The notes under the pieces: generated by a model | Databases searched by the model: none | What the model saw: only the letters and a program-made list of their open reading frames with translations | Told to the model about the DNA's origin: nothing | Shown: positions 1 to 55,901 of the stretch, piece by piece | Numbering within the stretch: the first letter of the stretch is position 1 | How the letters are laid out: each line of letters begins with the position of its first letter | Made by a program: the position numbers and the translations under genes | IMG/VR virus record: IMGVR_UViG_3300045988_171564 | Direction: 5' to 3' (one strand) | Length of the DNA: 55,901 bases | Source of the DNA: a virus

Positions 1-27
1 GTCGATCAGATCAAAAACGCGATTGAA
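1..27. repeat. Assembly overlap: bases 1-27 are identical to 55875-55901, so the contig is a closed circle of 55,874 bp
   Basis: First and last 27 nt are both gtcgatcagatcaaaaacgcgattgaa. The tape-measure reading frame is preserved across the join. Confidence 0.95.
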
Positions 28-2352
28 GCGGGCGACTGGTACGGCGCAGGCTCGATACTGGCCGATAAGGTCAACGAAATGATAGATCAGGTTGACTGGG
101 ACGGCTGGGGGCACAAGCTGGGCGCAGGCCTTGAGCACGGCATAGAGCTTGCGGATGGCTTTTTGGCCACGCTAAAGCTTGACAAGCTGGGGGCGGGGCT
201 GGCTACGTCGCTTAACGGCGTAATGGATGAGGTTGACTTTACCGCCGCCGGGCGCGTGTTCATGGCTAAGTGGAAGCTACTGTTCGATATGGCTTACGGC
301 TTTATCAATACGTTCGACTGGGCGCAATTCGGCGTGTCGGTGGGTAACTTCATTAACGGCTCGTTTGAGGGATTCAACATAGAGCGCGGCGCGTACTTAG
401 TGATAGGCGGTCTGAACGGGTTGTTTACATCGTTGATAAACGCCGCAAAGACTATCAAGTGGACGGAGATAGGGCAAAGCGTAGGCAAGGCCATTAACAA
501 CGCGCCGTGGCGCGACATGTTTGTGAACGCGGGAACAGCGCTTTCCGACGGGCTAAAGGGCATGTTTACGACGCTTATAAACGCCGTCCAGACAATAAAC
601 TGGAAAGAGCTGGGTACGTCGGCGGCAGACGGCATGAACGCCGTTGACTGGGTAGGCGTTGCCCAAAAGGCGGGTCAATTCGTCGGTGAAGGGCTAAAAA
701 GCCTTGCTAGCTTTGTAGGTAGCTTCATGAGCAATGCCGATTGGTTCAGGATAGGTGCAGGCATTGCCGCATTGCTTGAAGGCATCGACTGGCAAGGTCT
801 TTCTGACAACCTTTTGTCATGCGCTAAGGGATTAGCAAGCGGCTTAGTTAGCGCTATAAAGGGCTTTTTTCTTGAAGATTCCAACTTTAACGGTGTCCCG
901 GGATGGATGGAAGCAGCGGGGGCGATTGCCAATTTCCTGCTGCAACTGCTTGATGCTGGCGTAAAAGAGTTGGTTAAAATGCCGCTTAAGATCGGGTATG
1001 AGGTCGCCGACTGGATTGCAGAGGCGCTAAAGGACATGATCGACGCAGTATTCCCCGGAATGGGGCTGGGCGACCGGCTTTATAACGGCATAATGGAATC
1101 CGTGCGAATGTCTGACCCATACTATGTGGAAGAACTGGCACGCCAAATGGCTGAAGGTACTGGCGAAGGTGTAGAAAAGGGCATCGACATGGCCAGCAAT
1201 TCTGCTGACTTTGCAAGTGCCGCTCAGGACGCGGGCTATAAGATCGGTGAGAATCTGGGCAAAGGTGCAGGGCGTTTTACCAGCTATGCAACGTGGATAA
1301 ACCCCACCATAAAAAAGAGCATGGTATCCGTCGGCGAAAACGCCGTGGTGGGGTTCCAAAAGGGCATAGAGAACAAGGAAGACAGCTTAAAAAGCACCAT
1401 GTCCGACGCGGCGGGTGATGGGCTTCTGAACCACCTTAAAACCATATTGGGCATACACTCCCCGTCAACCGAAATGGAAAGCATCGGTGAAAACACGCTT
1501 CAAGGCCTTATAAACGGCCTTATCGCAAAGGAAGCGCTGCTGACCGTAACCACGGCGGCATGTACGCTCATTATGACTACGGCGTTTACGGTAGCATGGA
1601 CGGCTATCAAGCTGGGCACTACGCTGGCGTGGTCAACGTCGGCGGACGGCATCATAGGCCGCATGAACGCGGGCATATCGGCGGGCGATACGGCGCTTAA
1701 AAATGGCTCAACCCTATGGGTAAACACCGTCGGCGGCGCGTGGACGCAGATTAAAGACGCGATACCTGCGGGCTGGGCGCAGATAAGCGCGAGCATAAAG
1801 GCACAGTCTGAGCAGGCCGCAAACGGCATGAAAACTGCGTTTGAAAGCGCCAAAGGGTCGATACTGGCGGTATGGGACGGCATAAAGAGCGGCGTGCAGT
1901 CGGCGATAAGCGACATAATAAGCGCAGTTAACCGCATGTCATCGTCGGTGTCGTCGGCCATAAGCTCGATGAACAACTCCATTAACCGCTTTACAAACGG
2001 CGCGAACCAGAAGATCACGCAGACGCAGACCAAGATAAACGAAATCAAAGTGCCCAAATTCGCGAGCGGCGGTTATCCGAACACGGGCGAACTGTTCCTT
2101 GCGCGCGAGGCCGGCCCCGAATTGGTAGGCTCGATACGCGGCAGATCGGCGGTGGCCAACAACGACCAGATTGTCGAGGGCATACGCCAGGGCGTGTACG
2201 AGGCCGTATCGGCGGCGCAGAATGGCAATCAGGGCGGCACGATAGAAGTCAAGCTGTACATAGACGGCAGACAGGTAGCCGCATCGGTAGAAAAAGCACA
2301 GCGCGAACGCGGCGCGACGATATATCCGGGAGGTGTGCTGAGTGGCGCTTAA
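1..2352 (+). CDS. Tail tape measure protein, C-terminal part (continues from 54417..55901 across the circle junction)
   Basis: Frame 1 is open from nt 1 with no upstream stop. The combined ORF is about 1269 aa and lies directly after the G/GT chaperone pair. Sequence is repetitive and Ala/Gly-rich. Confidence 0.85.
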   Translation, partial: VDQIKNAIEAGDWYGAGSILADKVNEMIDQVDWDGWGHKLGAGLEHGIELADGFLATLKLDKLGAGLATSLNGVMDEVDFTAAGRVFMAKWKLLFDMAYGFINTFDWAQFGVSVGNFINGSFEGFNIERGAYLVIGGLNGLFTSLINAAKTIKWTEIGQSVGKAINNAPWRDMFVNAGTALSDGLKGMFTTLINAVQTINWKELGTSAADGMNAVDWVGVAQKAGQFVGEGLKSLASFVGSFMSNADWFRIGAGIAALLEGIDWQGLSDNLLSCAKGLASGLVSAIKGFFLEDSNFNGVPGWMEAAGAIANFLLQLLDAGVKELVKMPLKIGYEVADWIAEALKDMIDAVFPGMGLGDRLYNGIMESVRMSDPYYVEELARQMAEGTGEGVEKGIDMASNSADFASAAQDAGYKIGENLGKGAGRFTSYATWINPTIKKSMVSVGENAVVGFQKGIENKEDSLKSTMSDAAGDGLLNHLKTILGIHSPSTEMESIGENTLQGLINGLIAKEALLTVTTAACTLIMTTAFTVAWTAIKLGTTLAWSTSADGIIGRMNAGISAGDTALKNGSTLWVNTVGGAWTQIKDAIPAGWAQISASIKAQSEQAANGMKTAFESAKGSILAVWDGIKSGVQSAISDIISAVNRMSSSVSSAISSMNNSINRFTNGANQKITQTQTKINEIKVPKFASGGYPNTGELFLAREAGPELVGSIRGRSAVANNDQIVEGIRQGVYEAVSAAQNGNQGGTIEVKLYIDGRQVAASVEKAQRERGATIYPGGVLSGA

Positions 2353-2728
2353 AGCATTGGTAAGGGTAGGCAATGTTGACCTGCCCGAACCGTCCACCTA
2401 TTCGGGCAATACCGCGACGCTGGTTGATTCGGAGCGCAACCTTCAGGGCAAAGTCATAGGAAGCGTTGTGCGCGACGACGTGGCAAAGGTTGAATTGGGC
2501 TGGCGGTATCTGACCGCCGCCCAGTGGTCAATGGTAGGCAAGCTATTCAAAATAAGCGCGGGCGGGCAGTTTTATAACAACGTCACGTTCTTTGATCAGA
2601 CAGAAGGCGACTGGGTAACGCGCCTTATGTACGTAAGCGACCGCAACGCGGGAATGTGGCGGCGCGACCCCGAAACCGGTGACGTGATGGGCTGGACGGA
2701 CTGCAAGCTATCGCTAATCGAGGTGTAA
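2342..2728 (+). CDS. Small tail protein at the distal-tail (Dit) position, function unassigned
   Basis: GTG start follows GGGAGGTG and overlaps the TMP stop. 128 aa. Synteny only. Confidence 0.55.
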   Translation: MALKALVRVGNVDLPEPSTYSGNTATLVDSERNLQGKVIGSVVRDDVAKVELGWRYLTAAQWSMVGKLFKISAGGQFYNNVTFFDQTEGDWVTRLMYVSDRNAGMWRRDPETGDVMGWTDCKLSLIEV

Positions 2729-2732
2729 GGCC

Positions 2733-4529
2733 ATGTATGCAGTAAGTCAGGCATGGAAGGATATGCAGGCCTCACAACTGGTGGGCGAGGGCTTTGTCGA
2801 GGTATCGTTTGCGGTAGGCGACCCGGACGCGCAGAACGCGGCCACGGCTAGCGACAACGGCCATATGTACATAAGCGACATATCGGTTATTACCGACGAA
2901 AACCAAAGGCAGTTCACGCGGTACTGCACGCTGGAACAGGACTTATGGCAAGCAGACGGATCGCTGATACTTGCGCCAAACAGCGCGCCGGTAAGCGGAG
3001 CGGGGTTTGTGGGCAATGTGCTTTCGGGAGCGGACGGCAGCTTTGCCGTAAAACCGACGATAACGATAACGCTGGATCAGGTGTATAGCAAGCTCTTACC
3101 CGGCATATCGATAACGTGGAGCAAGACGTTTGACGAATGGGCAACCAGCTTTTCCGTCTCGGTAAACAAAAACGGCGCGACCGTATTTGCGTTTGCCAGA
3201 GGCAATAACACCGCGCCTTTAAGCGTGATTACCCACGACATACCGGAGTATGACCAAGTGGTAATCAAGATACACAAGTGGTCAAAACCCCTCCATTATG
3301 CGCGGGTTGAGAACATATTGCTGGGCATAAAGGCCACATACGACAAGGGGCAGCTAATGGCGTTCGAGCACGAGCGCAATTTCGACCCGATATGCGCGAG
3401 CGCGCCGGTTGCGTCCATCACATTTTCGCTGGACAACACGGGCGACGAATACGACCCCAACAACGATACTGGCATGAGCAAGTACCTTATGGAGCGTCAG
3501 CGCATACGGGCGAGGTACGGATTCAAATTGCCCAACGGCCAGACCGAATGGATTCCGGCAGGGCTATTCTATCTATCCGAATGGAACGCGCCCCAGAACG
3601 GCCTTACCGCCTCATTCAAGGCGCGCGACATCATGACGCTGATGCAGGGCACGTACTCAAAGGGCGTATACAGTCCGGGCGGCGTGACGCTAAAGGCATT
3701 GGCCGAAGCGGTATTGAATGACGCGAACCTGCCGCCCGGAACGTCAGGGGGCACGGTATGGCAGCTTGACGAGGCACTGAGCGGTATGACGACTACCGCG
3801 CCGCTCCCATTAAAGACGCACGCGGAATGCCTCCAATATATTGCACAGGCGGCGGGCATGGCCATGTGGCACGACAGAAGCGGCGTAATGCACATAGGCA
3901 CGCCGGGGACGGGCGTTGACACGAGCTATAAACTGAACGACTTCAACCTGTTTTCGCGGCCTGAAATCGAGCTGCAAACGCCGGTAAGCACGGTGAGAGT
4001 GCATGTGTACAACTACACCGTACAGGCAGATGATACGGAGCTGTACAAGGGCACCCTTACGATAAACGGCACTAAGGAAATAACCGTCAGCTATTCACAG
4101 ACGGCGGCGAGCGCCACGGCCACGGTAACGGGCGGTACGCTGGTGTCCGCACAGTACTTTGCATCGGCATGTACGCTAAAAATAACCGCGTCGGGCGACG
4201 TGAACATTGCCGTTACCGGCAAGCCGCTTGCATCGCAGACCGCGAACCACGACATATACCTTGCCGACGACGGCAGCGTGCAGGAAGTGGACAACCCACT
4301 TATAACCGACGACACGCGCGCGGAGGCGGTAGCACAATGGGCGGGCGCGTACCTAAAGGCGCGCAGGCAAATAAAAATCAGCTCGTGGCGCGCAGACCCG
4401 CGACTAGACGCGCTGGACATAGTGCCGGTGGCAAACAAGCACAGCGAGGAAAACGTGCGCATAAGCCGTGTGAAGTACTCGTTCAAGGGCGCGTTCCGTG
4501 GAGACGCGGACGGGCGCGTGACAACCTAA
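2733..4529 (+). CDS. Tail tip / baseplate hub-position minor structural protein
   Basis: 598-aa ORF after the Dit-position gene, matching TMP-Dit-Tal synteny of siphoviruses. No catalytic motif recognised by eye. Confidence 0.55.
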   Translation: MYAVSQAWKDMQASQLVGEGFVEVSFAVGDPDAQNAATASDNGHMYISDISVITDENQRQFTRYCTLEQDLWQADGSLILAPNSAPVSGAGFVGNVLSGADGSFAVKPTITITLDQVYSKLLPGISITWSKTFDEWATSFSVSVNKNGATVFAFARGNNTAPLSVITHDIPEYDQVVIKIHKWSKPLHYARVENILLGIKATYDKGQLMAFEHERNFDPICASAPVASITFSLDNTGDEYDPNNDTGMSKYLMERQRIRARYGFKLPNGQTEWIPAGLFYLSEWNAPQNGLTASFKARDIMTLMQGTYSKGVYSPGGVTLKALAEAVLNDANLPPGTSGGTVWQLDEALSGMTTTAPLPLKTHAECLQYIAQAAGMAMWHDRSGVMHIGTPGTGVDTSYKLNDFNLFSRPEIELQTPVSTVRVHVYNYTVQADDTELYKGTLTINGTKEITVSYSQTAASATATVTGGTLVSAQYFASACTLKITASGDVNIAVTGKPLASQTANHDIYLADDGSVQEVDNPLITDDTRAEAVAQWAGAYLKARRQIKISSWRADPRLDALDIVPVANKHSEENVRISRVKYSFKGAFRGDADGRVTT

Positions 4530-4579
4530 AGCAAAACATCAATCGACCGTCGCAAACGGGCGGCGGGAAACGGCCAAAC

Positions 4580-4626
4580 GGGGTCAGGAAGCACCGAAAA
4601 AGTGTGCTTTTCTGGCCCCTTTTTTA
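4580..4626 (+). terminator. Rho-independent terminator
   Basis: GGGGTCAGGAAGCAC..GTGCTTTTCTGGCCCC stem followed by TTTTTT. Confidence 0.7.
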
Positions 4627-4651
4627 ATACGCAAACGGCGGTGAAGAAACT

Positions 4652-5065
4652 ATGGCTGAGACGTGGACGACCCCAAAAACCGATTGGAAACCCACAGATT
4701 TTTTCAACCAATCAGATTACGAACGCATAACCGGCAACATACGGTATCTGCACGAGATGGCCAACACGCTTTACGCCGCGCCTTTTTTCGAGCTTGACCC
4801 GATGAGCAGCGCGGGAATCGGCATAATCGCGACCGCCGCATTGCTTAATTCGGTCGAGGACAACGTGCAAGCGCTGGGCGAAAACACGTTCCTGATGCCC
4901 GACTGGCAGGAAGGAAAGAACTTTAAGCCGGGCGACACGGCGTGGAACTACGAAGATTTGAACCGCATTGAGCAGGACATTGTGATTTTGAAAATCATGC
5001 TGGAAGGGCAAAAGGCCGGGCTAAAGACGCTGGCGTTTGAACTGGGTGGTGGTGAATTTGGCTAA
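4652..5065 (+). CDS. Tail-fibre-module protein
   Basis: N-terminus TPKTDWKPTDFFNQSDYERITGNIRYL resembles the conserved N-terminal motif of Firmicute prophage fibre/baseplate proteins. Confidence 0.5.
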   Translation: MAETWTTPKTDWKPTDFFNQSDYERITGNIRYLHEMANTLYAAPFFELDPMSSAGIGIIATAALLNSVEDNVQALGENTFLMPDWQEGKNFKPGDTAWNYEDLNRIEQDIVILKIMLEGQKAGLKTLAFELGGGEFG

Positions 5066-5495
5066 GGAATACAAGGACGAAATAGTAGGCGGCGACGGCA
5101 AACGCAGATACGACCTTGTGCGGGGTGACGGCAGTAAAGCGCTGGAAAACGTGCAGATTGTAAAGGCGTATACGCCCGAGCAAGAAGGGACGCTGTTTGG
5201 CGCGAGCGACGTACTCAACCTGCAATCGCGCACAGTAACGGTTACGGCGACGGCGGCAGGCTGGACGGGAAACGTAAAGCCCTACACGCAGGTATTAACG
5301 GTCAACGGCATGACGGCGACGTGCAACGCGATAGTGGGGCTAGCGGACAGTGCAACGGAAGAGCAGCGCACTGCGGCGCGCCGGGCGGGCATAGTGCCGG
5401 TAGCGCAGGCGACGGGCAAGGTAACGCTAAAGGCCGATTACGCCGTGCCGAGCGTAGATTTACCCGTTGCGGTTACGATACTGGAGGTTAAGTAG
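5052..5495 (+). CDS. Tail-fibre-module protein (start uncertain: GTG 5046/5049/5052 or TTG 5058)
   Basis: ORF NLAKEYKDEIVGGDGKRRYDLV... overlaps the previous stop. Assigned by position in the fibre module. Confidence 0.5.
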   Translation: MNLAKEYKDEIVGGDGKRRYDLVRGDGSKALENVQIVKAYTPEQEGTLFGASDVLNLQSRTVTVTATAAGWTGNVKPYTQVLTVNGMTATCNAIVGLADSATEEQRTAARRAGIVPVAQATGKVTLKADYAVPSVDLPVAVTILEVK

Positions 5496-5496
5496 G

Positions 5497-6303
5497 ATGG
5501 GAGTTATTAATGCGTTTCCGAGCGGCGCGCCGGTGCAGGAATACAAGAATAAGGTCGAGATAACCACATCGCAGGAATGGACGGTGCCTGAGAGGGTTTC
5601 GGAAATTAGGGTTACTTGCATTGGCGGGGGTGCGGCGGGGCAAAACAGAAACGGCGGCGGCGGTGGGTACTTTGCGCAAAAAGTCCTGCAAGTAACGCCG
5701 GGCACGAAGTACGCGATAACCATAGGCGCAGGAGGAGTATATTCCAGTTCTACGGTAGCGGGCGCGACTTCTTTTGGCGATTTAGTATCAGCTAACGGTG
5801 GTAACGGGATGAATGGCGGTACGGGTGGCGGCGGCAGTTTCGAAGGGCAAAGTTCGAATTATGGCGCAATGCCGGGTGGCGCAGGACAGGAAGGTTATGG
5901 CGCAAGCGGTGGAACTGCCATGTTGCAAATGGGAAGAGACGGCGGCAGTACGCTTACGGCGAAAGGCGGTAAAGGACTTCAGAGAGAAGGGTATTATGGC
6001 GGCTCCGATTCTTATCACTACTATGGTTCCGGCGGCGGTGGTGGTGCAGGAATCAATGGCGGCAACGGCGGCGACGCGGCTGTCAATAGTTTCGGAGCAT
6101 CTTGGAATGGCTCTGGCGGCGGGGGCGGTGGATATGGAACACTAAAGTTGGCAACTGACGGTGATCATAAGAACAGCGTCGATTATATGCAAGTTGGCGA
6201 TGGCGGCAAGGGTGGTCTGGGTTATGGTGCTGGCGGTGGCGGCGCGGGTGTGAACGCTAACGGCGGCAACGGCGCGCCCGGTATCTGCATAGTCGAGTAC
6301 TGA
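5497..6303 (+). CDS. Glycine-rich fibre-associated protein, paralog 1
   Basis: SD GGAGG precedes ATG 5497. N-term INAFPSGA..EITTSQEWTVPERVSEIRVTCIGGGAAG, Gly-rich body, C-term APGICIVEY. Both ends match the ORF at 6394..7380. Confidence 0.7.
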   Translation: MGVINAFPSGAPVQEYKNKVEITTSQEWTVPERVSEIRVTCIGGGAAGQNRNGGGGGYFAQKVLQVTPGTKYAITIGAGGVYSSSTVAGATSFGDLVSANGGNGMNGGTGGGGSFEGQSSNYGAMPGGAGQEGYGASGGTAMLQMGRDGGSTLTAKGGKGLQREGYYGGSDSYHYYGSGGGGGAGINGGNGGDAAVNSFGASWNGSGGGGGGYGTLKLATDGDHKNSVDYMQVGDGGKGGLGYGAGGGGAGVNANGGNGAPGICIVEY

Positions 6304-6340
6304 CGGAGGATAAAATATGTATAATCGCATAATTGTTTCC

Positions 6341-6349
6341 GGGGGGGGG
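6341..6349. repeat. G9 homopolymer in the gap between the two glycine-rich paralogs
   Basis: gggggggggt at 6341-6350, about 45 nt upstream of ATG 6394. Confidence 0.9.
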
Positions 6350-6393
6350 TACTCCCTCAGTGTAAATAGTACCCGCCGCGAGGAGGTGCGCGT

Positions 6394-7380
6394 ATGTTGA
6401 TAAACGCATTTCCTTCGGGGGCTAAAGAGGGCTACGACCATCACATTGAAATCACTACCAGCCAGACTTGGACTGTGCCGGATGGAGTTACTGAGATTGC
6501 GGTGCGGCTGTTTGGCGGAGGCGGCCAAGGTGGCCGCAGCCATACTTATGCGCTCTCTCAACTTGGCGCTGGCGGGGGCGGCGGGGGGCATATGGCTTAT
6601 AAAGTTCTAACCGTCGCTCCCGGCACCAAATACGCGATAATCATAGGGGCAGGCGGATATGTAGATGGTTACACGCAGATAGGAGCTCCCGGCGGCACGA
6701 CCTCGTTTGGCGATCTGTTGTTTGCGCTCGGCGGTCAAGGCGGAGAAGGTAGGGAGCAAGACAATGAATATGTTGTAGGTAGGGGAATCGGCGGTAGCGG
6801 CGGTACGGGTGGCGGCGGTGGAATATATAATCGCACACTTCCTACTGAAACTTCAACTTGGGGAGCAGCAATGTATGGTCGCGGCGGTGATGCGTCGTAT
6901 GGCGGTGGCGGTGGGGGTATTCTAACAGTCAAGTCAAATGGCGGCTTATATGGTGGCTGTGGCGGCAATTACTTTAGCGCAGATAATGGTGTCGAAAGCT
7001 TAGTAGCAAAAACGATTATCGATTCTTATATATCATCGTGGTCAGGCGGTGTTGCTGCTTATGGTGGCGGTGGCGGTTACAAAGCCAATGGCGGTGCCGG
7101 GCAAATATATTACGACCGGGGCAGCGGTAATAGAGATGATCCAACTTACATCATTGGCTGTGGCGGCGGCGGCGGATATAAAGGCGGCGACGGTGGCAAC
7201 GGTTCCAATGATTACGGCTCGTGGTTTGGCGGTGGCGGCGGTGGATATGGCACTCAAAAAATAGCGGGTGACGGGCTTGCCAAAGGCGGCTTAGGCTACG
7301 GCGCGGGCGGCGGCGGCAGCGATTTTAGCTCTTCAAGGCCAAATGCGGGCGCTCCCGGAATCTGCATCATAGAATACTAA
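6394..7380 (+). CDS. Glycine-rich fibre-associated protein, paralog 2
   Basis: N-term INAFPSGAKEGYDHHIEITTSQTWTVPDGVTEIAVRLFGGGGQGG, C-term APGICIIEY. Tandem paralog of 5497..6303. Confidence 0.7.
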   Translation: MLINAFPSGAKEGYDHHIEITTSQTWTVPDGVTEIAVRLFGGGGQGGRSHTYALSQLGAGGGGGGHMAYKVLTVAPGTKYAIIIGAGGYVDGYTQIGAPGGTTSFGDLLFALGGQGGEGREQDNEYVVGRGIGGSGGTGGGGGIYNRTLPTETSTWGAAMYGRGGDASYGGGGGGILTVKSNGGLYGGCGGNYFSADNGVESLVAKTIIDSYISSWSGGVAAYGGGGGYKANGGAGQIYYDRGSGNRDDPTYIIGCGGGGGYKGGDGGNGSNDYGSWFGGGGGGYGTQKIAGDGLAKGGLGYGAGGGGSDFSSSRPNAGAPGICIIEY

Positions 7381-7392
7381 GGCGGTGAGCAA

Positions 7393-7749
7393 ATGGACAT
7401 AGCGGTAATCAAAGACGGCGTGTGCGTAAACGTATGCGTTTTTCAAGACCTAAATACCGCGCAAAGCTTTCTCAAGGCGAACGTCTGGCCGGGCGCGAGC
7501 GAAGTGCTTGAAGCGCCGGACGGGTACGGCATCGGGGACAGTTACGCAGACGGCGCGTGGACTAAAGCGCCCAGTGAACAGCCCGAACCCGTGGAGCCGG
7601 TAGAACCAACGCCGACGCTTAGTGAGCGGTTGACGGCGGCAGAAAAGCAAAACAAGTTACTCAGCGCCCAAATAAAGGCGCAGAGCGAGCGAACCGAGTT
7701 TCTGGAAGACTGCATCGCCGAAATGGCGACGCTTGTCTACAATGCTTAA
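7393..7749 (+). CDS. Hypothetical fibre-module protein
   Basis: 118 aa with a PEPVEPVEPTP linker and a C-terminal heptad-like segment. Position only. Confidence 0.5.
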   Translation: MDIAVIKDGVCVNVCVFQDLNTAQSFLKANVWPGASEVLEAPDGYGIGDSYADGAWTKAPSEQPEPVEPVEPTPTLSERLTAAEKQNKLLSAQIKAQSERTEFLEDCIAEMATLVYNA

Positions 7750-7783
7750 AAAAATTTTACGACGAATACGAGGGGGTATTTTG

Positions 7784-7936
7784 ATGATGGCTATGTTTTT
7801 TGCACAAAGGGTCATATTGGGCAAGACCGCGTTTGAAGATGTACCTAAGGCGCTCAAGGCTAAGACGGCGGAGATACTGATCGAATCGGGACTGCCGGAG
7901 ATGGTGCCGGTGGAGTATGGCGGGACGAAAGAATAA
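7784..7936 (+). CDS. Small fibre-module protein
   Basis: ATG 7784 lies 7 nt after GAGGGGG. Sequence MMAMFFAQRVILGKTAFEDVPKALKAKTAEILIESG resembles small conserved proteins found next to Clostridial phage fibre genes. Confidence 0.45.
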   Translation: MMAMFFAQRVILGKTAFEDVPKALKAKTAEILIESGLPEMVPVEYGGTKE

Positions 7937-7989
7937 GCGTGCGGCGAATTGCGCCAGCAAGCAAATTCAAGAGAGGGGTGGAATGACAT

Positions 7990-10833
7990 ATGTATCGCGT
8001 CGAAAGCCTGCCAATTAGCATCCCTATTGGGCGACAGGGCGAAAACCATGCGATGAAAATAGAGATAGACTGCTCCAGCTTTTTAGCGGAGTGGCCGCAA
8101 GCCACAATAACCGCCATGCTCAGACGCAGTGTTGCTGAAAACCCGTATATCCTTGTAACCAGCATAGACAGCAGCGGCATATTGACGTGGGAACCCACGG
8201 CGCACGATACCGGCATCGAAGGCGACGGCCAAATTGAAATACGCGCGGTAGAAAACGACGTGCTGGCAAAGTCCGTAACGGCTATCGTGTGCGTTGAACG
8301 CAGTCTTACTCCGCCTGAACCCGACACGCCTATTGATTGGGTTGAGAATATTAAAAGCGATATTGCGCAGTCCGTAACCAGCGCGGCAAACAGCGCAAGC
8401 GATGCGGCCAAAAGCGCCACGTCTGCGCAGGAAAGCGCCACGGCGGCGGCGGGCAGTGCGAGCGCGGCGCAGTCGTCCGCAAACGCGGCGGCGGGGAGCG
8501 CAAGTGCGGCGAGCAAGTCGGCCGCGAGCGCGGCAGCGTCGGCGGACGCGGCGAGCGGGTCGGCAAGCGCGGCGGCACAGTCGGCGGCGGAGGCAGATAC
8601 ATCGGCCAAAGCGTCAGCGGCGAGCGCGGCGGAGGCGGCGGGCACGCTGGATAGTGTCAAGGCGTCGGCGGACGCGGCGGCGGTTTCGGCGCGGGCGGCG
8701 GCTGAATCGGCAAGCGATGCGGCGGGGAGCGCGAGCGCCGCGAGCACATCGGCCACGGGCGCGGCAAAGAGTGCGACGGCGGCCAACACATCCGCACAGG
8801 CGGCGGCGGGATCGGCAGCGGCGGCGCAGTCGAGCGCAACAGCGGCGGCGGCGAGCAAAACGGGCGCGGAAAGTGCCGCGAATACCGCAAAGTCGGAGGC
8901 CGATAAAGCGACGGCGAGCGCGACGGCGGCGGACACGTCCGCACAGGCGGCGGCAGGGTCGGCAGAAGCGGCGGCTCAAAGCGCACAGGGCGCGGCGGAA
9001 GCGGCAAAGGCCGAGGCGGCAAAAATCATACAAGATGGCGCAATCGCGCGCACGTCCACGTGGAGCAGTCAAAAGATAGTAGACCAGCTACATCCGGAGG
9101 TAACGGCGAGCGGGAACCCAGCAGTCATCGAAAATGCGCTTGAGGGCTATCCGATGAGCATAAAAGCGAGCTGGGAGCCTAAGCAGGAAGGTAGTGGCAC
9201 ACCGTCGCCGGATAATGTGAGGCCGATAAAGGGGCGAGATAATGTAAAAATAACAGCCAACGGCACAGAGCACACCCTTGTCTTGCCAGATACTATCTAC
9301 GGCGGCGAGGTGGATGCGGTGACGGGGGCAGGGAATGCAGACATAAAAATAGCAACGGTGGACGGAAATAAAATTAAATTTACGATGAACGGACAATTTT
9401 GGCAACTGCCGCAAAACAGTGCCCCCAACATAGCAGCGATGAAGATGGTAAGCCATTTTCCGGTCAAACTATTTGCGATCAATACAAGATATGATTTTAT
9501 ATTTGTCTCTGCCGAAAAGATTAAAACATACTTTGCAACGATCGAAGAATTTAACGCATATTTATCGGCCCAATATGCCGCGGGAACGCCAATGCAGATA
9601 GCCTACAAGCTTGCCGCTCCGGAGAGCTTCGCGGCGACGGGCGGCGGCAGGATATACGCACTGGCGGGCACCAATAGCATCGTGACCGACGCGGACACTT
9701 TGAAGGTAAAGGCACGCGCGGCGCAGTCGGCCGCAGCGGCGGAGATTATCGACGATACAGTTATCGCGGAGGGTAAGGCGTGGTCGAGTAAGAATACGGT
9801 GGATAAGCTTTTGCCGATGCAGACTGTTACGGGCAATCCAGCAGTCATAGAGACGCTGGAGGGGTATCCCTTGGAGCTGAATGTAAGCTGGGGGCCTAAA
9901 CAAGAGGGCAGCGGCACACCGTCGCCGGATAATGTGAGGCCGATAAAAAGCGCTTTGAGCATATCAATACAAAGAAGCGGTATGAATATGCTTGACCCTG
10001 AAAAAATTCAAGCTAATACATATACCCCATATGGATTAAACGTAAAATACATCGGCAATTCGACGGTGGAAATAAAAGGAGTACTTAATACTGATCCTGG
10101 TGCTTTCGTAATAATGCGGCTAAAGGATAATGTTTTGTCAGGGCGGGGGCTTAAGTTTGCGGCGACAACCATAAGCACGCAAAAGTTAAAGTACAAGTTA
10201 TATGGACTTAGGACTAAAGACGAAGCCGAAATTGCTTTAGTAGGCGATGAAAATCAGTGGATACTAGGAACAAAAATTGATATGAAAATACAAATAGCTA
10301 TATATGCTCCTAAAGCATTTGTAGAAGCATATATACCGTATAGCGGCCAAAGCGTGGCGCTTACCCTACCACGCGCCGTATGCGGCGGTACAATCGCCCC
10401 AAGCACTGGTGCAGGCCAAGAGACATGGGGCTATATCGCCAGCTACGCAGGCGAGACCCTGCCGGGTAAGTGGATCAGCGACAGGGATGAGTATGCGGCA
10501 GGGGCTACTCCTACGATTGGCGCGCAGGTGGCGTACAAGCTGGCTACGCCCGTGCCTTTTACGGCCACGGGCGGGCAGACGGCGCTTGCGCTGGCTGGCA
10601 CAAACGTAGTCATAACCGACGCGGATACTGTGACCATAACCGCCCCCACGCCGCCCCAGACCACGGCGAGCGCGGCAGAAGCTCAGGCGGCAAAGCTGGA
10701 TTACGTCGCCATGATGGCAGACGTGGACGTGGACGACCTGACGGCGGTAGATGATGCAGGCGTGGATACTGGCATGATGGACATGCCGGCGGGCATAGAA
10801 GGGAGCGAGACGGATGGCAAGCAAAAGGTATGA
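7990..10833 (+). CDS. Tail fibre / receptor-binding protein with an Ala/Ser-rich repeat shaft and two tandem distal modules
   Basis: 947 aa. Long SAxSAxxA-type repeats span about 8380-9010. The block GNPAVIE..EGYP..SW.PKQEGSGTPSPDNVRPIK and the block AYKLA.P..F.ATGG...ALAGTN..ITDADT each occur twice. Confidence 0.8.
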   Translation: MYRVESLPISIPIGRQGENHAMKIEIDCSSFLAEWPQATITAMLRRSVAENPYILVTSIDSSGILTWEPTAHDTGIEGDGQIEIRAVENDVLAKSVTAIVCVERSLTPPEPDTPIDWVENIKSDIAQSVTSAANSASDAAKSATSAQESATAAAGSASAAQSSANAAAGSASAASKSAASAAASADAASGSASAAAQSAAEADTSAKASAASAAEAAGTLDSVKASADAAAVSARAAAESASDAAGSASAASTSATGAAKSATAANTSAQAAAGSAAAAQSSATAAAASKTGAESAANTAKSEADKATASATAADTSAQAAAGSAEAAAQSAQGAAEAAKAEAAKIIQDGAIARTSTWSSQKIVDQLHPEVTASGNPAVIENALEGYPMSIKASWEPKQEGSGTPSPDNVRPIKGRDNVKITANGTEHTLVLPDTIYGGEVDAVTGAGNADIKIATVDGNKIKFTMNGQFWQLPQNSAPNIAAMKMVSHFPVKLFAINTRYDFIFVSAEKIKTYFATIEEFNAYLSAQYAAGTPMQIAYKLAAPESFAATGGGRIYALAGTNSIVTDADTLKVKARAAQSAAAAEIIDDTVIAEGKAWSSKNTVDKLLPMQTVTGNPAVIETLEGYPLELNVSWGPKQEGSGTPSPDNVRPIKSALSISIQRSGMNMLDPEKIQANTYTPYGLNVKYIGNSTVEIKGVLNTDPGAFVIMRLKDNVLSGRGLKFAATTISTQKLKYKLYGLRTKDEAEIALVGDENQWILGTKIDMKIQIAIYAPKAFVEAYIPYSGQSVALTLPRAVCGGTIAPSTGAGQETWGYIASYAGETLPGKWISDRDEYAAGATPTIGAQVAYKLATPVPFTATGGQTALALAGTNVVITDADTVTITAPTPPQTTASAAEAQAAKLDYVAMMADVDVDDLTAVDDAGVDTGMMDMPAGIEGSETDGKQKV

Positions 10834-11191
10834 GCTGGTCAAGGAGTACTTTGAGAAGCGGCTTTGGACAAAAAAGATGCTCAAAAATGCCGTGGTCAAG
10901 GGATGGATCACGCAGGATGAGTATGACGAGATAGTAGGCGTGACGGGCGCGCCCGCTGAAGCGGACGGCAGCGGCGAGGCCGCGCCCGACTACGAGCAGA
11001 TGGCCGCCGATGTGCGTGCAAAGCGGGACGCGCTGCTGGCGGCAAGCGACTACACGCAGGCGACCGACTATCCATCCACATATGCCGCGCGTACCGCGTG
11101 GGCGGAGTATCGTCAGCAGCTTAGGGACGTGACCAAGCAATCGGGGTTTCCGGCGGATGTGGTGTGGCCGGTGCCGCCGAAGGAAAAGTAG
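10814..11191 (+). CDS. XkdX-like / tail-fibre-assembly-like protein
   Basis: N-term YELVKEYFEKRLWTKKMLKNAVVKGWITQDEYDEIVG is XkdX-like. C-term RDALLAASDYTQATDYP..WAEYRQQLRDV resembles tail-fibre assembly chaperone motifs. Confidence 0.55.
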   Translation: MASKRYELVKEYFEKRLWTKKMLKNAVVKGWITQDEYDEIVGVTGAPAEADGSGEAAPDYEQMAADVRAKRDALLAASDYTQATDYPSTYAARTAWAEYRQQLRDVTKQSGFPADVVWPVPPKEK

Positions 11192-11268
11192 GTGCACCAT
11201 GCGCGGCACGAGCAATCCGATACGCGCGCCGACCGACGATCGGCGCACAAAAGACATAAAAGGAGTGC

Positions 11269-12057
11269 ATGGATATGACTAAGATTGCGGCGAGCAACTT
11301 TGTGAAATGGCTGCAAAAGCAGCACGACGACAAGTGCGGGTACATCATGGGCACGAGCGGGCAAGCGCCCAAAGACCTGGGCAAAAATAGCTGGTACTTT
11401 ACTCAGTACCACGACCGCGGAGAATATACCGCGGCGCAAGAGGCTAAGGCGCTGTACTGGTATAACAATGCGCCGCGCGTCTTTGACTGCGCGGGCATGG
11501 CGGAGGGCGCGGTGGTCGAGATGCTGGGTCTGCCGCTCAAGGACGTCAATACTAAGGCGCGCTATATATATAGCGACTGGTGCGCAGGCGCGAACAGTAC
11601 CGACATGAGCAGGCTCCCGCGCGAGCCGGGCGTGGCGGTATTTAAGACCCGCTCCAAGCCGGGCGCAATCCACCATATCGGCTACCTCGAGCGCCCGGTG
11701 GTGGAGGGCGACACGGCGGGCGACTGGTACGTGATCGAGGCCAAGGGCGTTATGTACGGCGTGGTACGCACCCGCCTCAACAATGACAAAAACTGGAATT
11801 GCTGGGGCTATATGAAAAAATACTTTGACTACAAAAGCGCGCCGCCCCAGCCCGCGCCGGTCAAACCCGGCCAGATACGCATAACCGGTGGCAGCGTCAA
11901 CCTGCGCACGGGGCCGGGCACGGAGTACGACGTGGGCACCGTGGCACACTACGGCGATACCTACGACCGCGCAAAGACGGACGGCTGGACGCCGGTCAAG
12001 GTGGGCGATGAGGTGCTGTGGGTAAGCGATAAGTATACGGAGGTGGTCAAGATATGA
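11269..12057 (+). CDS. Endolysin: NlpC/P60-like cysteine peptidase with a C-terminal SH3b-like domain
   Basis: Candidate catalytic Cys in FDCAGM and His in HHIGYL. C-term IRITGGSVNLRTGPGTEYDVGTV..DGWTPVKVGDEVLWV is SH3b-like. Lies upstream of the holin gene. Confidence 0.75.
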   Translation: MDMTKIAASNFVKWLQKQHDDKCGYIMGTSGQAPKDLGKNSWYFTQYHDRGEYTAAQEAKALYWYNNAPRVFDCAGMAEGAVVEMLGLPLKDVNTKARYIYSDWCAGANSTDMSRLPREPGVAVFKTRSKPGAIHHIGYLERPVVEGDTAGDWYVIEAKGVMYGVVRTRLNNDKNWNCWGYMKKYFDYKSAPPQPAPVKPGQIRITGGSVNLRTGPGTEYDVGTVAHYGDTYDRAKTDGWTPVKVGDEVLWVSDKYTEVVKI

Positions 12058-12314
12058 CCGATACTATCATCGTAGCGCTTATAACCGGCGGCATAAGCCT
12101 GCTGGGCGTGATAGTGAGCAACGTCGCTACTCACCGCAAAACCATGGCACTAATCGAATATAAACTGCAGGAATTGCGAGGCGACGTGACTACACTAAGC
12201 CGCCGCGTTGATGAGCACAATCATTTGGTAGAGCGCATGGCTGCGGTCGAATCCAGCACTAAATCCGCACACCACAGGCTCGATACCCTTGAGCAAAATA
12301 TAAGGCACGACTAA
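12054..12314 (+). CDS. Lysis-cassette membrane protein (N-terminal TM segment plus coiled coil)
   Basis: TM segment IIVALITGGISLLGVIVSNV is followed by a heptad-like region. Sits between endolysin and holin. Confidence 0.5.
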   Translation: MTDTIIVALITGGISLLGVIVSNVATHRKTMALIEYKLQELRGDVTTLSRRVDEHNHLVERMAAVESSTKSAHHRLDTLEQNIRHD

Positions 12315-12333
12315 CCAAAAGGAGGATTTTGTA

Positions 12334-12681
12334 ATGCAATTCGATTTTACGGCGATTTTTCAGGCGATTCTGGCGCTGCTGGGCGCGATTATCACGTACT
12401 GGCTGGTGCCTTACGTCAAGTCCAAGGCGACCGCGCAGCAGCAGGCCAATGTAGCGATACTTGTGCGCACGGCGGTACAGGCGGCGGAGCAGCTCTACGG
12501 CGCGGGCATGGGCAAGGCCAAGCTGGACTATGCGCAGGCGTGGCTGAACGAGCGCGGCGTAAAGTACAGCCGCGCGGAAATTGAAGCAGCGGTTAGAGAC
12601 CTGAGCAATGATATTATAAGCGTGCTGGGCGCGGGGGACGAGGCGAGTAAGAGCGGCGGCGATAAGTCGGGAGGCGATTAA
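12334..12681 (+). CDS. Holin (LL-H / superfamily-6-like)
   Basis: N-terminal TM FTAIFQAILALLGAIITYWLVPYV, then AILVRTAVQAAEQLYG..GKAKLDYA, typical of LL-H type holins. Confidence 0.65.
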   Translation: MQFDFTAIFQAILALLGAIITYWLVPYVKSKATAQQQANVAILVRTAVQAAEQLYGAGMGKAKLDYAQAWLNERGVKYSRAEIEAAVRDLSNDIISVLGAGDEASKSGGDKSGGD

Positions 12682-12683
12682 CC

Positions 12684-12896
12684 ATGCCCGACGACCCGTT
12701 CAGCGGCATCAGCACAGAAGAAATGTACGAACGCATAAACGCCGCGAGACTGGGGCGGGTGAATACCCAGATTGCAAAAATGCGGCTTATAGACCGCGAA
12801 AAGTACGCGGACATAGGCGCGGCAGTCGGGTATGACCGAACGACTGTTGCGCGGCGAATGAACGGAATCATAAGGCAGCTATCATCGGGCGGTTAA
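12684..12896 (+). CDS. Small sigma-70 region-4-like HTH protein
   Basis: REKYADIGAAVGYDRTTVARRMNGIIRQL HTH. Last gene before a strong terminator. Confidence 0.5.
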   Translation: MPDDPFSGISTEEMYERINAARLGRVNTQIAKMRLIDREKYADIGAAVGYDRTTVARRMNGIIRQLSSGG

Positions 12897-12913
12897 GCCG
12901 CCCATATTTTCAA

Positions 12914-12952
12914 GGCCAACTTGTAAGAAATCCTTACAGGCTGGCCTTTTTT
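12914..12952 (+). terminator. Rho-independent terminator ending the structural/lysis operon
   Basis: GGCCAACTTGTAAG..CTTACAGGCTGGCC stem followed by a T run. Confidence 0.75.
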
Positions 12953-13052
12953 AATGCGCAAATTTTGCCCGCGAATGCAGCATGAACGCCCGCAAACGCC
13001 CCCGCCAAAATGCCGAATAAGCGATAATTACAGCAAGGGAGGGGAAAACGAT

Positions 13053-13496
13053 ATGGCATACGGATACGCTTACGGCAACCAGACGGTCACGCCCAACAGC
13101 TACTTCAACGCGAACTACACGCCGCCGCCACTGCCTATGAGCACGGCACAGCAGCAGCAAATCCAACCTCAGACCAACGTCAACTGGATATACGTAAACG
13201 GCATACAGGGCGCGCGGGATCATATCGTTCAGCCCGGCCAGACCGCGTGGATGATGGACAATAACGACCCCGTGATCTACGTAAAAGCCGTTGACATGAT
13301 GGGTTCTACCACATTCAAGGCGATGCTGCTTACCGACTATAACATTTCAAATTCCTCGCAAAATGTACAGCAAAGCGCCGTGGACACAAGCCAATTTGTC
13401 AAAACCGATGATTTTGACAAGTTAAGCGTGCGGATGGGCGAGCTTGAAAACCGCCTGAGTACGCTTGTAAATGAGATTGGAGGGCTGAATACATGA
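13053..13496 (+). CDS. Hypothetical protein (Q/P/Y-rich N-terminus plus globular C-domain)
   Basis: ATG 13053 follows GGGAGGGG. MAYGYAYGNQ..QQQQIQPQ then WIYVNGIQGARDHIVQPGQTAWMMDNNDPVIYVK. Confidence 0.6.
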   Translation: MAYGYAYGNQTVTPNSYFNANYTPPPLPMSTAQQQQIQPQTNVNWIYVNGIQGARDHIVQPGQTAWMMDNNDPVIYVKAVDMMGSTTFKAMLLTDYNISNSSQNVQQSAVDTSQFVKTDDFDKLSVRMGELENRLSTLVNEIGGLNT

Positions 13497-13711
13497 ACCC
13501 GCTCATAAGTATGATGGCAAAGCAGGCCAATGGCAACATGCCGCAAGCTCAGATGATGCGCCAGTTTGCGGAGTTTAAGAAACAATGGACACCTGAAAAA
13601 GCTCAGGCAAAGATTAACGAGATGCTTGAAAGCGGGCAGATAAACGCCCAGCAGCTTGAACAGGCCAAGCAAATGGCCCAGCAAATGCAGGGTCTTTTGG
13701 GCGGCAAATAA
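13493..13711 (+). CDS. Hypothetical small Gln/Met-rich protein
   Basis: SD GGAGGG. ATGA overlap with the upstream gene. 72 aa. Confidence 0.55.
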   Translation: MNPLISMMAKQANGNMPQAQMMRQFAEFKKQWTPEKAQAKINEMLESGQINAQQLEQAKQMAQQMQGLLGGK

Positions 13712-13780
13712 CATATCGCTACAACCGCCGGGTGCGCAACGGTGATTGTAAAATAAGCCTAAAAAACAGGAGGAAAAAGC

Positions 13781-14239
13781 ATGGATAACATGACCCCCGC
13801 CGACGTAATGGCTATGACGCGAAACGACGGAAACGACAGTTTCTTCGGCGCGAACGGCTTCTTCGGCATAATCGTACTGTTCTTCATATTCGCCATGTTT
13901 GGTGGCGGCAGTATTGGCGGCTGGGGCGGGAACAACGCGGCTGCACAGGGCGCGCTTACCCGCGCGGAGCTGGCTGACGGCTTCAACACCGCCGAAATCC
14001 AGCGCAACCAGAGTGACATTATACGCGACCAGTTTGGCCTTCAGCAGGAAATCATGAACAACCGCTTTGCGCTGGCCGACACGGCGAACGGCACTCAGCG
14101 TGAGATCATGCAGAACCGTTTCGAGAACCAGCAGATAGGCTGTAACACGCAGAAGGAAATCATGCAGAACCGCTACGATAACGCGCTGGCGATGCAGAAC
14201 CTTCAGGCGCAGATGGCCCAGTGCTTGAGAAGAATCGTT
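13781..14239 (+). CDS. Exon 1 of an intron-split membrane protein gene (3' boundary is a model)
   Basis: SD AGGAGG. TM FFGIIVLFFIFAMFGG, then repeated (Q/R)EIMQNR(F/Y) units. The ORF reads on into intron sequence and stops at 14296. Confidence 0.6.
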
Positions 14240-15534
14240 AATGCCATTCGACGGTTCTTTGCACACAAAGATGCAGTAGGCACTTGTGCGGCGTAAGTCG
14301 CACTGGCAACCGGGTGAATTGCTGGAAAGCTAAGTTCGCAGTTGACATTTTCTCACATTCGGCGTATATTACAGATTGCATTTCACGTCGAAGGAGAAAA
14401 GGTGATGTTTTACGTATATGAATGGTACGTCGTCAAAACCAATGAAGTGATATATGTTGGCAAAGGATGTGGCAACCGATATAAGGTGCGTAAGCATAAC
14501 ACCAAATTTGACGCTTTTATAAGCGCGGTTGAATGCAACAGTCGAATCGTAAAAACGTTCGACAATGAAGCAGATGTTTTTGAGTATGAAAAACTACGTA
14601 TAGAAGAGTTACATTCCTTAGGCCAATGTATATGCAACATTTTAGATGGTGGCTTTGGCGGTAGCATTAGCTGGTGGACGGATGAAATGAGAGAACGTTA
14701 TTCGGCTCATAACGTCATGAAAACGTCAATTCAGCGTAATCGCATGAAGACTAATAACCCAATGAGCAATGCGAGCGTTTCCGCAAAGGTTGGCGCTACA
14801 AAGCGAAAACCCTTGATGGTTGACACCGAACAATTTGATTGCCTTTCCGATGCGATCAAAGTTTACGGCAGCAAGGTTGGTTACTGGGTAAAAGTCGGAC
14901 ATACAGCCGATTTCAAGCCATGCTACTATCTGGCCAATGGCAAAAAGCATATTGCTGCAAAACATAGGAATTTAGGCGGCGCAAAGCGTGTCGTTTATAA
15001 CGGCAAAGTCTATGAATGTCAAAGGGATATTTGCCGTAAGTTTGGGTTCTCAGCTTCAACACTCAGCAAATATATCCATCGCGGCTATACTGACGATGGC
15101 ATTGAGTGCAGATTTGAATCCGCTCAACCTGTGCTGCAATACATGCCATATACCGGGGCACGCCCTGTCTTAATAGACGACATACTCTACCCAAGCATAA
15201 AGAATGCGTCCGAGCAGACGAATCTTTATGCGCAAGGAATCCAATACGCGTTGAAACATAGCGGCTTATATAAAGGCCACAAATGCGAATATGCCAATCA
15301 GCAGCCAAGCCTTGTGAAGTCTGATAAAAGTAGCAAGTAAGGTTCAACGACTAACGAGTGAGGACAGACACCAATAATCTCGACACGAGTTCCCGGCTCC
15401 CGTCAAGGGATGAAGATATAGTCTGAACTGTTGAGAAATTAACAGAAGCACAGGATAAAGAGCCTGCGCGATAACACAATGGCTGCGAAACTAAGACGGC
15501 CATACATGCCGAAGGCGAGGCCACGCGCTCGCTG
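14240..15534 (+). mobile_element. Group I intron with an internal GIY-YIG homing endonuclease ORF (boundaries approximate)
   Basis: Core elements: P-like AATTGCTGGAAAGC (14317-14330), Q-like AATCAGCAGCC (15296-15306), R-like GTTCAACGACTA (15342-15353), S-like AAGATATAGTC (15413-15423). Candidate P1 pairs exon AATCGTT (14233-14239) with GACGGTT (14250-14256). G at 15534 is the candidate omega-G. Confidence 0.8.
14405..15340 (+). CDS. GIY-YIG homing endonuclease (intron-encoded)
   Basis: ATG 14405 follows AAGGAGAAAAGG. N-term FYVYEWY..VIYVGKGCGNRYKVRKH..YEKLRIEEL fits the GIY-YIG motifs. C-terminal NUMOD/IENR-like repeats (VVYNGKVYECQRDICRKFGFSASTLSKYI; VLIDDILYPSIKNASEQT). Confidence 0.8.
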   Translation: MFYVYEWYVVKTNEVIYVGKGCGNRYKVRKHNTKFDAFISAVECNSRIVKTFDNEADVFEYEKLRIEELHSLGQCICNILDGGFGGSISWWTDEMRERYSAHNVMKTSIQRNRMKTNNPMSNASVSAKVGATKRKPLMVDTEQFDCLSDAIKVYGSKVGYWVKVGHTADFKPCYYLANGKKHIAAKHRNLGGAKRVVYNGKVYECQRDICRKFGFSASTLSKYIHRGYTDDGIECRFESAQPVLQYMPYTGARPVLIDDILYPSIKNASEQTNLYAQGIQYALKHSGLYKGHKCEYANQQPSLVKSDKSSK

Positions 15535-15726
15535 ATGCAGTCCAACACCATACAGGAACTGCGAGATCAGCTTCAGGCGGCACAGCTCCAGCTAGGCACT
15601 CTGTCTCAGACCAACACCATAATTGGCACGCTGCGCCCCACGCCCATACCGGCTTACATAACGTGTTCGCCCTATCAGAGCGAGCAGTATAACTGCGGCG
15701 CGTATGGCGGCTGCTGCGGCCGATAA
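15535..15726 (+). CDS. Exon 2 of the intron-split gene (5' boundary is a model; alternatives begin at 15532 or 15515)
   Basis: Open frame after stop 15502-15504. QSNTIQELRDQLQAAQLQLG continues the Gln-rich character of exon 1. Ends in LRPTPIPAYITCSPY..CGAYGGCCGR. Confidence 0.55.
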   Translation: MQSNTIQELRDQLQAAQLQLGTLSQTNTIIGTLRPTPIPAYITCSPYQSEQYNCGAYGGCCGR

Positions 15727-15764
15727 GCTCCCAAACACAATTGACATTCGCTATTAACAGCGCG

Positions 15765-15806
15765 ACGCCCGGCAGACATCAAGCGCTGTCGGGCGCTATC
15801 TTTTTT
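15765..15806 (+). terminator. Rho-independent terminator
   Basis: CGCCCGGCAG..CTGTCGGGCG stem followed by CTATCTTTTTT. Confidence 0.65.
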
Positions 15807-15826
15807 CAGAGAAAGGATTTTGCAGC

Positions 15827-16264
15827 ATGAGTAATAATAATTGCCGAAACAGGTATTATAAGTCGGCGCAGACCGCCTATAACAACACCGCCCAGGCTTA
15901 TGCGGCGGCGGCCACTCAGATCAATATCGAGGGCAATCTGGCAACCAACACGGGCTGCTCGATAGACACCCAGACCGGCGGCTTTAACATCAACGATACC
16001 GGCCTTTATCGGATAAGCTATGACGTAACGCATACGCCCAGCGCGGCGGGCGTGGCCATTGTGCAGCTATATGACGGCGCGGGCGCGCTTCCCTGCGCCA
16101 TATCGCAGGAAACCGTGGCGGCAGACAGCGTATATACCACGCATGTTGAAACCGTTTTGTACCTTGCGGCGTGCTGCGCGATGCGGCCTTCCATAAGCGC
16201 GCAGATAAGCGGCGTAGCGGGCACGATTAACCATGTGTGCGCAAGCGCGGTGAGGCTGGCATGA
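15827..16264 (+). CDS. Hypothetical protein, possibly a C1q/TNF-like (BclA C-terminal-like) jelly-roll
   Basis: 145 aa. GGFNINDTGLYRISYDVTHTPSAAGVAIVQLYDG pattern resembles C1q/BclA-CTD beta strands. The fold assignment is only an impression. Confidence 0.45.
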   Translation: MSNNNCRNRYYKSAQTAYNNTAQAYAAAATQINIEGNLATNTGCSIDTQTGGFNINDTGLYRISYDVTHTPSAAGVAIVQLYDGAGALPCAISQETVAADSVYTTHVETVLYLAACCAMRPSISAQISGVAGTINHVCASAVRLA

Positions 16265-16563
16265 ATACGCTAAAATGGCTGTCCGAAAGGCTGATGGGCA
16301 ACATAAGCGAGGCCAAAGAGTACATCGACAAGGCCTACATGTGCAAGGAATCCGATAAGCCCGTTGCCGATTGGTGCATGGCTATGGCCAACGGACATTT
16401 ACAGTTCAACGTGGCCGGACTGGCGCTGATGGACAAGGCGCTCAACGAATTTTCGGACGAATTGCTTGCACCGGGAGTTAAGGCGGTATACGCGCTTCAG
16501 CGCGCGGAGATCGTCAAGCAGACCTCACATGCGAGGGCGCTTATCGACATGTACGGGAAGTAA
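16261..16563 (+). CDS. Hypothetical helical protein
   Basis: ATGA overlap with the upstream stop suggests translational coupling. 100 aa. Confidence 0.5.
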   Translation: MNTLKWLSERLMGNISEAKEYIDKAYMCKESDKPVADWCMAMANGHLQFNVAGLALMDKALNEFSDELLAPGVKAVYALQRAEIVKQTSHARALIDMYGK

Positions 16564-16574
16564 AAATAAGGCAG

Positions 16575-16606
16575 GAGCGGACGCGACATGCGCCCGCTTT
16601 TTTTAT
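16575..16606 (+). terminator. Rho-independent terminator
   Basis: GAGCGGACGCG..GCGCCCGCT stem followed by TTTTTTT. Confidence 0.6.
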
Positions 16607-16745
16607 TATGCCTGTTATGCTTATTATGTCGATTAAATAACAGACATAGCGTATTGACATTATACCCATTATCGGTGTATCATAATGAGCATAAATTATG
16701 CCCATTATATATATGGCATAACAGACATAACGCACATAATCGGAG
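16606..16745. repeat. CATAAC-type 9-bp repeat arrays flanking the parA promoter (candidate centromere/operator)
   Basis: Left arm is inverted: ttatgcctgttatgc / ttattatgtcg / ataacagacata. Right arm is CATAACAGA-CATAACGCA-CATAATCGG plus cataatgagcataa. Confidence 0.65.
16654..16683 (+). promoter_or_regulatory. Candidate parA promoter
   Basis: TTGACA (16654-16659), 18-nt spacer, TATCAT (16678-16683), embedded in the repeat arrays. Confidence 0.5.
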
Positions 16746-16755
16746 CGTGAGAGAC

Positions 16756-17514
16756 ATGAGAACCATCGTAATAGCAAATCAGAAGGGCGGCGTGGGCAAA
16801 ACCACGACCGCACACGCGATGATCGCAGGGCTTGCCAAGCGCGGCTTCAGCGTGCTGGGCATTGACCTTGACCCACAAGGCAATTTATCGTCCGCGTGCG
16901 GCGCGGATCAGTACGACGGGCCCACGACGTATGAAGTGTTGACCGGCAAGGCAAGTGTATCCAGCGCGATTCAAGAATTGGGCAAACCGCGCTATAAGCT
17001 CTTAGCGGCCAATATAATGCTTGCAAGTGCCGAACAGGAACTAACACAGGTGGGCAAGGAATATCGCCTTAGAGAGGCGCTGACGGGCTTACAGGGCATT
17101 GATTACGTGATAGTTGATACGCCGCCGTCGCTGGGCATACTGACCGTCAACGCCTTTACCGCCGCGAACTGCGTAATCATACCCACTACGGCGGGCGTGT
17201 TCGCCGCAACCGGCATAGACCAGCTCAACATTACCATTGGCAACGTGCGCAAGTATTGCAACCCCGGACTGTATATCGCGGGCATACTGTTTACCCGATA
17301 CAACGCGCGCACGAACGTTGGTCGTCAGATAAGGACGCTGACAGAGCAGCTAGGCGAGCGCATATCCGCGCCGACTTACCACACCTGCATCCGTTCGGCG
17401 GTAGCGGTGGAAGAAGCGCAAATCAGCCGGGAGGATATATTTACCTATGCGGCAAGTTCGACCGTCGCCGCCGACTATAACGACTTTCTGAAGGAGTTCT
17501 TGGAAAATGGCTAA
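16756..17514 (+). CDS. parA: ParA/Soj-family partition ATPase
   Basis: Deviant Walker A in IANQKGGVGKTTTAHA, and DYVIVDTPPSLG. The upstream part of the 16588 ORF is repeat DNA, so ATG 16756 is taken as the start. Confidence 0.85.
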   Translation: MRTIVIANQKGGVGKTTTAHAMIAGLAKRGFSVLGIDLDPQGNLSSACGADQYDGPTTYEVLTGKASVSSAIQELGKPRYKLLAANIMLASAEQELTQVGKEYRLREALTGLQGIDYVIVDTPPSLGILTVNAFTAANCVIIPTTAGVFAATGIDQLNITIGNVRKYCNPGLYIAGILFTRYNARTNVGRQIRTLTEQLGERISAPTYHTCIRSAVAVEEAQISREDIFTYAASSTVAADYNDFLKEFLENG

Positions 17515-17788
17515 AAAGGCATTTGATACGGACAGGCTGTATGGCAATTTTATGAGCGTCAAGGAACGGGATGAGCAGGAAGAGCCCGCACGCAAGAGCA
17601 GTGCAAAAAGGCGCGTATGCTTTGCCGTGCCCGCCGACGTGTACGCCGACGCGCAGAAGATAGCGCAGGTAAGGCTCACCAGTGTAAGTGAGATCGTGTC
17701 GAGACTGCTGACCGAATACGTTGCCCGGAATCGGGAAGCGCTTGCAGAGTACGACACCTTAAAGGCCAAAAGTCAAGAAAAGAGCTAA
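17507..17788 (+). CDS. ParG-like ribbon-helix-helix partition/centromere-binding protein
   Basis: Overlaps the parA stop. RRVCFAVPADVYADAQKIAQVRLTSVSEIVSRLL fits an RHH (beta-alpha-alpha) pattern, preceded by a basic flexible N-terminus. Confidence 0.6.
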   Translation: MAKKAFDTDRLYGNFMSVKERDEQEEPARKSSAKRRVCFAVPADVYADAQKIAQVRLTSVSEIVSRLLTEYVARNREALAEYDTLKAKSQEKS

Positions 17789-17872
17789 GACAAAAGTGAA
17801 GAACGTAAGAAAAAAGCTAAGACCATTTTGTTGACCCCACCAAAACGGCAGACCATTTTTCCGAGGCCGGAA

Positions 17873-17905
17873 AAAAGCCCCCAGAATCGCTTCTGAGGGC
17901 TTTTG
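17873..17905. terminator. Hairpin terminator after the par operon
   Basis: AAAAGCCC-CCAGA..TCTGA-GGGCTTTT. A- and T-runs on both sides make it potentially bidirectional. Confidence 0.6.
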
Positions 17906-18497
17906 CTTTGCAGACTAGCAAATATGCGTCTGCCCCGCAAAAACGCCTTAGAAGTCAAATGCGGGGCTTACAGAGGCATCGTAGCATATGCGAACTTGTT
18001 GACATCCAAAAACATGCTTAAAAGGGCACAAAAAAGAGCTTACGGCCATTGCTCGAAGCAAGGCGGTAAACTCTTTTTTTGTGCCTGGGATAATGCTATT
18101 TCAATCCACGCTGGCCTTGCGGCCAGTGACATTGGCGTTGCCGCCTTTGACAATCGGACAGCTTATTCTGAGTCACCCCTGCTAATGCGGGGAAAATGCA
18201 CACCAGACACAGCGGTATCACTGTTCGACTGCTTATACATGATAGCACGCCATGATGCTTTTGTCAAACACAAAAACAGCCCGGAGAGGTTGACGGAAAC
18301 CCCTCCGGACTGCCCTCATGCGAAAGATAGGCAACCATGTCGCGTAATGATTATACCACATTCGCAGGAAGGTGTCAATACGGGAATGCCCCTCAGAGGC
18401 TCTAAAATCGATTCTAAGCGGTTTTTGTGGGGTGGAGTAGTAAATACACCACTTTGGGCGGAAAACGCCTTAGAATCAATTCTCGGGCGTTATAGCG
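17906..18497. other. About 600 nt of hairpin-rich, apparently non-coding DNA between the par and rep genes
   Basis: Several long inverted repeats, e.g. GGCACAAAAAAGAG..CTCTTTTTTTGTGCC (18025-18086), CTGGCCTTGCGGCCAG and GCCCCGC..GCGGGGC. Direct repeat AAAACGCCTTAGAA at both ends. The only long ORF (17903..18535) lacks an SD and a plausible composition. Confidence 0.5.
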
Positions 18498-19274
18498 CTA
18501 TCCGAGTTTATTCACTCGTTTGTAGTGCGCCATAGTCGCCTGCAATCGGGAGGGCGCGTTGATTACGAACTCCACACTCTCTATGCTTCTGCCGCCATTT
18601 CTGCGTGGCTCATAGTCTATGTGTATGTCATCGCATCGTTCGTTTATTTCCGAGATTGCGTCTCGTAATACCCTTCTGTCAAAGTCTGCCCAGCGTGGGT
18701 AATTTGCCACACATAGAACGTTTCTAAGCTCGTCGAGAGAGTATTTCACGATTTGAGTTTGATGGGTTTCAAGCTGCTTTTGGGTAACATGAGAACGCAA
18801 TATCTCGTAAAGCCTTATTGCGTATCTGTTTCCAAACACGAGCACGTTTTGCAATTTGTACTGCGTGTAGTTTTGCCTTAGGCCAAAAAGAAACGGCTCC
18901 ATATGCGGGTTGAATCTAATCTCAACTTTGGAACTGTTGTAATTTATCTTACAGTCGCCGATCCATGACATTGTTTGCTCCGTGCCATCTGGCATAGTGC
19001 ACCATTCGCGCCTTGTCAGTGCGTTGAGATTGTCTTTTAACGAGCGATAATAATATCCGCCATCTTCGTAAGCGAATCCACAAGCCCTGCAAAACTCATC
19101 AAGGTTGATTGTGTATACGGTGTTGGAAGTATCGTCGGGTTTTATCTTGGATATGGCAAACAAAACGATTTTCTGCTGCTGGGTTGTGAGACTATATCGC
19201 GAACGTCTTATAAGCTCGTTGGCTTTTACAACATATTGTTCTCTGTCCATAACCGTTTTTTTGCTGCTTGCCAT
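18498..19274 (-). CDS. rep: Rep_3/RepB-type plasmid replication initiator
   Basis: N-term VVKANELIRRSRYSLTTQQQKIVLFAISKIKPDD is typical of iteron-binding Rep_3 initiators. Iterons lie upstream. Confidence 0.8.
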   Translation of the reverse strand: MASSKKTVMDREQYVVKANELIRRSRYSLTTQQQKIVLFAISKIKPDDTSNTVYTINLDEFCRACGFAYEDGGYYYRSLKDNLNALTRREWCTMPDGTEQTMSWIGDCKINYNSSKVEIRFNPHMEPFLFGLRQNYTQYKLQNVLVFGNRYAIRLYEILRSHVTQKQLETHQTQIVKYSLDELRNVLCVANYPRWADFDRRVLRDAISEINERCDDIHIDYEPRRNGGRSIESVEFVINAPSRLQATMAHYKRVNKLG

Positions 19275-19300
19275 TGTATTCCCCTCCCTTGCTTTCGGGT

Positions 19301-19330
19301 ATTATACCATGCTTTGCCTTAAGGTGTCAA
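19301..19330 (-). promoter_or_regulatory. Candidate rep promoter
   Basis: Minus strand reads TTGACA (19330-19325), 18-nt spacer, TATAAT (19306-19301), then SD AAGGGAGGGG. GTCACTTTT half-iterons lie just upstream at about 19349 and 19376. Confidence 0.65.
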
Positions 19331-19575
19331 CGGTGAGTTCGCATTGTCACTTTTACACCTTTGAACGATTTTTCGTCGTCACTTTTTTCGTCATCTTGAA
19401 ATCCGTTTTTCGCGCGCGCGCGTGCGTATTACTTCCCATATGTAGTTACTTCTAAAATACTTTAGGTAACCCTGATGTATAGTAGCTTAATATAGTATAA
19501 GACTGTATCTAGATACTATACTTCTTTACTTAGAGCAAAAAAAAGCCCGAAAAATGGGCACTTTAAGGCATTTGA

Positions 19576-19728
19576 GTGACAGTTTTCTCCCCCGGAAGTG
19601 ACACTTTTCTCCGTCTCAATGGTGACACTTTCCTCCGTGGTTCGGTGACACTTTTCTCCGTTAGAGTGACACTTTTCTCCGTCTCAATGGTGACACTTTC
19701 CTCCGTGGTTCGGTGACACTTTTCTCCG
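19576..19728. repeat. Seven direct iterons GTGACAC(T)TTTCTCCG at 21-24 bp spacing (plasmid origin)
   Basis: Copies start at 19576, 19598, 19622, 19645, 19666, 19690 and 19713. The 68-bp unit 19598-19665 is duplicated at 19666-19733. Confidence 0.9.
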
Positions 19729-19812
19729 TGCTTCATCGGCTTAACTATGTACTTTTTTTCCGGGGAATCGAACCCACTCGCGCGAATGAATAAACAGCGA
19801 TTTAAAATTAAA

Positions 19813-19873
19813 GTGAGAAAAGGTGCGCATTAAGGTGAGAAATGGTGCGCATTGGGTGAGAAATGGTGCGCAC
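19813..19873. repeat. Three inverted-orientation iteron-like repeats GTGAGAAA(A/T)GGTGCGCA
   Basis: Copies start at 19813, 19835 and 19856. GAGAAAAGGTG resembles the reverse complement of the iteron core (GGAGAAAAGTGTCAC). Confidence 0.75.
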
Positions 19874-19948
19874 TTTTTGCCCCCAAAACGCGCGGAAACA
19901 CCTTCAAACCGCAAAAACGCGAACATTTGTGTCAATTCCGTGCACAGC

Positions 19949-20000
19949 TTATCAACATAAAACGCAGAGTTATCAACCGCTTTTCAACAGATTATGCACA
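19949..20000. promoter_or_regulatory. Cluster of DnaA-box-like 9-mers next to the iterons
   Basis: TTATCAACA (19949), TTATCAACC (19970), TTTTCAACA (19981) and TTATGCACA (19992), compared with consensus TTATNCACA. Confidence 0.55.
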
Positions 20001-20126
20001 AGCAAAATTGCTATCAAAAGGCTAAAAAGCTGCGGCTCCAAAATAAATTTAGTAATCGCTGGAATACGTCGACACATAACAGCATATATAATATTACACG
20101 ATAATTAACGAAAGGAGGGCTTTGAA

Positions 20127-20315
20127 GTGAAGCATCACGGCAGTAAACCCAGATATGCGGGATGTTATTACGACACAATAAACGCGCCGGAATTTGACCA
20201 TCTGTGCGCAATAGTCGATATTACGAGGCGTGCCGTATATATCAACCGCGCGGCCAAACCCGGCGCGAATCTTATTCAGCTAATTGCAAGGCGTGCAGAC
20301 GGAGACGATGGTTAG
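20127..20315 (+). CDS. Possible small protein (62 aa)
   Basis: GTG start about 7 nt after AGGAGG. No recognisable motif. Converges on the minus-strand gene 20312..20569. Confidence 0.35.
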   Translation: MKHHGSKPRYAGCYYDTINAPEFDHLCAIVDITRRAVYINRAAKPGANLIQLIARRADGDDG

Positions 20316-20569
20316 TCATCGCCGCTAGCGCCCATAATGTCATCAAGCCAGCAGCGCAAGCGCCACTTGATGTAAATCATACTGGGGCAAGCCTTTAACC
20401 ACATGGGTATGTACTTGCTGTCGCGCCACGACTTTTTACCCTCGCTTTCGGCGGCAATGTCCTCAGCTATGGCCTTTTCGCGCTCGACGCGCATTTCGTC
20501 CCAGTAGTTCCAGCTTCTTGTTTCGGTCGTGACCTTATTTTCTCCAAGCGGTATGTCATTCAGCGACAT
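20312..20569 (-). CDS. Hypothetical protein (85 aa)
   Basis: ATG at 20569 follows GGGAGGTG. The longer 20632 start would include the terminator hairpin. Confidence 0.55.
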   Translation of the reverse strand: MSLNDIPLGENKVTTETRSWNYWDEMRVEREKAIAEDIAAESEGKKSWRDSKYIPMWLKACPSMIYIKWRLRCWLDDIMGASGDD

Positions 20570-20591
20570 GGTGGCACCTCCCAAATATACA

Positions 20592-20620
20592 GCAAAACGG
20601 GACGTTTTTACACGTCCCGT
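20592..20620 (-). terminator. Rho-independent terminator downstream of the repressor gene
   Basis: Perfect 9-bp stem ACGGGACGT/ACGTCCCGT followed by TTTTG on the minus strand. Confidence 0.65.
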
Positions 20621-20831
20621 CTTACCTATCACAGGGCCCCCTCAGTAATGGGGACGAATGTTGAAACGACGCTTGATCTTTCGCACCATGTACCCAGGTG
20701 CCATGTCAGACTTTGAAATACTTTGTTTGGTATGTGTTATAATATCTCTCGTATTGATTGCAATCGAACTCGGTTGCAAGATCGGCAACTCGAACAAGCG
20801 GCAAAAGCGAAGCTGTCATTTCACTCATTTA

Positions 20832-21311
20832 TTATGCACCCGAACGAGTGCCTTTGTCAAGAGATTTGTGCAACTTTTCCGACTGCGCAATTTGTTCGTC
20901 TACCTCGCCGTTGTCCAGGTGGTCGGGGAGCTGTCCGGCGGTCGAACATCTTTCGTATTCCAACTCAAGGACGGTATTAACAAGCTTCTTGCCGTGCTCA
21001 TCAAGCGTGCGAAGCTTAGTCAACGTGCTATATTCATCGGCTGATATGGACACGACCATGTTCATCTTCACTGATGCTTGTATCGCGTTTGCAGCGGCAA
21101 GCGCTTCCTCGTTGGTCTGCATAAAGAAGCAATCCAGTGACACGCCTAAGTAATCAGCAATACGTGCCAGCGTATCCATATCCATCTTGTCGCTGTCACG
21201 CTGAATCAAGCTGTACAGTGTCGTCTTATTTAGCCCTAAATCATTGGCTAATGTAGCAACTCTCACTCCTTTCATATCTAAGATAGTCTTCAACTTACTT
21301 CCAAGCCCCAT
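20832..21311 (-). CDS. CI-like XRE-family HTH repressor (alternative start 21317)
   Basis: GLGSKLKTILDMKGVRVATLANDLGLNKTTLYSLIQ HTH. SD GAAGGAGG. Divergent from the cro-like gene. No S24 peptidase motif in the C-terminal half. Confidence 0.75.
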   Translation of the reverse strand: MGLGSKLKTILDMKGVRVATLANDLGLNKTTLYSLIQRDSDKMDMDTLARIADYLGVSLDCFFMQTNEEALAAANAIQASVKMNMVVSISADEYSTLTKLRTLDEHGKKLVNTVLELEYERCSTAGQLPDHLDNGEVDEQIAQSEKLHKSLDKGTRSGA

Positions 21312-21343
21312 TGGCATTACCTCCTTCACGATATATTGTACCA

Positions 21344-21413
21344 CACTTTTGCGTACAAGTAAATAGAAAAGTATGCAAAAGTAGAAAAAACTATTGACAA
21401 GTACGCAAAAGTG
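21344..21413. promoter_or_regulatory. Three operator-like sites in the divergent immunity promoter region
   Basis: CACTTTTGCGTAC (21344-21356), GTATGCAAAAGT (21371-21382) and GTACGCAAAAGTG (21401-21413). The outer two are exact inverted copies. Confidence 0.7.
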
Positions 21414-21422
21414 TGATATAGT
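21394..21422 (+). promoter_or_regulatory. Early rightward promoter
   Basis: TTGACA (21394-21399), 17-nt spacer, TATAGT (21417-21422). The spacer contains operator 3. Confidence 0.7.
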
Positions 21423-21477
21423 GAACGCACGGACTAGAAAAATACGCGATTGCGTAAGAAAAGAGGCATTGCACTAC

Positions 21478-21714
21478 ATGGTCTACACGAATCTAAAGAT
21501 GCTCATGGCCGCAAAGTCGGTGAGCATTGATTCTATTGCGACGTTGCTTAATGTACATCGCAATACAGTTGCCAACAAGATCAACGGCGAAAGCGCATTT
21601 GATTTTGACCAAGCCATGACGATTGCGTCAACGTTTTTCCCAGAGTATCGACCAACTTACATTTTTAAGCGCTTTGCAGCGCAGCAGACCGAATCTGACG
21701 CAAACCCATCATAA
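21478..21714 (+). CDS. Cro-like XRE HTH regulator
   Basis: SVSIDSIATLLNVHRNTVANKINGES HTH. First gene of the rightward operon. Confidence 0.65.
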   Translation: MVYTNLKMLMAAKSVSIDSIATLLNVHRNTVANKINGESAFDFDQAMTIASTFFPEYRPTYIFKRFAAQQTESDANPS

Positions 21715-21730
21715 ATAATAGGAGGACACC

Positions 21731-22495
21731 ATGAACGAACTCAAGACTTTTCAGAACCCGAAATTCGGAACGATAAGAACCACGACCATCAACGGTGAAC
21801 CGTGGTTCGTGGCGGTTGACGTGTGCAAGGCGTTGGAGATACAGAATAATCGCGATGCTATTTCGCGGTTGGATGATGATGAGAAGAATACCGTAGTTTT
21901 AACCGACGGTAATCGAGGGAACCCGAACATGACCATCGTCAACGAACCCGGCCTTTACGCTTTGGTTCTTAGCAGCCGCAAGCCGGAGGCGAAAGCATTC
22001 AAACGCTGGATAACGCACGACGTAATCCCCACCATCCGCAAGCACGGCGCATACATGACGCCGGAGAAGGTAGAAGAAATCCTGCTGAACCCGGACACGA
22101 TAATCAAGCTGGCGACGGATCTGAAAGAAGAGCGCGAGCGCACGGCGGCACTGAACGCCAAGATAAAGGCGGATAAGCCCTACACGGAGTTTGGCGCGGC
22201 GATAGCGGCCAACAGCGACGCGATACTGGTAAGGGACTTTGCAAAGCTGCTTCACAACGACGGCATTAAGATGGGTGAGAAGCGGCTGTACAAGTGGCTG
22301 AGGGAGAATGGATTCCTGATGCAGACCGCGCCCACGAAGCCGTATCAAAAGTATGTGGATATGGGATGGTTCAGAGTTGATGAAAGGTCAATAAGCACGG
22401 TGCAGGGGCAGATGATAGTGAGCACGACCAAGATAACCGGCAAAGGGCAGATGGGACTGCTGAGTGCGCTTAGGGCTAGCCGGGGAGGGAATTAA
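21731..22495 (+). CDS. Antirepressor (Bro-N domain plus KilAC-like C-terminal domain)
   Basis: FGTIRTTTINGEPWFVAVDVCKALEI..RDAISRLDDDEK is Bro-N-like. The C-terminal half ILVRDFAKLLHNDGIKMGEKRLYKWLRENGFL is KilAC-like. Confidence 0.75.
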   Translation: MNELKTFQNPKFGTIRTTTINGEPWFVAVDVCKALEIQNNRDAISRLDDDEKNTVVLTDGNRGNPNMTIVNEPGLYALVLSSRKPEAKAFKRWITHDVIPTIRKHGAYMTPEKVEEILLNPDTIIKLATDLKEERERTAALNAKIKADKPYTEFGAAIAANSDAILVRDFAKLLHNDGIKMGEKRLYKWLRENGFLMQTAPTKPYQKYVDMGWFRVDERSISTVQGQMIVSTTKITGKGQMGLLSALRASRGGN

Positions 22496-22499
22496 AGAG

Positions 22500-23363
22500 A
22501 TGGACGAAGTGAGCGAAGGCGTAAGAGGTTATAAGGTTTTCAAGTCCGATTGGACTTGCCAAGGCAAGCAGTATACTTGTCCGGGCAAATTTGAAGAAAA
22601 CGTTAAGCTGTTGATCTGCTCACGTGGTATACACTTTTGCAAGAAAGCGGTGGATTGCTTTAATTATTACGATTTTGACCCCGATTTCCACGTTGCTGAG
22701 GTAGTTGCGTATGGGCGAGTGGTAGAGCGAGACGATAAATGCGTGACGGACAAATTAGAAATCGTGCGCGAAATTTCATGGCATGAGGTGCTTGACTTAA
22801 CGAACACCGGCAACAATTGCACGGGATTTAAGAATAGCGGCGATGAAAATAGTGGCAATTTGAATAGCGGCAATAGAAATAGTGGCCATGGAAATAGTGG
22901 TCATGGAAATAGCGGCAATTTGAATAGCGGCGATGTGAATAGTGGCGATAGAAATAGTGGCAATAGAAACAGTGGCGACTGGAATAAATGCAGCAACTCC
23001 AACGGCTGTTTCAATACAATTCCGCAGCAAACGATCTACATGTTTAACAAGCCGTCCAACTGGAGCTATGCCGATTGGCTTACCAGCCGTGCAGCTTTTA
23101 TTCTTTCTGCTGCACCGTGTAGCAGAACTAAATGGGTCGCGCTGTCCGCAATGACAGACGTTGAAAAGACGGAACATCCCGAAGCCGTGACTGTGGGGGG
23201 CTTCTTACGCAAAGTCGAAGTAAGTGCAGCTGAGGTCAACCGATGGTGGCAAAGCTTGCCGAGCAATAGCAAAGAAGAGGTTCTGTCACTCCCTAACTTT
23301 GACAAGGCGATATTCAAGGAAATAACCGGCATAAATGTAGACGTTGAACGGATTTACGATTAG
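22500..23363 (+). CDS. Pentapeptide-repeat protein, paralog 1 (Cys-rich N-domain, about 10 NSGxx units, conserved C-domain)
   Basis: ATG 22500 follows GGGGAGGGA. NSGDENSGNLNSGNRNSGHGNSGHG... The C-domain CFNT..FNKPSNW..PNFDK.IFK.ITGI.VD matches 26008..26715. Confidence 0.75.
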   Translation: MDEVSEGVRGYKVFKSDWTCQGKQYTCPGKFEENVKLLICSRGIHFCKKAVDCFNYYDFDPDFHVAEVVAYGRVVERDDKCVTDKLEIVREISWHEVLDLTNTGNNCTGFKNSGDENSGNLNSGNRNSGHGNSGHGNSGNLNSGDVNSGDRNSGNRNSGDWNKCSNSNGCFNTIPQQTIYMFNKPSNWSYADWLTSRAAFILSAAPCSRTKWVALSAMTDVEKTEHPEAVTVGGFLRKVEVSAAEVNRWWQSLPSNSKEEVLSLPNFDKAIFKEITGINVDVERIYD

Positions 23364-23377
23364 GAGGTAAGGCAACC

Positions 23378-23614
23378 ATGCGAAACATATACAAAAGATG
23401 CCCGAAATGCGGGAAGTACTTTTGGGCGGCGTCGGAGTTTTTTAACCTGTGCCGCGACTGCTATGAAAAGCGGGACAACGAGCGCACGCTGAGAGCGACG
23501 AAGGAAGAAGTGGAAGCGCGCCGCAAGGCCTATCAGGTCAAGCGCGCAATACGGCACGGCGGGGACAAGCCCAGCAAGGCGCACAAGGGTGGCTGGGCGC
23601 GGCATGGGTGCTGA
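23378..23614 (+). CDS. Small Zn-ribbon protein
   Basis: CPKCGKYF...CRDCY plus a basic tail. Confidence 0.55.
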   Translation: MRNIYKRCPKCGKYFWAASEFFNLCRDCYEKRDNERTLRATKEEVEARRKAYQVKRAIRHGGDKPSKAHKGGWARHGC

Positions 23615-23632
23615 TGAACGGAGGAACAGAAA

Positions 23633-23890
23633 ATGAAAATGACAGCCAGCAGAATTGTGAAAACGCTCGGCGTGCAATATACAGTCGTCGAAAATGCAAT
23701 AATCAGAACATTTAATGCGCCCCACGTCAGGTATGGGGAAATGTATGAAATAGCTGACTTAAAACCGGCGTTGATGGAAGTCATTGAAGCGCAAATAGAT
23801 CGAAATCGGGCGCGCGTGGAGAAGTGGGAAAATGTGAAAGAACAGCTTGAAGCTTACGCTGAATCGACCGGCAGCGCAGGGACGGCATGA
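23633..23890 (+). CDS. Hypothetical protein
   Basis: 85-aa ORF, tightly packed in the operon. Confidence 0.5.
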   Translation: MKMTASRIVKTLGVQYTVVENAIIRTFNAPHVRYGEMYEIADLKPALMEVIEAQIDRNRARVEKWENVKEQLEAYAESTGSAGTA

Positions 23891-24132
23891 ACGCATTAAC
23901 CGAACTGAATATCCAGTACGAGGGGCTAAAGAACAAATGGGGACAGATGTACAGGACGCTGCACAAGTGCGATCCGCGCAATTTGTCCCCCAGCGAAGCG
24001 AAAGCGCTTCAGCGCGACATGAAGAACCAGTTTAACGCCTACATCAGGATGCAGACGGCGTTTGACTGGGAGCTGGTCAGAATATACGAAACCAAATCCG
24101 AATTGCTTAAGGCAATTATCGACGGCGACTGA
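23887..24132 (+). CDS. Hypothetical protein
   Basis: ATGA overlap with the upstream gene. 81 aa. Confidence 0.5.
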   Translation: MNALTELNIQYEGLKNKWGQMYRTLHKCDPRNLSPSEAKALQRDMKNQFNAYIRMQTAFDWELVRIYETKSELLKAIIDGD

Positions 24133-24147
24133 CGGAGGTACACACAA

Positions 24148-24402
24148 ATGATGCAGGCAATAACGAATGACGAAAAGTATAAGCCCGGCGTGGACATGAT
24201 AGCCGATAACCGCAATTTGAAGCAGCGCATAGACGCGCTGGAGGGCGAGAACGAAGCGCTCAAAAAGGACGTTGACTTCTACCGGCGGCTTTTTTACCGC
24301 CTGCTCGACATGTACGACACGGTGGAAAAGAAGTACGTAAGCGAGGTCAAGGCCTATGTGCATCTGTCTGCCATGCTGTACGAGGCGCAGGAGGTAGACT
24401 GA
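24148..24402 (+). CDS. Hypothetical coiled-coil protein
   Basis: 84 aa with a heptad-like NLKQRIDALEGENEALKKDV. Confidence 0.5.
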   Translation: MMQAITNDEKYKPGVDMIADNRNLKQRIDALEGENEALKKDVDFYRRLFYRLLDMYDTVEKKYVSEVKAYVHLSAMLYEAQEVD

Positions 24403-24656
24403 TGGCTGACAGCGTGTGGCGCAACTGCCCCAACGGCAGGAAAACGCCGTGTCAGCATTGCCGGAGGCGCGAGCCGGGCTGTCACGGCAGATGCGCGGAC
24501 TATCAGACGTTCCGAGCGGAATGCGACCGTCATATTGCCCTGCATCACGAAGATATGGAAGCCAGAACAATGACGGTTACGCGCAGGATTGCCCTTAATA
24601 GGCATTTGTACAGGAGCAAGGACGATGCGCGCAACAAAGGGAGGTCGGAACAGTGA
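24402..24656 (+). CDS. Hypothetical Cys-rich protein
   Basis: CPNGRKTPCQHCRRREPGCHGRC. 84 aa. Confidence 0.5.
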   Translation: MADSVWRNCPNGRKTPCQHCRRREPGCHGRCADYQTFRAECDRHIALHHEDMEARTMTVTRRIALNRHLYRSKDDARNKGRSEQ

Positions 24657-24988
24657 GAGAGGTTTCCAACGACATTGAGACAAGGGCGGCGGTGCTTACC
24701 GACGCGGCAGACATTATCAACAGCGCGCTAAAGCTGTTCGAGGGGCTGGAGGATGCAGCGCTGGACGATCTGACAGGCATACTGGAGGAAGCGCGCAATG
24801 AAGCGGCGTTCCAGCTCAAGCTCATACGCAGCAGGTTTTCCGACGCGCCCGACGACGACGAGCTGCTTGAGATGAAGCACGAAAACGACAGGTACGGCTA
24901 TAAGATGGATTGTGAATATCCCAATATCCGAACGAACTATCTGTACACCGACGACGGCCGTAGTATTGCATCGGAGGTGGAGCTTTAA
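24653..24988 (+). CDS. Hypothetical acidic protein
   Basis: 111 aa. Overlapping start and stop with its neighbours. Confidence 0.5.
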   Translation: MREVSNDIETRAAVLTDAADIINSALKLFEGLEDAALDDLTGILEEARNEAAFQLKLIRSRFSDAPDDDELLEMKHENDRYGYKMDCEYPNIRTNYLYTDDGRSIASEVEL

Positions 24989-25932
24989 TGCAGCCCAGAG
25001 TATTCGCGAGCACGAAGGATATGCCGCGCGAAACGTGGCTTAAAATGCGCAAAAAAGGCATAGGCGGCAGCGACGCCGCCGCGATACTGGGCATGAGCCA
25101 CTACGCCACGCCTTACAGCGTGTACGCCGATAAGGTGGGCGCACTGCCCGAAAAGGACGATACGGAGGCTATGCGGCAGGGGCGCGACCTGGAAGAATAC
25201 GTCGCGCAGCGCTTTACCGCCCAGACCGGCATAAAGGTAAGGCGGCGCAATCAGATGCTTCAGAACCCGGAGCACCCGTTCATGCTGGCCGACATTGACC
25301 GCGAATGCGTGGGTCTTAATGGCATACGCGCCGGTCTGGAGATAAAGACCACCCGTGACATATACCTAAAGCGGTTCAAGGACGGCGAGTACCCAGATGA
25401 ATACTACTGCCAGTGTATGCACTACATGGCGGTGACAGGCTGGGAAAGATGGTATCTGGCGGTGCTGGTATACGGCACGGACTTTATGATATTCCAGATT
25501 GACCGCGACGAAGACGAGATTCAGGCGCTTATCAAGGCAGAGGAAGCCTTTTGGACAGACCTTGAAAAGGGCATAGCGCCGCCCGTGGACGGACGCGCGC
25601 CCACCGAAACGGCGGTCAGCGCAATGTACCCGGCGGTCAATGAGGGCGACGACGAAGTGCAATTGTCGTGCGGCGACGCGATAAGCAATTATATGGCGCT
25701 GGAGGCTCAAATAAAGCTGCTGGAGCGTGAGCGCGACCGCAACAAGGAAATCATACAGTGCGAGATGCAGGACGCGCCTAAGGCCGTTTGCGGGGCTTAC
25801 AGGGTATCCTGGAAGCCGTCGGTACGGTCTACACTGGATATAAAGCGGTACATCGCCGATCACGGCAAGATTGACGCAGACTATTATAAGACAACCGTTT
25901 CGAGGCGGTTTGCGATTAAGGAGATTAAGTGA
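24988..25932 (+). CDS. YqaJ-type (lambda Exo-like, PD-(D/E)XK) recombination exonuclease
   Basis: ETWLKMRKKGIGGSDAAAILGMSHYATPYSVY and GLEIKT motifs. A RecT gene lies nearby. Confidence 0.8.
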   Translation: MQPRVFASTKDMPRETWLKMRKKGIGGSDAAAILGMSHYATPYSVYADKVGALPEKDDTEAMRQGRDLEEYVAQRFTAQTGIKVRRRNQMLQNPEHPFMLADIDRECVGLNGIRAGLEIKTTRDIYLKRFKDGEYPDEYYCQCMHYMAVTGWERWYLAVLVYGTDFMIFQIDRDEDEIQALIKAEEAFWTDLEKGIAPPVDGRAPTETAVSAMYPAVNEGDDEVQLSCGDAISNYMALEAQIKLLERERDRNKEIIQCEMQDAPKAVCGAYRVSWKPSVRSTLDIKRYIADHGKIDADYYKTTVSRRFAIKEIK

Positions 25933-25934
25933 GT

Positions 25935-26003
25935 ATGGCAACGACACAGAATATTCAGATGGGACTGCTGAACGCGCTTAGGGCTAGTCGGGGAGGGAAT
26001 TAA
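25935..26003 (+). pseudogene. 22-codon remnant identical in type to the 3' end of the antirepressor gene
   Basis: Encodes ..QMGLLNALRASRGGN*, compared with ..QMGLLSALRASRGGN* at the end of 21731..22495. It is part of a 49-bp duplicated junction (22451-22499 vs 25959-26007). Confidence 0.7.
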
Positions 26004-26007
26004 GAGA

Positions 26008-26715
26008 ATGAACGAAAAGGAGAAAGACACCAAGGGGAACACCGGTGACTGCAACGCCGGTCACGGCAATACCGGCAATTTCAATACCGGCAACTACAAT
26101 ACCGGCAACTACAATACCGGTAATTACAACGCCGGCAAATGGAACACCGGTAAATGGAATACTGGTAAATGGAACACCGGTGACTGGAACATCGGGAATT
26201 ACAACACCGGGAATTGCAATGTCGGTCTTCGCAACACCGGCGGCTGCAACACCGGCAGCTGGAACACCGGCGACTACAACACTGGCCACTTCAACACCGG
26301 CAACTACAACACCGGTGACTGGAACACTGGCGACTGGAATACATGCCGCCGTTCTTCTGGATGTTTTAATACCGTCGAACAAACGCTCCCCTTTTTTAAC
26401 AAGCCGTCGAATTGGACTTATCGAGATTGGGTTTGGAGCGACGCGCACGCGATATTATGCACAATGCCACGCAAACTCGCATGGGTCGATTTTGCCGACA
26501 TGACGGCAGACGAAAAACTTGTGCATCCGGATGCGGAGACAGTGGGCGGTTGCCTTAAAGAATACAGCACTTTAGAGCAGATCGAGCGCGTCAACTGGTG
26601 GCGCGATTTGCCGAAGAATAATCAAGAAGCCGTGATGTCGATGCCCAATTTCGACAAAGAAATATTTAAGCAGATCACCGGCATAGATGTAGACGCAGAA
26701 TGGATTGACGATTAA
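26008..26715 (+). CDS. Pentapeptide-repeat protein, paralog 2 (about 20 N(T/A)Gxx units, conserved C-domain)
   Basis: NTGDCNAGHGNTGNFNTGNYNTGNY...NTGDWNTC, then a C-domain shared with 22500..23363. Inserted between the exonuclease and recT genes. Confidence 0.75.
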   Translation: MNEKEKDTKGNTGDCNAGHGNTGNFNTGNYNTGNYNTGNYNAGKWNTGKWNTGKWNTGDWNIGNYNTGNCNVGLRNTGGCNTGSWNTGDYNTGHFNTGNYNTGDWNTGDWNTCRRSSGCFNTVEQTLPFFNKPSNWTYRDWVWSDAHAILCTMPRKLAWVDFADMTADEKLVHPDAETVGGCLKEYSTLEQIERVNWWRDLPKNNQEAVMSMPNFDKEIFKQITGIDVDAEWIDD

Positions 26716-26730
26716 GGAGGCAAAGTAGCA

Positions 26731-27621
26731 ATGGCAAGGATACAGAATACCCAGATGGCGCGCGCGACGCAGGGACAGAATATGGCGGCGGCACAGCCGC
26801 AGGTCAAGCAGAGCACGACCGTTATGATGAACAGCCTGCTGGACAGCGAGGGCTACCGCAAGCGGTTCGAAGAACTGCTAGGCAAGCGCACGCCCCAGTT
26901 TGTAAGCGCGCTGATTACGCTGTGCAACTCCACGCCCCAGCTTCAAGAGGCGTTCGCGACTGCGCCTAACACGGTTATACAGGCGGCGCTGAAGGCCGCG
27001 AGCTTTGATTTGCCGATTGACCCCAACCTTGGATATGCCTACATCGTGCCGTTCCGCAATCAGGGACGCATGGAGGCTACTTTTCTGCTGGGTTATAAAG
27101 GACTTTTACAGCTTGCCATGCGCACGGGTGTATACCAGAAGATCAACGTTGTGGATGTGCGCGAGGGTGAATGGAAGAAGTTCAACCGGCTGACAGAAGA
27201 CATTGAGCTGGAGTTTATCGAGGATGAGGAACAGCGCGAGGCACTGCCGATTATCGGCTGGTGCGGCTATTTCCGCCTTATCAATGGCATGGAAAAGATA
27301 ATCTACATGGGCCGCCGCCAGATAGAAGCCCACGAGCGCAAGAACCGCAAGGGTCAGAACATGGGCAAGGGCTGGCGGGAGAACTTCGAGGCGATGGCCG
27401 CTAAAACCGTGCTGAGACAGCTAATCGGCAAGTGGGGATTGATGAGCATAGACTACCAAACTGCAACCCCGGCGGCAATAGCGGCAGCAGAAGCGATAGC
27501 GCGCGGCACGTTTGACGACGACAACATGGTCGAGACCGAATTTGCAATAACCGACGGTGAAGAAATGCAAAATGAGCAAAATGCCGACGCGCAGAACATG
27601 CCCGGCGAGGTGCACGAATAA
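26731..27621 (+). CDS. recT: RecT-family single-strand annealing protein
   Basis: YAYIVPFRNQGRMEATFLLGYKGLLQLAMRTG and AKTVLRQLI motifs. Paired with the YqaJ exonuclease. Confidence 0.8.
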   Translation: MARIQNTQMARATQGQNMAAAQPQVKQSTTVMMNSLLDSEGYRKRFEELLGKRTPQFVSALITLCNSTPQLQEAFATAPNTVIQAALKAASFDLPIDPNLGYAYIVPFRNQGRMEATFLLGYKGLLQLAMRTGVYQKINVVDVREGEWKKFNRLTEDIELEFIEDEEQREALPIIGWCGYFRLINGMEKIIYMGRRQIEAHERKNRKGQNMGKGWRENFEAMAAKTVLRQLIGKWGLMSIDYQTATPAAIAAAEAIARGTFDDDNMVETEFAITDGEEMQNEQNADAQNMPGEVHE

Positions 27622-28076
27622 TGCTGATGCTTGTGAACTACAACTATGGCGGCCAGAAGATAGCCGCCATAGTGACCGGGCAAATAAGAATAGCCCCCAG
27701 AAAGCGCGATTACGGCGGCGACAAGGTAAAGTACGTCATAAGCGTGCAGCACGGGTACAATACCCAGACCAAGAAGGGGTACTTCATCGACTGCGACTTC
27801 TGGTACCCCATGATTGACCTGGCTAAAAGCATACAGGTGGGCGACGTGGTACTTGTGACCGGGCTTTACACCAAGCGGGTAGTCGAGGGCAAGATTTACG
27901 AGACCATTACCGCTGACTATGTGGGCGTGGCGGGCGCGTCGGCATACATAGCATCCCCCGCAAACGCATTCTACGCCCCGTCAGTGGGCGAAAACAGCGT
28001 GGAAATGGTGGATGGCCAGCACGCGGCTGACCCAAGTACCTTTACGCCGGTCAACCCGGCTGACCTGCCGTTTTAG
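27621..28076 (+). CDS. ssb: Single-stranded DNA-binding protein (OB fold, acidic C-terminal tip)
   Basis: C-terminus ..PVNPADLPF resembles the SSB D-(I/L)-P-F tip. Lies after recT. Confidence 0.6.
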   Translation: MLMLVNYNYGGQKIAAIVTGQIRIAPRKRDYGGDKVKYVISVQHGYNTQTKKGYFIDCDFWYPMIDLAKSIQVGDVVLVTGLYTKRVVEGKIYETITADYVGVAGASAYIASPANAFYAPSVGENSVEMVDGQHAADPSTFTPVNPADLPF

Positions 28077-28090
28077 GGGGGGGGAGAACG

Positions 28091-28459
28091 ATGCCGTTAA
28101 GAGAACTCAAACGCGCCACTATCCGGGAAGAATTTGTGGCAATTGCCGGGAACTATGTGAAAGCCCTGATATTAGACCGACTGCTCTTCTATGATTATGA
28201 ATCGAGCGATTGGGAAACCTGCTCAGCGGAATACCTTATTAACCTTACGATGCTTGACACGCCTCAAGAACATATGGAGCAAGCTATTCGCGAACTCGCT
28301 GCTGCTGGGTTGGTAGAATGCTGGGAAGAAAAGAACTACTTTCAGGGAAAGAAACTTTATTGCCAGATAAATATATCAAACGTCGTGGATGCGTTGGACG
28401 AAAAGGGCTACGCGCTCGAAGGGTACAAACAGGTGGGAGAAAATGAATACGGCATTTAG
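28091..28459 (+). CDS. Short paralog of the N-terminal domain of the replication organiser
   Basis: LKRATIREEFVAIAGNYVKALILDRLLFY and NVVDALDEKGYALEGY parallel LKVAIIREEFVAITGDFAKAVILNQMLYW and EIVDALAEKGYTLNGY in 28496..29338. Confidence 0.6.
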   Translation: MPLRELKRATIREEFVAIAGNYVKALILDRLLFYDYESSDWETCSAEYLINLTMLDTPQEHMEQAIRELAAAGLVECWEEKNYFQGKKLYCQINISNVVDALDEKGYALEGYKQVGENEYGI

Positions 28460-28495
28460 ACAGCCTAATACCTGCTTTAGGATGGTACAGCAAAC

Positions 28496-29338
28496 ATGAA
28501 CAGCAACGTAATAAGATCACGGCGGCTAAAGGTTGCAATTATTCGAGAAGAATTTGTGGCGATAACTGGTGACTTTGCAAAAGCTGTGATACTTAACCAA
28601 ATGCTCTATTGGTCAGAGCGTGTCGATGATTTTGACAGCTTCATCGCCGCCGAGAACAAACGGGCTGAATCACATGGATTACCCACAAGCGATGCAACGG
28701 ACGGCTGGTTTTATAAAACCGCCGAGGAATTGTCAGATGAAACGCTGCTTGGGCAATCGGTAGCCAATATGCGCCGACACATTAAAGCGCTGGAGGACAT
28801 GGGGCTTATCAGCGAGCGCAACAATCCCAAATACCAATGGGACAGAACGAAGCAGTATCGCGTGAACTTGATCGAAATTGTGGACGCATTAGCTGAAAAG
28901 GGGTACACCCTGAACGGCTACAGGGTTCAAATCGATTTCCGGAATTTGAGAAATGGAAGTTACATTTTGAAAGTATATGCTAACAATTTGAAAGCTGACA
29001 AATTTCAAAATGTAAGTGCAATACCAGAGACTACTACAGAGACTACTAACAGAGAGGAGTACGTGCCCGAACTTTCAGTTTCGGGCAAATCCCCCCGCCA
29101 TGAGTACGGACAGTACAAGAACGTTATGCTGACCGACAAGGACATGGACAAGCTCAAGGCAGAGTACCCGGATGACTGGCAAGAACGCATTGAGCGACTA
29201 AGCGAATACATGGCCAGCAAGGGCACGAAGTACAAGAATCATCTCGCCACCATACGCGCATGGGCGCGCAAGGACGCTTCAAAGCCTACTGAGAAGCCCA
29301 AGGACGACCCATACGAGAACTACACGATACGCTGGTAA
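28496..29338 (+). CDS. Replication organiser / initiator-like winged-helix protein (DnaD-like position)
   Basis: Immediately upstream of dnaB. wHTH-like NMRRHIKALEDMGLISER. C-terminal YKNVMLTDKDMDKLKAEYPDDW..LATIRAWARKD. Confidence 0.55.
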   Translation: MNSNVIRSRRLKVAIIREEFVAITGDFAKAVILNQMLYWSERVDDFDSFIAAENKRAESHGLPTSDATDGWFYKTAEELSDETLLGQSVANMRRHIKALEDMGLISERNNPKYQWDRTKQYRVNLIEIVDALAEKGYTLNGYRVQIDFRNLRNGSYILKVYANNLKADKFQNVSAIPETTTETTNREEYVPELSVSGKSPRHEYGQYKNVMLTDKDMDKLKAEYPDDWQERIERLSEYMASKGTKYKNHLATIRAWARKDASKPTEKPKDDPYENYTIRW

Positions 29339-29491
29339 TTGCCCTTGACCAAAAACATGCCAAAAAACGCAGGAAAACAGAAACCCAGATTTGCGGGTGG
29401 AGGATTTCACCACAAGCAAGGCAGGGCACGAAAAACCATTCCGAAAACGCGGAAAAATCAGCACAGAATGCAAACAGCGAGGTGAAGCGCG

Positions 29492-30847
29492 GTGAACGGC
29501 GAAGCAAACAGCCCATATTTTGACCATGCGGCAGAAAAACGGGTGGTAGGCATACTGCTTGTCGAACCCCAGCCGCGCGTGCAGGACGTGCTGGACGAAC
29601 TGGAACCCGACATGTTTCACGACATGCCTGCCGCGTCGGTAATCAAGGCCATGAAACAATTGCGGGCGGCGCGGCGCGGCGTTGATCTGGTTACGGTCAA
29701 TGACCAGCTTTCAAAAAACGGCGACGCGGGCGCGCTTGATTACGCGGTTGACGCGGCGGGAGACTGGACGCCGCCAACACAGATTGGCGAGTACGTAAAC
29801 ATTATCCGGCAGTGCCACATGCGTAGGCAGCTTAGAATCCTGAGCGGAAACATTACTTATGCGAGCGCGGACGCGACGCAAGACCCGAACGCGATTCTGA
29901 CGGACGCGCGAACCAGACTTGCAAACATCGCAGAAAACTCCAAACCCGCGCAGGAACAGCGGGACGGCAGCGTTTTAGCGGTAGCAGTCAGAGCGATGAG
30001 CGCCTTGCAGGAACAGGCGGCGGGCAGGCTAAAGCCGCTGAAGACGGGCTTTAATGAGCTGGACAAGCTGACGGGCGGGTTTTTCGGCGGCGAGATACTT
30101 GTAATCGGCGCGCGTCCGGGCACGGGCAAAACGGCGATTGCGCTTGAATTGACGCGCAGGTTCTTGGAGGCGGGCAAGGCCGGATTGTTCGCCAGCCTGG
30201 AAATGAGCGACACACAGCTTGCCAACCGCATGATTGCAGCCTACGGCGGCATAAACGGTATGCGGCTGAGGCAGGCCGAAACGCTGACGGAAAACGAATG
30301 GGACGCAATCGCGGACGCGGTAGGGTACATCGGCAATCAGCGGCTATGGATAAGCGAGCGCGTGCGCACGGTAGATCAGCTAAGGAACGACCTGCTCAAG
30401 GCGCGCGAAAAATGGGGCGGGCTGGACTTTGCGATTGTAGACTATATACAGCTAATGGGCGGCAACGGCACGTCCGGCAGGATGGAGAACCGCAATCAGG
30501 AAGTAGGCAAGATAAGTCGGGAACTCAAGATACTGGCTGTGGAGCAGAACATTGTGCTTATAGTATTAAGCCAGCTCAACCGCGAGGGCACGGAAAGACC
30601 GACCATTAACCAGCTCCGCGAATCCGGCCAGATTGAGCAGGACGCGGACATGATAATGCTGCTGTACAGCCCCCAAAAGGCCGACGATGTAAGGCCGCAG
30701 GAAATGGTCGAGCAATGGCGGCGCATGACGGCGCACGGTTCGCGGCTGGTTGAGTGCATACTTGCCAAGGCGCGAAACGGCATGAACGGCGTTACGCTGC
30801 TGGAGTTTGTGCCTGGACTGATGCGATATTTACCTATCGGAGGATGA
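29492..30847 (+). CDS. dnaB: Replicative DNA helicase DnaB
   Basis: N-term AEKRVVGILLVEP. Walker A GARPGTGKTA. LASLEMS, IVDYIQLM and SQLNRE motifs. Confidence 0.85.
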   Translation: MNGEANSPYFDHAAEKRVVGILLVEPQPRVQDVLDELEPDMFHDMPAASVIKAMKQLRAARRGVDLVTVNDQLSKNGDAGALDYAVDAAGDWTPPTQIGEYVNIIRQCHMRRQLRILSGNITYASADATQDPNAILTDARTRLANIAENSKPAQEQRDGSVLAVAVRAMSALQEQAAGRLKPLKTGFNELDKLTGGFFGGEILVIGARPGTGKTAIALELTRRFLEAGKAGLFASLEMSDTQLANRMIAAYGGINGMRLRQAETLTENEWDAIADAVGYIGNQRLWISERVRTVDQLRNDLLKAREKWGGLDFAIVDYIQLMGGNGTSGRMENRNQEVGKISRELKILAVEQNIVLIVLSQLNREGTERPTINQLRESGQIEQDADMIMLLYSPQKADDVRPQEMVEQWRRMTAHGSRLVECILAKARNGMNGVTLLEFVPGLMRYLPIGG

Positions 30848-31317
30848 AGGTTTTGAACAGAAAGCGGGAATTTACGATACCGGGCAAGCCACAGGGCAAG
30901 GGGAGACCGCGCGCGACAGTGCGGCGAGGCTTTGCACAGATGTATACGCCGGACAATACGCGCAAGTACGAGCGGAATGTGCAATTGGCCTACATGGCGG
31001 CATATCCGCATGATGAACGCATGGAAGGTGCGCTAAAGGCCACGATAAAGGCGACGTTTGCGGTGCCCGCGTCTACAAGCAAGAAAAGGCGCGCGGAGAT
31101 GCTGCACGACATTTGGTTTACGAAAAAGTGCGATGCGGACAACATCGCCAAAATAGTGCTTGACCCGCTGAACAGGCTAGCATACACGGATGACAGTCAG
31201 GTTGCCCAGCTAATCGTAACGAAAGAATACGGCGAGAAGGAACAGGTGCACGTCACACTGGAGGAAATCGGATATGAGCAGAATCGCAGCGTCGCCACTG
31301 AGGGCGATAAGGGCTAA
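30844..31317 (+). CDS. rusA: RusA-family Holliday junction resolvase
   Basis: ATG 30844 follows GGAGG. FTIPGKPQGKGRPR...YTPDNTRKYE...KCDADNIAKIVLDPLNRLAYTDDSQV. Confidence 0.75.
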   Translation: MKVLNRKREFTIPGKPQGKGRPRATVRRGFAQMYTPDNTRKYERNVQLAYMAAYPHDERMEGALKATIKATFAVPASTSKKRRAEMLHDIWFTKKCDADNIAKIVLDPLNRLAYTDDSQVAQLIVTKEYGEKEQVHVTLEEIGYEQNRSVATEGDKG

Positions 31318-31483
31318 ATGCTTTGACTGCTGCTGCGGTCAGGCAAAGGAAATACGGCTTTGCACGGCGACGAAATGCCCGCTGTACGACTTTAGAACCG
31401 GGCACAGGCCTAAAGACAGTACGAAAGAAGAATGCAAGAATGAGTCAGAAGTACACGCAGGAAGACTTCCTAAAGATGTATGA
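31274..31483 (+). CDS. Small Cys-rich (Zn-binding) protein
   Basis: RAIRAKCFDCCCGQAKEIRLCTATKCPLYDFRTG, a motif recurrent in phage and ICE early regions. The start overlaps rusA and is uncertain. Confidence 0.5.
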   Translation: MSRIAASPLRAIRAKCFDCCCGQAKEIRLCTATKCPLYDFRTGHRPKDSTKEECKNESEVHAGRLPKDV

Positions 31484-31805
31484 GCACCTTAAACAGGGCG
31501 CAAGTACAGAAACAGTAGCGGCAGAGTATGGCGTATCTCTAAACTACCTAATGGCTCGTCTACTGAAAATGGGATTGAGCGTAAAGGCGCTAAGGATGGA
31601 GCAGCATCGGAGAAAAGTCATGGAGATGTACGAGCGGTACAGGCAGGGCGCGACGTATGAGCAGATTGCGCAGGAATATTACTATGCGGGCGGCAACGTC
31701 ATTTCGCGTTTATTCTTTAAGGACAATGACCTGCCGCGACTGGGGCGGCCGGAGAAGAGGAAGGCGGCTTATGAAAGGGAAATGCGTGGAGATGGTGAGA
31801 CTTAA
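31440..31805 (+). CDS. Double-HTH small DNA-binding protein
   Basis: Two HTH-like units: STETVAAEYGVSLNYLMARLLKMG and ATYEQIAQEYYYAGGNVISRLF. Confidence 0.5.
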   Translation: MSQKYTQEDFLKMYEHLKQGASTETVAAEYGVSLNYLMARLLKMGLSVKALRMEQHRRKVMEMYERYRQGATYEQIAQEYYYAGGNVISRLFFKDNDLPRLGRPEKRKAAYEREMRGDGET

Positions 31806-31806
31806 C

Positions 31807-32100
31807 ATGGCCGACAGAGCACTGATTGACAAGCAAAGGCTGATAGACGAATGGGAGTACATATTGGACGAGCAGGAAGTTGATATATGCGATGCGAGCT
31901 TTATTGCCTCGGTGCTGGTGGACGATCTGATACAGAACGCGCCAGTGGTGGAGCGCAGGAAACACGGGAAGTGGGAAGAATTTGGACATGCCGGATGGCG
32001 CGTGTGCAGTGTATGCCACAACTGCTATGTTGAACCGGAATGGATCATCAAGGACAAGTGGAAATACTGCCCGCAATGCGGGGCGAGGCTGGAAATATGA
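31807..32100 (+). CDS. Hypothetical Zn-ribbon protein (alternative start 31771)
   Basis: CSVCHNCY...CPQCGARL at the C-terminus. Confidence 0.5.
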   Translation: MADRALIDKQRLIDEWEYILDEQEVDICDASFIASVLVDDLIQNAPVVERRKHGKWEEFGHAGWRVCSVCHNCYVEPEWIIKDKWKYCPQCGARLEI

Positions 32101-32333
32101 GACGAAAGAGCAGATTAAACGCGTGCCCGTTTTGCGGACACGCGCCAATCATCAAGTCGGTATGGCGGGAAGGGAAAGCCATACCGAAGCAGGGGTACGC
32201 TGTCATATGCACTCATCACAACTGCGTGATTTACCGCCAATACGGGCAGGTATACGGGACGCTCAAGCGAGCGATTAAGCACTGGAATAAGCGGATGGGA
32301 GAAAAGAAGGGCTTTTGGAAATGGACGAATTAA
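32097..32333 (+). CDS. Lar-family restriction-alleviation-like protein
   Basis: ATGA overlap. LNACPFCGHAP..YAVICTHHNC...AIKHWNKR follows the CPFCG...C..C...A...WN.R pattern of the Lar family. Confidence 0.5.
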   Translation: MRRKSRLNACPFCGHAPIIKSVWREGKAIPKQGYAVICTHHNCVIYRQYGQVYGTLKRAIKHWNKRMGEKKGFWKWTN

Positions 32334-32563
32334 AGATATACGAGGTCAAGGAAAAGGATTGGGACAACGTTAATGCGCGGAGGTGCGCCAATTGTGGTCA
32401 TCGGGCTAAAGATGACGGCAGTTTTAGTTTTTATTGCGACATTGACAAGCATTGCATACCGTATATAGATTATGACATGTACTGGTGCAGAAGGTGGAAG
32501 CGGGACAGAAAATGGGATGGAGCGAAACCGTCACAAGGTGCATTAGAGGAGGGGAAAGAATGA
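32315..32563 (+). CDS. Hypothetical Cys-rich protein
   Basis: CANCGH...YCDIDKHC. 82 aa. Confidence 0.45.
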   Translation: MEMDELKIYEVKEKDWDNVNARRCANCGHRAKDDGSFSFYCDIDKHCIPYIDYDMYWCRRWKRDRKWDGAKPSQGALEEGKE

Positions 32564-32952
32564 ATACCGGCTTCAAACGGATTGGAATAATAGCTTTTTT
32601 GGTGGCCACAATGCTGCTGCTTGCAGCGTGCTCAGAGGCGGACAAGGTCAACAGCAATATCAGCAAGCAAGCTGACTATTTCGAGTGCGAGCGCCGCATA
32701 ACAGTTTATAACGCCCGCACAGACAAAGTTATACTGGAAGCTGAGGGGTATATGAGCATATCGAACAATTCCGACGACGAGCTGGTCGTAACGGTCAAGA
32801 CCGGGCCTGCAACATACAAAAAGAACTACATATACCTCAACAACTATACGCTGTACGTGGTGGAAGACATCACCGGTACGCATACAGACCCTTATCACTA
32901 TAAGCTGTATTTCCACACTAACGTACTGCCGGATGTGGAAGTAGTGCCGTAA
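32560..32952 (+). CDS. Lipoprotein (possible superinfection-exclusion or surface protein)
   Basis: ATG 32560 follows AGAGGAGGGG. Signal peptide with lipobox: IIAFLVATMLLLAAC-SE. Confidence 0.65.
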   Translation: MNTGFKRIGIIAFLVATMLLLAACSEADKVNSNISKQADYFECERRITVYNARTDKVILEAEGYMSISNNSDDELVVTVKTGPATYKKNYIYLNNYTLYVVEDITGTHTDPYHYKLYFHTNVLPDVEVVP

Positions 32953-32974
32953 ACTGTAAGGAGGCTGAGCACCA

Positions 32975-33139
32975 ATGAAGAACGATAAAAAGCGCATTTG
33001 CATAGAGTGCGGTAACGTGGCGTACATACCAAGCGGCACAATTAAGTGCTACAACTGTCTGCAAAAGACCGTGAACGCTGCATTTGAGAAAGACCCGGAG
33101 CTTAAAAAGATGCTTAAAAAGGCGACGAAGAAAGCATGA
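32975..33139 (+). CDS. Small Zn-ribbon protein (54 aa, below the ORF-track cutoff)
   Basis: AAGGAGG lies 11 nt upstream. CIECG...CYNC. Confidence 0.5.
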   Translation: MKNDKKRICIECGNVAYIPSGTIKCYNCLQKTVNAAFEKDPELKKMLKKATKKA

Positions 33140-33157
33140 AATTGGGGTGTAAAGTGT

Positions 33158-33500
33158 ATGTCTGAAACAATCTACGAAATGAATAAGCGGCTGTGCAACA
33201 GCACCTACTGCGAGAACTGTCCACTTAAAAAAGCAACAAACGAAGCTTGCTTAATAGACCTTATGGAATACTACGAAATTGAGAAGGTGGCCAAGCAATT
33301 GGAAGTGCTGTACGAATGGGTAAAAGAACATCCGGCAGAAGACGTATAAGGATGTTTCCCTCGAAAAACTTCCAAATGCAATGGTGGAGCACAAGAACGG
33401 TTTACCTAACGTGTGCCGTAAGAAAATGTTTGGTGGTTTTGAAGGCTTTGCTGATTGTGCTGATTACGTAAAGTGCTGGAGTGAACCGTACAAGGAGTAA
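33158..33500 (+). pseudogene. Frame-disrupted paralog of 33508..33873 (two pieces: 33158..33349 and 33345..33500 in the +1 frame)
   Basis: Piece 1 (ETIYEMNKRLC..CENCPL..QLEVLYEWVKEHP) and piece 2 (YKDVSLEKLPNA..CRKKMFGG..KCWSEPYKE) are colinear with the intact neighbour (ETIYEIGERLC..CSGCPL..QLELMRKWAEEHPVKTYKDVFLEKFPKA..CEKCWNEPYKKE). Confidence 0.65.
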
Positions 33501-33507
33501 GAAGACG

Positions 33508-33873
33508 ATGACTGAAACGATTTATGAAATAGGCGAGCGTTTATGCCGTACTTATAATCGCCAACATCAAAGCGGCGATTGCAGCGGATGCCCATTGGCC
33601 GAAGAACACGAAAATATGGAATGCCTTGCCGCAACAATTGGTTGCTTAAACATCAAGAATGTTGAAAAGCAATTGGAGTTGATGCGTAAGTGGGCGGAAG
33701 AGCACCCGGTTAAAACGTATAAGGACGTTTTTCTCGAAAAGTTTCCGAAAGCTACAATACTAGACGGGAATACGACGCTGATTTGCAAGAATAATGTTTT
33801 TGGAGCATCGTATGATTGTCTACGCATGAGCAGTTGTGAAAAGTGCTGGAACGAGCCGTACAAGAAGGAATGA
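33508..33873 (+). CDS. Hypothetical Cys-rich protein (intact paralog)
   Basis: ATG 33508 follows AAGGAG. See 33158..33500. Confidence 0.55.
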   Translation: MTETIYEIGERLCRTYNRQHQSGDCSGCPLAEEHENMECLAATIGCLNIKNVEKQLELMRKWAEEHPVKTYKDVFLEKFPKATILDGNTTLICKNNVFGASYDCLRMSSCEKCWNEPYKKE

Positions 33874-33876
33874 AAC

Positions 33877-34287
33877 ATGTGGATAGAAGTGAACGAGAGG
33901 CTAATCAATCTGGACGGCGTGATTGAAGCCCACTATGAAGATGGCGAATTGATAATGTACTTCGTGGACGGCGACGAGGCAAGCTATGTAGTGAGCCGCG
34001 ACAAATGGGAGGAAATACGGAAAACCATTGCGGCGTTGATGCACAAGAACGATGAGATGGTTTATTATATCTCGCCGTGTGGCAGCGGTGGAAAAGGTGG
34101 AATCTCGTGCGGGTCATCGTTTCAGCCCGACGAGAATGCACCGGATGGAAGCTCGTATATAGATTATGACGGGCGCGAAGTCGTAAAAAGAAATGGTCAA
34201 TGGGAAAAATGGTATGCTTATGGCGGCGGAGATTGGAGGAATGACAATGAGCGCAGAAGTGAAGGTCACAGTAAAAATGATCCTTGA
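33877..34287 (+). CDS. Hypothetical protein
   Basis: 136-aa ORF. Confidence 0.5.
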   Translation: MWIEVNERLINLDGVIEAHYEDGELIMYFVDGDEASYVVSRDKWEEIRKTIAALMHKNDEMVYYISPCGSGGKGGISCGSSFQPDENAPDGSSYIDYDGREVVKRNGQWEKWYAYGGGDWRNDNERRSEGHSKNDP

Positions 34288-34489
34288 ACGACTTGGTGTT
34301 GACCAGCCGGTCAAGCTGTTAATTGTCGATGTTGTCAATGAAAGTAATTTGCTAGAACCACCTATTGTGTCTGCACCTGAACCGTTACTGAAGTCGTTGC
34401 GTCGGGAAGTCCTTGATTCTGCCGTTATGAAGATTGCAAGTATTTCCGTTGACGGCAAGTCGGCAACTGAGATATATTACGAGGAGTGA
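34247..34489 (+). CDS. Hypothetical protein
   Basis: ATG 34247 lies 7 nt after GGAGGA. 80 aa. Confidence 0.45.
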   Translation: MSAEVKVTVKMILERLGVDQPVKLLIVDVVNESNLLEPPIVSAPEPLLKSLRREVLDSAVMKIASISVDGKSATEIYYEE

Positions 34490-34495
34490 TGAAGC

Positions 34496-34708
34496 ATGAC
34501 TATAAATGATTTGCTAAAGGTGATCGAAGAACACACGCTGCTGACGCTGACACAGGAAGACGACCCTTTTATGGAGGCAGACATAATAGCTTGCGCCGCT
34601 CGAAGCATGGTGCGAGATGAGATATTTGATAAAGAGGTTACGCGGGTTACGGCAAGCAGCGGTCAATTAAAGGTATATTTTGCGAGCGATAAGGAGGTTC
34701 AGCCATAA
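34496..34708 (+). CDS. Hypothetical protein
   Basis: 70-aa ORF. Confidence 0.45.
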   Translation: MTINDLLKVIEEHTLLTLTQEDDPFMEADIIACAARSMVRDEIFDKEVTRVTASSGQLKVYFASDKEVQP

Positions 34709-35004
34709 TGCAGCAGACGTTTACTATCTCATTAGACGTTGACACTGAGGGCATTGCCCGCCGTATTACCGACAACGCCGAACAAACTATAATTGACAGG
34801 ATATATGCAGACATCGAAAGGCAGTATCTTGGAGCTGACTGGAACCGCAAGTATTATTATAGCAAGTTGGTCGGAAAAGCGGCTGAAAAGTTTCTGGATG
34901 AACATAAAGACGAAATCATAAGCCGTGTCGTGTCGCAATATTTGAATTGGGCAAAACACAGTCCAAATGTACGAAAGGCAGTTAAGGAAGTGACGGCAGA
35001 TTGA
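34708..35004 (+). CDS. Hypothetical protein
   Basis: ATAATG overlap with the upstream stop. 98 aa. Confidence 0.5.
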   Translation: MQQTFTISLDVDTEGIARRITDNAEQTIIDRIYADIERQYLGADWNRKYYYSKLVGKAAEKFLDEHKDEIISRVVSQYLNWAKHSPNVRKAVKEVTAD

Positions 35005-35009
35005 AGTTT

Positions 35010-35087
35010 ATGCAGATAGCCGGACTGATACTGCTTTGCTCGGTAATGATACTGATATTGCTGGCCTGCCAGGGAGGTAATGACTGA
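35010..35087 (+). CDS. Possible 25-aa hydrophobic peptide
   Basis: MQIAGLILLCSVMILILLACQGGND. Weak SD. Confidence 0.3.
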   Translation: MQIAGLILLCSVMILILLACQGGND

Positions 35088-35203
35088 TGGATTTTTCTGA
35101 AATCGTTGATAAGATCATGTATGTATTGCTTGCCCTCACGCTTTTGGGAGTGACGGTGATTGTGGTAGTTTTAGCAGCATGTTTTATAAAGATGATATTT
35201 TAG
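35087..35203 (+). CDS. Possible 38-aa single-TM peptide
   Basis: GGGAGG SD. TGATG overlap. MDFSEIVDKIMYVLLALTLLGVTVIVVVLAACFIKMIF. Confidence 0.4.
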   Translation: MDFSEIVDKIMYVLLALTLLGVTVIVVVLAACFIKMIF

Positions 35204-35214
35204 GTGGTGTACAG

Positions 35215-35874
35215 ATGCGTCCGGAGATAGAAAGAGAAACCCGCGAAATGTATGAACTGCATCGCGCCGGGATGACAATAGCCGAACTGGAGGCTAAATA
35301 CTATGTATCGGGACGGGCTATAAGCGAGCGCTTTCGAGTGCTCGCCCTGCCCAGGGTTAAATGGGCAAGGCCGTATAAGATCAGCGAGGCACAGGCGCGG
35401 GAAATGCACGAATTGCGCCTGAAAGGGGTATCTTATGCACACATAGCGCGCAAGTATGGCGTGGCCAAAGCGACGGTGTTCAATGCGCTTGCGCGGCATG
35501 GGTTTAGCAACACCAATCAAAACGAAAGTTATGAGGAAATAAGCAACGTGAATAACGGAATGACGCTTAACGAATATCAGATGGCGGCACAGCGTACCAG
35601 CGCGGGCAAGAACAAGCTTGATAACGGCTGTCTCGGTTTGGCGGGCGAAAGCGGTGAATGCTGCGACATACTCAAGAAGCACAGATTTCAGGGGCATGAG
35701 CTGGACATAAATCACCTGATCGAAGAACTGGGTGACGTAATGTGGTATGTGGCCGAAGCGGCAGCGGGTATTGGAGTGACGCTGGAAGATGTGGCGAAGC
35801 GCAATGTCGAAAAGCTGGAACGCCGCTATCCGTCGGGCTTTGACGCACAGCGCAGTATGCACAGGGGGGCGTAA
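35215..35874 (+). CDS. Fusion of tandem HTH motifs with a MazG-like NTP pyrophosphohydrolase domain
   Basis: C-terminal half LNEYQ..GLAGESGECCDILKKH..LIEELGDVMWYVAEAA..NVEKLERRY carries the MazG-type E-x2-E / E-x2-D metal motifs. The N-terminal half has two resolvase-type HTH units. Confidence 0.7.
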   Translation: MRPEIERETREMYELHRAGMTIAELEAKYYVSGRAISERFRVLALPRVKWARPYKISEAQAREMHELRLKGVSYAHIARKYGVAKATVFNALARHGFSNTNQNESYEEISNVNNGMTLNEYQMAAQRTSAGKNKLDNGCLGLAGESGECCDILKKHRFQGHELDINHLIEELGDVMWYVAEAAAGIGVTLEDVAKRNVEKLERRYPSGFDAQRSMHRGA

Positions 35875-35878
35875 AGAT

Positions 35879-36454
35879 ATGCCGTCAAAAGTCGGGGAAA
35901 AGTCGCGGCAAATCTTAGCCCAGCGCGGGCGCGACCGCAAGCAGGCCCAGCGCACGCAAGCGTTGGAAGACAGCCCAAATCGCATACTTATCAGCGCTGC
36001 AATGGCCGTATACTCAATGCCTCCGCTCAATCTCAATGACCCAATGGCGGTAGCGGAGCGCGTGCAATGGTACTTTGACCAATGCTCCAACAACGGCATA
36101 CCGCCGGGCGTGGCTGGGCTGGCTAACGCGCTGGGCGTAACGCGCGCGACTATCTTTGCGTGGGCAAACGGCGAGACGCGCAGTGACGATAAGCGGTACA
36201 TGTATACGGCGCGGCGCGCGCTAAGTCTGCTTGAAGCGGTTTGGGAATCCAACATGCAAACCGGCATGATTGATTCGGGCGTGGGCAAGCTCATCGGGCA
36301 AAATAACTTTGGTTATGTGACGGGCAACGTCGAAGCGCCGTCCCATCGCGTGGCCTCCGCGCCAGAGCTGCAAAGCGTGGAAGTAATCGAAGCAAAGTAT
36401 CTGCCCGAATCGACCGGCGAAAAAGCAAGCGACGAAAAGAGCGAGGGCAATTAA
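35879..36454 (+). CDS. terS: Terminase small subunit
   Basis: ERVQWYFDQCSNNGIPPGVAGLANALGVTRATIFAWANG is the typical TerS HTH region. It is separated from terL by 9 kb. Confidence 0.65.
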   Translation: MPSKVGEKSRQILAQRGRDRKQAQRTQALEDSPNRILISAAMAVYSMPPLNLNDPMAVAERVQWYFDQCSNNGIPPGVAGLANALGVTRATIFAWANGETRSDDKRYMYTARRALSLLEAVWESNMQTGMIDSGVGKLIGQNNFGYVTGNVEAPSHRVASAPELQSVEVIEAKYLPESTGEKASDEKSEGN

Positions 36455-36470
36455 CCCTCGCTCTTCTTTG
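36439..36470. terminator. Bidirectional hairpin between convergent terS and the minus-strand operon
   Basis: GAGCGAGGG-caattaa-CCCTCGCTC. The loop contains the terS stop codon. Confidence 0.6.
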
Positions 36471-36471
36471 C

Positions 36472-37536
36472 TCATTTAACAGGCCGTATAGTAGGCACTA
36501 TTTCGCCCTTATCGCCATTTATCAGCATGGGCGGCAGCCACTTGACTACTATCTTGCGGTCAACGGATTCTTTCGCGCCCGTCCAAAACGAATGATAGTG
36601 CCCGCGCCGTATATGCGCGATGGGCGAGGCGTGCTTCCTATGTTCAGGCTGCTGCTCCGCTTCGTCGTTAATCTCTTTCACCTTTTGGCGGTCAAGGCGT
36701 ATAGCCGCCCCTATGCGCGTGCCGACGTTAGTGATATTCGTCCGGCGCGGCGGGCGCTCGGGCGTATAGGTGGTGTACGTGGGCTTTGCCTTTACACTGC
36801 GTGGCCGATTGTCATAGTCGGGTTCGTCGGTGCAGAGGTAGAGCAGCAGGTTGATAATCTTGCGGAAAATGTTTTCAGATTCGCCATAGCCGACTACACC
36901 GTTAAGGACCTTGCTCAATAACTCGGGGTTGCGCCCAAACGCATTGTGCGTGTCAGTCAAATATTGCAAAGCCGAGGCGCATCTTAATCCCTTGACTGCT
37001 TCTTCAATTGTGCCCTCAAGTGGACACACATCCGCATCGATACGGTTGCCGTCGGCGTCGAGGGCGATTACCGTCAGCTCTTTTTGCCGATTGTGGGAGT
37101 TCCACTTGATCCACGCAAAAAACCCATCGGCAGGAATTGGCGCATCAAAGATTATGCTGCGCGCGTGAAGCTGGACATATACGCACGGGACGGGGAAGCG
37201 TAAAAGCACGTCGCCGGGTATCTCGCCGGGGAAGTCCTGCTCAATAAGCTCTTTTTCAAGGATTTCGTCAAAAGCAAAAATCTGCTTTGACTTACGCCAC
37301 AAATATGCGGCCTCAACATTCAGAATATCGGCTGCATATTCGAGCATATTTATAGTGGTAAGACCGTACTGCTTGCAGACGGCGGCGTACCCCGCGCCGG
37401 TAGGCAGCGCCGCCCAGTCAGGCCAAGCGCCTTCTGCCTTTGCTTCCTCGCGTATAGCGGGCAGCGAATCCAGCTTATCAAATGCGCGCATCATTTCGCG
37501 CTCGATTTTCTTTGTAAAGATTTCAGGCGCCAGCAT
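36472..37536 (-). CDS. Hypothetical 354-aa protein (last gene of the minus-strand module)
   Basis: Long clean ORF. C-terminal AHIRRGHYHSFWTG..KWLPPMLIN motif. No family recognised by eye. Confidence 0.6.
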   Translation of the reverse strand: MLAPEIFTKKIEREMMRAFDKLDSLPAIREEAKAEGAWPDWAALPTGAGYAAVCKQYGLTTINMLEYAADILNVEAAYLWRKSKQIFAFDEILEKELIEQDFPGEIPGDVLLRFPVPCVYVQLHARSIIFDAPIPADGFFAWIKWNSHNRQKELTVIALDADGNRIDADVCPLEGTIEEAVKGLRCASALQYLTDTHNAFGRNPELLSKVLNGVVGYGESENIFRKIINLLLYLCTDEPDYDNRPRSVKAKPTYTTYTPERPPRRTNITNVGTRIGAAIRLDRQKVKEINDEAEQQPEHRKHASPIAHIRRGHYHSFWTGAKESVDRKIVVKWLPPMLINGDKGEIVPTIRPVK

Positions 37537-37537
37537 C

Positions 37538-37795
37538 TCACCGCCCCCTAAAGATTACTTTCCAAAATCCAACGAAGTTCCGAAACTCCAGCCACACAAC
37601 GGATCGGATAAGCCGCCCGTGCATAACGTGCGGATTCTCTGCGCTTAAAGCGTCGCGGATTATCATCTCAAATTCTGGCGATACGTTTTCACTAGCAGCC
37701 AATATCCGGGCTTTAGCTGCTTCAATCGCGGCGTCGTTTTCTTCTGGGGTCGCCTGCTTTGCCTCTTTGTATCTTTTATATAGCTTTAACATCAT
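37538..37795 (-). CDS. Hypothetical 85-aa protein
   Basis: ATG 37795 follows AAAGGGG. Preceded by the internal promoter. Confidence 0.5.
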   Translation of the reverse strand: MMLKLYKRYKEAKQATPEENDAAIEAAKARILAASENVSPEFEMIIRDALSAENPHVMHGRLIRSVVWLEFRNFVGFWKVIFRGR

Positions 37796-37880
37796 GTTAC
37801 CCCTTTCTAAAAAAATGTGGAAAAAGGAATACTTTTGAAGTCTTGACTTTGCTGGCAAGGAAATGTACTAGAACAATGCC

Positions 37881-37909
37881 ATTATATCAAAAAGCGTTCC
37901 TTTTTGCAA
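37881..37909 (-). promoter_or_regulatory. Internal promoter of the minus-strand module
   Basis: Minus strand reads TTGCAA (37909-37904), 17-nt spacer, TATAAT (37886-37881). Confidence 0.6.
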
Positions 37910-37947
37910 AGAAAATGCCGCTCATACGAGCGACACTAAACTATTGC

Positions 37948-37999
37948 GGGGTTATGGCGAAACGAAACGATTGGGGGTTATGGCGAAACGGAACGACTG
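37948..37999. repeat. 26-bp tandem duplication spanning the 3' end of gene 37952..38353
   Basis: GGGGTTATGGCGAAACGAAACGATTG followed by GGGGTTATGGCGAAACGGAACGACTG, with 2 mismatches. Confidence 0.9.
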
Positions 38000-38353
38000 A
38001 GGCTTATAATCATTGGCATCGCGATCGTAGTGCCACAGCGTCAGATCAACGCCGTAACATGCGCAAGCGTACATGACGGCCGTCGTGCATGGCGTTAGCC
38101 CCGTCACAACAACGTTCAGCGGTTCGCCGACAACTATTGTAGTGTCATCCCAGCCGTTAATGGCGCTGCCGATCGCATTGCGCGGACTACAATGCTCGTA
38201 CACATATTTGTCCGCGATGTGGAGCAGCCTCGCGAAATCGAGAACGTTCTCGATTTCACCATAAATGTATTCATCCACCGGTAGTGGATGCCGTCCGGCG
38301 CACAAACCAACCACGCGCTTCCCGGACGCTATAACATCATTCAAAGTTTGCAT
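37952..38353 (-). CDS. Hypothetical 133-aa protein
   Basis: Alternating beta/alpha pattern (VVGLCAGRH ... LNVVVTGLTPCTTAVMYACACYG). No family recognised. Confidence 0.55.
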   Translation of the reverse strand: MQTLNDVIASGKRVVGLCAGRHPLPVDEYIYGEIENVLDFARLLHIADKYVYEHCSPRNAIGSAINGWDDTTIVVGEPLNVVVTGLTPCTTAVMYACACYGVDLTLWHYDRDANDYKPQSFRFAITPNRFVSP

Positions 38354-38398
38354 ATCGTCTTTCCTCCATGCCCGGCGCTTTTTTGCGCCCGCGGCTAT

Positions 38399-39238
38399 TT
38401 ATCTCTTGGCCAACATTCTTTTCAGCACTCTCAACCATTGCGGCTTATCCAAGTCGCGTAAATCCTCGCCGCGCCGGAGCGTGCCGCCAACGCGCACATA
38501 TTCGCGTTCCGGTCGGGAACGGCTTGACCTGCCCGCAATCAGCCATTCGACCGCCGCTTGAATTTCTTCCGGCGGTATGCGCGGAACCGTATACCGCGTG
38601 ATGCCGTCCGGATTACGATAGATGCAGCTACCGTAACGCGGCAGGTTTTCCGCGCCCGCAACGCCGATTATGTTGCGGCTGTCCTGCGCGGTCGGGCACC
38701 TGAGCGCAACGCGCGCGTCAATGTTGACAGCGATTTGCCCGTTGATTAAATCGCGCGTCGGGCGCTGGGTTGCGGCGATTACGTGTACGTTCGCCGCGCG
38801 CCCAAGCTGGGTAAGCCGCGCAAGCAGCGGTGTTACCTCCTTTTTGCTGGTAGTCATGAGGTCGGCCAGCTCATCGATAATGACGTATACAGCCGGTTCC
38901 CCGTAAAACTTACGTTCAGCGGGGTTCGAGCGCTCCATCATTATCCTGTAGCGATTATCCATCAGCCTGACCACGCTTTCCAACGTGCGGATAATGTCGT
39001 CCGGCTCCGTTGCGTGCATTGCCGTCTGAGGCAAGCACGCATAGTCAATCAACTCGACCCGCTTGGGGTCGATGAGGTATAGGTTGGGCGCCTTGTGCTC
39101 ATGAAGCGCGCCGAGCAGGTGGTAAATCAGGTTATGCAGCAACACCGATTTGCCCGAGCCGGTTGCGCCTGCTATAAGAAGATGAGGTTGATTAACCATG
39201 TCCATGAAAGGCTTATACCTTGTAAATGACCGCTCCAT
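38399..39238 (-). CDS. FtsK/SpoIIIE-family ATPase (motor domain only, no TM segment)
   Basis: Walker A LLIAGATGSGKSVLL. Walker B VYVIIDELADLM. VHVIAATQRP and ARVALRC motifs. Confidence 0.8.
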   Translation of the reverse strand: MERSFTRYKPFMDMVNQPHLLIAGATGSGKSVLLHNLIYHLLGALHEHKAPNLYLIDPKRVELIDYACLPQTAMHATEPDDIIRTLESVVRLMDNRYRIMMERSNPAERKFYGEPAVYVIIDELADLMTTSKKEVTPLLARLTQLGRAANVHVIAATQRPTRDLINGQIAVNIDARVALRCPTAQDSRNIIGVAGAENLPRYGSCIYRNPDGITRYTVPRIPPEEIQAAVEWLIAGRSSRSRPEREYVRVGGTLRRGEDLRDLDKPQWLRVLKRMLAKR

Positions 39239-39286
39239 ATGTTACGCGCGCGTATAGGCGCGATTCACCTCCTTGGATGCCCTAAT

Positions 39287-39976
39287 TTATTCGTAAATTT
39301 CGTCAAAATCGCAAACTTCGTCATCGCCGCCGACGTCGGCATTGCCATAGACTTTAGCACCATTGTAGACCTCGGCGCAACCGTTCACCTCGGCACTGCC
39401 GTAAACTTCGGCACAACCATGTATCGAGGCATTATCATAAATCTCCGCGTCATCGTAAATCTCAGCATCGTCGGAGACTTCTGCTTCTCCGTGCACTTGA
39501 GCGTTGCCATAAACATTGGCGCCGCCGTAGACCTCGGCACTGTCGTACACGCGGGCGTTGTCGTATACCTTAGGCCAATCATATATTCTGGCGTGGCCGT
39601 AAACTTTCGCGGCGCCGTATACATCACCGCCGTGTACATTGGCATCGCCGTATACCTCGGCATTGCCGTAAACGTGGGTGGTTTCGACGTAGGCATTGCC
39701 GTACACGCGGGCATTGTCATAAATGTGGCCGTCCATAATGCAAGCGTTTCCGCCGACTTTGGCATCGTCACATACTATGGTGCCGCCGTAAATTTTAGCA
39801 TCATCGTATACCCAAGCGCTGCCGTCGTCGCTTATATCACCGTCGTACTCGACCCAGCCGCCCACGTCGCCCGCGTGAACGTCACCGAAATCGCGCAGCG
39901 CCTTAACGCGGTATACCGTATATATCTCGTCTACTATCATGGACTCTTCTTTGACCAGCTCATACTTCTTTCCCAT
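39287..39976 (-). CDS. Beta-helix-type hexad-repeat protein, paralog A
   Basis: N-term YELV..YRVKALRDFGDVHAGDVGGWVE, then about 25 six-residue units (xVYGxA: AEVYGD ANVHGG...). The start is set at MGKKYELV by analogy with paralog B. Confidence 0.7.
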   Translation of the reverse strand: MGKKYELVKEESMIVDEIYTVYRVKALRDFGDVHAGDVGGWVEYDGDISDDGSAWVYDDAKIYGGTIVCDDAKVGGNACIMDGHIYDNARVYGNAYVETTHVYGNAEVYGDANVHGGDVYGAAKVYGHARIYDWPKVYDNARVYDSAEVYGGANVYGNAQVHGEAEVSDDAEIYDDAEIYDNASIHGCAEVYGSAEVNGCAEVYNGAKVYGNADVGGDDEVCDFDEIYE

Positions 39977-40046
39977 TTTGTCCTCCATGCGTATATATTA
40001 GCCGGGCTTGTGACCGGCTCGCCGCATTATCGGCCCGTTTGGGCCG

Positions 40047-41015
40047 TCACTCTGCGTAAAGCCTATCCAGCTTTTCACAAAGCGCCTCATGCTGCTGCCA
40101 AGTAATCTTACCGGCCAGCAGCGCGTTACCGATTTTGCCGCCCATATAGCGGCGCTTACGCTCGCTGACGCTGTACCCGCTCCAGCGCGCGGCCCACTTG
40201 ACAGCCGCGCGGCTGCCATCTACCACGTCCCAAAGATTGAGACGCGTTGCGGCCGTGAAAGCGCGTGCGACGGCCATATTGCAGCGCCACATCTCTGCGG
40301 TGTCGCCGTCGCCGTCAACCTCGTCTAAGGCGACGTCGAACGTGCGGCCAGTCGCCGCGATTGTAACCGTGACGCTCCAGCGCGCGCCAAAGTCGCCGCA
40401 GTTCATGTCATCACAGCCGACAATCAAATCGCCGACTGTGGACGTCGCCCACACTGCGCCGCCTGCGGGATTAAAGTACCCGCCGCCGTTATGCGCGTAA
40501 TCAGGGTTAGCAAAATCATTAGTCTCTTCGCCCCAGCAGTTTATTAGCAGGGGCTTCAGTCCGTGCTTTACAGGCTTGTTGATGCTCTTAATTTTCATGT
40601 TATTCTCCTCCACTTTTCTGTTCATTTCGCCGCTTGCTGTTATGCGACGACGGCGCCCCGTCGCACGCGCAAAAAACGTGCGGGTCTCCAAATCGCAAAT
40701 CACATTTTCAGCGTCGTTCAAAAACGTGATGTGCGGGTATATTACGCGGCGGTATCCCATCGCCACAATCAGACCGCGCGGGCCTAACCACTGTACGTCA
40801 TCGTACAGTTTGGTTTGCACGGCCTCTTCACGCTCCATAACGTCGCGAGCCTTGCGGCATTCTGCCGCGCACGCAAACGCATACTTGCGCTTGCGTGTGC
40901 GCTGATACATGTTGTAATACGCCTGCGCGGTTACTACCGCGCGGCGGATTACGAGTACGTCGCGTTCGTACATGGCGCGTACTTCCTGAGCAACCTTTTT
41001 AATGTTCTTATCCAT
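40047..41015 (-). CDS. Hypothetical protein (322 aa; an internal SD plus ATG at 40597 could give a shorter product)
   Basis: ATG 41015 follows GGAGGG. GGAGGAG precedes the internal MKIKSINK. No motif recognised. Confidence 0.5.
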   Translation of the reverse strand: MDKNIKKVAQEVRAMYERDVLVIRRAVVTAQAYYNMYQRTRKRKYAFACAAECRKARDVMEREEAVQTKLYDDVQWLGPRGLIVAMGYRRVIYPHITFLNDAENVICDLETRTFFARATGRRRRITASGEMNRKVEENNMKIKSINKPVKHGLKPLLINCWGEETNDFANPDYAHNGGGYFNPAGGAVWATSTVGDLIVGCDDMNCGDFGARWSVTVTIAATGRTFDVALDEVDGDGDTAEMWRCNMAVARAFTAATRLNLWDVVDGSRAAVKWAARWSGYSVSERKRRYMGGKIGNALLAGKITWQQHEALCEKLDRLYAE

Positions 41016-41049
41016 TTTTCCCTCCAATTACTCCAATGTTCGGCATTTA

Positions 41050-41280
41050 TTACTCTTGTTCAAAAGCCTTTGACGCCCAAACACCTTTATGGGCGTCCGC
41101 ACGCCGAGGGTTACTCGGCTCGCCGTCTGCGTCTACCGCGTACAAGCGTACGCAGTAGTACTTGTCGCGCCCAGCCTCAAAGCCTGCGCGCGCCGCGTCC
41201 ATGCCCAGCTCGTCAACGTCGCGCTCCACGTCGTCGCGTGCCAAATCCTTTATGCTGTCCATGGCCGCCCGCCATGCCAT
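41050..41280 (-). CDS. Hypothetical 76-aa protein
   Basis: ORF only. Confidence 0.45.
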   Translation of the reverse strand: MAWRAAMDSIKDLARDDVERDVDELGMDAARAGFEAGRDKYYCVRLYAVDADGEPSNPRRADAHKGVWASKAFEQE

Positions 41281-41313
41281 ACCCGCCTCGACATTCGATT
41301 ACCACTTTGTAGT

Positions 41314-41958
41314 TCACGGCTGTTCTCCTTGCGCGTGCTCAGCGATGTTCGCGCTGCCGTATACTTCAGCGAACTCATGCACCTCGGCGTTGCCGTATAC
41401 GCGGGCGTTGCCGTATACGGCCGCGCACCCGTGTATAGTGGCGTTGCCGTAAACCTCAGCACCGTCGTATACGCAGGCGCTGCCGTATACGCGGGCACCG
41501 TCGTATACGCAGGCGTTGCCTTCCACCTCGGTGTATTCATGCACCTCGGCGTTGCCGTAAACCTCAGCATTGCCGTATACGCAGGCGCTGCCGTATACGC
41601 GGGCACCGTCGTATACGCAGGCGTTGCCGTATACTTCAGCGAACTCATGCACCTCGGCGTTGCCGTAAACCTCAGCATCGCCGTATACGCAGGCGTTGCC
41701 GTATACGCGGGCGCTGCCGTATACGCAAGCACCGTCGTATACGCGGGCGTTGCCGTATACGCAAGCACCGTCGTATACGCGGGCGTTGCCGTATACCCAG
41801 GCGCTGCCGTCCTGGCTAAGGCAGGTATCATCTTCAATCCACCCGCCCACGTCGCCCGCGTGAACGTCGCCAAAATCACGCAAGGCCTTGACTCTGTAAA
41901 AAGTATGGCCGATGGTATGCGCGTTGTTCGCATCGACCAACTCATATTTTCTTGGCAT
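41314..41958 (-). CDS. Beta-helix-type hexad-repeat protein, paralog B
   Basis: MPRKYELV..FYRVKALRDFGDVHAGDVGGWIE, then about 27 hexads (ARVYDG ACVYGN ...). The DNA shows an 18-bp periodicity. Confidence 0.7.
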   Translation of the reverse strand: MPRKYELVDANNAHTIGHTFYRVKALRDFGDVHAGDVGGWIEDDTCLSQDGSAWVYGNARVYDGACVYGNARVYDGACVYGSARVYGNACVYGDAEVYGNAEVHEFAEVYGNACVYDGARVYGSACVYGNAEVYGNAEVHEYTEVEGNACVYDGARVYGSACVYDGAEVYGNATIHGCAAVYGNARVYGNAEVHEFAEVYGSANIAEHAQGEQP

Positions 41959-41983
41959 AAATGATATACCTCCATGCGGTAAT

Positions 41984-42060
41984 TCGGTTTCCCGTGACGC
42001 GGCGGCGTATTGCCGCCGCGTTTCGGCCTGTTACCGGCAGGCCATCATCAGACGGGCCAA
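41984..42060 (-). ncRNA. Hammerhead ribozyme (type I topology), copy 1
   Basis: Minus strand reads UUGGCCCGU-CUGAUGA-U-GGCCUG(CCGGUAA)CAGGCC-GAA-ACGCGGCGGC(AAUAC)GCCGCCGCGU-C|ACGGG-AAA-CCGA. The full conserved core and three stems are present. Confidence 0.8.
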
Positions 42061-42704
42061 GGGCGCAGACCCAGCGCATAAGCCGCGCCGGCTCCGCAGG
42101 CGGCAACGTCCAGCCTGCCGCAATCGCAGACCTCGGCACTGCTGTCCGCATCTTGCTGCTCCCACTCTAGCAGCTCGTCGCGGTTCAGGTCTACAAGCTC
42201 CCAGTCCTGCCACGCGTCCGCGTCCGCGTGGAGTTCCAGCAGCGCGTTTAGGAGCTGGCCCTCGGGCGATTGCTCCCAGCCCGCGACTACTGCGACTGGC
42301 GTGCCAGCACAGTCGCAGATGTACAGGCGGACAAACCCGCCGTTGTCCTCGTATACCCTATATCGGGTATCGGATGTAAGCATACCGGCGTCCTCAGCCA
42401 GCAGGGCAACCCTACCGGCGGCGGCGTCCATAAGCTCGTCAACGTAGTCGTAGTCGTCGGGGTCAAGTCCTGCCGCCTCGGCGATTTTGTCGTAGGCATC
42501 CGGCTCCAGGCAATCCCACGCGGGCGCGGCGTCTGCGACCCTGTAGAGGTCGTAGGCGCTGAGGCGTTCAAGCCCCTCAAAAGTTCCGTCGCGGTCATGC
42601 GTGTCGCGCGCTGTCTGATCCAGCGCGTCGCCGTCCTTTATGTGACGCCAGGTATCGGCGTCGATGGTAGCTAGCTTGGTAGAGTCGATGTAGTAGCTTG
42701 CCAT
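42048..42704 (-). CDS. Strongly acidic 218-aa protein (DNA-mimic / antirestriction candidate)
   Basis: Asp/Glu-rich throughout (DPDDYDYVDELMD, ELLEWEQQDADSS). Its stop codon UGA lies inside the hammerhead CUGAUGA core. Confidence 0.55.
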   Translation of the reverse strand: MASYYIDSTKLATIDADTWRHIKDGDALDQTARDTHDRDGTFEGLERLSAYDLYRVADAAPAWDCLEPDAYDKIAEAAGLDPDDYDYVDELMDAAAGRVALLAEDAGMLTSDTRYRVYEDNGGFVRLYICDCAGTPVAVVAGWEQSPEGQLLNALLELHADADAWQDWELVDLNRDELLEWEQQDADSSAEVCDCGRLDVAACGAGAAYALGLRPWPV

Positions 42705-42764
42705 TTTTTTGTACCTCCTTTTTTTCCCCTCTTAATTCATCCGCGCGCCGTATGGCGCGCTATG

Positions 42765-43274
42765 TTATACCGTGGCCATCGCGCCGCTGTGGGCGCTGTA
42801 CATCTGGCTACCATACTTAGCGCGTATGGTAGCCATGTCAACCTGACGACGGCTATATGCGCCGCCGTCGTCAGCCGCGTGCCAGTACCACGCCTTTTTA
42901 GTGCCGCTCCAGCGGCACCCCAGCGCTTTTAGTGCGGCGCGGTGCTGGTATGTGTCGCCGGTTATCCATAGCCAGCGGCCACACAATTCAATTTCCAGCC
43001 CCGCCAGTTTGAGCAGGGCCAGAAGCGTGTCTCGCCAGGCGGTCGCCTCATATGCGCTTGCGGCGGCGTCATACTCGCGCGCGCCCGAACTCGCCGCGCG
43101 GTGCTCTGTGCGCGCTATACGCGCGACGGCTTCATCGTAGGCGTTGTTGAGCGCCTTCATGGCGGCCTCACTGCCGCCGGGGCAGTCAGGATGACACTTG
43201 ACTGCCAAGCGGCGATATGCCTTTTTGAGGTCGTCCATCGTCTTGATGGGCGCGAATATTGCGTTAAAGTTCAT
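42765..43274 (-). CDS. J-domain (DnaJ-like) protein with an uncharacterised C-terminal domain
   Basis: LKKAYRRLAVKCHPDCPGGSEAAMKALNNAYDEA carries the HPD motif. C-term CGRWLWITGDTYQHRAALKALGCRWSGTKKAWYWH. Confidence 0.75.
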   Translation of the reverse strand: MNFNAIFAPIKTMDDLKKAYRRLAVKCHPDCPGGSEAAMKALNNAYDEAVARIARTEHRAASSGAREYDAAASAYEATAWRDTLLALLKLAGLEIELCGRWLWITGDTYQHRAALKALGCRWSGTKKAWYWHAADDGGAYSRRQVDMATIRAKYGSQMYSAHSGAMATV

Positions 43275-43293
43275 GCTCTTTATATACCCCTGT

Positions 43294-43378
43294 GATAATA
43301 TTCGGTTTCCCGTGACGCTCCGTGCTGGAGCGTTTCGGCGCGTGACCAGCGCGCCATCGTCAGACGGGCGATATAATC
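43294..43378 (-). ncRNA. Hammerhead ribozyme (type I topology), copy 2
   Basis: Minus strand reads ..UCGCCCGU-CUGACGA-U-GGCGCG(CUGGUCA)CGCGCC-GAA-ACGCUCC(AGCAC)GGAGCGU-C|ACGGG-AAA-CCGAAUAUUAUC. Stems II and III differ from copy 1 but remain paired. Confidence 0.8.
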
Positions 43379-43409
43379 AGCGCGTAAAAGCCATTTCGAC
43401 CGCCCCGCT

Positions 43410-43745
43410 CTAAGCAATTTTAATGCCGTGCAAGGCGCATGTGAGCATGATTTGCTCTTGCATTGCAAACCCGCAATGCAGATTCGGGCAGATGGACTCT
43501 ATTAAGTCCAACACGCCCGGCTCTTTTGACGGGTAGGCGCTCATGCGCAAACCGTCGGCGGCAAGTAACACTTGCTCAATCCCGGCCGCGTATGCCTTGA
43601 TTTTGGCCTCGTTGGCCTGCATCAATTCGTGCAGGCCGTTCGAACCGCAAACATTGTTGCTTGCAAAAGCTTCATCCACGACTGCCGCCTTTGCAATATA
43701 CTTCGACAGCCCTTTTATGGTTTTGAATTTTACTTTTGCTTTCAT
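43410..43745 (-). CDS. Hypothetical 111-aa protein (first gene of the minus-strand module)
   Basis: SD AGGAGGGAAAAG precedes ATG 43745. Confidence 0.55.
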   Translation of the reverse strand: MKAKVKFKTIKGLSKYIAKAAVVDEAFASNNVCGSNGLHELMQANEAKIKAYAAGIEQVLLAADGLRMSAYPSKEPGVLDLIESICPNLHCGFAMQEQIMLTCALHGIKIA

Positions 43746-43909
43746 CTTTTCCCTCCTCTTATATATATAGTAATTATTACTGAGGTATTCCTATAGTATT
43801 GTGGTGTGTATGGGAGAGCGGATTTTTATTGAGCGGGACAAAATTGACCCGGTTCTTTATCCGCCCGCGCCGCATGTCATATTTGCGGCGTTCCCCTGAC
43901 CACATGCTT

Positions 43910-43938
43910 ATTATACCACATTTGCATGATTATGTCAA
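43910..43938 (-). promoter_or_regulatory. Consensus sigma-70-type promoter of the minus-strand module
   Basis: Minus strand reads TTGACA (43938-43933), 17-nt spacer, TATAAT (43915-43910). The leader to ATG 43745 is about 155 nt. Confidence 0.7.
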
Positions 43939-43978
43939 GCGTTTCGGACGGTCTTTTTTCGCTTTTTGGCTACTTTTT

Positions 43979-44004
43979 TTGCACAAATGCGGGCTTTTGT
44001 GCAA
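43979..44004. promoter_or_regulatory. 9-bp inverted repeat, candidate operator between the divergent promoters
   Basis: TTGCACAAA-tgcgggct-TTTGTGCAA. Confidence 0.4.
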
Positions 44005-44063
44005 TGATACAACATGTTCAATTTGCTCATACATTTCATGATCAAGTTTATCACGCCCACGCG

Positions 44064-44321
44064 CCCCCCCCTCACCCGGTGCACTGTATGGCCTCTTGCG
44101 CCCTTGCACGTCCCTTGTACGTCCTTGTACGCCTTTACGCGCCTCTTAGCTGGCCGCGTCTTAGCCGCTTGCACCCGGCGAGGCGTGCGCCCCTTAGCTG
44201 GCCGCGTCGCTTGCCCTCAGTCGCTTTTATGCACGCGCCCCCCGGCGGCTATGCGTCTGACTGCCTGACTGCCCCCCGTGGGGATATGGCCAATTAGCTG
44301 TCCCCCCCCGGTTAGCCCCCC
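44064..44321. repeat. C-rich region with poly-C tracts and 16-bp direct repeats (candidate res / pac / structured DNA)
   Basis: C8 at 44064-44071 and 44302-44309. C6 runs at 44238, 44272 and 44316. CTTAGCTGGCCGCGTC at 44145-44160 and 44193-44208. CCTTGTACG occurs twice. Confidence 0.6.
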
Positions 44322-44340
44322 GACCACATTCAAAAAAATA

Positions 44341-44369
44341 TTGACATTACCACACACACATGATATAAT
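44341..44369 (+). promoter_or_regulatory. Consensus promoter for the HTH and recombinase genes
   Basis: TTGACA (44341-44346), 17-nt spacer, TATAAT (44364-44369). Confidence 0.7.
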
Positions 44370-44386
44370 GTATATGAGGTGAGACG

Positions 44387-44728
44387 ATGGCTACGAAATC
44401 TAAAAACGAGATGCAGACTTTAAGCTCGAAAGATGCTATAAGGGCATTGTGTTCTTTGCGAAAATGGACGCAAGCTGATCTTGCTTATGAAATGGGATAT
44501 GCGAGCCAAGCAGGCGTTGGACAGATGCTTAGTGATAGACAGAACTCCAAAAAAGGTATGTCGCTATCGACGTATGAAAAGGCTCTTGAAGCCCTAGGCG
44601 CTGAATTGATAGTCCGTGACAAGATGGGCAGCGGGAAGGAGTGGAAGATAGATGATTTACTTTTACGCGAGAGTGTCGACGGTGGAGCAAAATCTAGCAA
44701 GGCAGATAGAAGCAGCGAAGAAGTATAA
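44387..44728 (+). CDS. XRE-like HTH regulator
   Basis: LRKWTQADLAYEMGYASQAGVGQMLS HTH. Overlaps the recombinase start by 77 nt. Confidence 0.6.
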   Translation: MATKSKNEMQTLSSKDAIRALCSLRKWTQADLAYEMGYASQAGVGQMLSDRQNSKKGMSLSTYEKALEALGAELIVRDKMGSGKEWKIDDLLLRESVDGGAKSSKADRSSEEV

Positions 44729-45254
44729 AGGCGTTGACGAAATCTTTTCCGACAAGATGAGCGGAAAGAACTTTAACAGAGTAGAGTATCAGCGCATGAA
44801 GTCGATGCTTCAGAAGGGCGACGAAGTAGTTGTGAAATCGCTTGACCGTCTGGGCAGAGATAAGAACCTTGTGAAAGATGAAATCCAGTGGTTCAAAGAG
44901 CATGGTGTGAAACTGAGGATACTGGACATACCGACGACGCTCATTGAGATGGACGGTCAGGAATGGGTAGGCGATATGGTAACGAACATACTGATCGAGG
45001 TCATGGCGAGCGTTGCGGAGCAGGAGCGCATGATGATAAGAGAGCGTCAGCGCGAGGGGATAGAAGCCAAGCGTAAATCGGGGACATGGGACGAATACGG
45101 GCGGCCAAAGAAGAATACGGACGGGATAGAAGATTACTGGCTGGCGTATAAGTCAGGCGAAATGACGCGGGAGGATTGCTGTAAGGCGTTGGGCATATCT
45201 TCAAGGACACTGTATAATCGCGCAAAGGAACTTAACTTGATGATGGCGAACTAA
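44652..45254 (+). CDS. Small serine recombinase (resolvase/invertase family)
   Basis: MIYFYARVSTVEQNLARQ (catalytic Ser motif), VVKSLDRLGRD, and a C-terminal HTH EDCCKALGISSRTLYNRAKE. 200 aa. Confidence 0.85.
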   Translation: MIYFYARVSTVEQNLARQIEAAKKYKGVDEIFSDKMSGKNFNRVEYQRMKSMLQKGDEVVVKSLDRLGRDKNLVKDEIQWFKEHGVKLRILDIPTTLIEMDGQEWVGDMVTNILIEVMASVAEQERMMIRERQREGIEAKRKSGTWDEYGRPKKNTDGIEDYWLAYKSGEMTREDCCKALGISSRTLYNRAKELNLMMAN

Positions 45255-45269
45255 GACGATTTGGAGGGA

Positions 45270-45419
45270 ATGGATATGTTTTACGTGCTGTTCAAGATAC
45301 TGTTTTGGCCGTTCTGGTTTCCGATTGCGGTCATCCGCTGGCTGTTTGAGTTCATGTTCATGCCGCCGGGGCATAGAAGAAACCGTGTTGACATGTACCA
45401 TCATTTTCGCAGGTGGTAA
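45270..45419 (+). CDS. Possible 49-aa membrane peptide
   Basis: GGAGGG SD. MDMFYVLFKILFWPFWFPIAVIRWLFEFMFMPPGH. Confidence 0.4.
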   Translation: MDMFYVLFKILFWPFWFPIAVIRWLFEFMFMPPGHRRNRVDMYHHFRRW

Positions 45420-45455
45420 ACTGAATAGTTAACGTCTGCATAAACGGGTGCAGAT

Positions 45456-45511
45456 AAGAGCCGATTGGGGCTTTGCTTTTATAAGCATTGCTTTGATCGG
45501 CTCTTTTTTTG
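45456..45511 (+). terminator. Rho-independent terminator
   Basis: AAGAGCCGAT...ATCGGCTCTT followed by TTTTTT. A second hairpin TCTGCA..TGCAGA lies just upstream. Confidence 0.65.
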
Positions 45512-45533
45512 TTAAAAAAAGGGAGGGAGAAAA

Positions 45534-47192
45534 ATGGACTATGAGCGACTTGTGAGCCGCATATTTGACGTAATCCAGGAAAAGCCGCTGGATGCGGGCG
45601 CATATGAGGACGTGCTGAATGTCTGCAAGGATATGAAAAAAAACGGCCTTTTAGGAAGGGCGCACGAGATTAATACCCAGATGCGCAATATCATTGTGCG
45701 CAACACAATCGGCGCAAAAAATGAGCTGTTTAAGCCGTATAAATCGAGCCTGCTGTTTGATGCTGACGTATCGCTGGACGCATACATGCTGTACCTTGAG
45801 ATAGAGCGCCCGCCTGCCGAAAGGTTTTATCAGCCGCGCCGCCGCGTACTGCTGGACGCGGTGCAGATGATGCAGGATTTGGCCGACGGCAAGTTGAACG
45901 AGGCGTTTATAAGCTGTCCGCCGCGAGTTGGCAAGACTACGCTGCTTATGTTCTTGACCACATGGTTGTTGGGGCGCAACAGTGAACAGGCTAATTTGTA
46001 TTCGGCCTACTCGGACGTTATCACGAATGCGTTTTATCAAGGCGTGCTGGAGATAATCACTGACCCGCATACATACCTTTGGAGCGACGTATTCCCGAAC
46101 AGTAAGATTGTGCAGACCAACGCCTCAAGCGAGACGATAAACCTTGACCGTAAAAAGCGTTACCCGTCGCTGACCTGCCGGTCACTGTACGGCACGCTGA
46201 ACGGCGCGTGCGATTGCAGCGGCTTTCTGATTTCGGACGACCTTATAGGCGGCATCGAGGAGGCCTTGAGCCACGACCGCATGATGAGTGCGTGGCTCAA
46301 GGTGGACAATAACCTGATAACCCGCGCAAAGAGCGATGCGCGCATACTCTGGTGCGGTACAAGATGGTCGATGATTGACCCAGCAGGGCTAAGGATGGAG
46401 CTGCTGACCAACGATAAGCGTTTCAAAAAGCGCAAGTACAAAATAATCAACATGCCCGCGCTTGATGACAAGGGCAACAGCAACTTCAATTACGACTACA
46501 ACGTCGGGTTCAGCACGGAGTACTACATGCAAAGGCGCGCGTCGTTCGAGCGAAACGGCGATATAGCGTCGTGGAACGCCCAGTACATGGGACAGCCGGT
46601 AGAACGCGACGGCACGCTGTTCGAGCCTGAAAACATGCGCTTTTTCAACGGCTCTTTGCCTGGCGGCGACCCTGACCGCGCATTTATGGCCGTTGACCCG
46701 GCATACGGCGGTTCCGACTTTGTAGCAAGCCCGGTATGCTACCAGTACGGCGAAGACGTATACGTTGTTGACGTGGTTTATAGTTCCAGCGATAAGCGGA
46801 CTACACAGCCACTGCTTGCAGCCGTAGCCCAGAAATACGGCATACAGCGAATGCAAATCGAAGCCAATAAGACCACGGAGGCGTTCAAGGACGGCGTTGA
46901 GGAAGAACTCAAAAAGCGCGGCTATCACGTTACGCTGACCACCAAACCCGCGCCGCCCATCACATCGAAGGAAAACCGCATACGAGATCGCGCGCCGGAT
47001 ATACGCATTCACTTTCTGTTTCTGGAAGATGGACAGCGTTCAAAGGCATATAGTTTGTTTATGCAAAACGTGTATTCGTTTAAGCTTATAGGCAAGAACA
47101 AACACGACGACGCGCCCGATTCGCTGGCAATGGCCGCAGACATGGCGTTTGGCATACAGCGGCGCGTCGCAATATTCCGGCGCATGTTCTGA
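45534..47192 (+). CDS. terL: Terminase large subunit
   Basis: Walker A-like ISCPPRVGKTTLLMF. ATPase plus nuclease-sized 552-aa ORF directly upstream of the portal gene. Confidence 0.8.
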   Translation: MDYERLVSRIFDVIQEKPLDAGAYEDVLNVCKDMKKNGLLGRAHEINTQMRNIIVRNTIGAKNELFKPYKSSLLFDADVSLDAYMLYLEIERPPAERFYQPRRRVLLDAVQMMQDLADGKLNEAFISCPPRVGKTTLLMFLTTWLLGRNSEQANLYSAYSDVITNAFYQGVLEIITDPHTYLWSDVFPNSKIVQTNASSETINLDRKKRYPSLTCRSLYGTLNGACDCSGFLISDDLIGGIEEALSHDRMMSAWLKVDNNLITRAKSDARILWCGTRWSMIDPAGLRMELLTNDKRFKKRKYKIINMPALDDKGNSNFNYDYNVGFSTEYYMQRRASFERNGDIASWNAQYMGQPVERDGTLFEPENMRFFNGSLPGGDPDRAFMAVDPAYGGSDFVASPVCYQYGEDVYVVDVVYSSSDKRTTQPLLAAVAQKYGIQRMQIEANKTTEAFKDGVEEELKKRGYHVTLTTKPAPPITSKENRIRDRAPDIRIHFLFLEDGQRSKAYSLFMQNVYSFKLIGKNKHDDAPDSLAMAADMAFGIQRRVAIFRRMF

Positions 47193-47279
47193 ATGCGTAC
47201 ATTTGTTCGTTGCAATCGACCGTTCGTTGTGAGAACATAATAATGGCATATAATAAATGGCGATTGGAGATGAAGCGCG

Positions 47280-48734
47280 ATGCAGTTTGACGGCGAACCG
47301 GCCATGTTTGGCCGCAGAGCGATATACACCGACGAACGGGTTATCAGCCGTCAGAACGTGCTGGACGTGCTGAATCAGGCGATGATAGTTCATTCGCAGA
47401 ACCGCGCGGAGATCGCGTTTCTGTACGACTACTATCGTGGGAATCAGCCGGTGCTTCATCGCAAGAAGGAAATACGCGCCGAGATTAACAACCGGATTGT
47501 CGAGAACCACGCGAACGAGATCGTGAGCTTCAAAGTTGGCTATCTCATGGGCGAGCCCGTACAGTACGTAAGCCGCGACGCTGATGACAGCGCCGATGCT
47601 GAAGCGCTCAATAAGCTGAATCGGTACATGTACGCCAACAATAAGGCGGCGCTTGATAAAGAGCTGGCCGACTGGTTTTCGATATGCGGTGTCGCCTATC
47701 GCATGGTGCTGCCGTCAAACGACAGCGAAATTGACGACGCGCCATTTACGCTGTACACGCTGAACCCCATGCGGACGTTCGTCGTTTTCTGGTCTGGACT
47801 GGGCAATGAACCCGTTATGGGCGTGTACGTGGTTAGCCGCCAGAACGGCAGCGAACTGTATTGCGTGTACACCAAAGACCGATACTTTGAGATCGAGAAC
47901 GGCTCCATTGTGTCCGAAACGCCGCATTCGCTGGGCGCGGTGCCCATAGTTGAATACGAGGCCAACATGGCGCGACAGGGCGCATTTGAAATCGTGCTTC
48001 CCATGCTGGACGCAATCAACACCATTGCTTCAAACCGCGCGGACGGTCTGGAACAGTTCGTCCAAGCGCTGCTAGTTTTGAAAAATGTGGACGTTGACAG
48101 CGACCAGTACAAGGAACTGCTCAGACAAGGCGGCCTTCTCGTGCCGTCGGACGGCGATGCAAAGTATCTGACGCAGGAACTCAACCAGACGCAGACGCAG
48201 ACGCTTGTAGATTACATGTACCAAACGGTGCTGACGATATGCGGTATGCCGTCCACGAGCGGCGGCAATACGTCGGATTCGTCCAACAACGGCGCTGTAA
48301 TCCTGAAAAACGGCTGGCAGTCGGCAGAAGCCCGTGCCAAAGACACGGAGTTGCTTTTCAAAAAGAGCGAAAGACGCTTTTTGAAAATCGCGATGAGCAT
48401 AGCCAACATAGTTGCGGACGATGACTTCAACGCGTCTTCTATCGAGATTCGCTTCACGCGCCGCAATTATGAGAACCTTCAGGAAAAAGCGCAGGTGCTT
48501 TTGCAAATGCTGTCCAGTGATAAGATTCATCCCCGGCTCGCATTTGCACATTGCGGCATGTTCGCCGACCCTGAGGTTGCATATACCGCGAGCATGGAGT
48601 ACGAGAAGCAGCGGCAGGCCGAAGCGGAGGCCGAACTGGAGGAATACCGCAAGCAGGTAGGCCAGAGTTCGGAACGGAACACGTCGGTTGAGGAAATAGT
48701 CACTAAACGCGACGATGGCGGCGGCGGTGACTGA
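47280..48734 (+). CDS. Portal protein (SPP1 gp6-like)
   Basis: 484 aa. NRIVENHANEIVSFKVGYLMGEPVQY region. Acidic C-terminus. Lies between terL and the Mu F-like gene. Confidence 0.8.
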   Translation: MQFDGEPAMFGRRAIYTDERVISRQNVLDVLNQAMIVHSQNRAEIAFLYDYYRGNQPVLHRKKEIRAEINNRIVENHANEIVSFKVGYLMGEPVQYVSRDADDSADAEALNKLNRYMYANNKAALDKELADWFSICGVAYRMVLPSNDSEIDDAPFTLYTLNPMRTFVVFWSGLGNEPVMGVYVVSRQNGSELYCVYTKDRYFEIENGSIVSETPHSLGAVPIVEYEANMARQGAFEIVLPMLDAINTIASNRADGLEQFVQALLVLKNVDVDSDQYKELLRQGGLLVPSDGDAKYLTQELNQTQTQTLVDYMYQTVLTICGMPSTSGGNTSDSSNNGAVILKNGWQSAEARAKDTELLFKKSERRFLKIAMSIANIVADDDFNASSIEIRFTRRNYENLQEKAQVLLQMLSSDKIHPRLAFAHCGMFADPEVAYTASMEYEKQRQAEAEAELEEYRKQVGQSSERNTSVEEIVTKRDDGGGGD

Positions 48735-49399
48735 TGCAAAACGAATTTGAGTATACCGACAAGGTAATCAAGATACTTAACCGCAAGCTCATCCGCGCTT
48801 TTGACGGTTTCAAAACCGGGCTTAAATTCGATGAGCTGAACGTACTTAAAGGCGTAAACGAGCAATATGAGCGGATGGCAAGCGAAATGCAGCGCCAATA
48901 CCGCCATGTTGCCCGACGCAAATATTCCGATACGTGGGAATACTTGATTGCGTTGGGGCTGGCAAAGGGCAAAATGCCCGGCGAAAAGGCCATAAATGCC
49001 ACCGCTGACGCGGTGGTAAAGCAGATGCTAGGCGGGTATAACCCCGTCACAGAGTACGTATTCTCCCACGAAATCGAGCGCAAGAGCGCGCGAACGGCGG
49101 AGGCTATCATCGCCGCGCAGACCGTCGGCGACAGGAACAAGGCGATTGACAAGTCGCTGAAGCTGCTGTCTAACCAGATGGCCGAATACGCGGATTATGT
49201 GACGCTGGAAAGCGCCAAAGCCGCATACGGCGACGCGGGCGTGAAGCGCGTTATATGGCGCACGCGCCACGACGAAAAGCGCTGTCAGGTGTGCAAAGGT
49301 CTGGACGGCAACGTATACAATCTGGATTCCGCGCCGGACAAGCCGCATTATAACTGCCGCTGCTGGCTGGAACCATATACAGGGGGGGCTAAGGATTGA
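48734..49399 (+). CDS. Head morphogenesis protein (Mu F / SPP1 gp7-like)
   Basis: WRTRHDEKRCQVCKGLDGNVYNLDSAPDKPHYNCRCWLEP is the hallmark C-terminal motif. Confidence 0.75.
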   Translation: MQNEFEYTDKVIKILNRKLIRAFDGFKTGLKFDELNVLKGVNEQYERMASEMQRQYRHVARRKYSDTWEYLIALGLAKGKMPGEKAINATADAVVKQMLGGYNPVTEYVFSHEIERKSARTAEAIIAAQTVGDRNKAIDKSLKLLSNQMAEYADYVTLESAKAAYGDAGVKRVIWRTRHDEKRCQVCKGLDGNVYNLDSAPDKPHYNCRCWLEPYTGGAKD

Positions 49400-49533
49400 C
49401 GGACGTCGTTATAACCGATGAGATGCTTAAAGTCATTTCCGAGGTGCTTAAACGCGGCGACACTGTGGAGCTGAAGCGCGAGCACAATAAACTCGTAATC
49501 GTGGAAGTACGGCGCAAAGCGCGCATAAAGTGA
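49396..49533 (+). CDS. Possible 45-aa protein (TTG start)
   Basis: AAGGA precedes TTG, which overlaps the upstream stop. Followed by a terminator. Confidence 0.3.
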   Translation: MTDVVITDEMLKVISEVLKRGDTVELKREHNKLVIVEVRRKARIK

Positions 49534-49582
49534 AGATAGAATAAAGCATCGCTCGCGATTGGGCGAGTGAATACGACCGACT

Positions 49583-49618
49583 GGGGTCATGAGTTTTTTC
49601 TCATGACCCCGGTTTTTG
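49583..49618 (+). terminator. Rho-independent terminator
   Basis: GGGGTCATGAG-TTTTTT-CTCATGACCCC followed by GGTTTTTG. Confidence 0.75.
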
Positions 49619-49772
49619 TTTTGGGATATACGCGCCTTGAGCGCTTTTATCGGCGGCAGAGAAGCCGCCTTAACAACCCGCAAGCCGCAAGAGAATGCGG
49701 AATACAAGTATCGCACACGCACCAATTGACAGCGGAGAGAACCGCTTTACCAAACGCAAGGAGGACGATTGC

Positions 49773-50369
49773 ATGAACATCGACTGGACTAAGATCGACG
49801 GCTACCGCGAGGACATGACGGCTGATGAAAAGCTTGAGCTTTTAAACAGCTACGAAGCCGACAATGAACCCGCCTCTACCCCCGGCCCTGCTCCGGCGCA
49901 CACCGACGATAAGCCCGCGCAGGATAAACCGAATCCGGCCAAAAGCAGCACGGTGAGCAAGGCGCTGTACGACAAGACGGCGAGCGAGCTGGCCGCGCTG
50001 AAAAAGCAGATACGAAGCCGCATGACGGAGGATGAGCAGAAGGAAGCCGACCGCACGGCCAATGAGGAAGCCATGCGCGCGGAGCTGGCCGAACTGAGGC
50101 ACGAAAAGACCATAAGCACCTATAAGGCGGCTTATCTGAGTCTGGGCTATGACGATAAGCTAGCGTCCGACGCGGCAAGCGCAATGACCGACGGCGATAT
50201 GGACACGGTGTTCGCAATCATGAAACAGCACTCCGTCACGAGCGAAAAGGCGTTAAAGGCAAAGCTACTCAAGGAAATGCCTACGCCGCCCGCCGGTGGA
50301 GACCCGGAAGCGGAAAAGCAGAAAAAGCAGATGGCAGACCTTAGGAAAATCATGGGACTGCCGGTTTGA
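49773..50369 (+). CDS. Scaffolding protein
   Basis: ATG 49773 follows AAGGAGG. Charged, helical 198-aa protein directly upstream of the major capsid gene. Confidence 0.65.
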   Translation: MNIDWTKIDGYREDMTADEKLELLNSYEADNEPASTPGPAPAHTDDKPAQDKPNPAKSSTVSKALYDKTASELAALKKQIRSRMTEDEQKEADRTANEEAMRAELAELRHEKTISTYKAAYLSLGYDDKLASDAASAMTDGDMDTVFAIMKQHSVTSEKALKAKLLKEMPTPPAGGDPEAEKQKKQMADLRKIMGLPV

Positions 50370-50386
50370 TTTAGGAGGCAAAACAT

Positions 50387-51295
50387 ATGGCGAACAGTTT
50401 TCAGCTTGCGCAGACCTTTCTACCCCTGCTGGATGAGGTGTACAAGGCCAATTCGCGCACTGCGATACTCGATTCTACCAAAGTCGAGATCGTAAACGGC
50501 AACACGATAAAGGTTTTTAAGACCGACATGGACGGTCTGGGTAACTACAACCGCAATACCGGCTTTGTAGACGGCAGCGTAACGGGTACGTGGGAAACGC
50601 TTACTCTGGGCAAAGACCGCGGCCGCTCGTTTACCGTTGATCGCATGGACAACGAGGAAACTATCGGCATGGCGTTCGGCACGCTGGCGAGCGAGTTTAT
50701 CCGCACTAAGGTTACGCCCGAAATCGATGCGTACACCTTTGCAAAGATTGCGGGCACGACCGGCATAGATACCGCGACCGCCGCCGACGTGACCATCGGC
50801 ACGACCGACGTTCCCGGCCTGATCGACGAAGCGGAGCGTTCCATGAACGAAAACGAAGTCCCGGTCGATGGACGTATGCTCTTCATCTCCGAAAGCGCCT
50901 ACGCGGGACTGCGCAGCAAAGTGACCCGCACCGTAATGAACGGCGAGGGCGGCATCAATAAGGAGATCGAGAGCTACGACGGTATGCGCATAATCCGCGT
51001 GCCGCAGAGCCGCTTCTATACCGCAATCACGCTAAAGGACGGCTCCACTTCCGGCCAGACGGCGGGCGGCTATACCGGCACTGCGACCACGGGCTACAAG
51101 ATCAACTTTATGATAATCCACCCCAGCGCGATTACTAAGGTTGTCAAGCACGTACTGCCGCGTATCTTCTCGCCTGATGAGTACCAGAAGGCCGATGCGT
51201 GGAAATTCGATTACCGCGTGTACCACGACACCTTTGTATATGACAACAAGGTAAAAGGCATCTACCTGCACAAGGGCGCTACCGCACTGAGCTGA
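50387..51295 (+). CDS. Major capsid protein
   Basis: 302 aa. Position after the scaffold gene. AGGAGG SD. N-term ANSFQLAQTFLPLLDEVYK typical of this capsid family. Confidence 0.75.
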   Translation: MANSFQLAQTFLPLLDEVYKANSRTAILDSTKVEIVNGNTIKVFKTDMDGLGNYNRNTGFVDGSVTGTWETLTLGKDRGRSFTVDRMDNEETIGMAFGTLASEFIRTKVTPEIDAYTFAKIAGTTGIDTATAADVTIGTTDVPGLIDEAERSMNENEVPVDGRMLFISESAYAGLRSKVTRTVMNGEGGINKEIESYDGMRIIRVPQSRFYTAITLKDGSTSGQTAGGYTGTATTGYKINFMIIHPSAITKVVKHVLPRIFSPDEYQKADAWKFDYRVYHDTFVYDNKVKGIYLHKGATALS

Positions 51296-51296
51296 T

Positions 51297-51446
51297 ATGA
51301 CGGAAAAACTGACCCCCGAAGGGCTGGTTGTGGGGCTGATACCTGCGCAGGCACAAATACCTGCCGAACCGGTTAAAGCCCCGGAAACCCCGCCTAAAAG
51401 CGGCAAAATAAGCGCTAAAAAGCCGATGCGCGGCAAGCAGCAGTAG
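51297..51446 (+). CDS. Possible 49-aa Pro/Lys-rich protein
   Basis: ATG overlaps the capsid stop (TGATATG). Below the ORF-track cutoff. Confidence 0.35.
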   Translation: MTEKLTPEGLVVGLIPAQAQIPAEPVKAPETPPKSGKISAKKPMRGKQQ

Positions 51447-51470
51447 ACGGCACGAAAGGAGACGGCGCTT

Positions 51471-51794
51471 ATGACAATGACCGAAAAGATCAACATGCTG
51501 AACATTCTCGCCGGTGAGAACCTGAGTGAGAGCATGGCGAGCGCCTATCTCACTTTGGCCGGTCAGAAGATACTTCAAAAGGCGTTCCCATTCGACCACA
51601 CGCAAACCAGAGTGCCGGAGCGGTACGAGCTGCTTCAGCTTGAAATTGCGGCGCACATGTACTTGAAGCGCGGCGCTGAGGGCGAAACGAGCCACAGCGA
51701 GAACGGCGTAAGCCGCCATTATGAGGCGGCAAGCGTGCCCGATTCCATGCTCAAACAGGTAATCCCGCACGCAAAGGTGGTGAGCGGCGATTGA
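51471..51794 (+). CDS. Head-tail connector (gp6-like) protein
   Basis: 107 aa. Position and size. N-terminal helical region. Confidence 0.5.
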   Translation: MTMTEKINMLNILAGENLSESMASAYLTLAGQKILQKAFPFDHTQTRVPERYELLQLEIAAHMYLKRGAEGETSHSENGVSRHYEAASVPDSMLKQVIPHAKVVSGD

Positions 51795-52162
51795 AATGCC
51801 TTGAAAGAAACAAGATCGACTTTTACTACGCGCTGTACAACGGGCGCAAGCGCGCATTGGACGACGACGGCAAGCCCACGGGCGAATGGTACACGGATTA
51901 TAAGACCCCGCGCCCGATAAGGGCGTCTGTATCGGCGGCGCGCGGCGACACCTCAATTGAGCAATTTGGCGCGGCGGTGGATTACGACCGCGTGATCGTG
52001 ACCGACGACATGAATTGCCCGATAGATGAACACAGCGTGATATGCCTCGACGTGCCGGTTTCGTATTCGGGCGAGCAGCTCATATACGACTACATAGTCC
52101 GGCGCGTGGCCAAGTCCTTAAACAGCATAGCCATTGCTATAAGCCGGGTGAACGTGTCGTGA
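51791..52162 (+). CDS. Head-tail joining / head closure protein
   Basis: Overlapping start. 123 aa. Synteny. Confidence 0.45.
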   Translation: MKCLERNKIDFYYALYNGRKRALDDDGKPTGEWYTDYKTPRPIRASVSAARGDTSIEQFGAAVDYDRVIVTDDMNCPIDEHSVICLDVPVSYSGEQLIYDYIVRRVAKSLNSIAIAISRVNVS

Positions 52163-52686
52163 AAACAATAACCGTTGACATCGGCGAGATAAGCAAGGCC
52201 ATTGCCGAGATAGAGCGGTACAAGCGCGAAATGGACGGCAAGGTGCGCACACTGCTTGAACGCATTGCGGCAGAGGGCATAGACGTATCGTCGGCCATAT
52301 ACAAAACCGCCGCGTATGACGGCGTTAACGACGTGGCCGTGAACGGCCCGGAGTGGATAGACGCGCACACACTGGCGATAAGCGCGACCGGACATGCGGT
52401 TACGTTTATCGAGTTTGGCGCTGGCAAGCTGAGGTATGGCAGTCATCCGTGGCGCGATGATCTGGGCTTTAAGGCGGGCGGCTATGGCAAGGGACAGGGC
52501 GCAATGAGCAAGCACCAGTTCTGGGCTTACAAAGGCAGCGCTGGCGACGCGCGCGCGGGCGGTATCGAAATACGCCCCGGCATCATAAAGACGCAGGGCA
52601 ACGCCCCGTCCAGAGCCATGTATGAGGGCGAAAAGGCCATGCGGCGGCGCATAAAGGCCATTGCGAAGGAGGTATTCGCGACATGA
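52159..52686 (+). CDS. Tail-completion / HK97 gp10-like protein
   Basis: GTG 52159 overlaps the upstream stop (GTGA). 175 aa. Synteny. Confidence 0.45.
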   Translation: MKTITVDIGEISKAIAEIERYKREMDGKVRTLLERIAAEGIDVSSAIYKTAAYDGVNDVAVNGPEWIDAHTLAISATGHAVTFIEFGAGKLRYGSHPWRDDLGFKAGGYGKGQGAMSKHQFWAYKGSAGDARAGGIEIRPGIIKTQGNAPSRAMYEGEKAMRRRIKAIAKEVFAT

Positions 52687-53087
52687 TCGACATTGAAAGC
52701 GACGTCATCCGCGCAGTGGAACAGGCCGTGGCGCAGAAGCGCCCGGACGTGGCCGTGTACGACATGGAGATACGCGGCGAAGCCGTGTTTCCGTGCATTG
52801 TACTGTACGAGGCCGACAACTACTCGCTCATGAGTTCGCGCGACACGGGCAGCACGGACAATCACGCGCAGGTCATGTACGAACTCAACGTTTACTCGAA
52901 TCTGACGGCAGGGCGCAAACGCGACTGCCGCGCAATATACGCGCTTGCGGACGAGACGCTTTGCCGAATGGGGTTTACCCGCATGGGCACGTCGCCGGTT
53001 GACATGCAGGACGCGACGATTTACCGGCTTACCGGCAGATATTCAGCCGTCGTAGGCCGCGACAAAATGATTTACAGGAGGGCATAA
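52683..53087 (+). CDS. Tail terminator / tail-completion protein
   Basis: ATGA overlap. 134 aa. Immediately upstream of the major tail protein. Confidence 0.45.
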   Translation: MIDIESDVIRAVEQAVAQKRPDVAVYDMEIRGEAVFPCIVLYEADNYSLMSSRDTGSTDNHAQVMYELNVYSNLTAGRKRDCRAIYALADETLCRMGFTRMGTSPVDMQDATIYRLTGRYSAVVGRDKMIYRRA

Positions 53088-53091
53088 AGAT

Positions 53092-53538
53092 ATGGCGGCA
53101 GCTACTTCGGCTACTTCTACTTATAAATCGTTCCTAATGATGAAGCAGGCCTCCGGCAGCACTTACGAAAAGCTGGTGGACATTAAGAGCTATCCCGACC
53201 TGGGCGGTACGCCCAACATGCTTGACGCTACCACGCTGAGCGATCCCATGACCCGTCAGATATTGGGCATACAGCAGGTTGATTCGTTGGAGTTCATTGC
53301 CAACTACACGCTGGCCGACTACAAGAAGCTCAAGGCGCTTGAAGGTTCGGAGCACGATTTCGCTGTATGGTTTGGCGGTACTGAAACGGCGGGCGTGCCC
53401 ACGTCTACCGGCGAAGACGGCAAAGCGACGTTTAAAGGCAGCCTGAGCGTATACATCAACGGCGGCGGCGTCGATGAGGTGCGCGAAATGACTATCACCT
53501 TGGCCGCGTCCACGGTAATTGCGCTGGACGAAACTTGA
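53092..53538 (+). CDS. Major tail protein
   Basis: 148 aa. STYKSFLMMKQASGSTYEKLVDIKSYPDLGGTPNMLDATTLSD resembles TP901-1/phi13-type major tail proteins. No sheath gene is present. Confidence 0.7.
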   Translation: MAAATSATSTYKSFLMMKQASGSTYEKLVDIKSYPDLGGTPNMLDATTLSDPMTRQILGIQQVDSLEFIANYTLADYKKLKALEGSEHDFAVWFGGTETAGVPTSTGEDGKATFKGSLSVYINGGGVDEVREMTITLAASTVIALDET

Positions 53539-53544
53539 GCAGAA

Positions 53545-53640
53545 TAACCGGCATAATGCTCATAATCGGCATATAAGGCATACCTTATGTGCAGCACATA
53601 ACAAGTATAACAAACATAACCAGCATAACAGGCATACAGC
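53545..53640. repeat. Second CATAAC-type 9-bp repeat array (related to the par-promoter arrays), inside the tail operon
   Basis: ggcataatgctcataatcggcatataaggcata ... ACATAACAA-GTATAACAA-ACATAACCA-GCATAACAG-GCATACAGC. GCATAACAGGCATA (53623-53636) is the exact reverse complement of 16607-16620. Confidence 0.75.
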
Positions 53641-53654
53641 AGGAGGGAATCAAC

Positions 53655-53990
53655 ATGGCAAAGACCATTTGCTTTAATTACGACGGCAAGGACTACACCC
53701 TTGAATATACCCGCGCGAGTGTGCGCACGATGGAGAATCGCGGCTTTAAGCCGGGTGATCTTGTAGAAAAGCCCATGAACACCCTGCCGGAGCTGTTCGC
53801 GGGTGCGTTCATAGCGAACCATCGCTTTACCAAGCGCGAGGTGATAGACGCGATATACGCCGCGATGGGCAACAAGGAAGAACTGGTGAACAAGCTGGCC
53901 GAGATGTACAACGAACCCATCAGTGCGCTTATGGCCGAGCCGGACAACGACGGCGGCGAAAAAAACGTGAAGTGGGACGCGAACTGGTAA
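53655..53990 (+). CDS. Tail assembly chaperone (gpG-like)
   Basis: AGGAGGG SD. 111 aa. Lies between the major tail protein and the TMP. Confidence 0.7.
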   Translation: MAKTICFNYDGKDYTLEYTRASVRTMENRGFKPGDLVEKPMNTLPELFAGAFIANHRFTKREVIDAIYAAMGNKEELVNKLAEMYNEPISALMAEPDNDGGEKNVKWDANW

Positions 53991-54412
53991 CAGGCGCGTC
54001 CCCTGGAAGCGGCGAAACGCCGGGAGAAGTGTTTGAAAGAATGCTTCCTACATATATGGCGTTTGGCATGACCCCGGACGAATATTGGAACGGCGACTGT
54101 ATGCTGGCAAAGGCGTACAGAGAAGCGGATGAGATAAGACAGCGGCGACGCAATCAGGAGCTTTGGTTACAGGGCATGTACGTATACGAAGCAATCTTGG
54201 ATTGCGCGCCGCTTTTGAATGCCTTTTCAAAGCGCCCAAAGCCTCAGCCGTATTCGTCCGAGCCGTACCCCATTACCCCGCAGGAGGTACGCGAGAAGAA
54301 GGAGCGGGAGCGCAAAACCCAGTACGAGCGCATGAAGTCGTTTGTAAACGGCTGGGCGGCGCGGGTGAATCAGCAAATGGCGATGCGTGAAGCGAAAGAG
54401 GAGGTGACGTAG
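53655..54412 (+). CDS. Tail assembly chaperone GT-like fusion made by a -1 frameshift at 53960-53966
   Basis: The -1 frame is open from the slippery site to 54412 and ends 4 nt before the TMP start. Confidence 0.6.
53960..53966 (+). promoter_or_regulatory. Slippery heptamer A-AAA-AAC for programmed -1 frameshifting
   Basis: In the zero frame the sequence reads ga[a aaa aac], 8 codons before the G stop. Confidence 0.6.
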
Positions 54413-54416
54413 ACGT

Positions 54417-55901
54417 ATGCCTGAGTATAGCGTTGACAGTCTGAAACTCAAGATAACCAGCGATACGTCGAAAGCCACTCAGGGAATAGACAAGCTGCGC
54501 AAGTCGCTGATTAATCTGGAAGCGGCAGTACGCAATATAGGCAAGCTCAACTCCGGGCTTAACGACAAGTTCAGCGGGTTCGCCAAAAGCCTTGAACCGC
54601 TTCAAAACCTCAACTTTAAGAGCCTGAACAAGGGCATAAAGCAGCTAGAGCACCTGCGCAGCATAAATCTTTCGCCGCTTGCGGAGGGTATAAAGGGCTT
54701 TAACGGTGTTGACTTCGATGCCGACAAGTTTCAGAAGCTCGCCAACACGTTTAACGGCTCAAATGTCGGCATGTTTGCGCGTGGCGCTGATGCGCTGGCC
54801 AAGCTGGGGCAGGTTGATCTAACCCCGCTAAACATGAGCCTTATGGACTTGCCGGATGACGCGGTAGGGAAACTGCAAAGTCTGGCCGAGGCGATGGGTG
54901 GCCTCAGCATTGCACAAGACCTGATGCAAAAGACCATCCGTAACGCCAAAGCAAAGGCAAAGGCCGATTTTGAGGGTGCGCCCACGTTTGGCAGCGCCGA
55001 TACACTGCCCGAAATTAACGGTGGAACCACAGAAGTGATGCTGGACAACGCGGCCAAAAGCGCGAAAGAAACGTCTGACGCGATAGAAGAAGTCGGAGAC
55101 GTTTCCGAGGAATCCTCAAAAAAGGTAGAGACGCTGCGCGAGAGCCTGGCAAAGTTTTCTCAAAGCGGCCTAGGTAAGGCATTGCGCGGTCTGGGCAACA
55201 TCGCAAAACGCGGTCTAAGCCTTTTGGGCACTCTGGGCAAGAATCTGGCTGGCGGCTTTGGAAAGATGCTTATTCAGCCCATAAAATCCGCGGGCAAGCA
55301 CCTGGGCGAACTCGTTAAGAAGTTCCAGACTGCCGGGAAAAAGATAGCGGGCACGGTCGGTTACTGGGCGTTGTTCCAGGCAATAACCGCCGTGAGCAAC
55401 GCATTTAAGCAGGGACTTGCCAACCTAAACGAATATGCACAAGCCGCAGGCGGCACGCTGCAAACGTCGCTGAACAGCATAGCGACCAACATGCAGTACC
55501 TTAAAAACTCCATAGGCGCGCTGGCCGCGCCGCTTATCAACGCAATCGCCCCGGCGCTTGACTACATCGTCGATAAAGTTGTTTCGGCGTTCAACATCAT
55601 AAGTCAGATAATAGCCAGACTGACGGGAGCGTCCACATGGACGCGCGCTACCAAAGCGGCGGCGACGTTCGGCAAAACAGCGGGCAGCGCGGGCAAAGCC
55701 GCAAAGAACGCTGGCAAGGCCGCTAAGACAATGGCGATGGCGTTTGACGAACTGAACGTGCTTAAAGATTCGGGCGGTTCGGGCGGCGGCGGCGGCGGTG
55801 GAGGCGGCGGCGGCGGTTCCGATGCGGGCGCGATGTTTGAGGAAGTGCCCATCGACAGCGCGATTAGCGGCTGGGTCGATCAGATCAAAAACGCGATTGA
55901 A
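54417..55901 (+). CDS. Tail tape measure protein, N-terminal part (open to the end of the window; continues at base 28)
   Basis: ATG 54417. 495 codons with no stop up to the window end. In frame with 1..2352 through the 27-nt overlap. Absent from the ORF track, probably because it has no stop within the window. Confidence 0.85.
   Translation, partial: MPEYSVDSLKLKITSDTSKATQGIDKLRKSLINLEAAVRNIGKLNSGLNDKFSGFAKSLEPLQNLNFKSLNKGIKQLEHLRSINLSPLAEGIKGFNGVDFDADKFQKLANTFNGSNVGMFARGADALAKLGQVDLTPLNMSLMDLPDDAVGKLQSLAEAMGGLSIAQDLMQKTIRNAKAKAKADFEGAPTFGSADTLPEINGGTTEVMLDNAAKSAKETSDAIEEVGDVSEESSKKVETLRESLAKFSQSGLGKALRGLGNIAKRGLSLLGTLGKNLAGGFGKMLIQPIKSAGKHLGELVKKFQTAGKKIAGTVGYWALFQAITAVSNAFKQGLANLNEYAQAAGGTLQTSLNSIATNMQYLKNSIGALAAPLINAIAPALDYIVDKVVSAFNIISQIIARLTGASTWTRATKAAATFGKTAGSAGKAAKNAGKAAKTMAMAFDELNVLKDSGGSGGGGGGGGGGGGSDAGAMFEEVPIDSAISGWVDQIKNAIE

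Follow-up and report, generated by a model that had tools for sequence, protein, structure and literature searches.

A short intergenic element of a phage operon, located between the first ORF (g1) and the gene of a J-domain protein, is very probably a functional type I hammerhead self-cleaving ribozyme that processes the operon transcript at this position. The complete element, termed HH2, lies on the minus strand at positions 43303..43368 of the window, the 55,901-nt stretch of viral DNA that was analysed and that carries terminase-type, portal-size and other phage-type ORFs. These limits include the 3' strand of a pseudoknot and are based on the sequence, the MFE fold, a family model and covariation. 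A hammerhead had been proposed here in a preliminary description made from the letters of the sequence. The RNA quoted there is the exact reverse complement of window positions 43294..43378, and its placement in the gap between ORF 43410..43745 and the J-domain gene (42765..43274) agrees with the coordinates. With a family model score of 83.5 bits and 72 covarying relatives, the element is a second real hammerhead besides the copy 1.3 kb away (HH1). HH2 falls into a subfamily that occurs commonly in phages and prophages whose hosts are gut Clostridia (Oscillospiraceae and relatives).

HH2 has the type I topology, with stem I as an open helix and stems II and III closed by loops. On the minus strand the elements follow in the order stem I 5' strand, core, stem II hairpin, GAA, stem III hairpin, C17 and stem I 3' strand. 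The 5' strand of stem I (CCCGU, 43364..43368) forms 5 bp with ACGGG at 43309..43313, a 3' strand assigned by sequence and covariation. The core bases C3 to A9 (CUGACGA, 43363-43357) are followed by an extra U at 43356, so that this segment spans 43356..43363. Stem II (43337..43355) consists of 6 bp between GGCGCG (43355-43350) and CGCGCC (43342-43337) and encloses the 7-nt loop II CUGGUCA (43349-43343; family consensus YNGGUNA). G12, A13 and A14 (43336-43334) lead into stem III (43315..43333), in which ACGCUCC (43333-43327) and GGAGCGU (43321-43315) form 7 bp around the loop AGCAC, with A15.1-U16.1 (A43333-U43315) as the closing pair. The other pairs next to the core are G43355-C43337 (10.1-11.1) and U43364-A43313 (1.1-2.1). 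Both core segments were placed by sequence and by an alignment of 72 relatives, stems II and III by covariation, and the core agrees with the hammerhead consensus at all defining positions. According to hammerhead numbering, cleavage is predicted after C17 (43314, site 43313..43314) and would leave a 3' product with a 5'-OH at A43313. For minimal RNAs of 63 nt and 69 nt the MFE fold is exactly the three-way junction. When 70 nt of downstream sequence are added to HH2, the MFE favours a non-hammerhead fold, in which CGCGCCCAUC (43254-43245) is the pairing partner of the stem II 5' strand. This computed fold could compete with the hammerhead if folding is slow.

A generic type I descriptor found 2 sites in the window and none in 200 dinucleotide shuffles; the pattern of the preliminary description gave 2 window matches and none in 100 shuffles. 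The covariance model R1 (alignment A2) was built from 49 relatives, with the window sequences left out. It scores HH2 at 83.5 bits (E ~2e-20) over 43298..43372 and HH1 at 78.3 bits, and the next best match in the 55.9-kb window reaches 9.1 bits. R1 separates the subfamily cleanly, with members at 33-87 bits versus 9 bits or less for the window background. Using a pattern for the 5' half only, 27 viral and 14 genome loci were matched. The complete 3' half (stem III, GUC, AYGGG, RRACC) was present in all of them except four (L043, L046-48), and these four were rejected as hammerheads.

The relatives comprise 72 distinct sequences from viral contigs and MAGs of gut Clostridia. Their core bases are essentially invariant, N7 excepted: C3 is kept in 71 of 72 sequences, U4, G5, A6, G8 and A9 are each kept in all 72, G12 and A14 likewise, and A13 in 71. 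The pair A15.1-U16.1 is present in every relative. N7 is C in 31 cases, U in 36 and A in 5, and the base inserted after A9 is U in 53/72, G in 3/72 and absent in 16/72. Position H17 is occupied by C (66), A (4) or U (1); the sole G belongs to the false positive L043. All three stems covary, with 94.3% of cells paired versus 25-44% with slid partners, and with 258 double-change cells versus 64 in shuffles. Across the 72 sequences stem I is 98.9% paired (double changes at 4 of 5 pairs), stem II 96.7% (5 of 6) and stem III 96.8% (5 of 6). G-U pairs are present on the ribozyme strand, where the other strand would have C-A mismatches, and this strand specificity places the structure at the RNA level.

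The two copies of the window differ in the same manner. Stem II changes from GGCCUG/CAGGCC in HH1 to GGCGCG/CGCGCC in HH2, and the 10-bp stem III of HH1 is replaced by one of 7 bp. These differences had been taken as compensatory in the preliminary description, and the 72 relatives bear this out together with the orthologous locus L060, where a hammerhead upstream of an 82%-identical J-domain gene has different yet fully paired stems II and III. Stem-disrupting changes, named beforehand as the observation that would speak against a ribozyme, were looked for in the 72 relatives and in L060 with a negative result. The invariance of the catalytic bases, combined with compensatory change in three stems and in the pseudoknot, shows that it is the active fold, rather than DNA homology, that selection maintains. 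One family member (L042:1802-1877) carries the core change A13G and is, judged by its sequence, probably dead, and hence not every copy of the family need be active. Four features mark the subfamily: stem I has 5 bp, an additional U separates A9 from G10.1, loop II is the 7-nt YNGGUNA, and a 3-4 bp pseudoknot links loop II to ACC(G) two bases after stem I.

In HH2 the 3' strand of this pseudoknot is ACCG (43303..43306, minus strand), and covariation predicts U43348, G43347, G43346 and U43345 of loop II as its partner. The three core pairs between loop II (GGU) and ACC are 92% paired in the family versus 15-62% in slid controls, and 13 double-change cells were counted versus 2.0 +/- 1.3 in shuffles. 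Relatives use GAC:GUC, GGC:GCC, AGC:GCU, UGU:ACA, GAU:AUC or GAAA:UUUC instead. The pseudoknot accounts for the conservation of the 3' flank. In the preliminary description the flank ACGGGAAACCGAAU had been assigned to an outer part of stem I; the covariation with loop II identifies it instead as stem I plus the 3' strand of the pseudoknot. An outer stem I can indeed pair in both window copies, but as a feature of the family it did not hold: 26% of its cells are paired, equal to shuffles. This extension, which would also compete with the pseudoknot, was rejected. The pseudoknot would hold stem I beside stem II, and for prophage hammerheads it was reported that fast cleavage needs stem I/II pseudoknots (PMC3088659).

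HH2 is one of three ribozymes encoded on one strand within 3.4 kb, inside one promoter-to-terminator-like unit of ~6 kb. The unit begins with a consensus sigma-70-type promoter (43910..43938, minus strand; TTGACA-17-TATAAT, 12/12, with TG) and probably ends at a terminator-like hairpin with a 10-bp stem and a T run (37914..37937, minus strand), both recognised purely as pattern matches. A pattern scan found no terminator-like site on the ribozyme strand between the promoter and 37937, and HH2 lies in sense direction 540 nt downstream of the promoter. All genes of the unit described here are on the minus strand. The ORF g1 (43410..43745, 111 aa, no family) precedes HH2, and directly downstream follows the J-domain gene (42765..43274, 169 aa), which matches Pfam DnaJ (PF00226) with 28.8 bits (cut-off 27.8) and phrog_15863 with an E value of 9e-44. 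The next ORF, g3 (42048..42704, 218 aa, no family), has a 79%-identical orthologue in L060 and lies upstream of HH1 (41985..42056, minus strand, C17 at 41996). HH1 has the same orientation as HH2, the two C17 residues are 1318 nt apart, and the stop codon of g3 (42048-42050) is located inside the CUGAUGA of HH1. Downstream of HH1 a YdcK-type beta-solenoid protein is encoded (41314..41958; PF18836, E 2.5e-19; phrog_7964, phrog_5070). The third ribozyme is a twister-P5 (40002..40056, minus strand; Rfam RF02684, 60.4 bits, gathering score 37.6), which precedes a paralogous YdcK-type gene (39287..39976) recognised by PHROG profiles. The true start of this gene is probably ATG 39976; the profiles start at residue 5 of the longer ORF, and GGAGG is found 5 nt upstream of this ATG. 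The two paralogous YdcK-type genes thus follow different ribozymes, one HH1 and the other the twister, and the leader sequence CGCAUGGAGG is common to both genes.

Related loci show a similar arrangement. They contain 2-6 hammerheads and, in addition, seven twister-sister and two RAGATH-5 matches. In family members the preceding gene has its stop codon 0-5 nt away from stem I or within CUGA, and the predicted cut is followed by a Shine-Dalgarno sequence and a start codon. A comparison with GenBank phages turned up no close relative for the 41-45 kb region, and matches reached only 5-10% coverage at 66-69% identity.

The distance from the predicted cut to the next start codon had been given as 39 nt for HH2 (A43313 to ATG 43274) and 37 nt for HH1 (to ATG 41958), and both values are correct. 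The further proposal of a fixed distance was rejected. Leaders in the family measure 28-63 nt in 45 of 50 cases (median 44), the orthologous J gene of L060 has a leader of 27 nt, and the twister leader is ~52 nt long up to ATG 39976, counted from the cleavage site described for twister ribozymes in the literature. The lengths are distributed as if leaders were compacted down to a minimum of ~25 nt. A tie of the ribozymes to specific cistrons did not hold either, and the genes downstream of family hammerheads are diverse. Distant J-domain homologues (28-38% identity, L056-59, L061-69) are accompanied neither by a hammerhead nor by another Rfam ribozyme, which speaks against an exclusive association with the J-domain gene. 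Hammerheads do, however, precede larger phrog_15863-type relatives in L042, L045, L051 and L053. Folding of the leader with and without cleavage revealed no convincing switch in Shine-Dalgarno accessibility, and the z-scores were modest.

From these observations we infer that HH2 would fold during synthesis of the ~6 kb transcript that starts from the promoter at 43938-43910, and would then cut it after C43314. At the 3' end of the upstream fragment nearly the entire ribozyme would remain as a compact, GC-rich structure with a terminal 2',3'-cyclic phosphate, and the downstream fragment would start with 5'-OH ACGGGAAACC..., 39 nt before the start codon of the J-domain gene. Together, HH2, HH1 and twister-P5 would divide the RNA into four pieces (g1; J and g3; YdcK1 and g5; YdcK2, FtsK-like and beyond), and the stability and translation of each piece could then differ. 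The function of HH2 is probably the processing of a polycistronic mRNA. As is reported from work on glmS, RNase J1 of Firmicutes can attack a 5'-OH end, which is then no protection, and for this reason it is uncertain in which way the J-domain mRNA would be affected, if at all. An influence on 5' ends, stability or translation, at which the preliminary description hints, is what is usually hypothesised for ribozymes of this sort (PMC3088659, PMC6765202).

The exchange of genes around the ribozymes allows other interpretations. The ribozymes could form the 5' boundary of mobile modules, each consisting of ribozyme, leader and gene, which are exchanged by phages of gut Clostridia; we put this forward tentatively and regard it as rather doubtful. 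In that case cleavage would free an incoming gene from the RNA context of the recipient operon, the message upstream would gain a structured 3' end that carries a cyclic phosphate, and the one downstream a minimal 5'-OH leader of about ribosome-footprint length. It is still less likely that the hammerhead is real but mainly a selfish or neutral passenger, a short module that spreads between phage gene cassettes and persists without helping expression, or only a homology patch for recombination. Homology on one side only was observed in 101 of 110 pairs of hammerhead contexts with a homologous neighbour, the neighbouring genes are diverse, gene order differs between L060 and the window, where the homology over g3 and HH1 ends right after ACGGGAAACC, and the L042 copy is probably dead. 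However, synteny on both sides was found in 0.33 of the pairs at hammerhead junctions versus 0.29 at junctions without a hammerhead, in a crude control with small numbers (29 hammerhead junctions) that gave no indication of hammerheads as hotspots of synteny breaks, and the invariant catalytic bases and compensatory changes indicate selection for the active fold. In addition, equivalent places are taken by different ribozyme classes, as with HH1 and the twister before the paralogous YdcK genes, which suggests that cleavage as such is what is needed (PMC6765202).

L060 had also suggested that the hammerhead travels with the upstream gene; this was rejected, as it fails across the family. The mean identity of hammerheads is 0.83 for pairs that share only the downstream gene, 0.77 for those that share only the upstream gene and 0.72 for the background, the pairs being non-independent. 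This hint is in favour of mobile modules, and L060 shows the opposite linkage.

In a further scenario, which we judge very improbable, HH2 and HH1 bracket a 1.3 kb RNA with J and g3, and an RtcB-type ligase or the reverse reaction of the ribozyme joins the ends to a circular or spliced mRNA. RtcB joins 5'-OH and 2',3'-cyclic phosphate ends, so that the ends predicted here match its substrate chemistry, and the two ribozymes have the same orientation at a distance of 1318 nt. Many family loci, however, are single-copy or irregularly spaced, and no sequence feature was found that would bring the two ends together. Perreault et al., who raised the possibility of such products, sought them from tandem prophage hammerheads and found none (PMC3088659). 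There is hardly any likelihood that the HH2 RNA acts without self-cleavage, for instance by binding a protein, by serving as an entry site for an RNase or by attenuating transcription. Two GC-rich hairpins between genes would be compatible with such a role, but no T run follows them, no terminator-like site was called there, and the unpaired bases C3-A9, G12-A14 and H17, which only catalysis requires, are essentially invariant in the 72 sequences while the helices vary. A chance likeness to the hammerhead motif, in whose favour one may quote that Rfam gives no hammerhead at HH2, has a negligible probability and is already refuted by the empty shuffles, the score of the family model and dozens of homologues with covariation.

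At the gathering score Rfam reported no hammerhead, neither in the whole window nor in pieces of 131-141 nt, and HH2 remained below this score in RF00163, RF00008, RF02275, RF02276 and RF02277. At E<=10 the 131-nt piece gave only a partial match to Hammerhead_II with 11.2 bits versus a gathering score of 37. The same holds for HH1 and for more than 40 copies spread over 15 related loci, none of which reaches the gathering score in any hammerhead model of clan CL00010. Hammerhead_1 (RF00163) and its clan describe the same class, core and three-way junction as HH2. The miss is a gap in model coverage; it is neither evidence against a ribozyme nor a sign that a defining structure is lacking. Its likely cause is the combination of a short stem I, the extra U and a pseudoknot that replaces the loop-loop contact. 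With ~70 distinct subfamily sequences missed in the loci examined, routine annotation of gut phages under-counts hammerheads.

The HH2 locus is a further example of a kind of ribozyme already described in phages. Clustered hammerheads flanking prophage genes, with stem I/II pseudoknots, were reported in 2011, and cleavage by tandem prophage hammerheads was demonstrated both in vitro and in E. coli (PMC3088659). PMC6155905 also summarises reports of such hammerheads by De la Pena and Garcia-Robles 2010 and by Jimenez et al. 2011. The clusters of Perreault et al. 2011 (PMC3088659) share with HH2 the canonical core and a Watson-Crick pseudoknot between stems I and II, and in both cases the ribozymes lie close together and flank single genes or short blocks of varying identity. 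Processing of polycistronic RNA was proposed there too (PMC3088659). An anti-restriction gene is a neighbour in both settings, ArdA in the published clusters and ArdC-N in two family loci here, whereas the hosts in the present case, gut Oscillospiraceae-type Clostridia, are different. The HH2 locus and its subfamily consensus were not matched to a published alignment, and no such sequence was found in the text supplements of Perreault et al. 2011.

The placement of fast self-cleaving ribozymes between genes of phages and bacteria is a long-standing question (PMC6155905, PMC6765202). The locus is a compact test case for it, with one promoter, three ribozymes of two classes and paralogous genes after different classes. 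Twister, twister-sister and RAGATH-type ribozymes (Roth 2014 and Weinberg 2015, summarised in PMC6765202) occur in the same gene neighbourhoods. Within these operons they sit between genes at places equivalent to those of hammerheads, but their folds and catalytic cores are unrelated. The glmS ribozyme is the only bacterial self-cleaving RNA with a known role (PMC6765202). Like HH2 it is located in an mRNA leader, and its cut alters the fate of the mRNA. It depends on a metabolite cofactor and is always found before one specific gene, in contrast to HH2, where nothing suggests a ligand and the genes nearby vary.

The extra U has a counterpart in the CChMVd (+) hammerhead. According to PMC3705267, which summarises De la Pena and Flores 2001, hammerheads tolerate an additional base after A9, and a U there speeds the CChMVd hammerhead 3-4 fold. 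The extra nucleotide lies between A9 and G10.1, the same position as in HH2; the natural base of CChMVd is A, and U was the most active variant in the 2001 work. The CChMVd ribozyme is a type III hammerhead of a circular RNA replicon. By comparison, the HH2 family is DNA-encoded and of type I, and U is the majority base (53/72) beside 16 members without an insert.

At the sequence level, HH2, a type I hammerhead ribozyme at 43303..43368 of the minus strand, was shown to lie in sense orientation inside an operon and to have all features of sequence and structure by which active hammerheads are defined; its fold was shown to be under clear selection. The RNA quoted in the preliminary description proved to be the exact reverse complement of positions 43294..43378. 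The 5' strand of stem I (CCCGU, 43368-43364) is followed by the core sequence CUGACGA (43363-43357), an extra U (43356), stem II (GGCGCG/CGCGCC, 43355-43350/43342-43337) with loop II (CUGGUCA, 43349-43343), the core sequence GAA (43336-43334), stem III (ACGCUCC/GGAGCGU, 43333-43327/43321-43315), the cleavage-site base C17 (43314) and the 3' strand of stem I (ACGGG, 43313-43309). The leader from the predicted cut to ATG 43274 comprises 39 nt, as described before. For the sister hammerhead HH1 (41985..42056, minus strand, C17 at 41996) the predicted cut would leave a 37-nt leader to ATG 41958. The MFE structure of the minimal RNAs (63 nt and 69 nt) was the exact three-way junction. A generic type I descriptor that allows no core mismatch and sets minimum stem lengths of 4, 3 and 4 bp matched only HH2 and HH1 in the window and gave no match in 200 dinucleotide shuffles.

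The only Rfam match at the gathering threshold in the window was a twister-P5 ribozyme (RF02684, 60.4 bits) at 40002..40056 of the minus strand. Searching short pieces with the Rfam hammerhead clan at E<=10 yielded as best result an 11-bit partial match to Hammerhead_II, so that independent evidence for the hammerheads was needed. From an alignment of 49 distinct relatives, with both window copies excluded (A2), we made the covariance model R1. With filters off, R1 scored HH2 with 83.5 bits (E about 2e-20) and HH1 with 78.3 bits; the next best score in the 55.9 kb was 9.1 bits, so the window contains exactly two copies. Over all related loci, R1 gave 111 matches, 72 of them distinct (alignment A3), and often 2-6 hammerheads are present per locus.

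A motif pattern with both halves matched 34 viral contigs. A pattern restricted to the 5' half (CGTCTGANGATG..GGTNA..CGAAAC), which is blind to stem III, the cleavage site and the 3' strand of stem I, matched 27 viral and 14 reference-genome loci, and all but four of these loci contain the complete 3' half (stem III hairpin, GUC, AYGGG, then RRACC). The four exceptions, L043 and a coding region that L046-48 have in common, are not hammerheads; their stem II is unpaired. The reference-genome matches come from MAGs of Oscillospiraceae, Oscillibacter, Ruminococcaceae, Butyricicoccus, Faecousia and other Clostridia, which makes a phage of this group the probable identity of the window. Two of the Oscillospiraceae-type MAG contigs, L042 and L045, carry 2-4 hammerheads each and a third, L053, carries one. 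An Rfam scan of these three and 12 other related loci reported none of the hammerheads; in the three contigs it found seven twister-sister and two RAGATH-5 matches at gathering score. In one copy (L042:1802-1877, plus strand) GGAA replaces GAAA, corresponding to A13G in the catalytic core, with the rest intact; judged from this exchange the copy is probably inactivated.

Among the 72 distinct sequences U4, G5, A6, G8, A9, G12, A14 and the A15.1-U16.1 pair are fully invariant, and C3 and A13 are conserved in 71 each. Position N7 is free to vary (C 31, U 36, A 5). At H17, 66 sequences have C, four have A and one has U, the lone G belonging to the false positive L043. This is the core consensus of the hammerheads of Perreault et al. 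(PMC3088659). In the helices of A3, 94.3% of the cells are standard pairs, compared with 25-44% after sliding the 3' partners by 1-3 columns, and both sides are changed in 258 cells versus 64 +/- 6.5 in shuffles. Four of five pairs of stem I and five of six pairs each of stems II and III show double changes. The alignment A3 had been fitted to the model, and some of its sequences were picked by a pairing descriptor; a MAFFT-only alignment gave the same covariation picture, and the sequences found with the 5'-half pattern, which are unbiased for the 3' half, behave alike as judged by eye. The compensatory stem changes that the preliminary description had put forward as selection on RNA structure could thus be extended to covariation in all three stems. 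The base after A9 is U in 53, G in three and missing in 16 of the 72 sequences; the position is therefore optional inside one family. The CChMVd (+) hammerhead likewise contains an extra nucleotide directly after A9, where, according to the account in PMC3705267 citing De la Pena and Flores (2001), U is 3-4 fold faster than the natural A.

The preliminary description had also noted the conserved flank ACGGGAAACCGAAU and an outer part of stem I that can still pair. The conservation was confirmed; the outer extension of stem I found no support across the family, and the flank is the strand of a pseudoknot with loop II. Loop II has the consensus YNGGUNA, and the ACC two bases past stem I is complementary to its GGU. 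Where loop II departs from the consensus the flank covaries, with the combinations GAC:GUC (L037:5948, L002:6996), GGC:GCC (L026:8538, L002:10501), AGC:GCU and AGCU:AGCU (L002:7972, L041:3072), UGU:ACA (L005), GAU:AUC (L002:5674) and GAAA:UUUC (L002:6308). The three core pairs are formed in 92% of cases, compared with 15-62% in slid controls, and show 13 double-change cells versus 2.0 +/- 1.3 in shuffles; a fourth pair is present in less than half of the sequences. The predicted pairs in HH2 are U43348·G43303, G43347-C43304, G43346-C43305 and U43345-A43306, the first being C-G in HH1. Such pseudoknots between stems I and II have been reported in some 40% of hammerheads, covering all three types, and fast cleavage was shown to depend on them (PMC3088659).

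Both hammerheads are located in an operon on the minus strand. Pattern matching identified a sigma-70-type promoter (12/12, extended -10 TG; 43938-43910) and, next on that strand, a terminator-like hairpin (37937-37914). In between follow g1 (43410-43745, 111 aa), HH2, the J-domain protein gene J (42765-43274), g3 (42048-42704), HH1, the gene YdcK1 for a YdcK-type beta-solenoid protein (41314-41958), g5 (40047-41027), twister-P5, the paralogous gene YdcK2 (39287-39976), an FtsK/SpoIIIE-type ATPase gene (38399-39238) and an ORF of 133 aa (37952-38353). The stop codon of g3 is the first UGA within CUGAUGA of HH1, and twister-P5 overlaps the stop codon of g5, with YdcK2 downstream. YdcK2 probably starts at ATG 39976, because the PHROG profiles begin at residue 5 of the longer ORF. 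The leader motif CGCAUGGAGG is common to both YdcK genes, whereas the ribozyme class upstream differs (HH1 or twister-P5); on a small scale but clearly, this illustrates the published remark that the precise RNA motif appears to be unimportant (PMC6765202). The 41 nt between the g1 stop codon and HH2 (43369..43409) show weak similarity to the end of the g3 coding sequence, which precedes HH1 (alignment A5). HH2 may have arrived with the remnant of a g3-like gene end, though the similarity is too weak for certainty.

Across the family, the ORF upstream of the ribozyme usually has its stop codon 0-5 nt before stem I or within CUGA, and a start codon with Shine-Dalgarno sequence follows at a median of 44 nt past the predicted cut (interquartile range 38-47 nt; 28-63 nt in 45 of 50). 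This range, and a J leader of 27 nt in the related locus L060 compared with 39 nt in the window, speak against the fixed distance proposed originally. Since stem I, the pseudoknot strand, the Shine-Dalgarno sequence and a spacer alone take about 25 nt, the leader lengths look like tight packing rather than a measured distance. The neighboring genes are diverse (ArdC-N anti-restriction, FtsK-like, primase, HNH, RusA and several DUFs).

The closest relative found is the metagenome contig L060 (ERZ1034962 NODE-274). Its J-domain protein shares 82% identity with that of the window; a single hammerhead (74.9 bits) directly precedes the gene for this protein, and a twister-P5 lies before the YdcK gene. 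Stem-disrupting changes were sought in this homologous region; stem II (GGCCUG/CAGGCC) and stem III (10 bp) are both unlike HH2 and yet fully paired. The gene order is g3-hammerhead-J in L060 compared with g1-HH2-J-g3-HH1-YdcK1 in the window (segments compared: 1768..3004 of L060 and 41980..43372 of the window). The L060 ribozyme resembles HH1 and follows the 3' end of g3 without a break, and the homology to the g3-HH1 segment ends directly past ACGGGAAACC, immediately behind the pseudoknot strand. Non-identical context pairs have only the upstream gene in common in 37 cases, only the downstream gene in 64 and both in nine, with mean hammerhead identities of 0.77, 0.83 and 0.96 (background 0.72). 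From these comparisons the ribozyme tends to accompany the downstream gene across the family, in contrast to L060; since the pairs lack independence, the tendency is only a lead. We do not claim hammerhead junctions as recombination hotspots: both sides are conserved in 0.33 of pairs at hammerhead junctions and in 0.29 at junctions without hammerhead, a crude control in which synteny breaks about as often.

During transcription, HH2 would cut after C43314. The upstream product would then terminate in the folded ribozyme and carry a 2',3'-cyclic phosphate, and the downstream product would begin with a 5'-OH and have a short leader. Cleavage would result in separate fates for g1, for J with g3, for YdcK1 with g5, and for the remainder. 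Such processing was put forward as a hypothesis in 2011 (PMC3088659, PMC6765202). For the 133-nt uncleaved RNA with downstream sequence, the MFE structure was a competing fold in which CGCGCCCAUC (43254-43245, J codons 8-10) replaces the stem II pairing; it is nearly complementary to GAUGGCGCG (43350..43358, minus strand), which comprises part of the core and the 5' strand of stem II. This modeled pairing could be chance or a folding competitor; with co-transcriptional folding it would probably have little effect. Earlier work had described type I hammerheads of bacteria and phages, their clusters on either side of prophage genes, pseudoknots between stems I and II, the extra base after A9 and co-occurrence with twister-class ribozymes (PMC3088659, PMC6155905, PMC6765202, PMC3705267, bioRxiv 10.1101/2024.05.16.594327). 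Worth keeping are the clean definition of a subfamily to which Rfam is blind and the operon itself, which combines three ribozymes of two classes and so offers a compact natural test bed.

The related contigs L049 (2455..2996, plus strand) and L054 (5277..6148, minus strand) each contain an array of five tRNA genes beside their hammerhead clusters. On four viral or metagenomic contigs with distant J-domain homologues (L056, L061, L062 and L064), no ribozyme was found; each contains 1-2 SAM riboswitch aptamer matches (RF00162, 54.6-57.3 bits; gathering 44.4) on the strand opposite to the homologue. In the window, a second sigma-70-type promoter (12/12, extended -10 TG; 44341..44369, plus strand) faces away from that of the ribozyme operon, and the two look like a divergent control region between this operon and the plus-strand genes. 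A near-threshold match to the gut-2 RNA motif (RF02990; 36.1 bits, gathering 39.8; E 7.6e-5) is located at 45431..45478 of the plus strand, directly upstream of a 552-aa ORF (45534..47192), and its second hairpin coincides with a terminator-like call (45457-45474).

What the first reader, a model, noticed from the sequence alone, without database searches (positions are those of the whole stretch)
53545..53640. Partition-promoter repeat motif recurs as a 9-bp tandem array inside the tail operon (dispersed centromere-like sites?)
The gap between the major tail gene and the chaperone gene holds five head-to-tail 9-mers (ACATAACAA GTATAACAA ACATAACCA GCATAACAG GCATACAGC), preceded by ggcataatgctcataatcggcatataaggcata.

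The same motif family surrounds the parA promoter. There the right arm reads CATAACAGA CATAACGCA CATAATCGG. In the left arm, GCATAACAGGCATA is present as an exact 14-nt reverse complement (16607-16620 versus 53623-53636).

Weaker matches occur near the origin (ACATAACAGCATA, 20072-20084) and between terL and the portal gene (GAACATAATAATGGCATATAATAA, 47232-47255).

Repeat arrays around a type Ib par promoter are the usual ParG-type centromere and operator. A second array 18.9 kb away round the circle, within late genes, recalls the scattered centromere sites of the plasmid-prophage N15. It could couple partition-protein binding to late-gene silencing.
Basis: partly seen in the sequence, partly recalled or inferred. 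Interest (0 to 1): 0.7.

Follow-up and report, generated by a model that had tools for sequence, protein, structure and literature searches.

The report
Second partition-protein binding array in tail operon
A gut phage that also lives as a plasmid carries, between two tail genes, a second 99-bp array of the same 9-bp repeat that surrounds the promoter of its plasmid-partition genes. This is most likely an extra docking site for its small partition protein, a known kind of arrangement in a new place.

Summary
Window 53543-53641 contains 11 units in exact 9-bp register with core CATAA: a left block of direct units, one inverted unit, then five direct units. The array fills the 116-nt gap between the major tail gene and the DUF5055 chaperone gene.

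The same unit, in both orientations and also on a 9-bp lattice, fills the parA promoter region (16602-16745). These are the only two such clusters in the 55.9-kb circular genome. A matrix trained only on par-region units picks out the tail array and nothing else.

The gene after parA encodes a ribbon-helix-helix protein with a disordered N-terminal tail, the ParG/omega/pCXC100-ParB architecture. pCXC100 ParB is known to bind unspaced 9-bp repeats.

All 12 tail-gap variants found in close relatives keep an array, although whole units turn over quickly. The nearest outgroups have a 12-75 nt gap and no array.

The gap has no conserved promoter, terminator, RNA hairpin or Rfam match. The best reading is a second, promoter-less binding array for the partition protein, acting as an auxiliary centromere. 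Any effect on late genes is untested. The two "weaker matches" (origin, terL-portal) are not supported. I class this as a new variant of a known kind, of moderate interest.

The parts
53543..53641 (+). Tail-operon array of 11 units on an exact 9-bp lattice: AATAACCGG CATAATGCT CATAATCGG CATATAAGG CATACCTTA TGTGCAGCA CATAACAAG TATAACAAA CATAACCAG CATAACAGG CATACAGCA.
   Evidence: Together with the par region it has the highest CATAA density in the genome.
53543..53587 (+). Left block of direct units (4-5 in the window, 4-6 in relatives). This is the part kept when a moron replaces the rest of the array in L177-L180.
53581..53596 (-). Hinge: one inverted unit (CATAAGGTA on the minus strand at 53581-53589, i.e. 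..CCTTATG.. on the plus strand) plus a degenerate unit. In relatives it sits after 4, 5 or 6 direct units.
53597..53641 (+). Right block of five direct units, abutting the Shine-Dalgarno GGAGGG (53642-53647) of the chaperone gene. It contains the 14-mer shared with the par left arm (53623-53636).
53092..53538 (+). Major tail protein gene, upstream neighbour of the array.
   Evidence: phrog_158, E 2.9e-12
53655..53990 (+). DUF5055 gene. I call it a tail assembly chaperone from its position between the major tail and tape-measure genes. Downstream neighbour of the array.
   Evidence: Pfam PF16478, E 3.7e-39; synteny
16602..16745 (.). par promoter/operator-centromere region. In order: three inverted units (TTATG at 9-bp spacing, 16604-16628); two weak direct units; -35 TTGACA (16654-16659); two inverted units in the 18-nt spacer; -10 TATCAT (16678-16683); mixed units; three direct units at 16717-16743.
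   Evidence: The architecture is conserved in L081 and L161-L166.
16756..17514 (+). parA, a small Walker-type ATPase of 252 aa.
   Evidence: Pfam AAA_31 6e-46 and CbiA; phrog_164. The start codon is taken from the sequence and from the 252-aa gene calls.
17507..17788 (+). 93-aa centromere-binding protein candidate. Disordered N-terminal tail (1-33), then a ribbon-helix-helix domain (strand ~35-41, helices 43-56 and 60-74) and an extra C-terminal helix.

Best explanation
The 99-bp array in the major-tail/chaperone gap is a second, promoter-less array of binding sites for the phage-plasmid's own partition adaptor. That adaptor is the 93-aa ribbon-helix-helix protein encoded after parA.

Proposed mechanism. 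In the plasmid-prophage state the protein is made from the autoregulated par promoter. Dimers load cooperatively on consecutive 9-bp units, as shown experimentally for pCXC100 ParB on 9-bp repeats. This forms a second nucleoprotein complex about 19 kb from the par locus. Its disordered N-terminal tails can stimulate ParA. The site would therefore act as an auxiliary centromere (parS2), lying in a part of the genome that is transcriptionally silent in the lysogen.

Why this position. The gap is one of the few places in the structural operon that tolerates extra DNA. Relatives carry hairpins or a moron at the same spot.

What is shown and what is inferred. Shown: the shared motif and 9-bp phasing, the uniqueness of the two clusters, the RHH fold, retention in all relatives, and the absence of a promoter or terminator. 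Inferred: that the RHH protein is the binder, that the complex engages ParA, and that it contributes to stability.
For: - Same unit and same lattice in both regions. Whole 9-mers are shared (CATAACAGG, CATAATCGG), as is an exact 14-mer.
- Only two clusters exist in the complete genome. A PWM trained on par units alone recovers the tail array. In the 20-kb loci of relatives, the par or tail site is again the only cluster.
- The RHH assignment is supported. Homolog P0031 (62% identical) passes Pfam RHH_5 at 3e-7. Family members hit RHH_1, RHH_5, RHH_7 and VapB. The AF2 model (pLDDT 83.7) has a strand-helix-helix topology after a disordered tail. The leading Foldseek PDB hits are RHH proteins, including ParG, Arc and CopG.
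- The 9-bp period tracks the protein family. P0031, whose beta-strand is RKRVNLVL instead of KRRVCFAV, has 15 phased 9-bp units upstream of its parA. Their sequence is different and lacks CATAA.
- Precedent exists. pCXC100 RHH ParB binds nine unspaced 9-bp repeats (PMC3074162). RHH ParB omega needs at least 4 contiguous repeats to activate ParA (PMC9499535). In every variant with an intact gap both blocks have about 3 or more contiguous units, and at least one block has 4 or more.
- The array is lineage-specific and retained. 78 of 80 IMG/VR tail homologs, plus the 71%-identity outgroup, have 12-75 nt gaps without an array. All 12 variants with at least 90% tail-protein identity keep at least 5 phased units, despite heavy unit turnover.
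- The gene downstream of the RHH gene differs between relatives (210, 299 or 134 aa) while the arrays stay, so that gene is not the binder.
Against: - No binding data exist.
- The family is young. Divergence at 4-fold sites is 6-23%. The CATAA cores differ by 2-12%, which is no better than neutral, so point-substitution data do not prove purifying selection.
- The right block is dispensable in the L177-L180 lineage, where a moron replaces it.
- Both arrays are seen on one contig in only two complete genomes, the window and IMGVR_UViG_3300012344_000029.
- All sampled relatives share the same core motif, so there is no co-variation test between par and tail arrays.
- The par region itself has more units (11 hits at 6 bits or more) than the tail array (6 hits), so a second centromere is not obviously needed.
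Confidence: 0.55

Rival explanations
1. Transcriptional roadblock or attenuator. The same RHH protein binds the array, but the selected function is to impede RNA polymerase between the major tail gene and the chaperone/tape-measure genes. This would either silence leaky late transcription in the lysogen or set the high-tail/low-chaperone ratio. It would work like mycobacteriophage stoperators.
For: - The array sits exactly where some relatives have a stem-loop (L011-L013, L019-L025), a position where differential expression is plausible.
- There is no promoter in the gap, so any regulatory effect must act on elongation.
- Repressors that stop elongation at intergenic sites are established for cluster A mycobacteriophages (PMC9283540).
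- A paper title cited in PMC11652158 states that the N15 Sop system influences late gene expression.
Against: - There is only one such site, in the middle of the operon and not at its start. Silencing would be expected near the late promoter.
- The papers read here describe RHH centromere-binding proteins acting at promoters and as ParA activators, not as roadblocks.
- Most relatives manage with a 12-35 nt gap.
- In L177-L180 a moron with its own TGgTATAAT promoter sits downstream of the left block. That fits poorly with a need for tight blockage there.
Confidence: 0.17
2. Functionless by-product. Units from the par region were copied by ectopic recombination or slippage into a permissive intergenic site, and they persist only because the lineage is young.
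For: - The cores are no more conserved than 4-fold sites.
- The site is an insertion hot spot, with a moron in L177-L180.
- The right block can be lost.
- The array arose once, on one branch.
Against: - Arrays turn over quickly. Spacer columns differ by 30-45%, which is 2-4 times the 4-fold rate. Units are gained and lost, and the hinge moves.
- Even so, none of 12 variants has lost the array, and the intact-gap variants stay close in length, most of them at exactly 116 nt.
- Tandem repeats without function are easily deleted.
Confidence: 0.13
3. RNA-level element. The transcribed repeats form an unstructured A/C-rich leader (a ribosome standby site or translational enhancer) or a hairpin that tunes chaperone translation or mRNA stability.
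For: - In the window the right block is A/C-rich, is predicted to be unpaired, and abuts the Shine-Dalgarno sequence.
- A 9-bp hairpin (53570-53593) is predicted.
Against: - Folding is not significantly better than shuffles (z = -1.66).
- The hairpin arms are not conserved in L002 or L169.
- The A/C-rich character is lost in L305 and L308.
- In L177-L180 the right block is gone while the left block, now far from the chaperone start, is kept.
- There is no Rfam match.
- The same units occur in both orientations upstream of the par -35, where they are not transcribed from that promoter.
Confidence: 0.05
4. A real DNA-binding array, but read by a different protein: another phage regulator or a host factor that controls both the par promoter and the tail gap.
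For: - Binding is not demonstrated.
- The genome encodes several HTH proteins.
Against: - The 9-bp unspaced phasing, the mixed orientations and the position around a type Ib parA promoter are the signature of RHH centromere-binding proteins (PMC3074162).
- A relative with a changed RHH beta-strand has changed units at the same period.
- The adjacent variable gene is excluded as the binder.
Confidence: 0.08

Closest known systems
pCXC100 (Leifsonia xyli) type Ib ParA / RHH ParB / centromere
   Same: A small ParA is followed by a small RHH protein. The centromere consists of unspaced, non-palindromic 9-bp repeats bound cooperatively by successive dimers (PMC3074162). The 9-bp period and array length (9-10 units against 11 here) match.
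   Different: The pCXC100 centromere studied in PMC3074162 is a single array with consensus AGNTGGAAA. There was no detectable sequence similarity to any PDB chain. Here there is a second array about 19 kb away inside a phage late operon, and units occur in both orientations.
pSM19035 delta/omega with several parS arrays
   Same: An RHH centromere-binding protein with a disordered N-terminal tail binds arrays of short contiguous repeats in mixed orientation. At least 4 contiguous repeats are needed to activate ParA (PMC9499535). From my own knowledge, the plasmid has more than one array and omega doubles as a repressor.
   Different: The repeats are 7-bp heptads. From my own knowledge, all omega arrays overlap promoters (P-delta, P-omega, P-copS). 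The tail array has no conserved promoter, and the replicon here is a phage-plasmid.
N15 linear phage-plasmid: dispersed SopB sites (IR1-IR4)
   Same: It is a plasmid-prophage whose centromere sites are scattered away from the partition operon (four IR sites, PMC7205306). Its partition system is reported to affect late gene expression (Ravin et al. 2008, cited in PMC11652158).
   Different: N15 has a Sop system closely related to that of F (PMC7205306), which I classify as type Ia with an HTH ParB. Its sites are single palindromes rather than tandem arrays, and its prophage is a linear plasmid (PMC7205306). Here there is an RHH protein, 9-bp tandem arrays, and a circular Rep3/iteron replicon.
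pB171 par2 (parC1-parA-parB-parC2)
   Same: It is a type Ib-like system with two centromere arrays per replicon (locus order as in PMC4270457).
   Different: Both parC arrays flank the par genes directly. Here the second array is about 19 kb away.
Cluster A mycobacteriophage stoperators
   Same: Short asymmetric protein-binding sites lie in intergenic gaps of structural operons of a temperate phage (PMC9283540).
   Different: Stoperators are many single sites for the immunity repressor, not one tandem array for a partition protein. This is relevant only to the roadblock rival.

Membership tests
Type Ib (ParA / RHH-CBP) plasmid partition system | Small Walker-type ParA without an N-terminal DNA-binding domain | tested here: met
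   252 aa. Pfam AAA_31 covers residues 7-179 of the translated stretch, CbiA covers 10-227, and phrog_164 matches.
Type Ib (ParA / RHH-CBP) plasmid partition system | Small ribbon-helix-helix centromere-binding protein encoded immediately downstream, with a flexible N-terminal tail | tested here: met
   The window protein itself hits RHH_5 only at E 0.1. Its 62%-identical homolog P0031 passes the threshold (3e-7). Family members hit RHH_1, RHH_5 and RHH_7. The AF2 model has pLDDT 83.7 with a disordered 1-33. The leading Foldseek hits are RHH proteins, but with weak E-values of 0.04-0.3.
Type Ib (ParA / RHH-CBP) plasmid partition system | Array of short repeats upstream of parA that overlaps the promoter (centromere plus operator) | tested here: met
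   About 14 units surround and enter TTGACA-18-TATCAT. The arrangement is conserved in L081 and L161-L166.
Type Ib (ParA / RHH-CBP) plasmid partition system | The CBP binds the repeats and stimulates the ParA ATPase; the locus stabilises the plasmid | not testable with these tools
   Needs EMSA or footprinting, ATPase assays and stability assays.
pCXC100-type 9-bp centromere | Unspaced 9-bp repeat lattice | tested here: met
   Unit starts at 53543 + 9k for k = 0-10. The period is the same in the par arms and in the P0031 relative.
pCXC100-type 9-bp centromere | Sequence homology of the CBP to pCXC100 ParB | tested here: not met
   A profile search of PDB sequences found no RHH partition protein, only noise hits to ribosomal protein S20 at E 0.17-0.3.
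N15-type dispersed centromeres | Type Ia SopA/SopB (HTH ParB) system | tested here: not met
   The adaptor is a 93-aa RHH protein, not a ParB/SopB.
N15-type dispersed centromeres | Single palindromic sites scattered in the genome, some in late regions | tested here: not met
   Here there is one extra site only. It is a tandem array of asymmetric units, and no further cluster exists.
omega-type global regulator arrays (pSM19035) | Each array overlaps a promoter that it represses | tested here: not met
   The scan found no sigma-70-like promoter in 53540-53655. Promoter-like hexamers formed by units in L305/L306 are not conserved (from reading the sequence).

The most novel reading that the evidence does not exclude
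The tail-operon array is the principal, transcription-sheltered centromere of this phage-plasmid, and the promoter-proximal sites mainly autoregulate par. Alternatively, or in addition, the RHH-coated array acts as a lifestyle-dependent roadblock that ties expression of the chaperone, tape-measure and distal tail genes to the level of partition protein. Either way, a type Ib partition adaptor would have been recruited into the wiring of a phage late operon. The array would be kept at a near-constant length while its units turn over rapidly.
Probability: 0.2. Interest if true: 0.7.

Novelty: new variant of a known kind. Interest (0 to 1): 0.5.

Why it matters
Phage-plasmids are common in gut bacteria, but how they combine plasmid maintenance with the phage programme is known for only a few models, such as P1 and N15. 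This case would be an RHH/type Ib partition system with a remote, promoter-less repeat array embedded in a structural operon. It gives a simple system for three questions. Do RHH-type partition complexes benefit from multiple centromeres? Can such complexes tolerate or modulate transcription through them? Why do centromere arrays turn over so quickly while keeping their length? The sequences also give a ready set of natural array variants (4+5, 6+3, 4+3 units, or left block only) for stability and incompatibility tests.

Tried and rejected
- Scanning IMG/VR for four phased CATAA cores returned more than 118 loci that I judged unrelated from their contig names (many giant-virus MAGs). It was uninformative.
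- A genome-contig scan with the RHH protein found no relative, so the host remains unknown.
- Nucleotide searches of the phage and plasmid collections gave one weak partial hit and none.
- An AF2 model from the shallow 21-sequence alignment collapsed into one long helix. It was replaced by the 65-sequence model.
- A PDB sequence search gave only noise.
- Looking up a remote RHH homolog (P0152) gave only ~600-bp contigs.
- 'Core conserved, spacer variable' as proof of selection (Fisher p = 2e-5) was downgraded after the neutral-rate control. Cores change at about the 4-fold rate, and spacers change 2-4 times faster because whole units are exchanged.
- A promoter or operator in the gap was rejected.
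- A terminator was rejected.
- A conserved RNA hairpin was rejected.
- A known RNA family was rejected.
- A res site for the phage's serine recombinase was considered and rejected. That gene is at 44652-45254, far from both arrays, and the repeat architecture does not look like a res site.
- The Ravin 2008 N15 paper could not be read.

Full report
**What is in the sequence**

The gap between the major tail gene (53092-53538; phrog_158) and the DUF5055 gene (53655-53990; Pfam E 3.7e-39) is 116 nt. I call the DUF5055 gene the tail chaperone from its position between the major tail and tape-measure genes.

Positions 53543-53641 of this gap form 11 units on an exact 9-bp lattice:
AATAACCGG CATAATGCT CATAATCGG CATATAAGG CATACCTTA TGTGCAGCA CATAACAAG TATAACAAA CATAACCAG CATAACAGG CATACAGCA.

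- Unit 6 is degenerate and overlaps one inverted unit (CATAAGGTA on the minus strand, 53581-53589).
- The last unit abuts the GGAGGG ribosome-binding site of the chaperone gene.
- Tandem Repeats Finder reports period 9 for both halves.

**The par region**

parA (ATG at 16756, 252 aa) is preceded by TTGACA-18-TATCAT (16654-16683). The same unit surrounds this promoter. In order, the region holds:

- three inverted copies at 9-bp spacing (16604-16628);
- two inverted copies inside the promoter spacer;
- mixed copies after the -10;
- three direct copies, CATAACAGA CATAACGCA CATAATCGG, at 16717-16743.

The 14-mer GCATAACAGGCATA is exact at 16607-16620 (-) and 53623-53636 (+). The complete 9-mers CATAACAGG and CATAATCGG occur in both regions.

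**More than chance**

- CATAA/TTATG reaches 6 per 100 bp in exactly these two places. The next-best window has 3, and 200 Markov-1 simulations never exceeded 4.
- A weight matrix trained only on par-region units of the window and its relatives finds one cluster elsewhere in the genome, the tail array, with 6 hits. The next cluster has 2, and simulations gave at most 4.
- The window is a complete circular assembly. It has a 27-bp terminal overlap, and the tape-measure ORF crosses the junction. "Only two clusters" therefore applies to the whole replicon.

**The two weaker matches fail**

- In the terL-portal gap the copies are 11 bp apart. The CATAAT is TATAAT in relatives, so it is a -10-like hexamer.
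- The origin-side site is a single copy beside TATATAAT in a uniformly conserved stretch.

**What the element is part of**

The replicon is a phage-plasmid from human gut metagenomes. It has:

- ParA;
- a 93-aa protein immediately downstream;
- a Rep3 initiator (18498-19274, minus strand) with 22-23-bp iterons (19598-19872);
- a full siphovirus structural module.

The 93-aa protein has only close relatives in the large protein database (31 clusters, many on 51-57 kb contigs).

Evidence that it is a ribbon-helix-helix (RHH) protein:

- Its 62%-identical relative P0031 passes Pfam RHH_5 (3e-7).
- Remote relatives hit RHH_1, RHH_5, RHH_7 and VapB.
- An AlphaFold model from a 65-sequence alignment (pLDDT 83.7) shows a disordered tail (1-33), an extended segment, and then helices 43-56, 60-74 and 76-92.
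- The leading Foldseek PDB matches are RHH proteins: CopA_SO, ParG, Arc and CopG. TM-scores on the target reach 0.85, but E-values are weak, as expected for a 45-residue domain.

This is the architecture of ParG, omega and pCXC100 ParB. [quoted passage not shown]

**Comparative evidence**

*Outgroups lack the array.* Of 80 IMG/VR loci with a homologous major tail gene, 78 (57-67% identity) have a gap of 12-75 nt and no array. Some have a stem-loop there instead. The nearest outgroup, at 71% identity, has a 20-nt gap.

*Close relatives keep it.* Every relative with at least 90% tail-protein identity has an array. I found 12 distinct versions.

*The versions differ by whole units:*

- The inverted hinge unit sits after 4, 5 or 6 direct units.
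- One version has an extra unit (125 nt).
- One has two fewer units (98 nt).
- Most of the rest are exactly 116 nt.
- In L177-L180, a ~700-bp moron (a DUF4406-like gene with its own TGgTATAAT promoter) replaces the hinge and right block. Five contiguous left units remain.

*Co-occurrence with par.* One relative contig (IMGVR_UViG_3300012344_000029, 54.7 kb) carries both the tail array and the par module (L002 and L081). The par promoter architecture is conserved in all relatives examined.

**A caution on selection**

At first sight the CATAA cores look conserved and the spacers variable: 6 of 50 core columns vary against 22 of 40 spacer columns (p = 2e-5). The neutral control changes this reading.

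| Site class | Divergence between variants |
|---|---|
| 4-fold degenerate sites in the flanking genes | 6-23% |
| CATAA core columns | 2-12% |
| Spacer columns | 30-45% |

The cores are therefore not demonstrably under purifying selection against point mutation. Instead, units are exchanged, gained and lost far faster than the neutral substitution rate. The argument for function is different. Despite this turnover, which should make deletion easy, no sampled genome has lost the array, and total length stays nearly constant.

**Specificity tracks the protein**

P0031 differs from the window protein mainly in the N-terminal tail and the predicted DNA-reading strand (RKRVNLVL against KRRVCFAV). 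Upstream of its parA there are 15 phased 9-bp units of a different sequence (for example GTGTACCAT ACACATCAT ATGTATCAT) with no CATAA core. The 9-bp period is therefore a property of this protein family, and the unit sequence changes with the strand. The gene downstream of the RHH gene differs between relatives while the arrays persist, which excludes that gene as the binder.

**What the array is not**

- The scan finds no sigma-70-like promoter and no intrinsic terminator in the gap.
- The one predicted RNA hairpin (53570-53593) is not conserved in L002 or L169, and folding is not significantly better than shuffles (z = -1.66).
- There is no Rfam match.
- The A/C-rich, unpaired character of the right block is lost in other variants.
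- In the moron lineage, the block that is retained is the one far from the chaperone start.

These points argue against an RNA-level or translational role.

**Most likely mechanism**

The array is a second loading site for the RHH partition adaptor. In the plasmid state, dimers would coat the 9-bp lattice cooperatively. The resulting complex, about 19 kb from par, would present N-terminal tails to ParA.

For the RHH ParB omega, at least four contiguous repeats are needed for ParA activation (PMC9499535). At least one block of the tail array meets this number in every variant. By contrast, the outer arms of the par promoter have only three contiguous units each, with the rest interspersed among promoter elements.

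The position is probably explained by permissiveness. This gap is where relatives carry hairpins or a moron, and late operons are silent in lysogens, so a complex there would not be swept off by transcription.

The sequence neither supports nor excludes it.

**Comparison with known systems**

- The par module meets the sequence-level criteria of a type Ib system.
- Its repeat geometry matches pCXC100, without detectable sequence homology.
- Multiple arrays per replicon are known for pSM19035 (at promoters, from my own knowledge) and for pB171 (flanking par; PMC4270457).
- Centromere sites scattered through a plasmid-prophage are known for N15 (PMC7205306; Ravin 2008 as cited in PMC11652158, a paper I could not read). 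From my own knowledge, that is a type Ia system with single palindromes on a linear replicon.
- My two literature searches on centromere arrays in phage-plasmids did not turn up an RHH-type tandem array placed without a promoter inside a phage structural operon.
- I therefore class this as a new variant of a known kind.

**Verdict**

- Binding, and any effect on stability or late genes, remain to be shown.
- Confidence that this is a selected DNA-level array read by the par RHH protein is about 0.7.
- Confidence that its main role is partition rather than regulation is about 0.55 of the total.

Noticed in passing
L177-L180 (e.g. L177:10448-11257), equivalent to window ~53588-53632: In one lineage a ~700-bp moron is inserted inside the array. 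It carries a DUF4406-like 107-aa gene, a short upstream ORF and a perfect extended -10 (TGgTATAAT). It replaces the hinge and right block and leaves five left units. The tail/chaperone gap is an insertion hot spot.
   Followed up: partly
window 53539-53654 and its equivalents in L001, L002, L169-L176, L305-L311: The array evolves by whole-unit exchange. Spacer columns differ by 30-45% against 6-23% at 4-fold sites. The inverted hinge unit sits after 4, 5 or 6 units, yet the gap is exactly 116 nt in most variants. This apparent length homeostasis is unexplained.
   Followed up: partly
L299:900-1050: A 62%-identical RHH relative (P0031) with a different beta-strand has 15 uninterrupted 9-bp units of a different sequence between a resolvase gene and its parA. 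This is a possible natural specificity switch in the family.
   Followed up: partly
window 19598-19734 and 19807-19872: There are six 23-bp iterons (GTGACACTTTTCTCCGT...) and three 22-bp repeats (GGTGAGAAATGGTGCGC...) beside the Rep3 initiator gene (18498-19274, minus strand). This is presumably the plasmid origin.
   Followed up: no
window 1-27 and 55875-55901: A 27-bp terminal direct repeat is present, and the 1281-codon tape-measure reading frame (54408 to 2349) crosses the junction. The window is a circularly closed assembly of about 55,874 bp.
   Followed up: yes
window 44100-44370: A GC-rich non-coding stretch has ~10-bp repeats (CCTTGTACGT x3.9 at 44102-44139) and a duplicated CTTAGCTGGCCGCGTC. 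It is followed by a near-consensus promoter (TTGACA-17-TATAAT, ~44343-44371) in front of the HTH/resolvase/terminase genes. This may be the late-operon control or packaging region.
   Followed up: no
window 47211-47245: The terL-portal gap has a promoter-like TTGCAA ... CATAAT, which reads TATAAT in L169 and L170.
   Followed up: partly
window 22833-22978, 26038-26336, 41386-41810: Long in-frame 15-bp and 18-bp tandem repeats lie inside ORFs. Relatives have Pentapeptide_2/DUF7666 genes in what may be the corresponding region. They are probably repeat proteins.
   Followed up: no
window 37930-38007: Three copies of a 26-bp repeat (GCGAAACGAAACGATTGGGGGTTATG) lie in a region between oppositely oriented ORFs. 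Function unknown.
   Followed up: no
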